Below, in pieces: positions 1 through 64,000 of a stretch of 64,000 nucleotides of DNA (within the stretch, counting starts at the first letter, position 1; every line of letters begins with the position of its first letter). The position numbers and the translations under genes are program-made. The notes beneath the pieces were generated by a model. The model was not told where the DNA came from, searched no databases, and was given only the letters and a program-made list of their open reading frames with translations. Source of the stretch: Owenia fusiformis (taxonomy: Eukaryota); contig CAIIXF020000001.1 of the NCBI GenBank assembly GCA_903813345.2, forward strand, positions 29,264,001 to 29,328,000. Reading direction: 5' to 3'.

Positions 1-48
1 GGATAGGAAGGAAAGGATACGAAGGAAGGATAGGATAGGATGGATGGA
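1..48. repeat. (GGATA/GGAA)n purine-rich microsatellite
   Basis: ggataggaaggaaaggatacgaaggaaggataggataggatggatgg seen directly. Confidence 0.8.
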
Positions 49-109
49 TGAATTTTTCAATATTTTCTTCTCTACTCTTGACTTTCTATCAGGACACCAT
101 CAGATCGAT

Positions 110-1305
110 TTTCCCAAATTTCAAAACGCCATAACTTCCGAACTGGAAGTCGGATCTAAATTTGATTTAAACATTCGGATTCCTGACAAAATTCTACCCC
201 TAATTCATAACTCATACATTAAATTTGGCGAATTTTTATTTTGACCTACTTTTTGGACACGCCATAACTTCGGAACCGGAAGTCGGATCGAAATTTGGTT
301 TGCAGATTCGGATTCCTGAGAAAATTCTATACTTAATTCATAACTCAAATGTTAAATTTGGAGAATTTGTTATTTTGACCTACTTTTCGGACACCATATC
401 TCAAAAGTGGGTCAAAATACTTTCTGACGGCAAAAGGCTAACATTATTAGCACACTCTTGGCTACATGTATACAAAATTTCGAAGAATATAATTAATCTG
501 TAGTGTCAGAATCGCAAAAATAAGGAAAAACTTTGAATTTGACCTAGATTTTGACCTAGGCATTTTGGTGTCCAAATTTTTATGAAAAGAAGGTTTTGAG
601 GTCCCTTTCTTCTATGGGCTTCCATTATGTTTAGCTGTGCTTAGTCTATATCTCGTATTTTACACTTCAAAAAAATATTTTTTCCCATTGAATTAACATG
701 GGGCACCAAATTTAGCGATTTTTGAATTTTCAAAACGCCATAACTTCTGAACCGGAAGTCAGATCGAAATTTAGTTTTCAGATTCGGAATCCTGAGAAAA
801 TTTCCTATAAGACTGATATCCTGGACATTGGATTCGGAGAACTTTTTTTTGGACATCGTTTTCGGACACTGATATCTCGAAATCGGTTTGAGATACCAAA
901 AAACTAAATCGATCCTAGATTTTCTACTTTTTTATGAGGAACACAATGAAAAAAACCCGGATCCAAAATATTAGAGGACGACCGAGAAAATCGAAAAAAG
1001 TGACAAAGTACTGGATTTGACCTAGTTCTTGACCTTTGACCTAGATAAAAAATTGACCCAATTTCCCACCAACTAGATACTGAACCTAAACAAACTGTAT
1101 TATGGTCCTTACTGGATACCTCATAGTTATTGAAAAAACTCCTAAAGAATAATAAGAATAAGAATAAGAATAAGAATAAGAAGAATACTGGCAAAAACAA
1201 TAGACTCCAGATTGACATCTGGAGTCTAATAAGAAGAAGAAGAAGAAGAAGAATAAGAAAACTGACGAGAACAATAGACTCCAGATTTTCAATCTGGAGT
1301 CTAAT
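110..1305 (+). mobile_element. Non-autonomous HINE/Helentron-like repeat: internal degenerate repeats, microsatellite and terminal hairpins
   Basis: Three related blocks 'cgccataacttcggaaccggaagtcggatcgaaattt...ttcggattcctgagaaaatt' at about 127, 260 and 736; (AAGAAT)n at 1145-1186 and (AAG)n at 1231-1252; two copies of a hairpin tagactccagat-N3/4-atctggagtcta at about 1201-1228 and 1274-1302. Family assignment is inferred from architecture only. Confidence 0.5.
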
Positions 1306-1521
1306 TATGACAACTTCAAAACACAGGTGACTAAATGTACATTTATATGAAATCACTGTCAATATACCCATGATAGACTAATTAACTGTCTTCTGTGACA
1401 TATGTTCTCTATAACTACCTTCACAAAAAAAAATTCTACAGTTTATATGCCCGATTCCTGTCATCCTCATAATATATTTTAAGAAAAGCACCAAAAATAT
1501 ATATACTTTTGCTCACTTTAA

Positions 1522-2617
1522 AGGGAGAATCAGATTTTGCTGCAACCAACTAAAATTGTTTTAATTTTTGAATATTTTTGGGTCTTATCATTACTTATCA
1601 TGTTTATTTTCTAAAAATCTCCAAAGTGCATACTTTTTTTCAGGAAAATTGAAGATTTTTACAATAATATATTATATTTCTAAAATTATGGCTACCATTT
1701 TTATCATTAGTGGTAGGATTCGCCCAAAGTTAGGAGCAAATAACTCAGATGCGAGTAGGTAGTTAACAAATTCACCACCAGGTAGCTTGTTTAACTTAAA
1801 TATTATCAGTTTTAGTGGTTCAATTTTCAGATCATCCTTATATTGTATCTAATAGCACATTAAAATATGTCCAGTACAAGAAAGGGGTCTATGGGTAATC
1901 TCCCCGAACTAGAAGTCATATTTTCAAAAAAAATTTCAAAGTTGATAAACAATTTTTAAAACAATATTTCTAGATGTACTTTTACATGTAGATTTCAAAT
2001 GTGACATCATTTTGACTGAATTTTGAATATTTAATGACTTGAATCAAGATTATTTCTCACAGAAAAATCTAAAGGTCCATGTGCAGTATGGCAAGTGATT
2101 TTAGACAGTCATATCTTTAACCATGAATACTTTCTGGGCATAAATAGTGTTTTTTATTAAAACAATGTTTTCTTTTAAGCGAAGTACCCATGATGATAAA
2201 AATATCAATCAAACAGTTCGAAAAATTATGAAAATTTTCAAAATGGTGATGGACCTTTTAAAACAGTTTTAACAAAGACATGTGCGCAATATATTATTGA
2301 GTAATATGTAAGTACTGTATATATTGCTTTTTACTCATTTATTTGTGAAAGAACTGAGCTGAAGTCCGACTCGAGTCAAAATCAGAGTTGAAAACAAAAA
2401 TTTTCAAACTCTTTAATCCAAACAAATGATTATTTATGTTAGAATTTCTCGTACCACCATTATTCATTAATTGGGAGAACATAACTTCACCAATCATATC
2501 AATCAAACATATCATATCTTTTGGGAGATATTATATTTGAGAACATAAGAAGTAAGGTGGAGGTCAAATGTGCACATTGTTTACATTTTGTCAACCCCTA
2601 TAATTCTGATTCTGCCT
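1522..2617. mobile_element. Degenerate TTAA-flanked DNA element (Kolobok-like) containing other repeat fragments
   Basis: TTAA|agggagaatcaga ... tctgattctgcct|TTAA (13-bp TIR, 1 mismatch); 1739-2030 inside it matches 41906-42345 in inverted orientation. Confidence 0.4.
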
Positions 2618-3116
2618 TTAATAGACATGTTGGTTAAAAGATGAAAATTATTATTTATTTTTAATAAATTTTTTCTAGTAAACTATTAAAACAGAGGACT
2701 GACACAGATTAATATTTTTTATGTTGCCTTAACAGGAGTTTCATCTTCTGTGCCCTTCCCATCTTTACTAGAAGCTGGAGGAATAGTAAAACGTTTGATC
2801 TTGACCTTCATTCTTTCAATCAAATCATCGATCATTTGATAACCAGAATGGGTACTCTATATTTAGGTTATCAACTTTTGATAAACTTTTTTCACATAAT
2901 AAGTTTGGATAAAAAACATTTCATTTGATTTTATTGAAATAATTTGATTTTGGACTATTTATTCTCTATCATAATGTATTTTATTATATCTTTTATTGAC
3001 AGTTTATATCAGTAACATGATACATAAGTCACTAAAACACTACAAACTACTACTACAACTATTCTAACTACAAATAATTATTATACAGTGTGATGCACAC
3101 TATTAAACATATACGC

Positions 3117-4130
3117 TTAAATTTTGAATCCATGATATATAAATTTTCCAATGTATAATTGAACATTCAAGTGTTCAGTAGCCATTAACCTTTTAAAAAT
3201 ATCTGGGTCATCACAATCAAAACTTGGAAAAATTTCTTTTAATTTCGAAAACAAACATTCTCTAAGAGTTACATATTTTTTACATCTTGTGAGAAAGTGT
3301 TCTTCATCTTCAATAGAATTACATGTTGAACATTTTCTCTCATTTAGAGGTTTAGGGGCAGGTTTACAATGCCTCCCAGTCTCAATATGCAACTGGTGTG
3401 AACTTAGTCTAAATCTTGCAATACAATGCCTATACTTTCTATTGTCTAACTTTAAATATGATTCACATTCAAATTTAGTTTTATATTTACAATATGTTCT
3501 AAGTATAGGTGCACACAAAATAGCATTTTGCCAATCGGCACGATACTGTCTCATCAAAGTGCTATTTACATCCTTTAAAAATATTTTCTCATCAGGTATT
3601 TCCTGATTGTCCCAGTATTCTAACATGTCACATTTTTCCAGTATTTTAAAAACTCTGGATGCCCATGAGGGAAACCCAAGATTGTGTAACTCAAGCTCAT
3701 ATTTATATGTTTCAGATAATATATTACTTGGGCATAGTCTCAGGAGTCTAATCCAATATTTTAATAGTTGTATTTCAAATTTTATATACAATGGATAACG
3801 GCCTAAATCACCATAAACTGCATGTGTTGATGTCTGAGGTTTTACACATAAAACAGATTTTAAAAACTTAAGATGGATTGTTTCAATTGTCTTCATTTGT
3901 TTATGATCTAGCCATATCTCAGAACCATAATTTAGAATCGGCAGAATAAGTGTATCGAACAAATGCAAAGCGATACTAACCGGGATATCATTAAATTTAT
4001 TGTATTGTTGTTTTATCTTGAAATAGGCTTTTCTTGCTTGTTCTTTCAAATGGTTGGAATTTTTATCAAACTTGTTATTATGACTTAAGACACAACCAAG
4101 ATATTTATATTCATTGACTTGTTCAATTGT
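3117..4130 (-). mobile_element. 5'-truncated non-LTR retrotransposon (LINE; RTE-X/CR1-like) ORF2 C-terminal region
   Basis: ORF 3117-4187 contains the end of the RT domain (IEQVNEYKYLG), LPILNYGSEIW, ARFRLSSHQLHIETGR and a C-terminal CCHC finger (CSTC...EDEEHFLTRC); no YADD core; AATAAA motifs on the minus strand near 2930-3000 mark the 3' UTR. Confidence 0.92.
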
Positions 4131-5532
4131 TATAAATATCCATTTTAAAATATGAACAATTTCATTATTTATTGATTTTAAAATCATAAAAATTCCATTA
4201 AAACTCTAATGGTTACAAGATGTAGATAATTCTCCAGCAGAGGAACTGAAAAAGACTTACTCCATTGGAATTCACTTCTATTCTATACCAGATTCCTCTA
4301 AGTACACCAAGTTAGCATTCGTATTATGATTTCTTGACCACATCACATGCTAACAACAGATTGAATGCCTGTTATCTTAAAGGGTCTAGTGGGCTTGACC
4401 AAATATTCGCTTATACATATATGTATAGGGGAAACTTCATCTATTTTTGATATGCAGCCAATATGTTGTTTGTGCAATAAATGGAGGAAAACAGGGGTGA
4501 GATAATGGACGCAGGATGGATGACCGGTTGCTGGACTATTAAAATAGATTTACCTTTTAAAAGTGTTATGATTTTGTTAATTATAAAACAACACAAAAGG
4601 CAATGTTTTAAGAACACAAAGCTGCATCACACTTTTATTTTACAATTTTCATGGGAATACATTTATAACCTACAGGCATAATTCTTTTTTTAAATAATTG
4701 ATAAAAACATATAAAATGTTAAATGTAAAGGTCATCAAAACCTATCAAATCTTCATCATATCACCGGGAAAAGAATGTAGTGAATTGTTGATTTTTTGAT
4801 GGTTTATCAACTTCTCGCGACATTTCAGAGAAGTGAATATATAGTGAAAGTGACTGGTATCTCTGGATTATACAAGGTCAAGGAGCTTTATCATATCAAC
4901 ATGCCACTACACATACACTTATGCCCAGTTGACCAATAGTTATAAACAGGTAAACAGTGCAAACCAAGTCCATCTGGCCTTTGCTCCCTTGTCTAGAGGG
5001 TCTATAGCTGATAGCACTATCGATAATATTATAGAAAATGTAAATATATATGATTAAGAGATGGTAACAGTAATACCATTGAACATAGAATAATTTATAC
5101 ATTCTACAGAACAAAACATGTTCTAACGACAAACAATTAATGTCGGTAGTGTATGCATTCCCAAAAATCTATGAAACTAAATATGCCAATTTCATGTAAA
5201 AATAAAATTCAGTTTTCAGGTTTAATGTTCGAGTAAAAATTAAATCAAGTTTTCAAGTTTGATATTTGCATTTTATAACTGATTTTACAAGATACGTTTG
5301 GTCTTTCCCCTTTTGCCACCTGAACTTATATATTTAATATAACCCGAATTATAATTATAAACAATAATTTCCTATTCAAGAGAAGGAAGAGTTTGAAAAT
5401 TTCAAGATTGTGAAATTTTCAATTTTTTCTGAAAATCGATTAAGTTAACAGTCACCTTAATGCAACAAGAAAAATATAAGGCATAGAAAAAATGTAACCC
5501 CCCTGCCAAGCTATTACAAATGGTTACAAAAG

Positions 5533-5726
5533 CAGTGATCTCCCCAGCATTAAAGCAAGTGGGCGCAGCACCCACCAAAGATTTTGAAAATAAGCTTGCA
5601 CCCACCTGAAAATCCATTTGCACCCACTTGAAAATGAAAAAAATCATGAAAATTGGCATATTTTGACCAATTTTGGTCTGAATTGTGAAAATGAGAATTT
5701 TGCACCCACTTGAGAAAAGATCACTG
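5533..5726. mobile_element. Small hAT-like MITE
   Basis: TIR cagtgatct / agatcactg; internal repeated gcacccac motifs; only 5 bp (aaaag) of flanking duplication is visible. Confidence 0.5.
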
Positions 5727-7947
5727 AAAAGTGTAACAATTTGTTATAGATGCTGAAAGCTACCTGCCAACCATCAAACCGTCAAATTAGTTGTATACTA
5801 TATGGGCTTTTGGTGCAACAATATATAGTCCTTGAACTTGAATTTATAGTAAGATTCCATGGAACAAACTTTTTACCAAATTATTGTGATCGGAAGTTAG
5901 TATAACATATTGTTGTCTACTTGAACATTACATCAGGGGTAAAAATGGTGAAAGATGATTACTGGATCACCATCTGTACTAGGAGCAAAATAATGTTTCC
6001 TTGTGAATGAAAGAACATAAAATCACAACAGCTCTCCTCTCTCTACATGTTATTCTCTAATATTAGCCAAGAATTGCAGTGAACATGTCTCTAATAATAT
6101 ACTGGTGGTACAGACATGACCTTTCTAATGAGTTAATTCAGTGAGTTGGAAGGAATCAATAAAATATTCCTTGTATGAATGCTATACTGACCATTCAATG
6201 CCAATGGCTTGAATTATTTACACCACTCTTGATAATGTTGAATGCTGAACGCACCTTTGGTCAGTATTTCATTGTATTTATAGCCTCGACTCTCTGGGGT
6301 ATGTTAACACATCATCAAAACTACTGTTCTGGACTGTGCTATACTGAACTGAACTGTCCTGTATAGTTATACAATACTGAACATAAAAACCCTTAATTTA
6401 AATCTCTATATATAGACTAATATCTTAGACATAATATGAGGCCTTATTCTGACCATGACGATCTCAAATATCTCAACCAATTTTTTTCATTTTACAAAGT
6501 TTTAGTAGAAGATCAAAACAATTCTACTCATATCTCCCTACCAATAAGAGAGAAAAATAACACATTTAGCTTTTGAAAAGTTCAAGATCTTATATCAAAA
6601 TGATTGTAGTTTCGGAAAACAAGCAATTGTGTCTCTAAAACCGAGGCATGGTATCTAAGTTTGCTTGATTATGGAGCATCAGTTACTTTTTTTCAATTAC
6701 TGCATACATCTCAAAATGAATGATAATCACCCAGATAGTACTCCATAATGAATTCTTGTCATTAGACATGCCCAAAAGTTTTATTTCAAATATTTCAATT
6801 GATCGTTTAGAATTAAGAACCCACATCCTCATAAACACATTCCTAAGAGCAGTGTCAGGTGTGAAATAAGGTGAATCTTCATTGAAAGTGAAACATAATA
6901 TACTTCAACAACATCCACTTTGAGATTTTAAATGATATTACTCATAAGTGACAGTTAAACGGAATGATTCAGAGAATATGAAAAGAATGTATTTATACTG
7001 ACCAATCTTAAAAGTTAAAATATCAAAGAATATTCCATCTTTTGAAATGGTAATATTTATCGCAAATACTCTTTTTAAAAAATGGTATTAATAAAAGTCT
7101 AAATAAGGAAATGATTTACTCTTGGTGCCCAGAGTGCTCAAAGAATGTAGAGAAAGAATACAAACTGAACATGAATGAATCAAAATCACATGATGATATA
7201 GACTAACTTCACAATCATGTACCATATGTTGTGTAAAACCCAAAACTAAGATATAGGAGATGTTCCACTGTAATTTCAGTAACTGAAGCTCAAAGTTACA
7301 GGACATTACTGGTTGTTGGTTCTGACAGATCAACTTTGTCTGTTTCTGCTGTAATATACAAGGTTGGCATGGTAACTATTCCGGGTTGGCACGGCAACTA
7401 TTCCATAGAGATAAGACAGTAATTAAAGATGAAGGGAGTGTAGAACATCTCAAATCAGCTCCAGTGCAGTCTTATTAACATTGTTCTTTGCCAGATACTC
7501 TAACAGACTAATGGAAATAACTTTACCTGGACTGCCCCATAGAATCTGACAGTGTTCATCTTCTATTATCTTCTATTATAAACTTTATACAATGACAAAA
7601 CATGACAAACTGTGAAGAAATGTTGAATATAACCATACAACAATATAATAAGAATATGTTTGTTGAAGGCCCGAGAACAGATTTTTCTTTACACAAGTGA
7701 TTCAAAATTGTGTTTGTAAAAACTTAACTATAGTATCTGCCTATTTCTAATAATCAAATAATGGCTAAACTATTGAAAAAATAAGATAAAAATGGCCCCA
7801 ATAACGGAATTTCCTTTGTACAAGTCTGGTGGTTCAAAATCATGTCTATTATAAAACTTAAGAATGGTATCTGCCTATATGTATATAAGTATTATGATAT
7901 ATTTTTCTGATTGAACCATTTTGAATATCAGAAGAAAAAAAAACACA

Positions 7948-8579
7948 CAAAGGATGGGTATCGATACTATTTGAACACACGTTTCTCTTAAACCAGTCAT
8001 CAAAAAATTCTGAAAATTTTACACATTGTCAATTTAATGGTCATCTTTTGAATGGTAACAATATAATTTGAAATAGATATATATACGTCGCTCTATATTG
8101 TTTTAAAAAATACATCGGACACTTCTTTTGTTCTTTGTATCATATTTTCGGAATGAAATGAAACATCTATCCGAACCTCATTGGAACAAAATGACATAAA
8201 CACAACGTGTTTATGTCTCTCAATATTGTAATTATACAATGGAAAGTTTGGTTGATTTAAAAAAAGTATCTTGTTAATGAAATTAAAGGTTTATCGTAAT
8301 TTTTACCTATTTCGGGGGTTTTTGTTTGAATTTTTTGAAAGATATTTGATTTCATTCTCAAGAAATGGTAAAAAGGAACAAAAAACAATTGCACTAAAAA
8401 GCAAAAAAATGTTAACAAAAACAGCTTTATAAAATACAAATAAATAATTTTCGCATTAAATTGTTGTAAATCAGTCAACATTAAATAAAGGACCGTGTTT
8501 TTTACAGAATGTTTTCAATAATTGGTTTAAGAAAAAAACATTGTTGATTTCAATTCTCCATATCGATACCAATCCTTTG
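7948..8579. mobile_element. MITE with 19-bp TIRs
   Basis: caaaggatgggtatcgata ... tatcgataccaatcctttg (1 mismatch); no TSD seen. Confidence 0.55.
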
Positions 8580-8820
8580 ATTGGCTATTAGCCCTTACCA
8601 TTTCCCCAAAATTTTTAGTCGTTCTTGAATTCCTAGATCAACAAGGGAATTTTGGGAGCAATTTTGAAATTGACTAACTTTTCCAGTGGGGAAATGATAT
8701 CATGGTAAGCCAAACCCTCTCCATCTCCATCCATCTGCGATGCAACAGAGAGAGATGATATCAGAATTGGGAAATGATTTTACTTTTCACTTATCTATGG
8801 TTTTTAAGAGTTTAGTTATA

Positions 8821-9057
8821 CAGTTGGGGACATAAATAAATGACAGGTGGATTTGCTGAAGTGAGGATTTCCCATGTTAAAAATAAGAGAATTTACAAGA
8901 GGCCATACATCAGTGGATGAGATTATACAAAATGTAAAATATACAAATTTTAAGGGATATATATCTAGACAATATTTGAAATTATGGGCTTTCAGACCAC
9001 CATAATTAGGAAATGGTGATCGAAAATCGACCTGTCATTTATTTTTGTCCCCAACTG
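8821..9057. mobile_element. Tc1/mariner-type MITE
   Basis: TA|cagttggggacataaataaatgacaggt ... acctgtcatttatttttgtccccaactg|TA; about 28-bp TIR, TA target duplication. Confidence 0.85.
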
Positions 9058-10129
9058 TACAGTTTGGTACAATTATTACGCTCAGTGCCCATGTTCATGT
9101 CATAGTGAGAAAACAGTAACTATGAACACATCAATAGAGAGGATGTAAAAATATTATAAACAGGACAATAAAACAAATGAAGGATGGTACATCCTTACTC
9201 GAGTCTCTAGCTTACAGCTAGACGAAACTTCATTGATTTCGTATGTACTGTGCTACACGCACCTACACGCACCTAGAACTCATTTTTAATAAATTTTATA
9301 AATATTTTTAAGAATATTAATCATATTTAGGATGAAGCGTTGCTTGTCTGGATTTAGATATTTCAAAATTTCATTTCGGAGTTTTGACACATGGTGAAAT
9401 TTTCTCGCTGTAGCTAAAAATGGCTTCCGGTTCTGGACGTGAATAACATTTGAAATTATTCTCGCTTAAAGAAATCAAATATAACAATAGATTCAGACGG
9501 GGATGTGAGCTGATGTTCTTCAAACCTATACATAAAGGTATATTTCATATTATTATGCCATATTTACTGTGCGTGTGACACAATGATTTACAATATTTAT
9601 AATACTAAGGCAGCTCAATCTTCCTCCTCAAAGCCGGAATATAGAGAAGGCTTTGGACCGAAGTAAGTACATCCAACAAAAAGTGTAATGAATGATGTGG
9701 ACTAACAGAATGATGGAAAATCTCTTTAGACTATCAAAACAATTAAGATGATGCTATGGTCCGCTGAACATGCATGTCAGTGTTTTGAAATAATGTCCTG
9801 GTAAAAATCACTGTCAATCATGTTTTCATCAACCAATGCTCATAAGAAAGAACACCTGTCAAAATCAGCCGCCATTTTGTAAATGCTTCATTTTGATTGA
9901 TTCTTTTTGTTTTGGATAAATCACTGGTCAACCGCAGTAGAGTGAACACACATACTTACGTAACATGTCTAGTAATAATAAGGTATTTGGGGAAGTACCT
10001 TCATGGACTTACAATAACCGGAATTACCATGATTATGTGTCATTATATAAGAGTATGTAGGTATTGTAAACCACACAAAATGGCCGGAGTGGCCGTGAAT
10101 GAATAAGTAGGGTCCAGAAAGTCACTTAC

Positions 10130-10229
10130 CATAATTATGCTGGCTTTCTTGTGCACGATACGGGTTCATACTTGGGAAGGAGGCATTCTGCTCTACCTGT
10201 TGATAATCGTAATATCCTCCGTCAGTCAT
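10130..10229 (-). CDS. Probable first coding exon of an unidentified minus-strand gene
   Basis: aaaaATG start, open 33 codons MTDGGYYDYQQVEQNASFPSMNPYRAQESQHNY, then a consensus donor G|gtaagt (phase 1); relatively CpG-rich surroundings with YY1-like motifs at about 9868 (gccgccattttg) and 10076 (caaaatggcc). Confidence 0.5.
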
Positions 10230-11267
10230 TTTTTAGCTTGCTAACGGTTATCAAAAGAACAAAGTTAAAGTCAACTCGACTTTTCTGACCTGGTCGCATT
10301 GACACAACACTGTGTACAAACTACGCAACTGGGCGATCTCACTTTTTAAGGGGTATAAGGATGTAACTCGATTTAATTTTTGTAAAAACTAAGCGTTTTG
10401 ATTTAGGACAATATATTGGAACTTCTGATATGTTGATTGTGATGTATCATTATTGTAAATTTATGAGATATATCCACCAGGCGATTTGTACGATTAAGCA
10501 ATTTAAGTTACCACCCTCTTTCGGCGGGCTTATCCTTGACCTACATAAGTTAGCCAATCAAATGTTATTGCTCTTGAAAACTGACCACAGTGTACAGAGT
10601 GAGCCAAATTAAATGCTATTTTATCTTTACACGAGATATACGGGATGAATGATGAATCAATGTTTTTAAATCGAACTATGATAAACTTGTAATTTTACGA
10701 TAATGAGTCAAGAAAAATTTATACAGGAATTATTTCTTTTAGTACTTGGTGAAACAGTAATGGTTTATGGCAAAATGTTTCGATCATGGGCGTTGCCAGC
10801 ACAAGGCAGCAATCGAGACACTAAGACACCATGATGACACTAAACAAGTTGCCAATAACCTCGACAATATTTTACAGAATGTTCTGTTTTCAGGTAACCT
10901 CAAAGGCCGACTGAACAACAGAAAATAGCCGTTGAAAAAGATAATATTCAGGCGTTTTTAAGGTGTAAAACGAAATTTACTCACGCGTAGTAGCCTACTG
11001 ATCAGACTCAGACCATTAGTTAAATGTTCCCCCTACTTGATTTTTCCTTTGCCGATTATCTGACTACACTCATGCTGACTCTCATGGAATTGTCTTTTTT
11101 TATTTTGAGCATACCTTCATTGCAGTGGATACGAAATTGTCTCAAGTTACTGATCTGGGTGAGCAGTTTCGAAGTTTTTAAGAATCAGCGCGAATATGAA
11201 GAAAAATAACATTAATACGCATTCTGCGCCCAATCTTGCTAGGGTATAACAGTCACCACTATAACGC

Positions 11268-11488
11268 CATGGGCGTAGCCAGGGGGTTAGATAGAGGAAG
11301 AAAAGAGCTTTAAAATGCATTTTTGTTTGAAGCTTCTAGCACCATTTTGAAAGAAATTGCATAAAATATAATTCAAAACGAATCTTTTGTTTTTATTTTG
11401 CTTATGCTACGATCGCACCCCCGCCTGAATGAAAACCGAAAAAATGGCGATCGCACCCCCCCCTGACTGAAAGCTGGCTACGCCCCTA
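11268..11488. mobile_element. hAT-like MITE family (related copies/fragments at about 11573-11610 and 14694-14926)
   Basis: TIR catgggcgtagccag ... ctggctacgcccct; internal gatagaggaagaaaagagctttaaaatgcattttt and atcgcacccc motifs recur inverted at 14810-14926. Confidence 0.7.
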
Positions 11489-12426
11489 CATAAGAATTTG
11501 AATTATCTTTGTTTAAGCAGAAAATAAAACAAATTATGAACATACAAAGAAGCAATTTATAGAATGTAATACATGGGCGTAGCCAGGGGGTGTGCTATCA
11601 TGGGTGCAATCGGAGTGATGCATACCCCGTATTATTCAACATAATTATTTACATAGATTGTGAGGGGCCGAGGCTATATAGCATTATTGGACCCCCTCTA
11701 GAAAGAGGGGGGGGGGCAATAATCTAATCTAATTTTATTATAGTTCTATGCGAAATACGTTTTCGATTTCTCAGTGGGTTTGATTTAATTCTGATATACG
11801 AAGGAGTTAAAGAAGACAAGATGAGCTTTCCAATGATGTGCTGAATCATCCTTGCAAAAAGGTATATAGTATTTAAGCATAAATGAAGTCCTTTGAAAAA
11901 GGATGGTGGAGAATATGCGGCTAGCTTTTTCAAATCCTAACAAAAACTGTAGTAAAACCTATCTAATCCAACAGTCATTGGAACAGCTAAAAGGGTTCGG
12001 GTTGGGAGGTGTTCGGATTTCGAGGTTTTTGCATCCTCAAGATTTGAAGGAAATGCATTCTCAAAGAATATTAATATTTCTATTGACCGCAAAGCTCTAT
12101 GACATTACAAAATCCGATTTAAATGAATTAAATGGTCATGCTAGAAAGATCCCAGAGCATTCGATGTTATTTCAAACATTTTGATATTATAACAAATCAG
12201 TGTTAAATTGAAGATATTTGAGCAATTTTGTAAAAATATGTGAAACTTCACATTTTGTGAAGTGTTCAGATTAGACAGGTAACTAAGTTTCAAATACGAA
12301 TGTTCACCGTTCGAATGAAGTGGTGTTCAGACCGGAGAAAGTTTTCAGATTGGAAAGTGTTCGGATTAGCCAGGAGTTCGGATATATGGTTTCATTGTAC
12401 GTAATTGTTTACCGAGTGCCGATATA

Positions 12427-12990
12427 TAAGGGTTATGTACTGGGAGGTTTTGGATATACCCTATATCCCAAACCGACCGTGCATAACTGGTGTATCTCAT
12501 AGTCTACTTGATTGGGTTTAGGGTAGATAACCTTTTCCAACTTTTTCAAATGACAAGATAGGCCTATATTGAAAAAGTTATATTTAATATTCTCGTAATA
12601 TTCCTTTAGTTCAATACAATGAAATTGTAACATTTAAACGTTTAAAAAATGGAAACTTTTGAAATTTAAAACTTTTAAAATTGTTTAATCTTTAAACTTT
12701 TTTTTGAAAAATTCCCAGAAGTGGGATGGATATATTATATCTGCCCGCATTTAGCCTGGAGCGGGACATGTACAATATATCCTGCCCGCTCCTCAGATGT
12801 GATATATATTCCCGGGTGATATCTACCCCAAACCCACTCAAGTATGAGATACATAGAGATTATCCTATAGTCGGTTCAGGATATTGGGATTATCCCGAAG
12901 CCAATATAATAGCCGTAGGTCCCGAGGGAAGATATATTATATTGGCTTCGGGATAATCCCAATATCCTGAACCGACTATAAGATAATATG
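12427..12990. repeat. Foldback/palindromic repeat containing a perfect 46-bp inverted repeat
   Basis: Arms 12866-12911 and 12935-12980 are exact reverse complements (23-nt loop); the left end ataagggttatgtactgggaggttttggatat matches the terminus of the element at 36605-36850. Confidence 0.8.
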
Positions 12991-15300
12991 TTTATCCCAT
13001 ACCAATCTTGCATTATCTTGGTCATTTGGTTCACATTGTTCAACCGTAGAAATATTTAAGAATATTCATGTTCAGTTTTGTTTTCTTGGCCGTGGCCGGA
13101 TTTTCCAGATATTCCCACATTTATTGTCTCGAATTGTCTACGTTTAAATCTGCAGCGTGTAAACATATCAAAATTGTCCAAAGTAGGTGAAAAATGCAGT
13201 AGTACAGTAGACCGATGAACTTCGTTCTCAAAACCGAGACTAGTCTGTATTTAGGGGCAACAAGGCCTTAAAAGTAATTTCAAAATTTTCTGTTTTTATC
13301 CGAGCATTTGGCTTAACATCTTCTTTGACATACCATTTTTCTAAAAATGTATGGATAAACTATCAATTTAGAAGTGTAAATTCAGTTCAAAGCTTCTATT
13401 AATAAGGGAGTCCCACTTATAGATTTTTAAGATCCACCATGTTTTAAGAAGAATATCAGCTGAAATAACGTCCATTCAGGTTTTTTTGAGTTGATGAAAT
13501 ATCCAAAAATAGATATTTTGACACTGGTCCATCATCATTAATGGTCCCTCTGCACTAATTGTTGCACCTTTAAGGAAGCAAAGTCAAATACATGCAAAGG
13601 GTGCATTTTTAACCATTGAAGACCAACATTTGATGTGATATTTGAATACTGTGTGTAATTTTCTATTAAAATAACTTTGATTTTGAAATTTTCTGAAAAA
13701 GGTTGAGCTAAATCCGTACTGACAAAATGTTTGAAAAAATATTTTTAAAGTTTATTTATTATTTCACAATTCTAATGTTAAATTGGAATCCACATGTCAA
13801 GATAACATAGTAACATGCCAATGGAGTTTCACATAAATCCATATGGAGATGAATCAAGAAATTAAGTGATTTTTACCAATTGTCTATATATTATGAATAG
13901 TATTCTGGCCCTATCAACACACATGCTGCCATCTATTTATCCATCTCTATATATCATAGAGAAAATGATCCATTGCGTTTATTTTTTCCAACTCCTCAAA
14001 ATCATGCATGCAAAACATAGAATGGATTTCTTTTGGCCTATAAATCTTCTTAATTAATAGAATACATGTACAAAATTATATATGCAATCTAACTCACTGC
14101 ATTGTGCTTTATGGTGCCATCTATTTACAGTTGACAATGCCATTTGGTGAAAATTAATTCTTTATTCCCCTATGTATTGGCTCCTGAAGAGGGTCCGAAA
14201 TTTATCAAAATAAATGATCCTTCCCAGGTTCTTGATCTTAGAATCTTAGGTTAAAAAATGTTAACATAACACAATGTATGATGATATAATCTTTATTGTA
14301 TAAATCATGTCAATATTTCAACTTACAATCAATATTGACTGCCAATTGGATTTTTCATAATATTGTAATTAATCATAAATTAATATTCATAAATATGTTA
14401 TTTATCATTAAAATCGCATTACAACTCATTATTTCATTAGAATAAAACTGAAATCCAAATTCACATTTCAAACATCAACTTTTGATCATTGACTCAGTCA
14501 GCACCATCTATCTTATACCTATTATTCAATGCGTACTATACACTGATTGATAATTCCAAGAAACATGACCCAAAAGCAGTTATTCGCTCAAGATTTTAAC
14601 TTCCAATGCAACAACAGGTGTTGAAGAATGAGCACGTTTTAAGTGATTTCAACAATCTTCGCGACACTTCAGGAAGGATTTTTATTATGACTGCAGGGGC
14701 GTTTTTTATATAAAAATTATTTTAGGCTTGTTTATTGTGGCATAAACAAGCCTAAAAATTAAGATTTATCTTGAGTTTTACAAAAATTGATGCAACTTCC
14801 TTCAAAATTGAGCTAGAAGCTTCAAATGAAAAGCATTTTAAAGCTCTTTCCTTCTTCTATCTCATGGTTATATTTTATTGGTTATGGGGGGTGCACCCAT
14901 CGCACCCCCCCCTGGCTACGCCTATGTGACTGGGTGCCTTATGGAGCTCAAGAAACATTAGTATAACAAAGTAGAAAAAATATGTGTTTCAAAAATATAT
15001 ATACATGTACATATATTTGTATAGGATAGATGGTGTTGATTGTGATCACTGCGGGTAAGATTATGAACATGATATTATGCCAAAATGTTAAGCACTTGAA
15101 TCACTATAGTTTACACTAAATAAAATACTTAAATAGAAAAATAGCATTGTTTTACCAAGTTCTCAACTTACTGTATGTACACCAAAAAGCCAACTGAGCT
15201 GTATCAAGATCGAGGAAAAGTTGATTGATATTGTGATAAATATTGACATAGAGGTGAGACTCTACAACTTTCTGTCATTATATAAATGCATATTCAAGTA

Positions 15301-15673
15301 CAGGGTGACCCCAAGCATGCAACCCATGAATAAATCAAAATCCCTGTAACTGTAAGTTTGATTATCTTGTGTAAACTATATGAAAGGACGCAAGTGAATC
15401 TCAACCTCTTACTAGAATGGGAAAATTTGTAATTTAAAATTTTGATGTACAAGATTATTTATACCACTCATATTCTGTATTGAATTTGATGAAAGATAAA
15501 CCAAACTTCAATCCCCAGGTTTTTTAACAATTTGTCAAATTGGTAGATGAGTATGAGTTACCATTGTTTCTTTAATTAAACATCCTATGTACGTACATGT
15601 GGAAAATCAAGAGGATTCCATCCTTATTGACAAAGTAATACCAAAAATAGAGTTGTATTTTTGGGTCAACCTG
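15301..15673. mobile_element. Tc1/mariner-type MITE
   Basis: TA|cagggtgacccca ... ttgggtcaacctg|TA. Confidence 0.55.
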
Positions 15674-16010
15674 TACTACTTTTACTTATTGTGCATTTGA
15701 GCCATTATTGCATATCTAAATACAGACATTATACTGTCATCATGTGAAGTGTGTGTTTACTTAATATAACATACATCATTTATTACTGCAATTTTACCAA
15801 GTCATATATTCATTGTACATATCATGTAAAAATTAATGTGCACTTGCCACTATGATTTCTACTTCACACTTATTTCACATTCATCCCAAAGACAACTTTT
15901 CAGACTTTCACATGTCCTTAATGCTTCACTGATGTGAGTAAACAAACATCTGTAGCATACAGAACTGACAAAAATGTTTTATGGACACCATTCAAAAGTT
16001 GTGATTCTCA

Positions 16011-16398
16011 ATTTAATTTTTAATGCAACATTTAAATTTGTTGAAGTCTCACAAAAACCCGCAATTTATATTAGAATATGTGTAGTTAATTCATTATCTT
16101 GGATACACGTGCAGAACTTTAAAGTCATGACAAGTCTGACATCATTTCATGTAACTAACAGATCAAATACTTAAATCAGCCAAATACTTTCTGTCATTGG
16201 TCTTTATTTAATTTTTAATGCAACATTTAAATTTGTTGAAGTCTCACAAAAACCCGCAATTTATATTAGAATATGTGTAGTTAATTCATTATCTTGGATA
16301 CACGTGCAGAACTTTAAAGTCATGACAAGTCTGACATCATTTCATGTAACTAACAGATCAAATACTTAAATCAGCCAAATACTTTCTGTCATTGGTCT
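16011..16398. repeat. Apparently identical tandem duplication, 195-bp period, 2 copies, in the kinesin 3' UTR region
   Basis: 16011-16203 is repeated at 16206-16398 with no difference I could find. Confidence 0.9.
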
Positions 16399-16563
16399 AC
16401 TGCAATAAACATTATATTGCATTGGTATTATCTGCTTTGTATTTCCACTCATCATGCAGACCTCTACTATCTTAAAGTCTTAAGTGTTCATCTACTGCCT
16501 TGTCATTGCCAAAATGGAATGCCACATTTGCTATATTTTTGGGACTCTTAAAGAGTGATAGTT

Positions 16564-19500
16564 CTACTTCCTCCTGGCAACCTTGGATGGAGTACTGCCT
16601 TTACCAAGGGTGCTTACTGGACTGTCCTGGAATAGAGGAATAAATTATGTTTAAGGTTTATTTACAGAATTGAATTTAGCGGAGTTGTACTTTTTATCCT
16701 CTCCTCGACTATATTTCATGAGCGAATCCAGGCCAAAACATGGAAACATCTATTTATGGATGCTTTTTACTACGGTTTTTGTGTCATTTCACGAATATAT
16801 CATTTTTATGGTAAAAGCAAGTGAGTGAATTTTGTATAAATCTCAAACATGACAGTACCTTTGAACATGTCTACAATATAATAGAACCTATAAATCTAGG
16901 ATAAAAATTGACAAAGGCGCATGAACACACCTCATACAACGCCAGCCTCTCTTTCAGCTCTGTCACCTCAGCACTCTCTGTTTTCTTGCTAGCTTGACCA
17001 AGCTCTACAGCTCGCACACGCTGGCCAAAGTTCAGACTACATATAGTTTCTCCAACATTTTTCTCAACTGGTGCCACCTGGACAATCATCAGAGTTTTAC
17101 TGTCACCACCTGGAACATCATTGAAATGTAAGGAAATACATTAACATAAACATTTCATCATCTTCAAATGCCCCATAATACTTTTCAAATATTGTTAAGG
17201 AGATACCATATATTTGTTTTCGGCTCTGTTTTCATATCATCTGATGTTTTGCATATGTTGTACATTGTGTTAGGTCTTACATCGTGGTCCAGTTTACATT
17301 AAACCATTTTCAATGTTAAGGACAAAACTCACCAAGGGAATCCTGTAAGAGGTAGGTAAGTTTGGAGTTTCTGTAGGGGATATGTCCCTGTTTATTCCTC
17401 AGAGCATGTATTACATCACCAAGTGATGACAGAGATTTGTTGATGCTCTGAGCCTCTTTCAATCTGGAACCTTCTGCTCCAGATTTACTAATCCGCTCAG
17501 ATCCAGCCAAATCTATGAGATTCAGTTTCCCTACAGATAATAAAAATCAAAATTCAATACACTATGATAAGTAAGATGAATTATTTCCTAAAATGATAAA
17601 TAACTCTGGGATATTTGGGATTTTTTTAGGGTGAAATATAAATTCTCTATTGTATGTTTTGGAATTGCATTAATGTTTTGCTTCTTTTCCAAATGAATTT
17701 CCATTTTGCAGAATACTGGTGTTTGATGAGGAATACGAATGGTGAAGTCTTATCAACTTGATTATTTATTTCCCTTAGTTAGGTAAAGGTTTCCTTAATG
17801 GCTCAAACCTGATATCAAACCACTTCTCCATTTCAAGATTGGAATGGTCTTATGATTAATATCTGTGATTAGGTTTTCCGGTTCTTGATGTGTTTGGTTT
17901 TACATATTGCAGGTGTTTCAGTAATATGTTTACCTATTGATTTCTTTCCTGTAGTCTTACTGACCCCAGTCACTGTGACACATAGCAAGCAGTGAGAGCG
18001 GGAGGAATGCTCATTCATGTTAGTGGTGGCTGTAGCTCTGTTGGTCTTTCCCAAGGCAAATGTCTGAAATTCATATGTAACATTCAGTGGTGAACAACTC
18101 CCATGGAGATGTGCAATATATTGTGGCAATTTTAAGAAATAATGAATAACCTAGCCTTGCCCAAGTCGGCATTTTTTTACTTATCTGATCTTGAATTATT
18201 ACCGCCTTGTACAATCCAATACACCTGCGCTGATATTATGCAGAGTTATTCAACGGTTTCGAGATTTCCATAATACCTACGCTATCAGGGGTATCGCGAA
18301 ACCTTATTGATTAACAGATATACGCGTGGACACGACGTGTGACTTCAGGCTGATTGACCAATCACAAAACGTTATCAGGTTGACCTGCATAAGCAAAGCA
18401 ATCTTCCCGATTTGAAATTCAATGATCTGATCGATCGTTTCTTTAGAGTTACAATATATTATCTAATCAAACGGACATAGGGAATTTAAGAGTCATTAAT
18501 ATAAATTAAATCATGCAATAGATTTAAAACTGATTTCGCGATGAAAATACAAGACCGAGTCCAATGTAGCGGGTCATGTAGGTAGTCGATCAGTGATTGA
18601 ATCTCAGCCTACATGTTCATTTGAATTCAGCGATCGTTTCAACGTTTATTGTCGAAATCTTCTCACCTCCGGTTACCGATCGATGCTCCGGCATCCACTA
18701 AACTCTGATTGATATTTATCTGATAAAATATACATGATGAATTCATGCAAGATTTGTTCGTGAAAAGTCCCGGCGAAAAGTAAAAAGTGTACTTGTTTTT
18801 GACCGTGCATAATAATGAGCTAACGCTGCAGGGCCGTCGTTGATTGGTCAAATTTTACCGACATAAACATTGAGTCGGTAAAGCACGTGGCTTTCTCTTT
18901 TGTACAAGGCGGTCATAATAGAAATCAAGATAGTAAAAAAGACCGACTTGGGCAAGGCTATGAATAACCCTGTATATGGTGAATGCAAGGCTTTTAGAAC
19001 TATATAAAGAGGGCAGTACTGCAGTTCAAATGTTCATATTCTTTCTAAAGCGAGGCTGTACAAGATAAACAGGTAGACTGCAATGTTCTTTTTATAGTCA
19101 CTACAACCCTGATACCATGGTGAATGAGGTCTTATGGCTAATGCTATCCATGTATCAGAGCTACTAAAATTCCGTTTTCCACGCTGCAGCAGAAAAAATG
19201 AAGAATTTTTAGTTTTGAAAAAATATGCAGTTTATTGAATTTCTGTTGGCCAATACATTTTCTCTATATTGTTACTATATACATCTGATGTTCAAATTGA
19301 TGTATAGAAAAATATGGCAGTTTTATTTTGATTTTCACACTATATCGACAAAAATGCCGTAAAAACATGACGCGATAAAATGCAGAATTTTTTCAGAATT
19401 TCAAATTTTGGCTTGCAGAATTTTGATATGATCAATTGCATCTTCTCTAATCAACATTGGGATATTAGACTAATTCTTATCTTAATCATTCCCTGTTACC

Positions 19501-22500
19501 AATGGAGTTTTATCAACATATGCATGAGAATAAATGATTTATGTTGTTAGAGATTTTTATAAGTTAAGGTAAGATAAGGGCCAACATTTTAAATCAATAG
19601 GATGCATTTATGCAATCGTTCTGTAGGTAGGCCTACTACATACCTCATTGACATCATCTAAACATGAGACTGGGACTGTAGTGAGGCCAGGAACATAAAG
19701 GCTGCCATCTTGGTTGCGTTTAATCTCCATCTTGTAAGATGGGTCAGAACTCAATAGATCCCTACAATTCAATACAATACAATACAACAATACAATACAC
19801 ATGGCTTAAAGCAGTAAATTTAAAATTTCCTGAAAATTTAATGACGAAAGACGAGGCCAAGCAAGCGGTGGGTTTTGGCGGGTCCTCCCTCCAAGAAATT
19901 TTGGAAAAATGAGATTTGATTGAGGGCTTTTTCGAGTAATGTAGACCCCACATACACTTTCAAATTTGAAGGAAAAAGTGTTTTCATAGGAAAATTATAA
20001 CACTAATTTTGAAACCCTTGCTTGACCCCATTCTCCCCCCTAGAAATAAATCCAGATTTGTATTGAACTCAATGGGGTCAGATTTTGGTCAATTTTTTCC
20101 TGAAATTTCCTGAAATTCCTGAAGACTTTAAGCCATGCAATACAACAATATGGTCACAATGTGTAGCAGTGTAACAAGCCCTTGTGGCCCCCTCCCATTA
20201 CAACAAGTGTGAGAAGGTGTATAGTCAAGTAGAAGGGGGGGGGGGACAGAGCTGTGTAGGTAGACTTCATACCAACCTAAGCATTTCATTATATATCTCC
20301 ATGACGCTCACTGAGATAGTGTACTGCCACTCAACGCCCCGTTCCTCTATGATTGTAAATAGCTCTGTCAGCGCCCTCTGGTTGATGCCTGCATCACCAT
20401 ATACACCCTGCAGACAATGAACACATAGAATGATGTAACAGGAAAGTTAGGGGATATGGGCATTGCCAAATATTGATCTGCCTGATCCCCTTAAATCACA
20501 GAAAATAGTGGCAGAAACTTGGTGGAAGACTAACATACATTATGCCCTAATAGTGCAAGACACCAATCTTTAGTTCATATAATACTTCTTTCAGTTAATT
20601 CTTACTTTTTCATAGGAGCTTGGACAGCCTCATTATTACTTCTATATTTCATTTTCCTCTTGAAACAAATAGCTCATACAATATGAGCATTTCATGGTTT
20701 ATATTCTCTAAAATGTTTATATCACTTACTTCCATGGTGTATGTTTTGCCAGAGCCAGTTTGTCCATATGCAAATATACAAACATTATAGCCATCAAGAC
20801 AGGATACCACCAGTGGCTGTACTTCATTAAACACCTACAAAATAATAAATACTGTATTAAATATACACTGATGTAACATAATAATAATAAACCACTGCCA
20901 TTATATTACAATAACTCAAACACATTGTAATGCTTTTCTATATGGTCTGCACATATGAGTAAATTACTACAAATTCTAGCCAGCTAAGCTCCTTAAAAAT
21001 GTAAGATATATGATTCCATTAATTGCAGCAATTGGTTTTTATGATAATTCATATTTAATAAGCACTAATGCTTCCTACATGTTTTGTGTTTTGCTACATG
21101 AACAGCCACAGTGACAATAAAACCAATAAATATCATATCAATTTGCAATCAAACATTGAATTCAAGGATTCAATTGAAATGAGTGAAATGAGTGTCATAC
21201 TATTTCAGTATTTGGGTCAACCCAAAACAGTATCTGGGTCTTCCATTGTAACCCTTGTTATTTTAAATCAATCCATAAGTTTTCATATTTCAAGCTTCTC
21301 AAAGTCTGACATTAATAAAGGATTTATTTATTTGTACTGATGCCCTAGGGCCAAACATACATCCAACAATACATAAGATATTACAACTATACAATTACAA
21401 AAGGAATAGTAATAAAGTAATAAAAATACATTCATTACAGTACATATATAATATTATTACTGATCATTAGAAAATGTATCATGTCAATCATTTCTTTTGT
21501 ATGTCATTCAGAAATGGTTTAATATTATTGCACAAAATTTCGAGTTTTGAATTTTTTTAATGTAAGATTGTCTGATGTACACCATTATGCTGTGGCCTCG
21601 GAGGTCAAAATCCCATTGTTAGGTCATCTTGTATATAAAAAATTAGTATAAAGCACATTTAAATCTATATGTCCTTATGATGTTAACTGTAACACAGGTA
21701 AGTGCAAAGAAGTAAATAAAAAATAAGAAAAAAGTATTTCTTTGTACACAAAGCTTACCTGTACTTGTGTACTTTTTTCTGTAAAGAGACTATCCACTTC
21801 AAATGTTTGAGTTCGACCTTTATTCGCAACATATAGCACACAATCATCATCTTGATCGTAGCCAATCGCTTTTGTTGCTGGTGGGCCACTCCCATCTTCT
21901 TTGATTTGTGGACGGACTCTGCAAAAAACTCTTATATTGCCTGAAAATTAAAATAAAATAACAATGCATTAATAATTAGAATAAAGGTTCTGAGTATGCT
22001 TGAATTCCAACTTATATCCTGTTTGTTCTAAAATAGGGCAAGGAGATTTCTTGAACATTCAGAAATATAGGATTTTAGGAAATATGTTCAATCAAATTAT
22101 GGTAATGAAATAAGACTTTTCTCTTACCTTTTAGTTCTACCAATTCATTATGGTATTTCTTTCTGAGAGCCATCTCCTTCTTATACTTCTTGACTAGTTC
22201 TTGATTGTGCTCACTTATGTCAGATATAGATTTACTTATCTGGAAATTAAAGTAAACACAGTTGTCATTTTTCAAAAGTAATTCAAATTCAGCGTTTGGG
22301 TCAAATAACTTTGTGCTGTACTCTCATCTGTAAACACAATTTAAATTCTCTAATTACTTCCGTCCAATAATTTTGTGCTCTGTAAAAGCTATAAGTAATC
22401 TACAATAGTATGAAAAACCATGGGTGATGATAAATATGTCAACATGAACTAAACAAATTCAACTCACTTCCTTGGTTGTCTGTTTCACTGCTGTTTTTAT

Positions 22501-25500
22501 GACATTTGGCATGTTCTCACACTGTTTCTTCAACTGTGTGTAGTCCTTCATCAGATCCTTCATCGTTGGAGTCATCAAAGACAACTTTACTTTCATCTTT
22601 GTAAAGTTTGCATTGAGTGTTTCCATTTTTTGGTCTGCTTGTCTCTGGGCTCTCAGTACAGCTTCTTGTTTCTCCTGTTGACATCTATTGATCTCTGCTT
22701 CCATCTCTTGTTGGACTAACTGCATCTCTTTGCCATAGTCATCCAGCTGAAATGAAATTCAGAAAAATATCACTATTTAAGGCATTAACATGAAAATGTC
22801 AACCTCTGTCATTAGTTATAGATGTTGATGCCAAACATCAACCACCAAACACCAATTGCCATCCTCAAAAAGGTGGAGACTATAACAATATGTCAACACA
22901 TCTAGCAGTGCAGTGCAGTACAGTACAGTATACTCATTAAAAACATTATATTACTGAAAAAATGTAAGACAATAGATTCAAATATAGTCCAGGTTCCTCA
23001 GAACTTTCATATTGATAATAAAAAATTCTATAATGATTAAATATCTCAGATATTCAATAAAATATGTCAGAAGTCTCTTATTCTTACCTTTGTATTAAGC
23101 TTCTTCACCTCTCCTTGTTCATGGACTAACTTTGCCTGACTATTCTTATATAACTGTTGCAGTTCTGACAGTTCCCCTTGTAGCTTTGTGTTGTCCTGAA
23201 TGGACTTCTCCAGTGATATTCTGTCTTTCTTAGACTCCACCTCCACTCTCTCTATCTTGGTGACCACCTGCAAATAAATGCTTTATAATATGACAGGAAG
23301 CTTGGACTCTGGGGAGGGAACTTGAGGGGGGGGGGTGTGATGAGAGGTTCTGAACATCTCTATCTTTGTATTCATCTCTTCAATTAAGATTAGTTAGAAT
23401 CAAAAAATAATTAAATCACTGTGGAGGAAAGTAACAACTGTTATCAAATTTTGAACATCACCTTAACATTTTTTAAAAAACGCGTAAAAATAAATACTTG
23501 AAATAACTAAAACTGTTAAGCTATTACCAACATACCTCTGGTGGTTTAGCCTGTAATGTTGTCAACTCAACTCTCAATTGTCTTAGCTCCCTCTCTATCT
23601 TTGACTTTTCTTCTGAGACACCCTGTAACTTCCCATAATGCCTTGTCTCCGCCTGCTTTAGCTCTGTACATCTCGATTTTAGCTCAGATTCTAATCGGAA
23701 TATTTCTTTTTGCTGGTCATCGATCTTAGTTTCCAGTCGCTAAAAATAAAATATCTTGATATCTTTAATGATTATGAACAACTGAAATTACAGATAAAGT
23801 ACTATTTCTATTGGATTAAATCTTGATCCTCTTGTGCATGATGTTCTAGACTCAATTTCAAATTCAGAAAAAAAGTTTGCACAGCATTCATAGGATTATG
23901 ACTTTTTGGCAGAACATTCCTCATTTTGTATAAAAGGCTGTGCTGTTTGCTGGTATGTTTGTGAATTGGTATACAATAAAGAAAACAGAGTCCTCTGAAT
24001 TCCCGTGTTATTTGGAAAAATCATAGTCTAGACAGTAATTATTGTAATATTAAAATGTTTCATATGATTTTGAAGTTAATTAGTTATATTCTATGTTCTG
24101 CATAATTAATACTAAATGTTTGTATTTGACACAAAGTACATCATTTATCAATTAATGAATTAGAACTAAAACATATATTATATTACTTGTCAAAAAGTGA
24201 TTAATCATAGAAGTAGATTCAAAACTAGTTTATAATGTGTAAAACCTTTATCTGTGCAGTGTCTGTCTGTATCTCACGGATGACTTGAGGTTTTATATTC
24301 CTAGCTTCTCTGAGTTCTTGTTGTAATTGGTCAGTTTCTATCTCCAGCTTCTGTAGTTGTTTTTCAGTGTCAGTGGTCCCTGTGTTCTACAAACATAAAA
24401 CAATCCTGGTTAGTCGGGAAATTGATCATACCTATACTCATCATATATTTCTGTCTCCAAACTAGAACCTTATAGAAATTGACCAATAGAAGGTTGTGAT
24501 ATCTCGCAATGGATATCTATTCTATTCTTTTTATTTATTTCAAGATTTTGTACATAGAAGTGTTTACAATCTATGAAAAATACATCTCATAAGCCATATA
24601 GATTTCATGTTCTAAAACATAAAATATCATATAAGGATTGAACAGTCAGATTGAGTAGGTTCCACAGTGAACCTTTTTTCAAAGTGACAGTATGTATGAT
24701 TTTCCAAGGTTTTTATTTGAGATAACATGAAATTGATGGGGTATCAAAAGGGAAAGGACATTCTTAATCGAAACAATTTTACATTTCAAAGTACCTATCG
24801 GGGGCCCCATCATGGTTTAAAAGAAAAATCCTGCCATAAAAGTAATAAAAAAAATATAATGACATACATGTATACTGAGACAATTATCAAAAGTAAGTAG
24901 AGTTTACTACAACATACATATACAGATGAATATCGAAAACTTGGATTTATATTTTACAAAAGGTGCCTACTTGGACTCTTTTCAAACTTTATCAAAAAAC
25001 AACAATAAACTAGTGATTTTGATTATGTCATCAGACATTTTCTTGATTGAGCTATGGTTGATAATCATAACCAACCCACAGAGGTTCATAATTCTACAAA
25101 TTTATTTGTTTGTAAATAAGACCAAAACTCCCGATTCAAATTCTGTGAAAAAAAGGCAGCTGTTTGATTTTGAATTTTATAATCACGACCTGACTCCATA
25201 TGATAAAAATGGCAGCCATTTTGAAATTCAGCTTTCAAGATATCCTATTTGAATTCCTTAAAATAATATGGTTCTCAGTAGCCCTAATACATATGCGAGT
25301 TCGAGCTCTAGCAGAATCCATTTAAAATCCCTTATTCTTTATTTCAAATAATATTGGAGAAAACGTCTGTTTATTTTATGAAAAAGTCACAAAATTAACT
25401 TCCTGTCTACGTTTTAATTTCGTCCCATACAAACATAATCCATGGAGTTAGACATATAATAGCCTGACATCAATAAATACAACAAAAATATTCAGCATGG

Positions 25501-28500
25501 TATGTGTATAAAAGTTTACCGACGTTCCGCAGTTACAGATAAGATGAATTAGTCAACATCCAGATCAAAAGAGATATATTATCAAAACTACATTTTTCTA
25601 TAAAAAATGCTAGCCATTTTGAATTGAGCAGTCATATCGAAACTTACTTATGGAGCAGAAGTCTTACACCTATAAGGCGCACTTTGTTCAGTAGGATAAA
25701 AAATAATTTGAAGTAAATTCACTTAACCATGTTCAAATATCCAAATATCTATCAAATATTGACATTTTAATGATTAATTGCCATGCTTCTTTGGTGCTCA
25801 GGGTCAATAAATTTTAATTGGAGTTTAATAGCCTTTATACCCAGTATACAAAACAAATTACAGAACAAAAACCAATACTCCAACATACAATAACCAAAGA
25901 GAAGATGGCAAAGATTTTAGGATTATTTCTGTTCATATTGGGACTCACATTATGTGCTGGTGGAATAAAGAAAAAAATGGAATTGACTACTGATGGTAGG
26001 TTTAAGCTGATGAAAGTGATTGTATTACATTGCTTAAGATTAGGGTCCGATTATGCATCGGAGGAATTATGAAAATTTTAGAATTTGGTTTTCCTTGTTT
26101 GTAATAAAAGCTAAGACTTCCCTAGAAAAGTAGGATGACATAATATGATCAAATAGATCATCTTGGTACATAAGCCAGAATCCCAGTGACCCTATTACTC
26201 AGTTTGAATTGGACTCGGAAAACAGGTTATAATACAGGTTTTCTGCAAAGTTATGTAATTTTAAAAATATGGGTCTGGTTTTCGAGTGGTTTAACAAGCA
26301 TTTAGATACAATACTTGGCGCTATCTCTTGTCAAATACATGCAGACTTGCAATAAATTGGCTATTGCAAAATGCAAAATCAGATCTTCAAATAAATCGCT
26401 TCATATCTTCATCCAAAACTTTAGGATTCGAAAGATAAGTTATAACTTGTACAGGAAGAAATGGCAGATTCTACCTAAATTTAAAATCGTTGATTTCTCT
26501 GGACAAATTCCGAGAAGAAATTGTTCATCATCATGATCAGCTCAGACTATACATGTTGTGTGCATATCACTCTGAACTCGTGTGATAAAATATGACATCT
26601 TGATTGGTTACTACTTGTGTTGTCATGACGCGAAAGGCAGTAGTAAACACTGAACATGTTAATGAACTGCCATATATGGAACATTTGTCTCTCTGATTGG
26701 TTAACTATACACGGCTCCTGAATGAATATAGTAGTCATAGTAAATGATTGATTGATAACTATAGAAAGTGGGCGTGACCAGCTTTATTTTGACACTGAAT
26801 TCAAGATGTTTCAAATTAAAATAGCATCGCAACACGAGGTTGAAATATCGGCAATTTGATGGTGATATGGTCTACGGTAGATCAAAATTAACTGCCCCGC
26901 GGTATGTGACCCTATATTTGTTCAAAAATGAAAGTGATAGTGACAATTTTTAATCTTAATACCAATATTACAAACACATATCTATTTTTTGGCTATTAGA
27001 TCTTTAAATATCCTAGATATTCAATGATTACACTGGTCAATATCAGGCAAAGGTCCTCTTTCAAAATGGTAGATGCGAAGTGTCAATTTCAATAGTTTTA
27101 GTTTTTAGTTCATCACATTGAACCACTTTGCTGTGGACACTGGGAGTTGAAATTTCAACCATATCAAGTTATGTTTTTTTTAACTATAGAGATCAGCGCA
27201 TGTAACAGTGTCAAAGTGTTTTTGGATCTTATGTTCAACATGGACAACTGGAAGGAATTTTCCAAGAAATTTGCAGAGGATGCAATCTTAATACTGGATT
27301 CACGGGAGATAATTAAAGGAAGAAAAGGTTTTAGTATATTAATACCTATTTACAAAATCTATAGGGTGAGTCTTTGCACTATAGTTGTGCTGGCATACTT
27401 AAGATGCAAATATACATGTAATGAACAACCCCGCCAAGTTAAAATATCAACATGTATTTTCTAGTGGTGCAATAACAGTTGACTCTAAGGTCCATAATCG
27501 CAACTTGCTTTAGTCTGTTTTAAATCGCAATAGCCAACAATATTACAACTTATTTTAAATTAGATGTTTGAAAATTAATTTAAGACATCAAAAGATGCAT
27601 TTTTTGGTTGACTCTTGGCTCATTTTTTCTTTGTGACTTGCACAACTAGTATTTTCACAATACTTAATAATTAAGAAATATAGACCAAATAGCAGGGGTA
27701 ATATTGTCTAATACACCCCGCAGGGCTAGGCACAAACGTTTTCTGTACCCCGAATGACCGAAGGGAGTGAGGGTTTCGAAAGCTTTTGTGCCTAGCCCTA
27801 AGGGGTGTATTTAACGATAGTACCCCTGCTCTGAGGTCTATATTACGATTCGAACATGAAAACTCACCAAAATGTTTCGAATATTCATCATGGTCCGTCA
27901 TTACTACGACCCACCGTTATGACGTCACACATTACACGTATTACCAGGGGTATTGATCGCGAATATATCACGGGTTATTCTCATAACTCATTGAATCACA
28001 TAAATTATACTCATTAATTCTGACAATTTTGTACCAACTAAAATGTCACTTTAAAAAAATTTCAGCTATCTATAAGTATTTTTACCAAACTTATGGTGGT
28101 TTGGGATGGGAACAGATAACAACATCAAATGGGATCCTAGGTAACAAATTTTGTCCATACAAGTATGGTACAGTATCACTTCTCTTTGGATCTGGTGAAG
28201 AAGTCTCGAAACACAGGTAGGTTCTTAAAATGTATCTTTAATTAAGATTTATCAAACTTTATCAAACCATTCTGGTATGTTATCATAACACACATTGAAT
28301 ATTATATCATTTCATATGATGTGTTTAATCTGACAACACAAATCTAGGCAATATACCCAAGTTTCTTTAGAAAAGGAAAGAATTAGTGGAGAGGTCACAT
28401 GAGCTTTGTATAATTTTATAACAAATAACAGCATGTATTCTCCTGATACAAGGTATTTTAATAATAGATAGCTGTAATGTCTTACTTAGTACTTACACAT

Positions 28501-31500
28501 GTCTGTGTTTCATAACTGATAATTGGCTATGTGTTTTATTACTGATTTATAGCTGTGTTTTATTCAAGATACAGTACAAAATTGTACATGGCTGTGTTCA
28601 TCTTCCAGATACGTGTGTGTGTTTTCAAGAGTGAAGAAGGAAAAGTATGTAATAAGCATGATGATAACCAACAGAGATTATGAAGAAGAAGATTACGATT
28701 ATCGAAAATAGGCTTTTAACAGGCGCCATATGGTGGTGTAAGACAATCTCAAATTCATGAACTGTTTGAGAATAAGCAATGACGAAATAAAAAATTATGT
28801 TTAAAGCTTCATGATTTTTTCTCATTTTTAACCATTCTAAAATATATACAAGACATTAACATGACAAAATGTCACCACCTTAAATGGTTACTTAAGTGTA
28901 ACAATTGTAACAGATGAAGGTCAAGCAAAGGTCAAAGCTAGAGTCGGATTTGAACTTCTGAGAACTTGTAGATGATTTTGAAAAAGATTGTCAATTTGAA
29001 GCAAGATTAAAAGTACCTTTTTTGACCTTCAGTATGTTACCATGGTAACAGATGTTGGCAGAAATGTGTTACAACTCATTAGATGTTTAGATATATTTAC
29101 AATAAAATTTGAAGCCAGTCTTATATATTTTTTAAATTATTGGAAGTTGTAAAAATTTATTACAGGCTCTGCCGCCCACTGAACACGAACCACCATCCAC
29201 AAGAGTATAACAATAGCATAAGTATATTAAAGATCGTCACACATTTATAAAAGGGAGATTTTATTTTGACAAATCAATTTCACATTTATGGGTGAAGTTT
29301 CATGATCTTCTATTCACATCCAGTGATCGTACAAAATGGATGGAGGGGGGAGTGGGCAATTTCTGCAAGAAAACTCAACAAATTTCGAAGTTTTATTTTT
29401 TCAAGAGAAAATTTACAACTGAATTGCCAAATGAATAGGCACAGTGCATGGAAAAATATATAAGGTCTTCTAGCATTTTTTTTGAACTGATACGCTTCTA
29501 AGATGTGAGATCTAATAAAAAAGGCGCATAATCACTTACGTGCAAAAGTCAATGTTTTTGCTATAAATCAGGCAACAATGGTCTACTTGACGTGTGCTAT
29601 TTGTGTATAATAAGGAAAAAATGACATCTTAATTTCCCCATAACATTTTAGTACGCAGCTTGGCATATGAAATATACTCCAAATGAAACAAAGTAGTTGG
29701 TTCTAACACAAGTATTTATATTGGCTGTTGTATATGCATTCTTTGAACAAACACTCTTTTAATTAATGTTTTCAGAATCATTAAAAACAGATAACCTTAT
29801 CTCCAAGACATTTCAATAAACTTGATTTTACAAAACTCCCCTCCAAATATCTATCCAATAATCCTCAAAATATTGACATCTAATTATTAATCTTTAGTGC
29901 TCAGAGTCAATCAATATGTAATTGGAGTTTAATAGCCTTTATGTCAACATTTATGCAACAAGATATAAAACAAAAAATAATTACTTCAACACAATAACCA
30001 GACAGAAGATGGTGAAGATTTTAGACCTTCTCATTTTATCTTAAAATGTCCTCTGCTTGTAAACGAGCGTGAAACTTTATTTGCAGGACTGCGAACTTCA
30101 GATCTTCATCTTTTGGTTCAGAGTTGAGAGTTCAGCATGCATAAATACATGAGTCATTATCAGGCAAAGGTCCCTCTCTTTCAAAATGGTGTCCAGTAAT
30201 TAAGTGCCAATTTCAATAGTTTTAGTTTTCATCAAATTGAATCACTTTGCCTGTTTTTTTAAATGATAGATATCAGTGCAATTAACAATTGCAAAGTGTT
30301 TATGGATCTTATGTTCAACGAAGACAAAAGAGACACATGGAAGGAATTTTCGAAGAAATTTACAGAGGATGCAATCTTGATACTGGATTCACAGGAGATA
30401 ATTAAAGGAAGAAAAGGTATGAGTATTTAGTATTTACCAGATCTATAATGCAAGCCTTATTTGTACTACTATTGTGCTGGGATCCTGCATAGAAATTTTA
30501 AGTTTAAATACTTAACAAAATCACTTTCACAGAAACAACTGATATTTGAACCATTTCCTGATTAGTTTGTAATTCTAATGTGATTCTTATATGATTCAAT
30601 TGAAATTCATATTCCTCAGAACTGTTTCCAGATAGTGAAGATCTCCAATGATCATCATAACTCATATTGAATCACGTAAATTATGCTCATTATTCTCATA
30701 ACTCATTGAATCACATAAATTATGCTCATTATTCTAAAAACTCATTGAATCACATAAATAATGCTTATTATTCTCATAAATCATTGAATCACATAAATTA
30801 TGCTCATTATTCCCATAACCCGCTGGATCACATAAATTATGCTCATTATTCTCATAACTCATTGAATCACATTAATTATGCTCATTATTCTCATAACTCA
30901 TTGAATCACATAAATTATGCTTATTATTCTCATTACTCATTAAATCACATAAATTATGCTCATTATTCTCAAAACTCATTGAATCACATAAATTATGCTC
31001 ATTATTCTCATAACTCATTGAATCACATAGATTATGCTCATTATTCTCATAACTCATTGAATCACATAAATTATGCTTACTATTCTCATTACTCATTGAA
31101 TCACATAAATTATGCTTATTATTTTCATAATTCATTGAATCACATAAATTATGCTTATTATTCTCATAACTCATTGAATCACATAAATTATGCTCATTAT
31201 TCTCATAACTCATTGAATCACATAAATTATGCTCATATTTCTCATAACTCATTGAATCACATATAGTATGCTCATTATTCTCAGAACTCATTGAATCACT
31301 TAATTGTGCTCATTATTCTCATAACTCATTGAATCACATAAATTATATGCTCATTATTCTCATAACTCATTGAATCACATATAGTATGCTCATTATTCTG
31401 ACAATGTACAAACTGGAATGTAATTTCTATTTTCAAGTATTTTTAACTTTAATATCTTTTCAGCTATCTTCAAGTATTTTTACAACCTATGGTGGTTTGG

Positions 31501-34500
31501 GATGGGAACAGGTGACAACATCAAATGGTATCCTTGGTGATAAATTTACTCCATACATGCATGGTACATTAACACTTCTCTTTGGATCTGGTAAGGAAGT
31601 CTCGAAACACAGGTAGGTAAATCATTTCATCTGATGTACATTATGACAACATAAATCTAGCCAATGTACACTTGTTTCTTTAGAAAAGGAAGGAATTACT
31701 GGAAAAGTCACTTGACCTTAAACTTGAGCTATGTAAAATTTTTTGACACATGACAGCATGTATTATTTCTCACATAAGATTACATGTAATGTATATATGA
31801 ATGTATTTTAATACGTAACTGTAATGTCTTACTTAAACATGTCTGAGTTTCATAACTTATAATTGGCAGTGTTTTATTTCTGATTTATGGCTGTTTTATA
31901 TTATTCAAGATACATGTGCAAAATTGTACATATGTGTTTCTTTTTTCTTACAGATACGTGTGTGTGTTTTCAAGAGTGAAGAAGGAAAAGTATGAAATAA
32001 GCATGATGATGACCAACAGAGATTATGAAGAAGAAGATTACTACGATTATTGAAAATAGGCTTTCAACATTTCAATATGCTGTCGTGAGACATCTCAAAT
32101 TGATAAACCGTGAGACGAATGATGAAATAAAAATTGTTTTCAGAAATTCATGATTTTTGAGGTTTCTTATTTTTATCCATTCCACCTTATACAAAATCTG
32201 TTCTCACTTTTGAGTGGAAAGTAGTTAGTATATAAATATATTATTAAGCAATATTTTCCCCATGGTGTCTAAAACATATATTAAGAGAGAAGTATAATGT
32301 TGTCCTGGCCATCAAATTGTACCCAAATGGATCACAGTTTGGTTTGCCCTATTTAGTATTCATAGTTCCCAATTCTTGACACTTACATGTACTATATTGT
32401 TTCTTCAGCTAAATTTCACAGAATTTGAAACTTTTAAAACTGAAAACAAGAGGACAGAGTATTTGTTGAACATCTGTTGCTAAACCTAAAAATTACCCAC
32501 AGTAGAAAAAACATGCGAGTGTAGAAATAAGCCACATAGGAATGAAAAATGTTTGTACCTGCATGCTACCGAGTCTAACAACCTCTTCTTGAAGCTCCTT
32601 ATTCTCTGCCTCTAGTCGAGAAACTATGGACTTGAGGGTGTCCCCTGAAGCTGTAGGGCTGTCCTTAAAGTTTGCCAATTCATTCTGTGCATTTAGCAGC
32701 TGCCCCATGAAGTCTGCTTTCTCCTGTTGATGCTGTTTCAGCTGCTCTATCAGCTTAACTGTGCTTGAGATTGGTCGCCTGGACTCCTGGCTTGTATCAC
32801 CTGAGCCAAAATTGACTGCTTTTGAGATATACAATTTCTTGATTTCTTAATATCGGTACTTTTATATTTAAACTTTAAACACTGTTTTGAACTAAGAAGA
32901 ATAATTCAAATACACTTCAGAGCAAGGAATGTTCTAAAATTGCTGCTTCAAATCCCTTGATACAACATCTCTTAACAGTGAATACTGATCTCTATCCCTC
33001 AAGACCCCCTCCCTTTCAGGCAGCAGGATGCTATGCCCATGAAAAAGTACCTCACCCAGTTTAATTTAGGGAAAATCATAAAAAAACAGTCCTAATATAT
33101 CTTATTGTAAAGCTAACTTCTGAACCATGATAGAATCAATAGTTTTTTACCAATGAGCTCAGCCTCCAGTTGCATGATCTTAGCCTCCTGTTCCTGTATA
33201 ACATCTTCTAAATTGCTGATCAACAGCATTTTGTCCTGCAAGTGTGATTCATGTGTCTTCCGCATGATCTTAATCTGCTGTTTCTTGTTGGTCTCCTCCT
33301 TCTGTAATCTCGTCCTATATTGTTTGTTCTTATCGGACAGTGTCTGGAAATTTAGAGGTTTTGTAAAATGTTACATTGGAGAAATACAACTCTAAGGCAT
33401 TTAGAGATTTAAAAAGCATACACATTAAGGTTGCCAAGATTCAATTGATACTTTGATATTAAGATGATTTGATAAAAACAATTTCATTATATGTATAATT
33501 TAGTTTTATGTGTCTCTCTTATACTATAAATGCACATATAGAGAGCGTATATGATAACTTGTCAAACCTACTTTGATTCTAAAGAGAAGCTCATCCCTCT
33601 GTTGATTCCTTTCCTCCAGCTCCTTCTTCAATGACTGGTACTCTACTATAGAACAATTCCCTGCAAGTATAAAACAGCACAAGTGTTTTGTAGAATTATA
33701 TAATACAGGGTGGTCGGCATGATGACATCCACATACATCACTGTTGAAAAACAGTTAAACACTGTTTGAAACTTCTGTACATCCATGTTTCATGACAAAC
33801 ATCATCAATTTTGAATTTACATAAAAGATTGAGATTAACAAACTAATATCTAATGTAAGGTTACCCCTCTACCTATAGTTTATTGTCTTACATATTAATA
33901 TTGCTATCCTTAATTTTTCAATGATTTCATATGATTCATATCTACTTTATAATCTTAAAATCATTGCAAACGGAATCAAACTGAACCATAGTTGAGTTTA
34001 AAAACCCAAAAAATACTAGAGACATGGTCAATATTGCTGAAGTTAAAAATTTAAATCGATTTTTACATATATTTTCAGTAGAATTCTGCAGAAGATTGCA
34101 ACCAAGATTCTTCAGAACACCCTGTATTTGCAACATGTCCTTAGTTATTCTCTCACCTTCATCATTTTCTTTATCACTCTCCTCCTCTGATCCCGAGCTA
34201 GCTTCCTCCTCTTCTTCATCCTCGTCTGTAAGCAGAAGAGGAGAGAGATACAAATCATTATATAAATATATTTATTTTCAAAAATTTCTCATTTTGAAGA
34301 ACGATTCATAAATTTAATTGAATATTATAAGACATACTTTTGGACACTATTTCTAATACCAAGTAATACAAATATTCTTACAAAGATATGATCAGAGATA
34401 TTTCTGACTTTGTTTTCTAGTGGCCATTTTGAATTTTAAGGAGAACTCATAAATGACAGAATATTTGAGACCTATGCTGAATATGGACTTAACAATTATA

Positions 34501-36924
34501 CAATGAAAGATTGGTTCAAGTAAACTGGTTCAAACATATAATTAGGGAATTTACAATAGAGTAGTTCTTGCCCTTGTGTTACCTGAACTGATTTTGCTAA
34601 GTTATACATTATACAGTAGTTTAATATACTTCATACCTAGTCCTAGTTCCTCTTTCCACAGCTCAAACTTTGAGGGTGAAGGTTTAGCCTGTTCTCCTGC
34701 CAGCCTGGGACTGAATGTCATGGGCGTCTTAAACACTGGCGACATATCCTTCTGGAAAATGGAGTTATTATTGTGAATGCATACAAAGTAGGTAAACATG
34801 TGATGGCAAAATGGAATACCAACATAGGGATAATTTTTAAAATCTCGCTCAACTTTAGGATATAAATCCATGGTACTATATTATATCATGGTATGTTTCT
34901 CTGAGAAATATGGGTCAATTACAATTATTTAGAAGTGTATCCTTATGTACCATGTGACATTCGACTGTATGACAAAACTATTCATCTAAGAGTAGTATAT
35001 ATTACTCAGAATGCTCCATCCAAATGGATTATAATATCATTTTATGTAGCCTTTCAAATAAACTACAGTTAAATAATTCTATTTCATATACAAACTTACT
35101 GAGCACCTTCTTCCATCTTGTTGTGAATTTGACATATGTAAATTGTTAATAAAAATATGAATGTTGCATATAATCTGAAAATTTCTTCAGTTCTTATTCT
35201 CAGTTTGAGTCGTATAAAGCATCCTAATCCACTTCAATTCTTGGACTAAACTGCATGATTAAGGTAAAGCTGATTGCTATTTGGTAACTATGACAATCGA
35301 GAGTGTGTTTATTAGCAACACCTTTCCTGGTAAAAAATTCTTCAGGAAATTAGAGACATTCTTCAGTGTTTATGATTCTCCCAACATCACCAGGACTAAT
35401 CCAATTTCCTACGTTTTATACATGATACATTTGGAGAAAATATTGATGTAAGATGATTGCATTATACTCCACAATAATGCATGATTAAAATCTTACCATT
35501 AATAATTAACATGCCCTATTCATCACGCAATGTCGTGAAGAATATTACTAACGAGAAATAGTGTGACAAGTAATTAAATCATTAATCCTCAATGTGAGAA
35601 AGATAATATCATGTAATGATTGAAAACACTAATTGCAAAAGTAGAGAAATTATCAGAAAACAAATATTCTCAGGATATTTGATATAAACTAGTATACGAG
35701 TAGTGTTACTTTAAAAATGAAGAAAGAACAGCCTACATTTACTCAAGTCTAAAAATTTGGCTACAGAAATCACATTATGTTACTCTGTACTCTAGAAAAT
35801 GGTTTGCTAGTGTTGAGTTCTCATTTTAAATATAATTCAAAAATATTTGTGAGAACGGTAATTGTTTTGAAATAGAAACGGCATTTTGTCATAAGTGAGA
35901 TATCTATTTCATTGTAATAGCGGGAAAATGATCTCCTTTTCCAGAGAAGGTGAAATTGTCCTCCCAATCATAATATACGTGTATATATCTTTTATTGACT
36001 CCCTTATGTCATTAGGGGAGGCATCAAAAGTTCGATGTCGGATAGAAAACTAAATAAATCTAGTTAGGGGGGGAGGGGGTTCAAACCCATTTCAGTTTGC
36101 TATCCGACAAATTTCAACATTTCAAATTTTTGGCAATTTCAACTCAGAATGCCTTGGAATGGTTTAAAAATAAAGATTTTACCTGATGCTTTCTTCGTCA
36201 AGATCATTCCAATGGATTATATTCTATCAATAGTTGTTAAAAGCCGCAAATTACAATAGGAATTAACAAAAACTAGATCGTGTTTAGCAATAATTTTTCA
36301 AATTCTCAAACCGGAAGTAAGCGCTCAACTTTCACGGTATTTAGTTTTGGGGGGGAGGGGGTGGTCTGAGTCAAAACTAGATTTATTTACAATGTCATAT
36401 TAGTCAGCAAATGAGTATTTATTAAGCGGCTATACAATATCTTACAGAAGTGCCTGGCCCTATATAGAATGAAGTAGTTCAAATAACAGTTTCTTCCATC
36501 ATTTATAATGCACATAGATGTTAAACTGAAAGCTCTTTAGTTTACCTCTACGAATTTAAAGTAAGGGGTTTCTCACTTATGAAACATCACTTGTCAGAGA
36601 ATAAATAAGTTATGTTATGCTCGGTTTTGGATATGGGGTATGACTCTCAGGAAATATGATATCTTACCTCAGACCCCCAGGACCCCGAGTAAGATATCTA
36701 TATATTATATATATATATTGGATATGGGGTATGTCTCTCATGAAATATGCTATCTTACCTCAGACCCCCAGCAGGGCCCCGAGTAAGATATCTATATATC
36801 CCGAGGGATACACCCCATATCCAAAACCTCCCATAACATAACCCTCATAATTCTTATCTTATGAACTTACCCTTCTTAAAGGAGTGCCAGATGCCTGTTT
36901 TGCCCATGGAGAGTTATGAGACAT
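16564..36924 (-). CDS. KIFC3: Kinesin-14 family C-terminal motor protein, KIFC3-like (about 939 aa, 19 coding exons)
   Basis: GT-AG exons in consistent phase: 36871-36924, 34637-34751, 34121-34225, 33572-33660, 33151-33343, 32559-32800, 24246-24386, 23536-23739, 23088-23267, 22468-22746, 22128-22239, 21759-21940, 20730-20834, 20277-20407, 19644-19761, 17934-18063, 17333-17530, 16931-17109, 16564-16626 (2820 nt). Long coiled coil, kinesin-14 neck [25 protein letters not shown]-loop GQTGSGKT, switch I NEHSSRSH, switch [37 protein letters not shown]. Confidence 0.95.
18152..18960. mobile_element. Intact non-autonomous DNA transposon with 9-bp TSD (Mutator-like by TSD length)
   Basis: tgaataacc|tagccttgcccaagtcgg ... 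ccgacttgggcaaggcta|tgaataacc; imperfect TIR extends about 65 bp to accgccttgtacaa. Confidence 0.88.
19800..20137. mobile_element. hAT-like MITE inserted in a (CAATA)n tract
   Basis: TIR catggcttaaag / ctttaagccatg; caataca on both flanks (ambiguous as a TSD because of the microsatellite). Confidence 0.65.
25905..28711 (+). CDS. Nested secreted SnoaL-like/NTF2-fold (DUF4440-type) protein, 160 aa, 4 exons
   Basis: Exons 25905-25995, 27190-27327, 28066-28216, 28609-28711 (483 nt, GT-AG, phases 1,1,2) give [160 protein letters not shown]; hydrophobic signal peptide; F-xx-DA...I-x-GR-x-AI and terminal Y-x-x-V-F...Y-x-I strand pattern typical of SnoaL-like domains; AATAAA at about 28786; exons conserved in the adjacent paralogue. 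Confidence 0.85.
27675..27845. repeat. Imperfect foldback (hairpin) repeat in intron 2 of the nested gene
   Basis: aatatagacc...agcaggggta...aatacacccc...agggctaggcacaaa mirrored by tttgtgcctagccct...ggggtgtatt...tacccctgct...ggtctatatt. Confidence 0.7.
28848..29215 (+). mobile_element. Single-monomer copy of the HINE-like element at 42625-44043
   Basis: Same left end acaagacattaacatgacaaaatgtcaccacct and one monomer (aaggtcaaa...gatttgaacttctgagaacttgtagatgattttgaaaaa...tttttgacctt). Confidence 0.7.
30009..32053 (+). pseudogene. Tandem paralogue of the nested SnoaL/NTF2-like gene, disrupted
   Basis: Exon 1 diverges after ATGGTGAAGATTTTAG and stops within 12 codons (signal peptide and donor lost); exon 2 30270-30416 open (+9 nt); exon 3 31464-31612 is 149 nt versus 151 (2-nt deletion, frameshift, early TGA); exon 4 31954-32053 open; promoter and introns also alignable to copy 1. 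Confidence 0.8.
30652..31400. repeat. 39-bp minisatellite, about 19 copies
   Basis: Unit tattctcataactcattgaatcacataaattatgctcat; explains the 13-aa periodic ORFs 30667-31266 and 30872-31291. Confidence 0.95.
36605..36850. repeat. Foldback/MITE-like element with internal direct repeat
   Basis: gttatgttatgctcggttttggatatggggt ... accccatatccaaaacctcccataacataac; internal duplication tatcttacctcagacccccag...cccgagtaagatatcta; related to 12427-12490. Confidence 0.7.
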
Positions 36925-38068
36925 CGTAAATCGGAGTGAATATTCTTGCACTTAGAAAAATGGGTCTCTCCGTTCTGATGAGTAGTTTTAATAAGCCTGT
37001 TTAGACATGTTTCCTTTCTTTACCTGAAAGTATAGAGCAGATGTTTAGATGATTATAACTTTATAAATTTTAAATGGTACAAAATTCAAAAAAATTACCC
37101 AAGAAAACTGTGTTACTCTTTCATAAAAGTATCAAACTTAACAAGTGTCTGACAGAATTGGCAACTTTTGGACTGGATTAAGTCTGACTACTATGGAAAA
37201 ATAGAGCTAATATAAAATAAAAAAAGAAAGAAAAAATAGAATTTAATTTATGTTTTATTTACCATAAAACAAAATTCCTAGGTTAAAAATCTATTTTTTC
37301 TCATTAATCATTTTTTTAAATCAAATATTAATTTTCATTGTTTTATTACACATAGTGCAATAAAATTCTTCCATGTGAGTTTTGAATAATTAATCCAATA
37401 GAATTGTAAATATAAATAGCACATGCAAAGCTCAGCATGTATAATACATTTACATGTACACTTAAAAATACACAAACTATGCAATATAAATCCATATTGG
37501 TATTTATTGGTTTTCAGCTTATGAGAGTTAAATGTAATATGTGAAAGGTTAAGTGTACTGCATTGAACTGTAGAGCGGGAAGCCATGATGATTGTACACA
37601 AAATGGAGGGAGAAAATAAGATACTGCCAAATATAAATTGGAGTTTTATTCTTAGTTTTAACTATGAATAAACAGTATTTCAACAATTATTTCATTTCCA
37701 GGTTCTAAGTGAAACTACAAGCTAAATGGAGATCAACTATTTTAGTATGAAAACACTGTATCATCTAGGATTTTTAGTACCATTGTGAAAGAATTTCAAT
37801 ACTTGTGGCTCAGCAACACAACCTTCTAGTTCTTCTTGATAAAGCATGGATGTATAGTCTAGTGACATTTTTTAAACAGGTTAATAGTTTAGACAACACG
37901 ATTTAGGAATGTACCAAAACACAAACATACAGAACTGTTTACTACGTCATTTATATTCATAGCAACTAAAAACATTACATCATTTGGAAATTAAAAAGTA
38001 ATAGGGACAATTTATAATACCGATACATTGCTACAGAACTATAATACAACGAAGTATTATATAACATT

Positions 38069-38584
38069 ATGTCTGCAGCCGCATCAAATGGGCCAGCAGC
38101 GGCTAATGACAATGATAACAATGAATATGCAGCAACATTTGACAAAGATAAATTTGAAAAGATGGAGCCGCGACAGCTCCATGATGAACTGAAACTATCG
38201 CATGCAAAGTTTTCCAGGGCATGTGACCAATTATTGCTGATCGATGATCGTGTAAAACAGATTGAAGTCCGATATCAAAGGGCTGTAAAACGTAAGAAGG
38301 AATCGTCACGATATGCTCAAAGACTGAATCTGTCCATTATGACTGGTTTAAAATGTGTGATGTATGAATATGCCATGCGGATGGCAGCCCAGGTTGAGGG
38401 AATCAGAAAAATAGCCGAAAAGTATTCTGATCTTGAAGATGATTATTTCTACACAGATGATGATGATTCAGACGAAGATGAATCAGATGATAACAATGAT
38501 GAGAGCCAAGACAATGATGAGAATAGTGACTCAAACAATGACAGTAATAACTCAAATAATGACCAACAAATGGACAGTTCATGA
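38069..38584 (+). CDS. Intronless uncharacterised 171-aa protein (helical/coiled-coil core, acidic D/N-rich tail)
   Basis: 516-nt ATG-initiated ORF with protein-like composition in very AT-rich DNA; AATAAA at about 38864; antisense to the presumed kinesin 5'UTR intron. Confidence 0.7.
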   Translation: MSAAASNGPAAANDNDNNEYAATFDKDKFEKMEPRQLHDELKLSHAKFSRACDQLLLIDDRVKQIEVRYQRAVKRKKESSRYAQRLNLSIMTGLKCVMYEYAMRMAAQVEGIRKIAEKYSDLEDDYFYTDDDDSDEDESDDNNDESQDNDENSDSNNDSNNSNNDQQMDSS

Positions 38585-39752
38585 ATATTGTTTATGGCTT
38601 TACTTTGCCATTAGCCAACAAGTTTATGGCTGAAAGGGTCAGGAGGTGTCATGTAATATTATCCATTCATGAATAACTGACTAGTATAAAAATACCTCAG
38701 AAAAATGTCAAGTCAGATTTTTAGTATGATACAGGTAGTTTTTTAACCAGTACATTAAAACAATGAACAAATACTAAGAAAGAATGTAGTTTTGATAATT
38801 GAAAGTAGATTGACCTTTATTGTAGATATATTCCATAGCTAGATCATAACATCATGTAAAATAAATAAAAAAGAAATATTAATATTTTGTAAAAACACTT
38901 CTGACTTTCTTACTTATTTAGCAAGGAACATTATTGTAAACTGAAAGAGTGAAGACGAAGCTGTCTTTTAAGAAGTTGAACAAATGCAAAAGTGTAGTAA
39001 TCTTGGGGATGGGGTTGCTAAACTGTAATATAGTCTATGCTAGGCAGAGGGTAGTTTATATCTAGACTCTGCACCAAGGTAAAATTTTACTGAGTGGCTT
39101 CACGAAAAAATAAACAGGGTTATAGGCCACCTTAATCTTCACAACAAGATATTATTAATGTCACCACCCGCCATTTGTTACAGACGCTAAACACCAAATG
39201 CCCAACATCCAGACACAAATCAAAAAAGAACTTTCCTTTAAGTATAATAAAGACAGATCTAAAAATGAACAGCGTTCCTGTTATCACATGTTGCAAACTT
39301 GCCCCTGTTGGGTCAGGCCAAAAAATTTAAATACTGTACTCCCGGTAATTTTCGCCCACTACTATATTCCGCGAGTTTTGGCAGAGATTAATAGCTGCGG
39401 GATTTCAAAAAACTGAAAATTAGCGAAATATAATAGCCGCGAAATTTCAAAATGCCAAAAACACGAAATATAATAGCGTCAAATATTAGTGGGAGTACGA
39501 GTAAGTTAAATTGACATATCTTGCATATATGCTATAGAACATTCATACAGTGATTCTCTTTAATTGTACACATTTTCAGCCAATTTGAACAAAATATTTT
39601 TTACATACAACTACATACATACATCTTTCCACCAAATGAAGAAAATCAGTCACCCAGGATCTAGGCCCCAGACAGACACACAAGGGTCCTCACTATATCC
39701 CTTGCAGATAGTTTGGGGAGTAGAGTGGGTAAGTAAAACTTTGACATCTTAC

Positions 39753-40030
39753 CTTAGAACTTGCTGTTATGATCACAATACAACCAGGACTTGGATTAAA
39801 CAGTGAATATCCGCCACTCGCTTGACTTGGCACAGAAATAATTCGCATTTGTATGCTGTATCTCCAACTTAATGTTTTGTATTATCATCTATGTGATGCT
39901 ATTATTCAAACCTTCAGTGATACTGTTGTAAACTTGCCCCATGAGTTGAGTGCTGGTTCTACGAATCTACCAATCTGCCTAGATATATGCTAGCTAGTAA
40001 TGATGTCGTTCAGAGATAGTAAGAGACAAT
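39753..40030 (-). other. Putative non-coding 5'UTR exon of the kinesin gene
   Basis: Minus-strand acceptor tattttacag (40031-40040) and donor AAG|gtaaga (39752); the exon carrying the kinesin ATG begins at an acceptor (37024), so at least one upstream exon is needed. Confidence 0.5.
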
Positions 40031-41306
40031 CTGTAAAATAACAGCATTCATATAATTTCAATAAATTCAATAAGTGACTCATAATGTTCAAATAATAATA
40101 ATTCAACTTGAGCTGTGTGTTATTTACAAATCATCAGTTGAAGGTATTGGAGGAAAATTCTTCTTCCACAACACGATGAGATTTAAAACCTGATTCAACT
40201 TGGACTTCACTCCTTTCTTCATACCTCACAGGAATAATCTTTGTTTACCTATGGGTATTAAATCTTGAGGAATTTTAAGAGGTATGAATGCATACTTGGA
40301 TTCTTTTATGAGTTGAAAGACTAGCCTTTATATCGGTTTATTGGTATTATATACTTAAAACATATTTCTACTCCTAACAGATTTCAAAAGTAAATCTAAT
40401 TTTGTTCCACATATATCTATCTGGCTTGATAATCAAAAAGACATTTGAATGAGCCGTCTTTAATTAGGTATACATTATGCCTTTAGGAAATACATTTCGG
40501 CTACGCTGCGGGTGGCAGAGATTTTTCCGCCTTATATTTCAACAAATAATGGCAACAAATTATATATCACAATACCTAGTTTTTTCTTCCTTCAACCATA
40601 TAATCTATATTGAAAATAGCGGTTAAATTTGACACAATGAATTTTAAATCATCTTAAATTCATGAAAATGTTACATAAATTTTGATGTATTGATCTTAGG
40701 GATCTAATGCTGTGCTTTCCATAGTCAGACTTTATGTAAAATATTCAGAACTTAATAAAAGTATAAAACATACATCTATTGAATAAGTAAACCCACCTGT
40801 ACATTGCACTTATATTACCTTTATATTTTAGCTCAGCTGTATTTAAAATGACTACTATTAAAATGTTAAAAGGGATTCAATAAAAAGGAAATTGCTCACT
40901 GGGTAGAAAATAAGTGGTTTGTTGTGTTTTCAGCAAAGTAGGTTATTATAGTCAGGATATGTATCAATGTTCATGGTATATGCAAGCTGACTTCCAATAA
41001 ATAATATAAATAATGTATATGAAAAAATATATATCAACTCGAATGGGTGTTTACATGTTTACCTTAGAGTCTCAATAACAAAATGACTAGAGATATAGCA
41101 AGGGGCTATTTTATTTCAGTGGGATAACCATATATTACTACAGATCATATATTTATTGCATTAAACTATGGTAAAAATCAATGCCCTACCTTGCCAAAGT
41201 CATGTAAAAGTCAGTGAGATTATTTAAATTAAATTTCATGATGTTGTGTTATATATATTAGATTTATGTAAGTTTTTAATTATCAAATATCCCATACCCT
41301 GCACGC

Positions 41307-41632
41307 AGTCTAGTTATAAACTACCCTCTGCCTAGTATAGACTATATTACAGTTTAGCAGCTCCGCCCCGACGACAAGTGCCTGGGTCATAAATCATTTC
41401 ATACCTATCACGCAGACCTTTTCTCAACCAATCAGCGAACTGGAAAAAACGTATGCTAAATGCGTGTCCATCGCAAATATGCGATGACATCAGAGAAAAT
41501 GACCATTTAGAAAGTTGTCCGTTATCGACGATGAATTCTCATTGGCTCGGTAAGATCAGAGATTTATTGTAAACTGAAAGAGTGAAGACAAAGCTCTCTT
41601 TTAAGAAGTGGAGTCGAACGAATGGAAAGGGT
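41307..41632. mobile_element. Fragment of a TIR element family; second fragment at 38931-39068
   Basis: 41307-41370 is the reverse complement of about 39005-39068; ttattgtaaactgaaagagtgaagac..aagct..cttttaagaagt occurs at both 38931 and about 41564. Confidence 0.6.
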
Positions 41633-41905
41633 AAATATCCCACTATACAATGCAAAAAAATATCTTTTTAACACCAATACAAAGATTCAACAAAGGACAC
41701 ACTATTTCAGTAATAAAAGGTCATATCTATTGTGCCACTTAAATGTTGAAGCATATCAAAAATATTTTGCAACCTTAGTGGCAATATCATGACATCACTC
41801 ATGTTGAACTTTTTCAATTTTTTTTTCATATGTCCATCTTTTCTAAATATACTAAACTAATTGTCTCACCAGGTGAAACGTGAGGATGAATGCTGCATTG
41901 GTGTG

Positions 41906-42345
41906 AATAACCCAGATGCGAGTAGAAATAATCTTGATTTATGTCATTAAAAATTAAAAATTCAGTCAAAGTAATATCATATTTGAAATCTACATGTAAA
42001 ATTACATCTAGAAATGTGGTTTTAAAAAGTGTTTATCAACTTTGAAAAATTAATTATCTTTGAAAATGTGACTTCTAGCTCTGGGAGATTCCCCATATAC
42101 CCCATGCTATAAAATCACAAAAAATGAAATATCTTTTCTTTTAGTGGACAGATAATATTTTGCTTTACTGGCATATTTTCATTAGTATAAGTATCAGACG
42201 CATAAGGGTTATATGAAAATTGAGCCACTTAAATTGATAATATTCAAATTTAGGGGAACTTTCTTATATACCTGCCATGTTAATTGACCCGAATCAGCCA
42301 CCTGGTGGTGAAACTGGTAACTACCTACTCGCATTTGGGTAATTA
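41906..42345. mobile_element. MITE-like element (inverted relative at 1739-2030)
   Basis: TIR aataacccagatgcgagtag / ctactcgcatttgggtaatt; internal sequence shared with 1739-2030. Confidence 0.6.
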
Positions 42346-42624
42346 TTGCTTATAAAGGATTTGTGTGACTTCTAAAAGTTAGTTTTGAATAAATTCACAA
42401 TCTTTTTTAAAGAAAAAATGTTTCACATATCACACTTTGATAACACTGGCTGAGACTACAATATGAGCAAAGTGGTTTAAACTTTATATGGAGGGGGGGG
42501 GGGCTTTAAGTATGAAACTCATGATAAATTATTAATGATATTATAGTTTTAGGTCAATTATGAAATCATCCAAGCCTTTCTATTTTCATAATTTGAAAAA
42601 AAATTAATTTTAAAATAAAACCTA

Positions 42625-44043
42625 AAACAAGGCATTAACATGACAAAATGTCACCACCTAGTTAGGTCATTGAAGGTCAAATGTCAAATCTTAAGTCAAA
42701 TCTTAAGTCAGATTTGAATTTCTGAGAACACGTAGATGATTTTGAAATTTTTTTTTAGACAATTTGAAGCAAGTTGAAAAAAGACCTTTTTGACCTTGAG
42801 AAGGTCATTGAAGGTCAAAGGTCAAATCTAAAGTCAGATTTGAACTTCTGAGAACTTGTAAAGTCAAATTTGAACGTCTGAAAAGATGTAGATGATTTTG
42901 AAAAAAAAATTTGGTCAATTTGAAGCAAGTTGAAAACAGACCTTTTTGACCTTTTTTGACCTTGAGAAGGTCATTAAAGGTCAAATGTCAAATCTAAAGT
43001 CAGATTTGAATTTCTAAGAACATGTAGATGATTTTGAAAAAAAAAATTAGTCAATTTGAAGCAAGTTGAAAAAAGACCTTTTTGACCTTTTTTGACCTTG
43101 AGAAGGTCATTGAAGGTCAAATGTCAAATCTAAAGTCATATTTGGATTTCTAAGAACATGTAGATGATTTTGAAAAAAAAATTTAGTCAATTTGAAGCAA
43201 GATGAAAAAATACCTTTTTGACCTTTTTTGACATTGAGAAGGTCATTGAAGGTCAAATGTCAAATCTAAAGTCAGATTTGAATTTCTGAGAACATGTAGA
43301 TGATTTTGAAAAAAAAATTTAGTCAATTTGAAGCAAGTTGAAAAAAGACCTTTTTGACCTTTTTTGACTTTGAGAAGGTCATTGAAGGTCAAATGTCAAA
43401 TCTTAAGTCAGATTTGAATTTCTGAGAACACGTAGATGATTTTGAAAAAAAATTTTAGTCAATTTGAAGCAAGTTGAAAACAGACCTTTTTGACCTTTTT
43501 TGACCTTGAGAAGGTCATTGAAGGTAAAATGTCAAATCTTAAGTCAGATTTGAATTTGTGAGAACACGTAGATGATTTTGAAAAAAAAATTTAGTCAATT
43601 TGAAGCAAGTTGAAAACAGACCTTTTTTGACCTTGAGAAGGTCATTAAAGGTCAAATGTCAAATCTAAAGTCAGATTTGAAGGTCAAATGTCAAATCTAA
43701 AGTCAAATCTAAAGTCAGATTTGAATTTCTGAGAACATGTAGATGATTTTGAAAAAAAATTTAGTCAATGTGAAGCAAGTTGAAAAAAGACCTTTTTGAC
43801 CTTGAGAAGGTCATTGAAGGTCAAATGTCAAATCTAAAGTCAGATTTGAACTTCTGAGAACATGTAGATGATTTAGAAAAAAATTGAAGTCAGTCTAAAC
43901 AGTATTTGTTAAGTTATAGGAAGTTGTAAGAAATTGTTACAGACGCCAACCGCCAGACGCCGGACGCCAACCTCCAACCGCCAACCGCCGTCAGAAAAAA
44001 ACGGAGACCATAACAATATGTCACCACTTTTGGTGGTGACATA
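42625..44043 (+). mobile_element. Helentron/HINE (pearl-like) non-autonomous element carrying about 9 tandem 136-bp monomers
   Basis: Left subterminal atgtcaccac (42648); monomer anchor gagaaggtca at 42798, 42964, 43100, 43236, 43372, 43508, 43635, 43804; short (cgccaac/cgccaga)n microsatellite at 43940-43990; 3' hairpin tatgtcaccac-ttttg-gtggtgacata at 44017-44043. Confidence 0.75.
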
Positions 44044-44713
44044 ATAGAAGTATAAAATTTAAAAGACAAAGGTGTGGTTTCATATGGAAAAATACATTCA
44101 TATTTTACATGCAAGGAGTTTGTATATTTCAGATATGTAGCCTCTTATTTAGGAATTTTCAGCCATATTCAATTATTCTTTTTTTAGAAAATGACATGTC
44201 AGAGGGGCATCGAAATAAAAGGGTTGCACATTCTATTAGCCAAACCACAAGCAATCTAAGATATGAAAACATTTTGTGAGTACACTCCCTGTACAATACA
44301 TATGTATTTTCCATATAATAATGTAGATAGTGCACTCTGATCTTTTGATTGCTTATTTTCTAGGTATTATCGACTCAGATTCCAACTGCAGTTCCAGTTC
44401 ATTTGGTTTTCAAAACAACTTGCCATGTAGCTAAATATGGTCACATAACATTTTACGAATACGCATATAATGGACAGTATACTTGTACAAGGAATTAAAT
44501 TTGTCGCCGACCAACCCAAAACTTCTCCACTTTAACTACAAATAACACAACAACATATTGTCATCAAGCAGTTTGAAAAGGCAAGTTATATTCAATTAAC
44601 CTTTTAAATACCATTTCTTATCCTGCTGTGTTCTGCATTGGCTAAAACTACCAAAAATTATCTTGCTTAAAGGTTGAATAAAGACTATAGAAGAAATTTG
44701 GGAGTCATTTTAC

Positions 44714-44923
44714 CTTTCCAGAGCTATTAGTGCAACGTTTGGCCTAATGTCTTCTTCGCCATACCTATTTTCTTAAAATATATGCACTTGTCGACGAATA
44801 CCACCAATCAGACTTGCAAATAGACTTCTAAATAAGCAATTGAAAGGTTGGACGTCCCGCATTTTGTTTTTTGAAACATTTCTAAATCTCCGCCATTTAA
44901 AATTCTTGCTGCAGCTGAGAAAG
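44714..44923. promoter_or_regulatory. Putative bidirectional promoter / divergent first exons of the kinesin and TMEM26-like genes
   Basis: Minus-strand donor AAG|gtaaaa at 44713 and plus-strand donor AAG|gtaaga at 44924; local CpG enrichment; YY1-like ccgccattt at 44890. Confidence 0.45.
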
Positions 44924-45501
44924 GTAAGACCGCATGTTACAGAATAACCGCGGTTGTCTGATATAACCGTATGCATGGTACACGATATGACCGCCGTTGA
45001 CGGTCTATTACCGGCGACTCTTGCAGTTAATTAGATCCACTGACGAAGAAAAATCAAAAAAAATCTAACACTAAAACACCTCAAATCTGCCCATATTCAA
45101 GGTCTTCTTGACACGTGCATGGTATAAAGGAAACAGAATGTTGGATAGAACGTTAGGTGAAAACGGGGCTGGAATCCAATGACAATATAACCGGGAAATC
45201 ATTAAAAGGTACGTGAGCATTTTTTCTGTCGATGTCGGGAGAAGATTCCCGGGGATTTAGGATGCCAGTGATTGTGAATATCGGCAGAAATTAGGTACGT
45301 TCGGGGGTTTTCTTTGTAGCTAATGAAAATAAATGTTAGCCTTGATGAAATATTCAAAATTCGATATATTTTGACACCAGGACCATGATCGTTGGATACG
45401 TCTCTGCACTATCAGCTGGCCTGGGACATTTTTCTGTAAGATTAGTGTCTTAGTCCCAGAGCCTTGGTAGACCAGGATGACCAGCCCTGATGAGATAAGA
45501 C

Positions 45502-46331
45502 CATAGGCTAAGGGTTAAGTAATAGTAAGCTGTATATAGAAGAGACAGGTAAACAATTAGGATTGAAAATTTTTTCAAAAACTTGCCGTCTCGGTACGAG
45601 TTCTCCTTACTGGTATCGAGTCGTACCACCAAATCTCCCAAGAATCTTCTCCAAAGTGTTTTCGAAACGTAGATTGTTGAATATTTCAAATCTATATCCT
45701 AACTCTTCGATAAGACAGCATAAAAAACACCAACTGTACGAACCTGCAATTGCCCGGCAAGTTGAAACTTCCGGACACATGGAAAGATTGAATCTTGTAA
45801 CGATTGATTTGATTGGTTGTAATTAGAAGTTTAAAATTCCAAGAAAAATGTTAATTTCACCATTTAAATTGGGTTTAAAAAGATATTATATGAATCAGAT
45901 GTTTTGATAAATAATTATTAAGTAAACCTTTTATAGTTTTGTACACTTTAATTGATTGTTATTTCTAGAAAATGAATTACATTTTAGAGAACCAGATAGG
46001 TGTCACTGGCGGCGGTTAGCAGGAACCAATCAAATTCCTTGTTTCAAACTTCCATTCATGATTCAACACGGAAATCCGGGTAACTTGCCAGGCAATTGTA
46101 GGTTTTCAGAATATCTCGCCTCAAGACGGCTTTATTCACTTTATATCACTTGAATGTGGTTGATTCATAGGTAAGAATTGAGAAATATCAATTTTGGATC
46201 AACTCTGCATTGTTTTTTGAAAAGTATACACAAATAATGTTAAAATCGCCATGTTAACAAGTGGCCTAAATCCTAGTTGTTCACCTGTCTCTTCTATATA
46301 CAGCTTACTATTACTTAACCCTTAGCCTATG
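45502..46331. mobile_element. Intact MITE, about 60-bp TIRs, 8-bp TSD (P- or hAT-type)
   Basis: gataagac|cataggctaagggttaagtaatagtaagctgtatatagaagagacaggt ... acctgtctcttctatatacagcttactattacttaacccttagcctatg|gataagac. Confidence 0.92.
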
Positions 46332-46361
46332 GATAAGACTATTAGAGTTTTCGCTTAAAAC

Positions 46362-47221
46362 TACCCCCATAAATGTGGGGTTATTTTGAGTTTTTTTTTA
46401 TATTTAGGACATTTGTTTCTCAAAATAACCCCACAAAGTTTAGGCTTTGATTCTTTGCAGTTTTTTTCACATGTTTTGAAGATTCAAGTTCTGACAATAT
46501 CGGCAGTTTCCTTACCTTTTTTCTTCTCTTCTGTGAAGAGGATTCTTTTTCCAATGTAATGAGCGATCGATCAGTGGAAACAATACTTTATAACTGGAAC
46601 AATTTGCAGTAATATTTGACTCTCGAAATCTATTCAAATTTTGGCCATTTTCGCGCGTTGCATTCTGGGAGGAATTATGTGGTAGATGGGAAACTTAACA
46701 GTGCCAAACGAAATCACCTGTCAAATTAATAACAAAATTATTGCTTATGCCTAAGTTCAGGAAAACAAAGGCCGTAGACGATACAGCAGCCAGACGTGAG
46801 GTTGAAAATCCTTTTAATACACCCCGGAAGGTGAAAATCATTTTTCAAAATTTCCCTCCATTTTTACTTTTGGATTTCGTATTTACACGAAGTTTGTCAT
46901 TTAGATAAAAAATATCGACTGCACATGAAATTTGAAAAACTTTTTTAGAAATATCTGTTATCCGTATTAAATCTTCATTACAAGAATGAATACAACACTT
47001 AGAGGGCTATATTTGGAAGCATGTTGAAGATTAATGTCTTGTCGATACGAAAAACATAAAAAAGTGAGTAAATTCTAAAAATATTAGTACAAATTCTATG
47101 TGTATGCTATTGTTTAGCAAATCCCCAAAGAATCAAAGTACTAATCGGTGTGGGGTTATTTTGAGAAACAAATGTCCTAAATATCAAAAAACCTCAAAAT
47201 AACCCCACATCTATGGGGGTA
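46362..47221. mobile_element. Intact MITE, about 73-bp internally palindromic TIRs, 8-bp TSD
   Basis: cttaaaac|tacccccataaatgtggggttattttgag ... ctcaaaataaccccacatctatgggggta|cttaaaac. Confidence 0.9.
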
Positions 47222-48136
47222 CTTAAAACAGATCTGTAGTGTCATATTCTATATTGAAATATTATACATATTACAAAAGACCCTACAGGTACATTTATTC
47301 ACCGATTACCTGGGGTCTTGGTGACGTCTACTTTTTTAAAAAAAAATTCTCAACTTTTTGAAGTTTAATTTCAAATTGAAGTATCACCACTTAGGAGTAA
47401 ACTAGTACGTGAATTTTGAACACTGAGTCTGTGTTACCTTTGTGGTATATCTAATCGTTGTATTATGCCAGCTAAATGTCTTTACTTACGTGGTAAAGCT
47501 GGAACAGACAGATTTGTTCAAATATTTTGAAAGTTGTGGCTATCTATTTGTACCCATATATTGATGACGTCATGAAAACGTAGAAACTTTTATATCCCAA
47601 GATGCACCATAAAACTTTTTTGCGGGAAAATCAAAACTTTTAAATTGTTCATACATTATAATATGTTAATATTGTTTCAATCATGAAATGTGAATAAGTA
47701 ACTGAAATATGATAAATTGAGTTGTAGCAAGATAAATCATATGGCATTGATTGTCTTATCTCCAGTACTTGGGAGGAATCGGGAAGTTGACAAAGATTCA
47801 AGTGGGTAATTACATGATTATTGAACTCCAGATAGCTATTGCATGGGACTTTCTCAAATCTGATCGCAAATTGCGTGGGTGTTATTTGTTTAGAAACATT
47901 GTAATCATTATTTATAATTATAGGACATGAGTAACACATAAAATGTGAAAAGTGATGTGATTTATTGTTTGAACATTTCATTAAGAATTAAAAATTAACT
48001 TTCAAAGTATATCAAGGGTAATGATATGGAATTTGAACTACCTAAATAAAAAGCAGAGAGTCTAATTTATCTTTCAAATATTGTGAAGGATCAGGTGAAC
48101 TAAGCTAATCAAATGACCACAATTTAATTTTCAATT

Positions 48137-51100
48137 ATGGCAGTTGGTAGATTTAGACAAAGCTATAGAGACAAGAAGGCTGTTTTACGACCAACATTGA
48201 TAATCACTGAAATTGTACGATGGCTAGTAATTGCAACAAATGTACTCCTTGCAGTATGGAGATATGGAGAAATTATGGGATATACAATATTTATCCAAAA
48301 TGTTGATGTGAGAAGCCAATTTTGGGGTGTAACTGTCGGATTATTTTTGCTGGGATCTCTTGTTCTGTATCTGCCTTTAAAATTGGTGCTTCTCTTAGTG
48401 TGCTACAATGCAAGACATGCTCATGGATGGTAAGTTTAACTACCAATTAGTGCGATAATCGAACATTGACAATTTTCATGGGTAAACATCGCGATATACG
48501 TCGAGAAAAAGTACAGAAAGCAATTAACAATTACATATATTTTGGAAGAAATGAAAGACATTTGCATGAAATGAGATAGGTAAAAGTGATTTTAACAGAT
48601 TCACTTTTTAAAGTGTGCGCCTGACCCGGCTACGTATAGCACAGAGTTTATACTGGCGGATTAGACTAGTTCATTTTTTATATGTGTGTGAAAGCTTTCT
48701 CTTATTTGCGTTTTTTCGTTTAGTACGGTTTTGTTATAATTGCCGAGGTCATATAACCGGGATAAAACAATGATTATCGTTGACTGCCCACACACAAAAC
48801 ATACGTTGAGTGAACAGTGTTATTACAAACAACAGGCTTTGGAATACAAAGCGTAGTGTGATAATAAGCTGTACACTACCACTGCTGCATGTACATATTA
48901 CTAATTTACTAGGGCTCCCAAAGAGTGGATAGGGAGGTTGTGTTTGTCACTTTTAAATTTTACATTTCAAAATTTTCATTTTACATGTCATAATTTGTTG
49001 GTTTCATTCGTTTAGCCAATCAAAACATTGTAAAACAATAAATTGTCTGTTACGTACAATCAATTTTGTTCAGTTTTGATTAGTTGTCAGAATAAAGTTA
49101 CGTTCATCTGAATCCATGTATCAAAACAAAAATCCTATTTTCACTTCAAAATACTTCAGTGAGATGAAGGCTCGGAATTGTCACATGCAATAACTTATTG
49201 TCGTATTCGTTATTTTATCTTTTCGATAGTAGCATTTAGTCGCACATTTGATGCCAGGTCACCTTGTCGCGTACCTCTTGGGGAACCCCACATTTATGTG
49301 TGTACTCATGGAAGTAAATTCCCCGGTGTAGCCGAGAGCCACAAACTCTTCAACAGGTTCGAAATGACCAATTTCTCTCATATATACTCTAAATCTTTTA
49401 TTATTTGGCACCTACAAAGTATTGCTAATAACCATATGTAATTTCAATAAGGAAACTTATCTGGCTACATATAAATTCAATATCAACACTAGCTGTTCTC
49501 TCAACACGTCCTGGCTTACCTTGTGGTGACAAACCCTGGGTTTTCGCTATTTATAGTTTATCAACACCTGGACGCATGCGCATTTTATAGTTTATCGGGC
49601 ACTTTAAACACTTTTGGTGATGTACATTGTGATGTATCAATTAATTGTGACATCACTCTTACCAATTCTTTCAATTGATGTGTATTTGTTATATTTTATT
49701 GCTTCAGGATTCTCAAAACAGAAAATAGTGTCTGGGAATTGTTCAATTAAAACAATAAATGATTATAAAATTGCAATTTTCCATGATCCAGATTCATATA
49801 CTTGTAACGAACTTCACTTTTTAAACTTTCAATGCCTAAAATCATATGCTCTCTTAGCATAAATGAATATGAATAGCAGACTTAGATTCTGCAAAAAGAA
49901 AAATCAATTGTTTTTGTCATGATGCAGGGTGCAGATTCTACCTCATTTATTGCCTCCCAGAATAAACACTGTACATAGTAAATAAACTAACACAGTTAAC
50001 TTAAATCTCAATTTTCAATCTTTATCTTTCTTAGATAAATTAAAAAATTCAGACCCAAAACCAGCTTTTACCGAGGAGGGGGTCTATTTTTAAAAATCCC
50101 AGGGGAGTGTTTGATAATTTGGCCCAAAATCACTCAAAAAGTGCTCAAAATGTTGAAAAACTACCAGATTTTGAAAAAATTGATCCCTGGCTATGGGCTT
50201 GGAATTGAATAATCAATTTGAATTCAATATGTTTAAGCCACATCTAATTGTACAATACATTTTTTATTCAGTGTTGTTGTGTTTTATTAAAGTAGGATTT
50301 GTTTATATTTCTAGGCGTCCCTCTATACTGCTCTATTCTATGAGTGTCCTTCCTTGCTTCATACTCATACTGATAGCAGTCAGATCAAAGGTAAGAATCG
50401 TACCTCATACTTCAGCCTACAAGGGCACAATCTCCAAATTCATCACTTTTATCTCATTCTACTTATCCACTACGTACAGCTCAACAGCTATATTTGGAGA
50501 GTAACTCAGATATTGAATTGTTGACATTTGTGCATGTCCTGAAGTATTTATTGAGTAACTTGTAAGTTTATAATCCTTTGTGTTTAACAAATGATTTATA
50601 ATTAGGTGTTCCCAACCCACCCCTGATCCTACATATTGTAGTTACTTTTAAGTGATCAGCCAAATTTTAGTCCTTCAGATAACCCTGGTATGAAATGTCA
50701 AGTTTTGCTTTATATACAATTTCCAAGCTGCACTTTTTATTATCTATTTTTGTAAGATGATCATTCACAACAGATGACTGTGTTAAAAATAAATACAATG
50801 AAACCTGTCTAAGAAGAACACCTTTAGTACTTTTAAAAACCGTTCCACTAATCAGGTGTTCTACTTATAGAGGTCCATTTCACATTAAGTCAGTTTGTCA
50901 TGGGGCTCTGAAGTGTTCCAGTAACAGAGGAGTTCCAATTCTAGAGGTTTTAGAGGTTTCAATGTATCTTGATGATGACATAATTTGATAAGTCTTCAAA
51001 ACCTTACATTTTCTTAATAAACTTGTAATTGCAGCATCAAAAACAAGCACTAATTTTGGCGAGTACTAATACTTTAGTAAAAAAATCAGCACAAAAAGCC

Positions 51101-52119
51101 TGAAATATAATATAATTCAAACAACTTATTTTGTTTTGTTTACATATTCAAAAAATTATTCCATTACCAAAGTCACCTTGCTAATCAAAAAATAATTCTT
51201 AATAACTTATATGGGGTGATATTGTGCCCTTTAACCTGAGTTTTATACAGTACACAGTATGCATCACTTCCTTTTGCAGAACTTGACAACGTTTGATGAA
51301 TGGACCATAACTGTGATGCAGGTAGTTGTATTTGGACTGACAATCACCGAGTGGATGGCTAAATTACGTGAAGAACCATTCAGTTATAATCTCATCAGCG
51401 ACATGGGGACAGACTTCTTCACAGCATATGATATCATTGAGATGCTTATGGTGGCTGATCATAATAGAGATGTGTTCACCTCCCACTGGTTGTACATTAC
51501 ATATGGTGTGGGGTTCCTGGCATTTTTCAAATACGTTCCTATACCACCTGTTCATGTCTGCAGTAGTAGTGCTGCTGATGTCACCAAGAGGGGGACCGTC
51601 ATCTACATCTTGGTGAACATGTTCCTTCAGGATATCCCCTTTGTGGTGGTCAGGTTTACAATCATGGGGCTGTATGGGATGAAAGCCAGTGATTTCATCC
51701 ATCCAGTCAAAAATGTCGTCTTTGTTATGATATACATTTTTCAGCTTGTCCTTCTCTTCTCGAACAACAGAACCACTTCTGCCGCTGGAATATCCTTCCA
51801 AAGCCTCGTTTTAAAGGCCCAGTCAGTAAAGCGGAGAGAAAAGGACACAACGGCTGAAGAAAGATCAGCAAAATGCAATACACTTCCAGAAAACAACAAT
51901 ATAACTGTAGAATTGGATGCACTTGATAGGCACTTAGATGATGAACTAATGAAGTCTGGTGTTGAGAATACTGGATTTAAAAGCGATGATCTCCAAACAG
52001 AGGATTTAACAAACAGAACTGGTAGTTTACAACTGAAGGATTTACCAGGTAGTGTTGAAAATTCACAATTGCAGAAATTGCCAAACAGAAGTGCCTCAAT
52101 GCCAAGACCAGATTATTGA
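48137..52119 (+). CDS. Multi-pass membrane protein, TMEM26/TMEM121(CECR6)-like, about 402 aa, 3 coding exons
   Basis: Exons 48137-48429, 50315-50390, 51280-52119 (1209 nt, GT-AG, in phase); several hydrophobic helices; motifs W-RPSILLY..SVLP, TAYDIIE, FLQDIPFVVVR, KNVVFV recall TMEM26; hydrophilic C-terminal tail. Confidence 0.8.
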
Positions 52120-53523
52120 GTGGATAAGACAATATACATGTATTCATGTTTAACCATGGGTAGCTCGGATTAAGACTAAATTTTCATAATGTAAGGGAGT
52201 TTATTTGCAGGATTCTGTTACTCCTAGTTCTGATGCTTTAGCATTGACCATTGGGTTGGATTAAAAATGTATTTTTGTGACTGAAGTCTTGCACAGTGTA
52301 TATCAAAACATAGTTGTAATTGGATTTTTAATTTTCCAATTTCAAATGTACAGCTGTTACTATGATCTTTATTGAAAGTATTTATAGAGTCAGCATGTCC
52401 CGGGCTGCATGTATAAAGTGCAAGTACATGGTTCTCATCACTTAAAAATTTCTACAGAAAATAATCATAATATGTGCAACACATAATTCCTAACAATAAA
52501 GCTGATACATGTACAAATGTAGATACGAATGTAGATAACTCATACGTCATCACTTTTCTTAAACCAAAAATGACAAAACAAGTTTTTCCATGTAGATATG
52601 ATAGTTTATTGGCATATAGTATGTCTTGTTGACCAATGAGTGAAAACTCTCATAAAATTCATATGTGTTTTAGGTTCTTCTCCCATAAAAAAGTGTGAAG
52701 TCATTTTCATGGGAAAGGGCCTAAATCTGTTAATTGAATCTTAGTGAGGGCATAATATAATGATATATAACAAGTACAGATAACTGCGTCTACACACAGA
52801 GTGTTAGCACCGAAAAACAGCAACACAAAAATAGCTTTCCATGTTGATTAAAATTAAATGTATTTCAACTGAAATTTCATTGTTATTTATACTTTAATAA
52901 TTATACATGTAAAACTTAATTTTTCACATCATATTTCTTATAATTCATAGGCAAAACATCAAATGTCAATTAATTTGTGTGAAACATGATAAAATATTTT
53001 TGTGCTACTTTACTGTTAATAATATCTGTTTGGAACCAAGGACCTGAGGTATCAATTATAGCAGTTTTACATTAACACAAAGACTCTCAGGATTCTACAC
53101 TATCGAGGTAAACATTCAGTATATAGTCATCCACACACCCCTTCGATATCAAGATAGACTCAACCAAATATGACCTGATCCATAAGCGGATCAGCTCACT
53201 TTGAAAGGTAGGGGTGTTTCCTAAGGAAATATAAAGACTTAAGGGACTTAAGGTTGAAATGCATATTTGGTTTCATATTTGACCTTAGACGTCATAGTTC
53301 TCACGCACTTTGCAGTTAAAAATTCAAGCAAGCGTATTAAGCTGTATTGAGGAATAAAACATCTAAATTCATGGCCCCTTGTTAAATTGTATATCATTTT
53401 AGCTTTTAATTTCACGATCATAAACAATGATACAACTAAATGTAGGGCTTACATTGCATATTCTTTAACAGCGTACTTAAAATATGGCTTAACAGAATAC
53501 AAAGAACACTATAATACAACATA

Positions 53524-53677
53524 CAGGGTGCCCCGAAAGTGAAGTTACGCTTATTATAACTGAATGTTTATTGAAAATACATGCATTTGCAATATAGATG
53601 AACAAAGCAAACTTATTGATATGGACTTGACAATTGTTACTTATGGTGAAGTAATTAACAACTTTTGGGACACCCTA
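53524..53677. mobile_element. Small Tc1/mariner-type MITE
   Basis: TA|cagggtgccccgaaagt ... acttttgggacaccct; TA on the right flank. Confidence 0.6.
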
Positions 53678-54336
53678 TATTACAAATGAAGATAGCAACA
53701 AATATGGGGTGGATGAGAGTTAATCAGGACGGAATGATAAAAGATTTGCATAGACCTAGATATTCACCCATATAACAATACAATTCTAATATGATATGTC
53801 ATTTCACAATAACTAAAGACAAATGATGATTTACTGGTATTTCACTATAGACCATTAAATGCAAAATTTGTTTTTTCTTGTTTGTTTATCAAATTAGAAT
53901 TGTAACAAAGACCTAGATTTTATGACTCAATTGCCTCGTGATTTCAGTCAGAAAAAAATCTTCAGTCATATATTGATAATTAAATCATAGAATCTCGGTC
54001 TTCATTCCTCAAGACGTATACTGAAACCCCTTTGTGCTGTAGTGGTAAGGATTCAAGAACTACCTATTAGGGCAGTCAATATAATTACAAAAGGGTAGAA
54101 GAATAAGGTTTAAGTACATGTATATTTAATATTATCTGTGCTACCTTGAGAATATAAAATAAATAAGTCATAATCATAATGAAGAATCATGGAAGATAAA
54201 ACTTTTATAATTAAAAAGTATTTCATGAATGTCATAATGAAATCATTAGTTTCTGAAATTATAAAATTCATGAAAAACTTTTAAAGTTGTATATACATGT
54301 ATACTGTAGTGCTAAAATGTATTTAAAAGGTATGTA

Positions 54337-54444
54337 AGTAAAAAGTCCTGTTTTCAGGTCAACTGTTAGTAAAAAAAGTCCTGTTTCCAGGTCCATTGTA
54401 AGTAAAAGTCCTGTTTCCAGGTCCATTGTAAGTAAAAGTCCTGT
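54337..54444. repeat. About 30-33-bp tandem repeat, about 3.5 copies
   Basis: agtaaaagtcctgtttccaggtccattgta repeated. Confidence 0.8.
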
Positions 54445-55310
54445 ACATGACTGGAATTGATGATAAAACATGTATCTGTACACTAGACATGTACAAAATG
54501 ATATCTGTACACTACATACAGTACACCTGTACACAATATCTGTACAATTTACTAGCTAAAAGCTTTTACTTATAAATTATAAAAAGATGATTGCCTTTTG
54601 TGCAAAATGAGCTGTACTAATCTCTAAACCTCTTATATAATTACAAATATCATATATATAGTTATATATACAAACAGTTTATGTACACACCACTTTATGG
54701 CAATTTAGCCAAATGCATTCTATTTTCTTTAACTGCATTTACAGGGAGTCTCAGTTTGCATATAAGCATATACTAGGGGCATTCAAAATGATTGCGCCTA
54801 CACTATTCAAGATTGCATACAAACAATATACAAGTTCACACACTAGAAGCATATTTCATTACATCTTACTCAAAGTGTTCCTGACTAGTTAGTTCCTACA
54901 CACACCGTGGTTGTACTGTCAGGAAATGTCTCAATCATAAATGAAATTGTCATGGTTACTCGCTAATACTAATTTTGAATCTATCAAAGCAAGCAGGCAC
55001 GTCAGCCTGTGAATTCCTAAGGTAAAGCACATAAGGCTGAGGTAAAATTATTAGCTTGAATGACTAAGGATTTCCGATTTGACAAATTCATATACAGTTT
55101 TGCAACACATGACTAGATGTTTGTAAAATGCTGCGGGTTAAATTGCCAGAAAGTGGTCTGAACATGTGACTTAAGGCAGTGTGTATGGGCAGTGGTACGC
55201 TATAATATATAACACTGTCTTTGGTAGATGTGTCCAGTAACTGGACCACTCTATCACTGCATAGTTTCAAACTGTACTTTCTACAGTTCACTGTATAAAT
55301 CAATTTCACA

Positions 55311-55450
55311 AGGGGTGATCAATAAGTTATAGATTTAATATCTCGATATTCAGTTGCACACTTCATGTGGCATAATTCATGCCTTTAACCAGGAGACTGA
55401 TTTTGTATGTATATCTTACAATCTGAGCCAAAACTTATTGATCACTCCTT
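55311..55450. mobile_element. Small MITE
   Basis: TIR aggggtgatcaataagtt / aacttattgatcactcct. Confidence 0.55.
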
Positions 55451-55955
55451 CATCTTATATTAAACAATTAACCTTCAGTATAAAATTATTTCACATTTCA
55501 ATCATTGCTCTTTGAGTATTAAATATTATGTAGCCATGATTGAAGTGTCATACAAGTTTTGTGCATACTTGTAACTGGTCATTCGAAAAGTATCACTTTA
55601 AATGTTGTATCTATACAAATAGTAACAAAAGTATCTAAACTGTATTACACATTACGTGTAGCCTCTCTTAAGTTCTTTCAATTAAACTGCCCTGTAATTT
55701 TCATAACATGATTTGATGCACAAATTGACCATTTAAATGTTGTATTATGACTTGGCTGTCATGGCAACAATTGGCTTAGACTAATACAACGTTGTATGTT
55801 TCATCAGGAAAATACATAAGAGGGGACTCTTCACCTCAATATATAACAAAATAAATGCAATTGATGATTCATAAATATGGATTCTTCAAGTATCCAAGGG
55901 GTCTCTGCGAATACCTGGACAATCCCTGTTGGTTTAAATGCATTAAAGACCCCCT

Positions 55956-58900
55956 CTACAATACAGGTCCACAAGGGTATGTATTCCAGCCATGGGCAGT
56001 GTCTCTACTAAAGTTTAAGGGGCCTTCCTCTCCTACATATAATTGACTAATACACCCTACAAATCCTGTCCTAAATTTACTGTCTGTCATTACTCTGAAG
56101 TCTGGGACCCCACCTGGAAAAAAGTTCAAACACAATTAAAAGATGTCACTAGTGGAAACTCATGAATTCAAGTGAAAGGTAACATGCAACTATCAAAAAA
56201 TCAGATATAAATATATGGCTTAAGTCTTTTGAGTGATACATCCCTAAATGTAAAATATGAAATGTAAGATTTAAATCAAGCTTCTGATATTTCAAATCAA
56301 TCTCTTTCTGGAAAAACAGTTATGGTTTAGTTCGGTTCTTGGTTTTTTGCCTTCTGATTCGGATCAATTCATACACATGGTAGGCCTGAACTAAATGTTT
56401 TTAATAGTTTTAAGTAACAATATGAAGTGAAACAGCATGGAAAGAACAAGTTACAGTGCAAAATCATGTTTTATAAAATACATTACCTATATAAATATTT
56501 CCTTTTGTATTGAGCATTTGTAATGTTCCACCTGATTCTCCGACTTCTAAAACAACTGTGTCCACTTCTATTGTTCCTCTTTGTCCAGTTCTGGAAGGTT
56601 ACAATATATAATTTTATGTTTTATTAATGAACCTGGGGTAGATTGAATGAATAAATTTAACTAACAGAAAATGTGACACATGGTATGAGACATTTAACAA
56701 AAATCTATCCAGAGCAAATATGAATTGAAGCTATCATATATTGGACCACCCTGTATGTGTTACCTTCTTGCAATAACTGTGTGCTCCTCTCCATCATCCA
56801 CTCTGTACCTAGCTGTAATAGTAGCTGGCCCACTTCCTAGCTCAAAGCTGAAACGCAATAGAATTAATAATTATGTTTGTATGTCTGATGTTGTCAATTT
56901 ACAAACTTTGAGTAATATAGTAAATCAATGAGTGATAAAATACCATGAAATGGGACTTTCAAAATGAATGTCTTTCAGAAAATAAAATCTTTACACTCAT
57001 ACGTTGATAGTTATTTCTTTGGATGACAGAATGTCAATAATAATAAGTTCCTTACCTTAATACTGGGTAACCATCAACAATTGCAATGGCAAAATAGTCC
57101 TGTCCTTTGCCATCTATCTCTGGTGTTTGTCCATGCCAGAACAATAAAGCATCACTACTATCTGTTGCAAAGGTTATACTAATGACCTCTTCACTCTGAC
57201 TGTTGATGTGAGGTAGAAGGCTACCAGGTAATTCTATGTAACTGTTGCCTTGGAAACCAGCTGATTCTCCCACTTGGAACGCTGTAATAGAGCAGCCATA
57301 TATGAACTTAAAATATGTCAAATTTCAAGAAATATATTAAATGTTAATCGATATATCCAACTTAAGAAGCATTTAATCATTCAAAAATAAAAATGTTCAT
57401 GTCAGATAGGATTCAGTGTACGGTAATTAACTTATTCAGAATTTGAGATGCACCTTACAGTAGAATTATTGCCCAGGCAGTTTATATAATAATAATGACC
57501 CTCCCTCATATATGTGTTATCCAAAAGCTCCCCTAAAAAGTGTTGTAATCTCACCTATTTCACAGTTGTCCCCCATGAAGCCAAGTGGACAGTCACAGGT
57601 GTGCCCATTATCAACCACCTTACAGAGGCCATTGTTCAAACAGGGGTTGTCAGTAGCACACAGGTTGTTCTCAGCTTCACAGTTTTTGCCTACAAGTCAT
57701 GAGTGTATAAGTGTAGTAGAATCATAGGGACTCAATCGGTGGAATACAATCATTGGAACTCAATCATTGCAATACAATTATTGGGACTGAATTAGTCTAA
57801 TACAATCATTGGGACTCAATCATTGCAATACAATCATTGGGATTCAATCAGTGGAACACAATCATTGGGACTCAATCATTGCAATAAAATCATTGGGATT
57901 CAATCAGTGGAATACAATCCCTGAAAATCAATCAGTGATACAATCACTTATACTTAATCTGTAATACAATACAATCATTTTAACCTTTCAGTGGAATAAA
58001 ATTAGTAAAATGTAATCATTTGGATCTAATCTGTAGTAAGTGTTTCCTTTCTTCAATATATCTGAGGTTTCTGTAAGGTAACATTGCCATGCCCAATTTC
58101 AGCCCTGTCTGCCATTATGATATTGGACCATAACAACAGACCGGCATGATGTCCTACCTGTATATCCATCTGAGCAATCACATCGATAGGCCCCATCACC
58201 AAGGTCTTCACAGCGGCCATTGTGATGACATGGTCTCACAGCGCATGGGTTCCTGTCTCGACAATCACTTATAGCACGATAACCAATAGCAGAGTTAATC
58301 AGATCAATGGGAGTTCCACTCACTGTCAACTACAATCAGAATTGAGTGAGAGTTTAATGTTAAAGCTCCTTTAATGCCCTTTGCAGTTAAGTGTTTCTTC
58401 AAGCACATACATGTTTGTTCATAATTGCAATGATTTTCAGGTTGAAATCTGCCCAACCAGATTTAAACATTTCAAAATGTAAGTTAAGCAATGAGCTAAT
58501 TACCTCTGAGATACACCCATCAATACCAGATGTGACCTCAATGCTTGAGTGAGGCAGAGTATCCAGGTTCACACCTCCTATGTACAGGTGTGTGCGTAAG
58601 TTCAGACCTCTAGTGCCCCCTGGTGACTGCCCTGTAATTTAAACATCACAACTGAGTATTTAGGATAAGGGAGGCATTTAGAGTTGTACCTCAAGATACA
58701 GAGTTTAAGTGAAGTAGCATACAGTGCATATTTAGAGTTCAATTCTCGCTGCTAATAGAGATGATTGTGTAGACTGAAACTAGCTATCTATAGTGAATAG
58801 TAGATATTCATGCATTTATGAAGAATTAAAACTAAAAACTAAGAAAACAAACATCTACTATCAGTTATAAAAATATTATACTTGAATCAAAAAAAAAATA

Positions 58901-61900
58901 TGAAAAAATTGTTACTTTATTGATTCAGATATCTATTTCTTAGATAGAAAATCAAACTGAAGGAACAAGAGCTGATATATTCAGCATATTTTTTTAGGTT
59001 TACTCCCATTACCAATTAGTGAACCCTCAACCCATGCATGGGTTTAAAAATATTAGTGCATTTTATCTATTGGTCAGTTTGTGTCCACAATGACTTTAAT
59101 TGATTAATATCTTCATGCCTCATCAGTCTGACACACATCTCCAAGAAATGCCTCAAAATGTGGCAATCCTCCATGTATTTCAAGAGCATAATCTCGTTTC
59201 CTTGGAAAAGTGCACCAAACTGTATCAATAAACTTGTTACAGCAAAATAGATCAATCAAACTAAAAGTCATGTCACAAAATAAAATTTTCAATTACAGCC
59301 TTTGAATAAATAATAAAAATGCTATTTAAGGAAATAAATTAATTCTAAAAATTTTATGAACTAATATTGAGGGAAAGGTAGAAGGGTAATTCTTCACTCA
59401 TGAGAGGAACAGTGCAACATACATGATATAGGACTGGCAAATTGTACATGAATGACTAAAGCTTATTAACACATGTACATGCAAGAGCACACTTTGGACT
59501 TGAAAGCAACTGCACTATCTTCAAGAATTGAAAAAGAGGAATAAATATCTTTAAAGTTATTTGAACGTTCATTTAAATGTATGGAAAATTGTAATGGGTA
59601 ATTACATAAATCTTTGATTTTCAAGAAGCACCCTCCCCTCCTCCCCATATCCATTGATAGCAGTAAACATTACATACTAATTAACCTCTTGACTACCTGG
59701 AGTGACGAGAAGACCTTGAAACCCAGAGTGACGAGAAAATCCATCACAAAAATTTTCACTAATTTTTCACTAAATTTTCATCCAATGTTCACAAAACCTG
59801 TTTTAAAATATGTGGAAATGATCTCTTGACTACCTGGAGTGACGAGATTTCTCGTCACCTCAGAAATGACCTTGAAACCCAGTGACGAGAAAATCTGTCA
59901 CAAAAATTTTCACTAAAATTGCTCTTATTTTTACAATTTTCATCCAATGTTCACAAAACCTGTTTTAAAATATGTAGAAATCATCTCTGCCCTCTAATTT
60001 TACTAAGTTGAGCATCTCAAGTTGTATAGGTATGTAGTAAAATGTCAAAATGAAAATTGTCTGGTTTCTACCGATTTTAGAGCCTGGGATTCAAGAGGTT
60101 AAATAAATTGCATATCATCCATCCTCACACCAACATAAAATACTAAATTACAGTAAAACCTCTCAGGCCAAGCAGCCTTGTATTAAAGAGGAAATGTTTA
60201 TATGGATGAGGTTATCAACAGGCCCTCAAGGACATAATTCACACAAATGTACATGTAAAAATGAGTTTACACCCCACAAATATTTATTGAATTGAATGTT
60301 AAGTTGATTGTTTGTGAATAGGGTCATGAGGACAGGTCCCACCTTAGAGGAGTTTTACTGTAGTGTTATACCAGAATACAAACATGCTCCCATTGTTTGC
60401 ATACAGTAGAGACAAGTGACCACCCAAATACCACATACAAGTACATATATCATCATTGACATAATAGGTAACATATAATATATAATACACAAAGTTCTCA
60501 AATAGCAACCCTTATAAGTGAAGATCTTTAGATTCATTCAATACTTTTACATTGAATTGTTATTTGTTTTCCAAATTATATTTCAGGTATGCTTAATATG
60601 TATTCGTGGACCATGAAGATGTTAGGCTTGTCAAAAAGTAGTGAACCTTTGATCATATTTCAGAAAATCTTAATATAACTGATGACCATGACCAGAAGTC
60701 ATGCTTGCCAAAAAACAGTGACTTTGTGATATCACTCCTAGTTTCAAAGTAAGCAAACACCACTTTATCAGTTGCACAACCATAATTCATACAAATATCA
60801 AAATATTTTCTTTAGAACTGAACAAAGCAGATGATCTATGCTAAAATGAGTGAAGACTTTAAATGAGTTAAAAATAGATCAAATTGCTATGGTTTAGTTT
60901 TTAATATATTGGGTTGCTATTTGTTGTCTTTGATAAAGCTGTGCCAGCAAGCAGTGATGATGATGACGTGCCAATTCAAAATGCTTATACAATGTACCTC
61001 CTGCGGGGCCTTTTGCTGGAAAAAGGATCATTCAAGTGTACACACAAAGCTGTGCACGACTCTAGTGCACGTGTACACCCCCCTCGGAAGTTTGGAAAAT
61101 GTAATTTCCCATTTGCAAACTCAGAAAGGGAGTGTACATAATATGACCTCCATATTTCCAAAATGGTTTCTCCATTTACAGCAATATGAATTTGTGATAT
61201 AATTTTGGAATCAATGAAACTCATAACAGTATTTAGGGTCATTCATAGTATAGGTGCCTTATGCTATTACTGTACCACTTGGTGAAACTATAATGTCCCA
61301 GTACTAAATGTGTATAAAGGATCACATAAATTGTTAGACCCTACCAAGTGGTATTATGAAATAGCAAATTGCACAATTCATAGTTCTACAGTGTTCTATA
61401 CAGTCATTGTACAGCCTAGAGATACAATTGACACTTCAAACGGAATTAGTTGGTACAGGCAAGACTGGCTTGTACAGATACATGGAGACATTACAGGTAA
61501 GGTCTGCATAGAGAAAGCTGACTCAACTATTGAACTATAGGAGCTGTTTGAGATGCATTGCCTTAAACTAGAATAATGCAACATAGGTATTGATATACAG
61601 AATAAACAGCATTTAACATTTGAAAATCTCATAACTAAATACACTCTCCTGCTGAATATTGTTATTATTGTTGATCAACTAAGTTATTACAAGAAACAAA
61701 AGGTGATGGAATTTGGAGGAGTTTTGAATTTAAAGTTTGAGAAATGGGTTGAGTGATTTTTGGTTATTCCAAAGATAAGGTATATGATATACCAGTTACA
61801 AAGTTTGGTCAAGGTATTTTGGACACAATAACAAAATGGCACATCTAGATTCAAAGGCATGACTAAGGTTTGAAAAACATGTCACAATGTGACAATCTAG

Positions 61901-63864
61901 AGTCAAAGGCATGACTTGGGATTTAAAAGGTGACAAACAGATTACAATCTAGATTCTACACAAAGTCTAACATTTTAAAAAGGGTGATAAAGGACCTGAA
62001 TTCAATAAGCTTAATTTGCAAGTTTCATCAGCAAAGACCTCATTAAACTAAAGCAATAAAACATTAAACAAACCAATCTGTGTCAAAACCAGGCCTAGGT
62101 ATCAAATAAATACACCCTTGACTAGAATCATTTATTACTCTGTACAACTCCTCAACATTGAGTCAACAGTATCTCTTATACACCTGCCTCTTGACATATA
62201 CCCAATTGCCCTTAAAACATGACATTGTCACAATGTTATTCTTCATTTCACTCTGTATTTGCAAGGTTTTGACACAGACAAGCAATTGTTTATAAATACC
62301 ACTTCATCAGCCAATACTTTCCTCGCCTTCTGAGTCAATATTCAAATTTAATACAAGGAGTACAAAAGAAATGAAGGCAGAGAAAGTCTGGCTAGATCTG
62401 TGGTATAAACTATAATTCTATAGGTCAGTTACAATGAGAGTTAACATACCTTTAACAGCAACGCCATCATCAATACTAAGGGAGCCATCTTGTTCATTAC
62501 GCTCTGCAGTAACCTTGAACCATTGTCCAGTCACTAGAGGTGTCTCATTCCTGATAACAGCTGGACCTGCACATAAAAACATGTTTTGCTCCAGTTCCAT
62601 TCATCTTTTGTGATTCAGAGTTGTTACTTTTAATTTTCTAAAGGCTAAAGATTTAAAAAAAATTTTAAACTTCTTTGAGTGCTTGAAATCAAGATTTTCC
62701 CTTGAGTAATTTTTTCAAACATTTTTGTTGGGTGACAGTAAGTTCAAACAAATAAATCAATTCAATCCTTACCTGAACCACTATCGAACCTGAATTCAAT
62801 CTTGCCATCCTTGACAGCAAGAGAAATAAAGTCTCCGTAACCATCATTCTTCTGGCCATTATACAGCAAGATGCCATCACTAAGTGAGTTTAACTTGAAC
62901 ATCATGACAATCTCGGACTTGAGGGTGGCGTCTTGTAGGGTGGGGAATGAGATATGAGAACCATTGCTGAAGCTTGGGTATAAGATGCTTATTCCTAGAA
63001 ATACATGTACATCAAATGACAATTACTGTAATGAATCTGTTTTGAACAAAGATTTGTACAATAATGCTCATCACGCAGCATCAATTACAGAAACTCATTC
63101 ATTTTGGTCTTACATCAAATCTCGCTAGTGTCTTATGTGAGGAAGAGAATAATGGATGGTCCCTCAGGTAGATATGCATATCTCCTTCTGGATAAGCCCC
63201 ATATCCAAAACAATCCAGTACATAACCCGTATATACATGTATCACATACCAGTATATATTTTTTGAAATACATCTTGAGCTATCACAATACCTATAAGCA
63301 ATACCTTACATTTGAGAGCATTCTGCTCTTACCTTGTTCACACCTATCACCAAGTTTGCCAACTGGACATGTACAACTGTATCCAAGATCTCCTCTCAAG
63401 TCATAACATCTGCCTCTTTCTCCACAAGCACCTAGATATAGAACAAGTTGACTTATACCCTGGAAATGTGGCACTGATCTAACATTGTAATCTAATTAAC
63501 ATGAATTTCTCCTGGATTTTTGCATTAATCTATGATATGAAATGCACAAAATTGAAATTACTTACAAATACTTGAGCTTAAACTCCAAAGCAAACCTTAT
63601 ATCAAGAATAACTGTTCAGAAACAGAATGATTCATTCACACATACCTGGGAAGCATTTTTCTCCTTGAATCTCACAGTTCTTGCCAGAGAATCCAGTCAA
63701 ACACTGGCACTTGTAGCCCTCATCTGTGCTGGCAGCCAGGCATTCTCCTTGGTTCTGACAGGGCTTCTTCTTGCAGGAGTCATAGCCAATCACATTAATG
63801 ATCTCAATGGCATCTGCCCCAAGATCCAGCTGGACACCATCCAGTTGGACTCGACTGACAGCAC
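55956..63864 (-). CDS. HSPG2: Perlecan (basement membrane heparan sulfate proteoglycan core protein)-like, 3' part encoding domain V; gene continues beyond the window
   Basis: 11 in-phase exons: 63646-63864, 63333-63431, 62773-62994, 62450-62566, 58504-58631, 58158-58329, 57555-57689, 57056-57281, 56764-56847, 56487-56590, 55956-56113 (TAG). Architecture LamG(end)-EGF-EGF-LamG-EGF-EGF-LamG is that of perlecan domain V (agrin and pikachurin have one EGF before the last LamG); motifs QSPGGTRGLNLRTHLYIGG and LLFWHGQ...GQDYFAIAIVDG...FELGSG. Confidence 0.9.
57727..57975. repeat. 28-bp minisatellite, about 7-8 degenerate copies, intronic
   Basis: gggactcaatcattgcaatacaatcatt repeated with variants. 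Confidence 0.85.
59685..60098. mobile_element. piggyBac-like MITE with duplicated left end
   Basis: TTAA|cctcttgactacctgg ... cctgggattcaagagg|TTAA; the left about 135 bp recurs at 59823-59985. Confidence 0.75.
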
Positions 63865-64000
63865 CTAGTAACATAGTCAATTGTACAGTGATGCCTGGGT
63901 TGATATTTGTGCTTGGTGTTTAACATAGGAATATAAGTATAGACAGTTTTACATGTATTAACATAAAATTATGAAGAAATTAATATGCTGATTGAACAAA

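Follow-up and report, generated by a model that had tools for sequence, protein, structure and literature searches.

A gene nested in a kinesin intron of Owenia fusiformis belongs to a DUF4440-derived family and is predicted to encode a secreted NTF2-like protein

Introduction

Ketosteroid isomerase, in which Tyr16 and Asp40 have catalytic roles, and the cyclases MonBI/BII and Lsd19 are bacterial, cytosolic proteins. For extracellular NTF2-like domains, it has been argued that they are non-catalytic binders (PMC3924330). In animals, DUF4440 proteins are recorded in nematodes, a fish and a sponge; they include Anisakis A0A0M3J349 and vesicle proteins of Parascaris, and C. elegans R102.1 and medaka LOC101164525 are named as homologs (PMC7407331, PMC7465371, PMC11468347). 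In Anisakis larvae after heat treatment, a DUF4440 protein ranked third in abundance. The accessible portions of this literature describe neither a signal-peptide branch among the Anisakis, Parascaris, C. elegans and medaka members nor a function for animal DUF4440 proteins. The promoter of C. elegans F09E10.7 is active in PDE and CEP neurons (PMC10743456); a putative tie between F09E10.7 and DUF4440 appears in a single table column of PMC7465371. C. elegans SFP-1 (F56D2.8), a secreted stand-alone NTF2-like protein of 133 aa, is a male seminal protein that acts on SKN-1 after uptake (PMC12669617).

In this study, a 64,000-nt stretch of the O. fusiformis genome (the window) was analyzed, in which a small gene, copy A, lies inside an intron of a kinesin gene. 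Its product shares the predicted fold (TM up to 0.79) and motif layout of YybH-type DUF4440 (PF14534)/SnoaL_2 (PF12680) proteins such as PDB 3HX8, and a clear member of that group, P0002, is an intron-sharing paralog. However, copy A scores under the Pfam cut-offs, carries a predicted signal exon and an acidic tail, and has lost three conserved features: Tyr and Pro-Pro in the beta-1 motif, and a Trp in the final strand. Animal DUF4440 proteins resemble it by description, as small stand-alone domains; the Anisakis protein (13.7 kDa) is the size of the cytosolic P0002. SFP-1, a small protein with a signal peptide and a stand-alone NTF2-like domain, resembles the predicted architecture of copy A, whereas copy A is longer (160 aa) and belongs to a multigene branch. 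Ketosteroid isomerase, MonBI/BII and Lsd19 share the fold and an N-terminal profile match with the family of copy A, but their catalytic Tyr and general-base Asp columns are not kept in it. The secreted branch of this family was not found in the published literature.

Results

Copy A is spliced from four exons (Table 1) with GT/AG ends, which total 483 nt and encode 160 aa with zero internal stops; the intron phases are 1, 1 and 2. An earlier note on this DNA had proposed these in-phase plus-strand exons, and contigs of run X2 (study P1) join all three junctions, 25995/27190, 27327/28066 and 28216/28609, with GT..AG ends. Junction 27327/28066 is also joined in run X7 (study P3). Four of the ten runs listed were examined; none is recorded as RNA, the RNA nature of all of them is a guess, and contig depth was not used to rank expression. 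Splicing was visible in two of the four (X2 and X7); X1 and X6 continue through the introns, as DNA would. We regard it as practically certain that copy A is a real, expressed and spliced gene. The NCBI gene model that matches copy A reads exon 1 in another frame, is flagged partial and loses the signal peptide; this exon 1 was rejected because the contigs join 25995 to 27190. The contigs also show six differences in exon 1, altering five codons, all non-synonymously; they sit in the signal and linker, and a further paralog is a possible source.

Table 1. Positions in the window of copies A and B and of the host intron
Feature	Position	Strand	Remarks
Copy A, upstream/5' UTR block	25738..25920	+	75% to copy B 29852-30024
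Copy A, exon 1	25905..25995	+	Start codon, predicted signal peptide, short basic linker; junction seen in run X2
Copy A, exon 2	27190..27327	+	Helices 1-2 and first beta hairpin (NTF2-like fold); ends at phase-1 intron common to family, after G-[RK]-x
Copy A, exon 3	28066..28216	+	Helix 3 and central strands; lowest conservation of the protein
Copy A, exon 4	28609..28711	+	Final hairpin, acidic tail with Tyr, stop
Copy A, candidate poly(A) signal AATAAA	28786..28791	+	
Copy B, exon 1 remnant	30009..30044	+	Departs from copy A past codon 5; codon 12 is a stop; donor absent
Copy B, exon 2	30270..30416	+	Open; 3 codons longer than in copy A; spliced contigs in X2 and X7
Copy B, 39-bp tandem array, 19 copies	30655..31399	.	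Copy B intron 2; single unit in copy A at 27975-28021
Copy B, exon 3	31464..31612	+	2 bases shorter than in copy A; frameshift in assembly
Copy B, exon 4 with stop	31954..32053	+	AATAAA at 32126
Host intron, C-terminal-motor kinesin gene	24387..32558	-	8172 nt; copies A and B inside, antisense

The host intron is real on the minus strand, since X2 joins 24386/32559 with CT..AC ends; this bears out the antisense nesting in the kinesin's largest coding-region intron that had been proposed. It is the largest of the five host introns listed for 22.4-34.4 kb. The motor exons, which match the Pfam families Kinesin and Microtub_bd, are at the 3' end of the gene; from its C-terminal motor and neck motif we take it to be a kinesin-14.

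A tandem second copy, B, absent from the earlier note, occupies about 29850-32130 of the same intron. As a control for chance, 2071 six-frame segments of the window were scored with a family profile from which both A and B had been left out; exon 2 of B ranked first (14.4 bits) and exon 2 of A second (11.4 bits), and the next segment reached 5.6. An X7 contig differs from exon 3 of copy B by two gap letters and is otherwise identical; copy B is broken in the assembly but apparently intact in transcripts. dN/dS between A and B is 0.50, which is indistinguishable from neutral (p 0.11). X7 also joins exon 3 of copy A to exon 4 of copy B, which could be an allelic variant, a product of gene conversion or an alternative splice.

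Copy A had been named the best candidate in the window for an undescribed system. Neither this nor a lone gene is supported: its family comprises no fewer than 19 loci, spread over 8 contigs of the genome, including a conventional cytosolic DUF4440 gene; the count is a lower bound because it stems from single-protein searches. Profiles built without A recovered it above the best of 2000 shuffles, at 23.0 versus 7.7 bits with 8 paralogs and 34.3 versus 11.7 bits with 13. A profile of five signal-peptide paralogs gave 36.2 versus 6.9 bits, and one of eight cytosolic paralogs 16.9 versus 7.6. The phase-1 intron 2 follows G-[RKLHN]-x at 18 of 18 loci examined. The phase-2 intron 3 precedes the final hairpin in all five paralogs read without assuming phase; eight further paralogs were located by searching for the phases themselves and are not independent. 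Identity of copy A to its paralogs is only 11-20%. Its membership in the genome's DUF4440-derived gene family is nonetheless held with high confidence.

The conventional member, P0002, exceeds the Pfam cut-offs for DUF4440 (46.6 vs 25.2) and SnoaL_2 (52.3 vs 27), and matches PDB 3HX8 (E 1.9e-12) and the designed vitamin-D3 binders CDL2. Its rank-3 cluster has 90 members, 96% eukaryote and mostly nematode. Exact-pattern searches of GTDB contigs returned no P0002 relatives, and PF13474 found nothing in the genome. Exon 3 of P0002 is misaligned in family alignment A4.

A signal-peptide exon was called in 9 of 18 loci tested by a hydrophobicity heuristic, which also yielded distant false candidates. 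These loci cluster separately from the others (96/96); the split drops to 77/88 after near-copies and one long branch are removed, and copy A is a long branch. The secreted branch turns over fast: copy B is broken in the assembly, paralog C6c is frameshifted, and dN/dS is 0.71-1.50 across six pairs of one secreted subgroup. These near-neutral values may reflect decay instead of diversification.

The N-terminus of copy A carries an n-region Lys, 18 uncharged residues (4-21; hydropathy 2.5) and small residues at -3/-1, in agreement with the signal peptide claimed before; cleavage is likely after residue 18-20. The protein is very probably secreted. An acidic tail is present in copies A and B only.

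The fold of copy A is predicted to be NTF2-like, with three helices on a curved antiparallel sheet. In the ESM Atlas, the model of its protein (P0001; pTM 0.65) aligned at TM 0.73-0.79 over 126-139 residues with all ten clusters listed, each of them YybH/DUF4440/SnoaL; the feature score was 0.94, and the ten best named matches fall in one clan. The NTF2/SnoaL-like fold named in the earlier note is thus supported by predicted structure. AlphaFold2 models were poor (pLDDT 40 from a single sequence, and 50); in the second, residues 77-115 of P0001 are under 50, too low for the predicted open hydrophobic pocket to be read. Foldseek with the AlphaFold2 model gave no match at E<=0.001; the best Z was 4.8 (rmsd 3.4, 82 aligned), which weakly supports an NTF2-like fold, a support that is partly circular because the alignment included DUF4440 paralogs.

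The earlier description of the protein as uncharacterised holds, and phmmer among 1.84 billion representative proteins found only P0001 itself, with no close relative outside this genome. In word-indexed homolog searches with exon 3, P0001 25-140 and the C4 exon, every match was a protein of the genome itself. In Pfam, P0001 matched SnoaL_4 alone (12.8 bits against a cut-off of 24, E 0.12), and copy A was not filed as a DUF4440/SnoaL member because its score lies under the curated cut-off. Single exons gave no Pfam match, and neither NCBIfam nor phmmer against the PDB yielded a usable hit. CD81 rows (E 0.3-0.6) were dismissed as chance.

Every Atlas neighbour listed for P0001 is a bacterial cluster, as a recent horizontal import particular to this locus would predict. 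The Atlas itself, however, states that its taxa do not signal transfer; phmmer found zero bacterial or other matches, the introns are common to paralogs on 8 contigs, and GC3 of copy A is not raised (0.37 vs 0.49 in host kinesin exons). Such an import is extremely improbable and is rejected; the ancient horizontal origin suggested earlier would bear on the animal family as a whole. The family is an old animal gene family, since its introns are common to paralogs and the cytosolic DUF4440 paralog has nematode look-alikes.

Discussion

Copy A might be a secreted isomerase, cyclase or epoxide hydrolase with a lipid or secondary metabolite as substrate. This is suggested by the family profile, whose N-terminal part matches ketosteroid isomerases, MonBI/BII and Lsd19 at E about 1e-5 to 1e-7, and by Asp67, which A and B share and which lies a single residue off the catalytic column. 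At the Tyr16 column, however, copy A has Phe41/Leu42, and at the general-base (Asp40) column Leu66; an acid was sought across the family in the general-base column of isomerases and cyclases, and was absent in the other paralogs as well. Over the strand that would carry an equivalent of Asp103, alignment and model are unreliable. The Glu-Asp-Pro motif of the MonB/Lsd19 epoxide hydrolase-cyclases, after strand 1, is replaced in the family profile by a deletion and hydrophobic or Pro residues. In well-conserved columns copy A keeps mainly structural residues, e.g., Asn47, Asp61 and Gly74. An enzyme is therefore quite unlikely. Of the earlier proposal of a ligand-binding protein or enzyme, the second half is thus disfavoured, and the first half is the best reading.

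We suggest that copy A derives from the old intron-bearing family, one branch of which would have acquired a signal-peptide exon and then undergone rapid duplication, divergence and death in O. fusiformis; one member of that branch may have inserted into the kinesin intron and duplicated there. After cleavage of the signal, a chain of ~140 aa would fold into a cone-shaped NTF2 pocket and bind or carry a small hydrophobic compound extracellularly, be it a sterol, a lipid, a pigment or a chemical cue, without catalysis. That copy A is such a secreted, non-catalytic binder is about an even call. Its score under the Pfam cut-offs, low identity to paralogs and poor AlphaFold2 models weigh against a pocket binder, as does SFP-1, the known secreted animal case, which reportedly targets a protein partner.

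Copy A is rather unlikely to be a secreted effector that, in the manner of SFP-1, would leave with gametes or mucus and act on a protein partner in reproduction or defence. SFP-1 matches the predicted architecture, a signal peptide plus an NTF2-like domain (PMC12669617), and tandem duplication, loss and the non-synonymous exon-1 differences would fit the fast change of such a protein; those variants, however, fall within the signal and linker, and another paralog could be their source. Third, O. fusiformis builds tubes, and copy A could contribute to the cement of the tube or to mucus, its fold a stable scaffold and its charged, Tyr-containing tail an adhesive. The mature chain of 141 aa is rich in Tyr (11) and charge (23 Lys+Arg, 20 Asp+Glu), the acidic tail is confined to A and B, and a DUF4440 domain occurs in a sponge skeleton proteome (PMC4633127). 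This role is very unlikely, as the predicted fold is globular and the protein has neither the repeats nor the low-complexity blocks that cement proteins usually show.

Gene nesting, the NTF2 fold and secretion of an NTF2-like domain are none of them new in kind, and the nesting in the kinesin looks incidental. What changes is that an apparent orphan joins a family of ~19 genes that had gone unnoticed, about half of them apparently secreted, and that a public gene model hiding a signal peptide is corrected. It is conceivable, although unlikely, that the secreted branch plays in annelids the part of odorant-binding proteins and lipocalins, as a birth-and-death family of soluble extracellular carriers with the NTF2 fold, each tuned to a different hydrophobic cue. 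If so, carriers for settlement, spawning or feeding signals would have arisen from a cytosolic DUF4440 gene and a signal exon, possibly in parallel to nematode SFP-1. The small, apparently secreted, diverging paralogs offer a practical entry to the ligands of animal DUF4440 proteins.

Gene structure and splicing

Copy A, the gene under study, is a real, spliced gene nested antisense in a minus-strand kinesin intron, since contigs span both its junctions and the host intron 24387-32558. Its four exons have canonical ends and sum to 483 nt, giving a 160-aa protein by exon translation. All three junctions (25995/27190, 27327/28066 and 28216/28609) are spanned by contigs of sequencing run X2, and the middle one also by contigs of X7, a run from a different study; four of the ten listed runs were compared, and RNA nature is on record for none of them. 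Host exons are joined across 24387-32558 in X2 contigs, with five host introns listed overall, and the 3' exons of the host match Pfam Kinesin and Microtub_bd. Contigs of runs X1 and X6 continue through the introns and are DNA-like. The four-exon gene and the spliced joints predicted in the earlier note were therefore found. P0001, an unnamed, partial NCBI protein model from Owenia fusiformis, has 100% identity to copy A across exon 3; its exon 1 is in a different frame, and the hydrophobic N-terminus is absent.

Copy B, a related gene that the earlier note did not mention, lies downstream in the same intron, and has an upstream block (75%) and exons 2-4 in common with copy A (dN/dS 0.50, p 0.11). 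In this assembly, its exon 1 carries a stop at codon 12 and its exon 3 is two bases short. X2 and X7 contigs splice an A-like exon 1 to exon 2 and then exon 3 of copy B; two gap letters are the sole difference between the X7 contig and B exon 3. From these joints we infer that other individuals carry an intact, expressed copy B, or that it is mis-assembled in this sequence. The contigs also hold a more divergent A-like form: among the differences listed, six in exon 1 change five codons, all non-synonymously, and there are 235 further differences. One X7 joint (28212/31950) splices copy A exon 3 to a B-type exon 4, and may reflect an allele, gene conversion or an alternative last exon.

Features of the window
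Feature	Position	Strand	Remarks
Copy A	25905..25995, 27190..27327, 28066..28216, 28609..28711	+	
Copy B	29850-32130	+	exon 1 remnant 30009..30044; exons 30270..30416, 31464..31612, 31954..32053
39-bp array	30655-31399		19 copies; expanded in copy B; unit also in copy A intron 2
Self-complementary repeat, MITE-like	27677-27844		contig depth of its bin is very high
Dispersed repeat	28848-29165 and 42.6-43.9 kb		common to 136-bp tandem array (6 copies, 42859-43681)
179-aa open frame, acidic tail	38045-38584	+	antisense to upstream region of kinesin; no Pfam match above cut-off
294-aa open frame	51235-52119	+	weak TMEM121/TMEM26 similarity (E 6.7e-5, below cut-off)
362-aa open frame	3117-4205	-	no Pfam match; LINE-like, resembling the 3' portion of such an element
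Laminin G and EGF exons	56.7-63.9 kb	-	taken to be a perlecan-like C-terminus

Fold and gene family

Judged by sequence, the copy A protein is an orphan: a phmmer search of 1.84 billion representatives returned only itself. Of the earlier interpretation, partly supported overall, the SnoaL/NTF2-like fold stands as a prediction. The ESM Atlas model (pTM 0.65) resembles YybH/DUF4440/SnoaL clusters in all ten rows listed (TM 0.73-0.79). Pfam gave SnoaL_4 below cut-off (E 0.12), and AlphaFold2 was weak (pLDDT 40 from a single sequence; 50 with 28 rows, confidence being limited to the N-terminal half). Foldseek on the AlphaFold2 model returned nothing at E<=0.001; ketosteroid isomerases, aligned over about 41 columns, headed its list. 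VIA-align gave a best Z of 4.8 and a list of mostly NTF2-type folds. These model-based results agree with the Atlas fold; they contribute little to it and are in part circular.

Searching the genome for DUF4440 turned up two weak matches, both of which are real genes. The cytosolic-type paralog P0002 (125 aa, without signal peptide) exceeds the DUF4440 and SnoaL_2 cut-offs and matches PDB 3HX8 at E 1.9e-12; its top Atlas matches include one mostly nematode cluster. Chained single-protein searches, which set a lower bound, found at least 19 loci on eight contigs with common introns, so copy A is no lone gene. A profile of eight paralogs built without copy A scored it at 23.0 bits (best of 2000 shuffles, 7.7), and one of 13 paralogs at 34.3 (shuffles, 11.7); copy A scored 36.2 bits against the signal-bearing profile versus 16.9 against the cytosolic one.

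All 18 loci examined have a phase-1 intron that closes exon 2 (C6c, with a frameshift in that exon, was left out), and a phase-2 intron precedes the last hairpin in all five paralogs read without a phase assumption; eight further exon sets came from a search that presupposed those phases and lend them no independent support. Because introns are common to such divergent members, the gene structures indicate a long history of vertical inheritance within animals; recent transfer from bacteria, which the same introns argue against, is extremely improbable. Nested genes are common, and the typical route, according to the portions available of PMC5174743 and PMC3814207, is insertion of short young duplicates into long introns. 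The nesting of copy A is probably incidental, since other family loci sit elsewhere in the genome.

According to a heuristic scan, 9 of 18 loci have a hydrophobic first exon of phase 1 at 0.1-1.2 kb upstream (copy B lay outside the scan); for one negative locus 385 nt upstream was covered, and its exon begins with Met. In a tree of the 14 loci represented by three exons (the incomplete or broken B, C3c, C6b, C6c and C8c were omitted), six signal-bearing loci separate from eight others with support 96/96, falling to 77/88 in an 11-row tree. Copy A forms a long branch, with 11-20% identity to other members. Four secreted paralogs on three contigs (C1, C3 and C8) are near-identical and dispersed, with similar intron ends, which suggests recent DNA-level duplication; their dN/dS is near 1. 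At 20.11-20.13 Mb of contig C6, three paralogs with signal peptides lie in tandem, and exon 2 of one of them has a frameshift.

Possible function

The copy A protein would be secreted and bind small hydrophobic molecules without catalysis, a reading with an even chance of being right. Family profiles match ketosteroid isomerases, MonBI/BII, orange carotenoid protein and designed binders. In the enzymes, a general-base Asp and Tyr16 have catalytic roles. The Asp column holds hydrophobic residues or Pro across the family (Leu66 in copy A), and the Tyr16 column holds Phe or Leu in copy A; both argue against an enzyme, which is improbable. Asp67 of copies A and B is offset by one residue from the general-base column and absent from paralogs, and copy A lacks the Tyr, Pro-Pro and Trp that cytosolic members keep. 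Both a mostly intracellular location of enzymatic NTF2-like domains and a probable ligand-binding role of secreted ones are argued in PMC3924330.

Six pairs of one secreted subgroup gave dN/dS of 0.71-1.50, none different from neutral; the C6a/C6b pair gave 0.33 (p 0.013, 45 codons), and one cytosolic pair had saturated synonymous sites (pN 0.32). That the secreted branch is a set of chemical-cue carriers is unlikely, and a cement or mucus component is a distinctly doubtful role for copy A. The secreted NTF2-like fold has a precedent in animals, C. elegans SFP-1 (133 aa, with signal peptide and NTF2-like domain; PMC12669617); a protein effector of this kind is a somewhat unlikely alternative to the non-catalytic binder.

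A DUF4440 protein is the third most abundant in heat-treated Anisakis larvae (PMC7407331), homologs are named in C. elegans and medaka (PMC7465371), one occurs in Parascaris vesicles (PMC11468347), and a sponge skeleton proteome holds DUF4440 fused to an Ig domain (PMC4633127); the excerpts of these four papers give no function for them. PMC2666764 mentions an NTF2-like family specific to nematodes. For annelids, the literature searched (few subscription papers, no supplements) yielded no account of a secreted family of DUF4440 type. Rather than the undescribed system first suggested, copy A is a divergent, probably secreted form of a family that is known yet functionally blank, and the new element is a multigene, apparently secreted branch of the DUF4440-type family.
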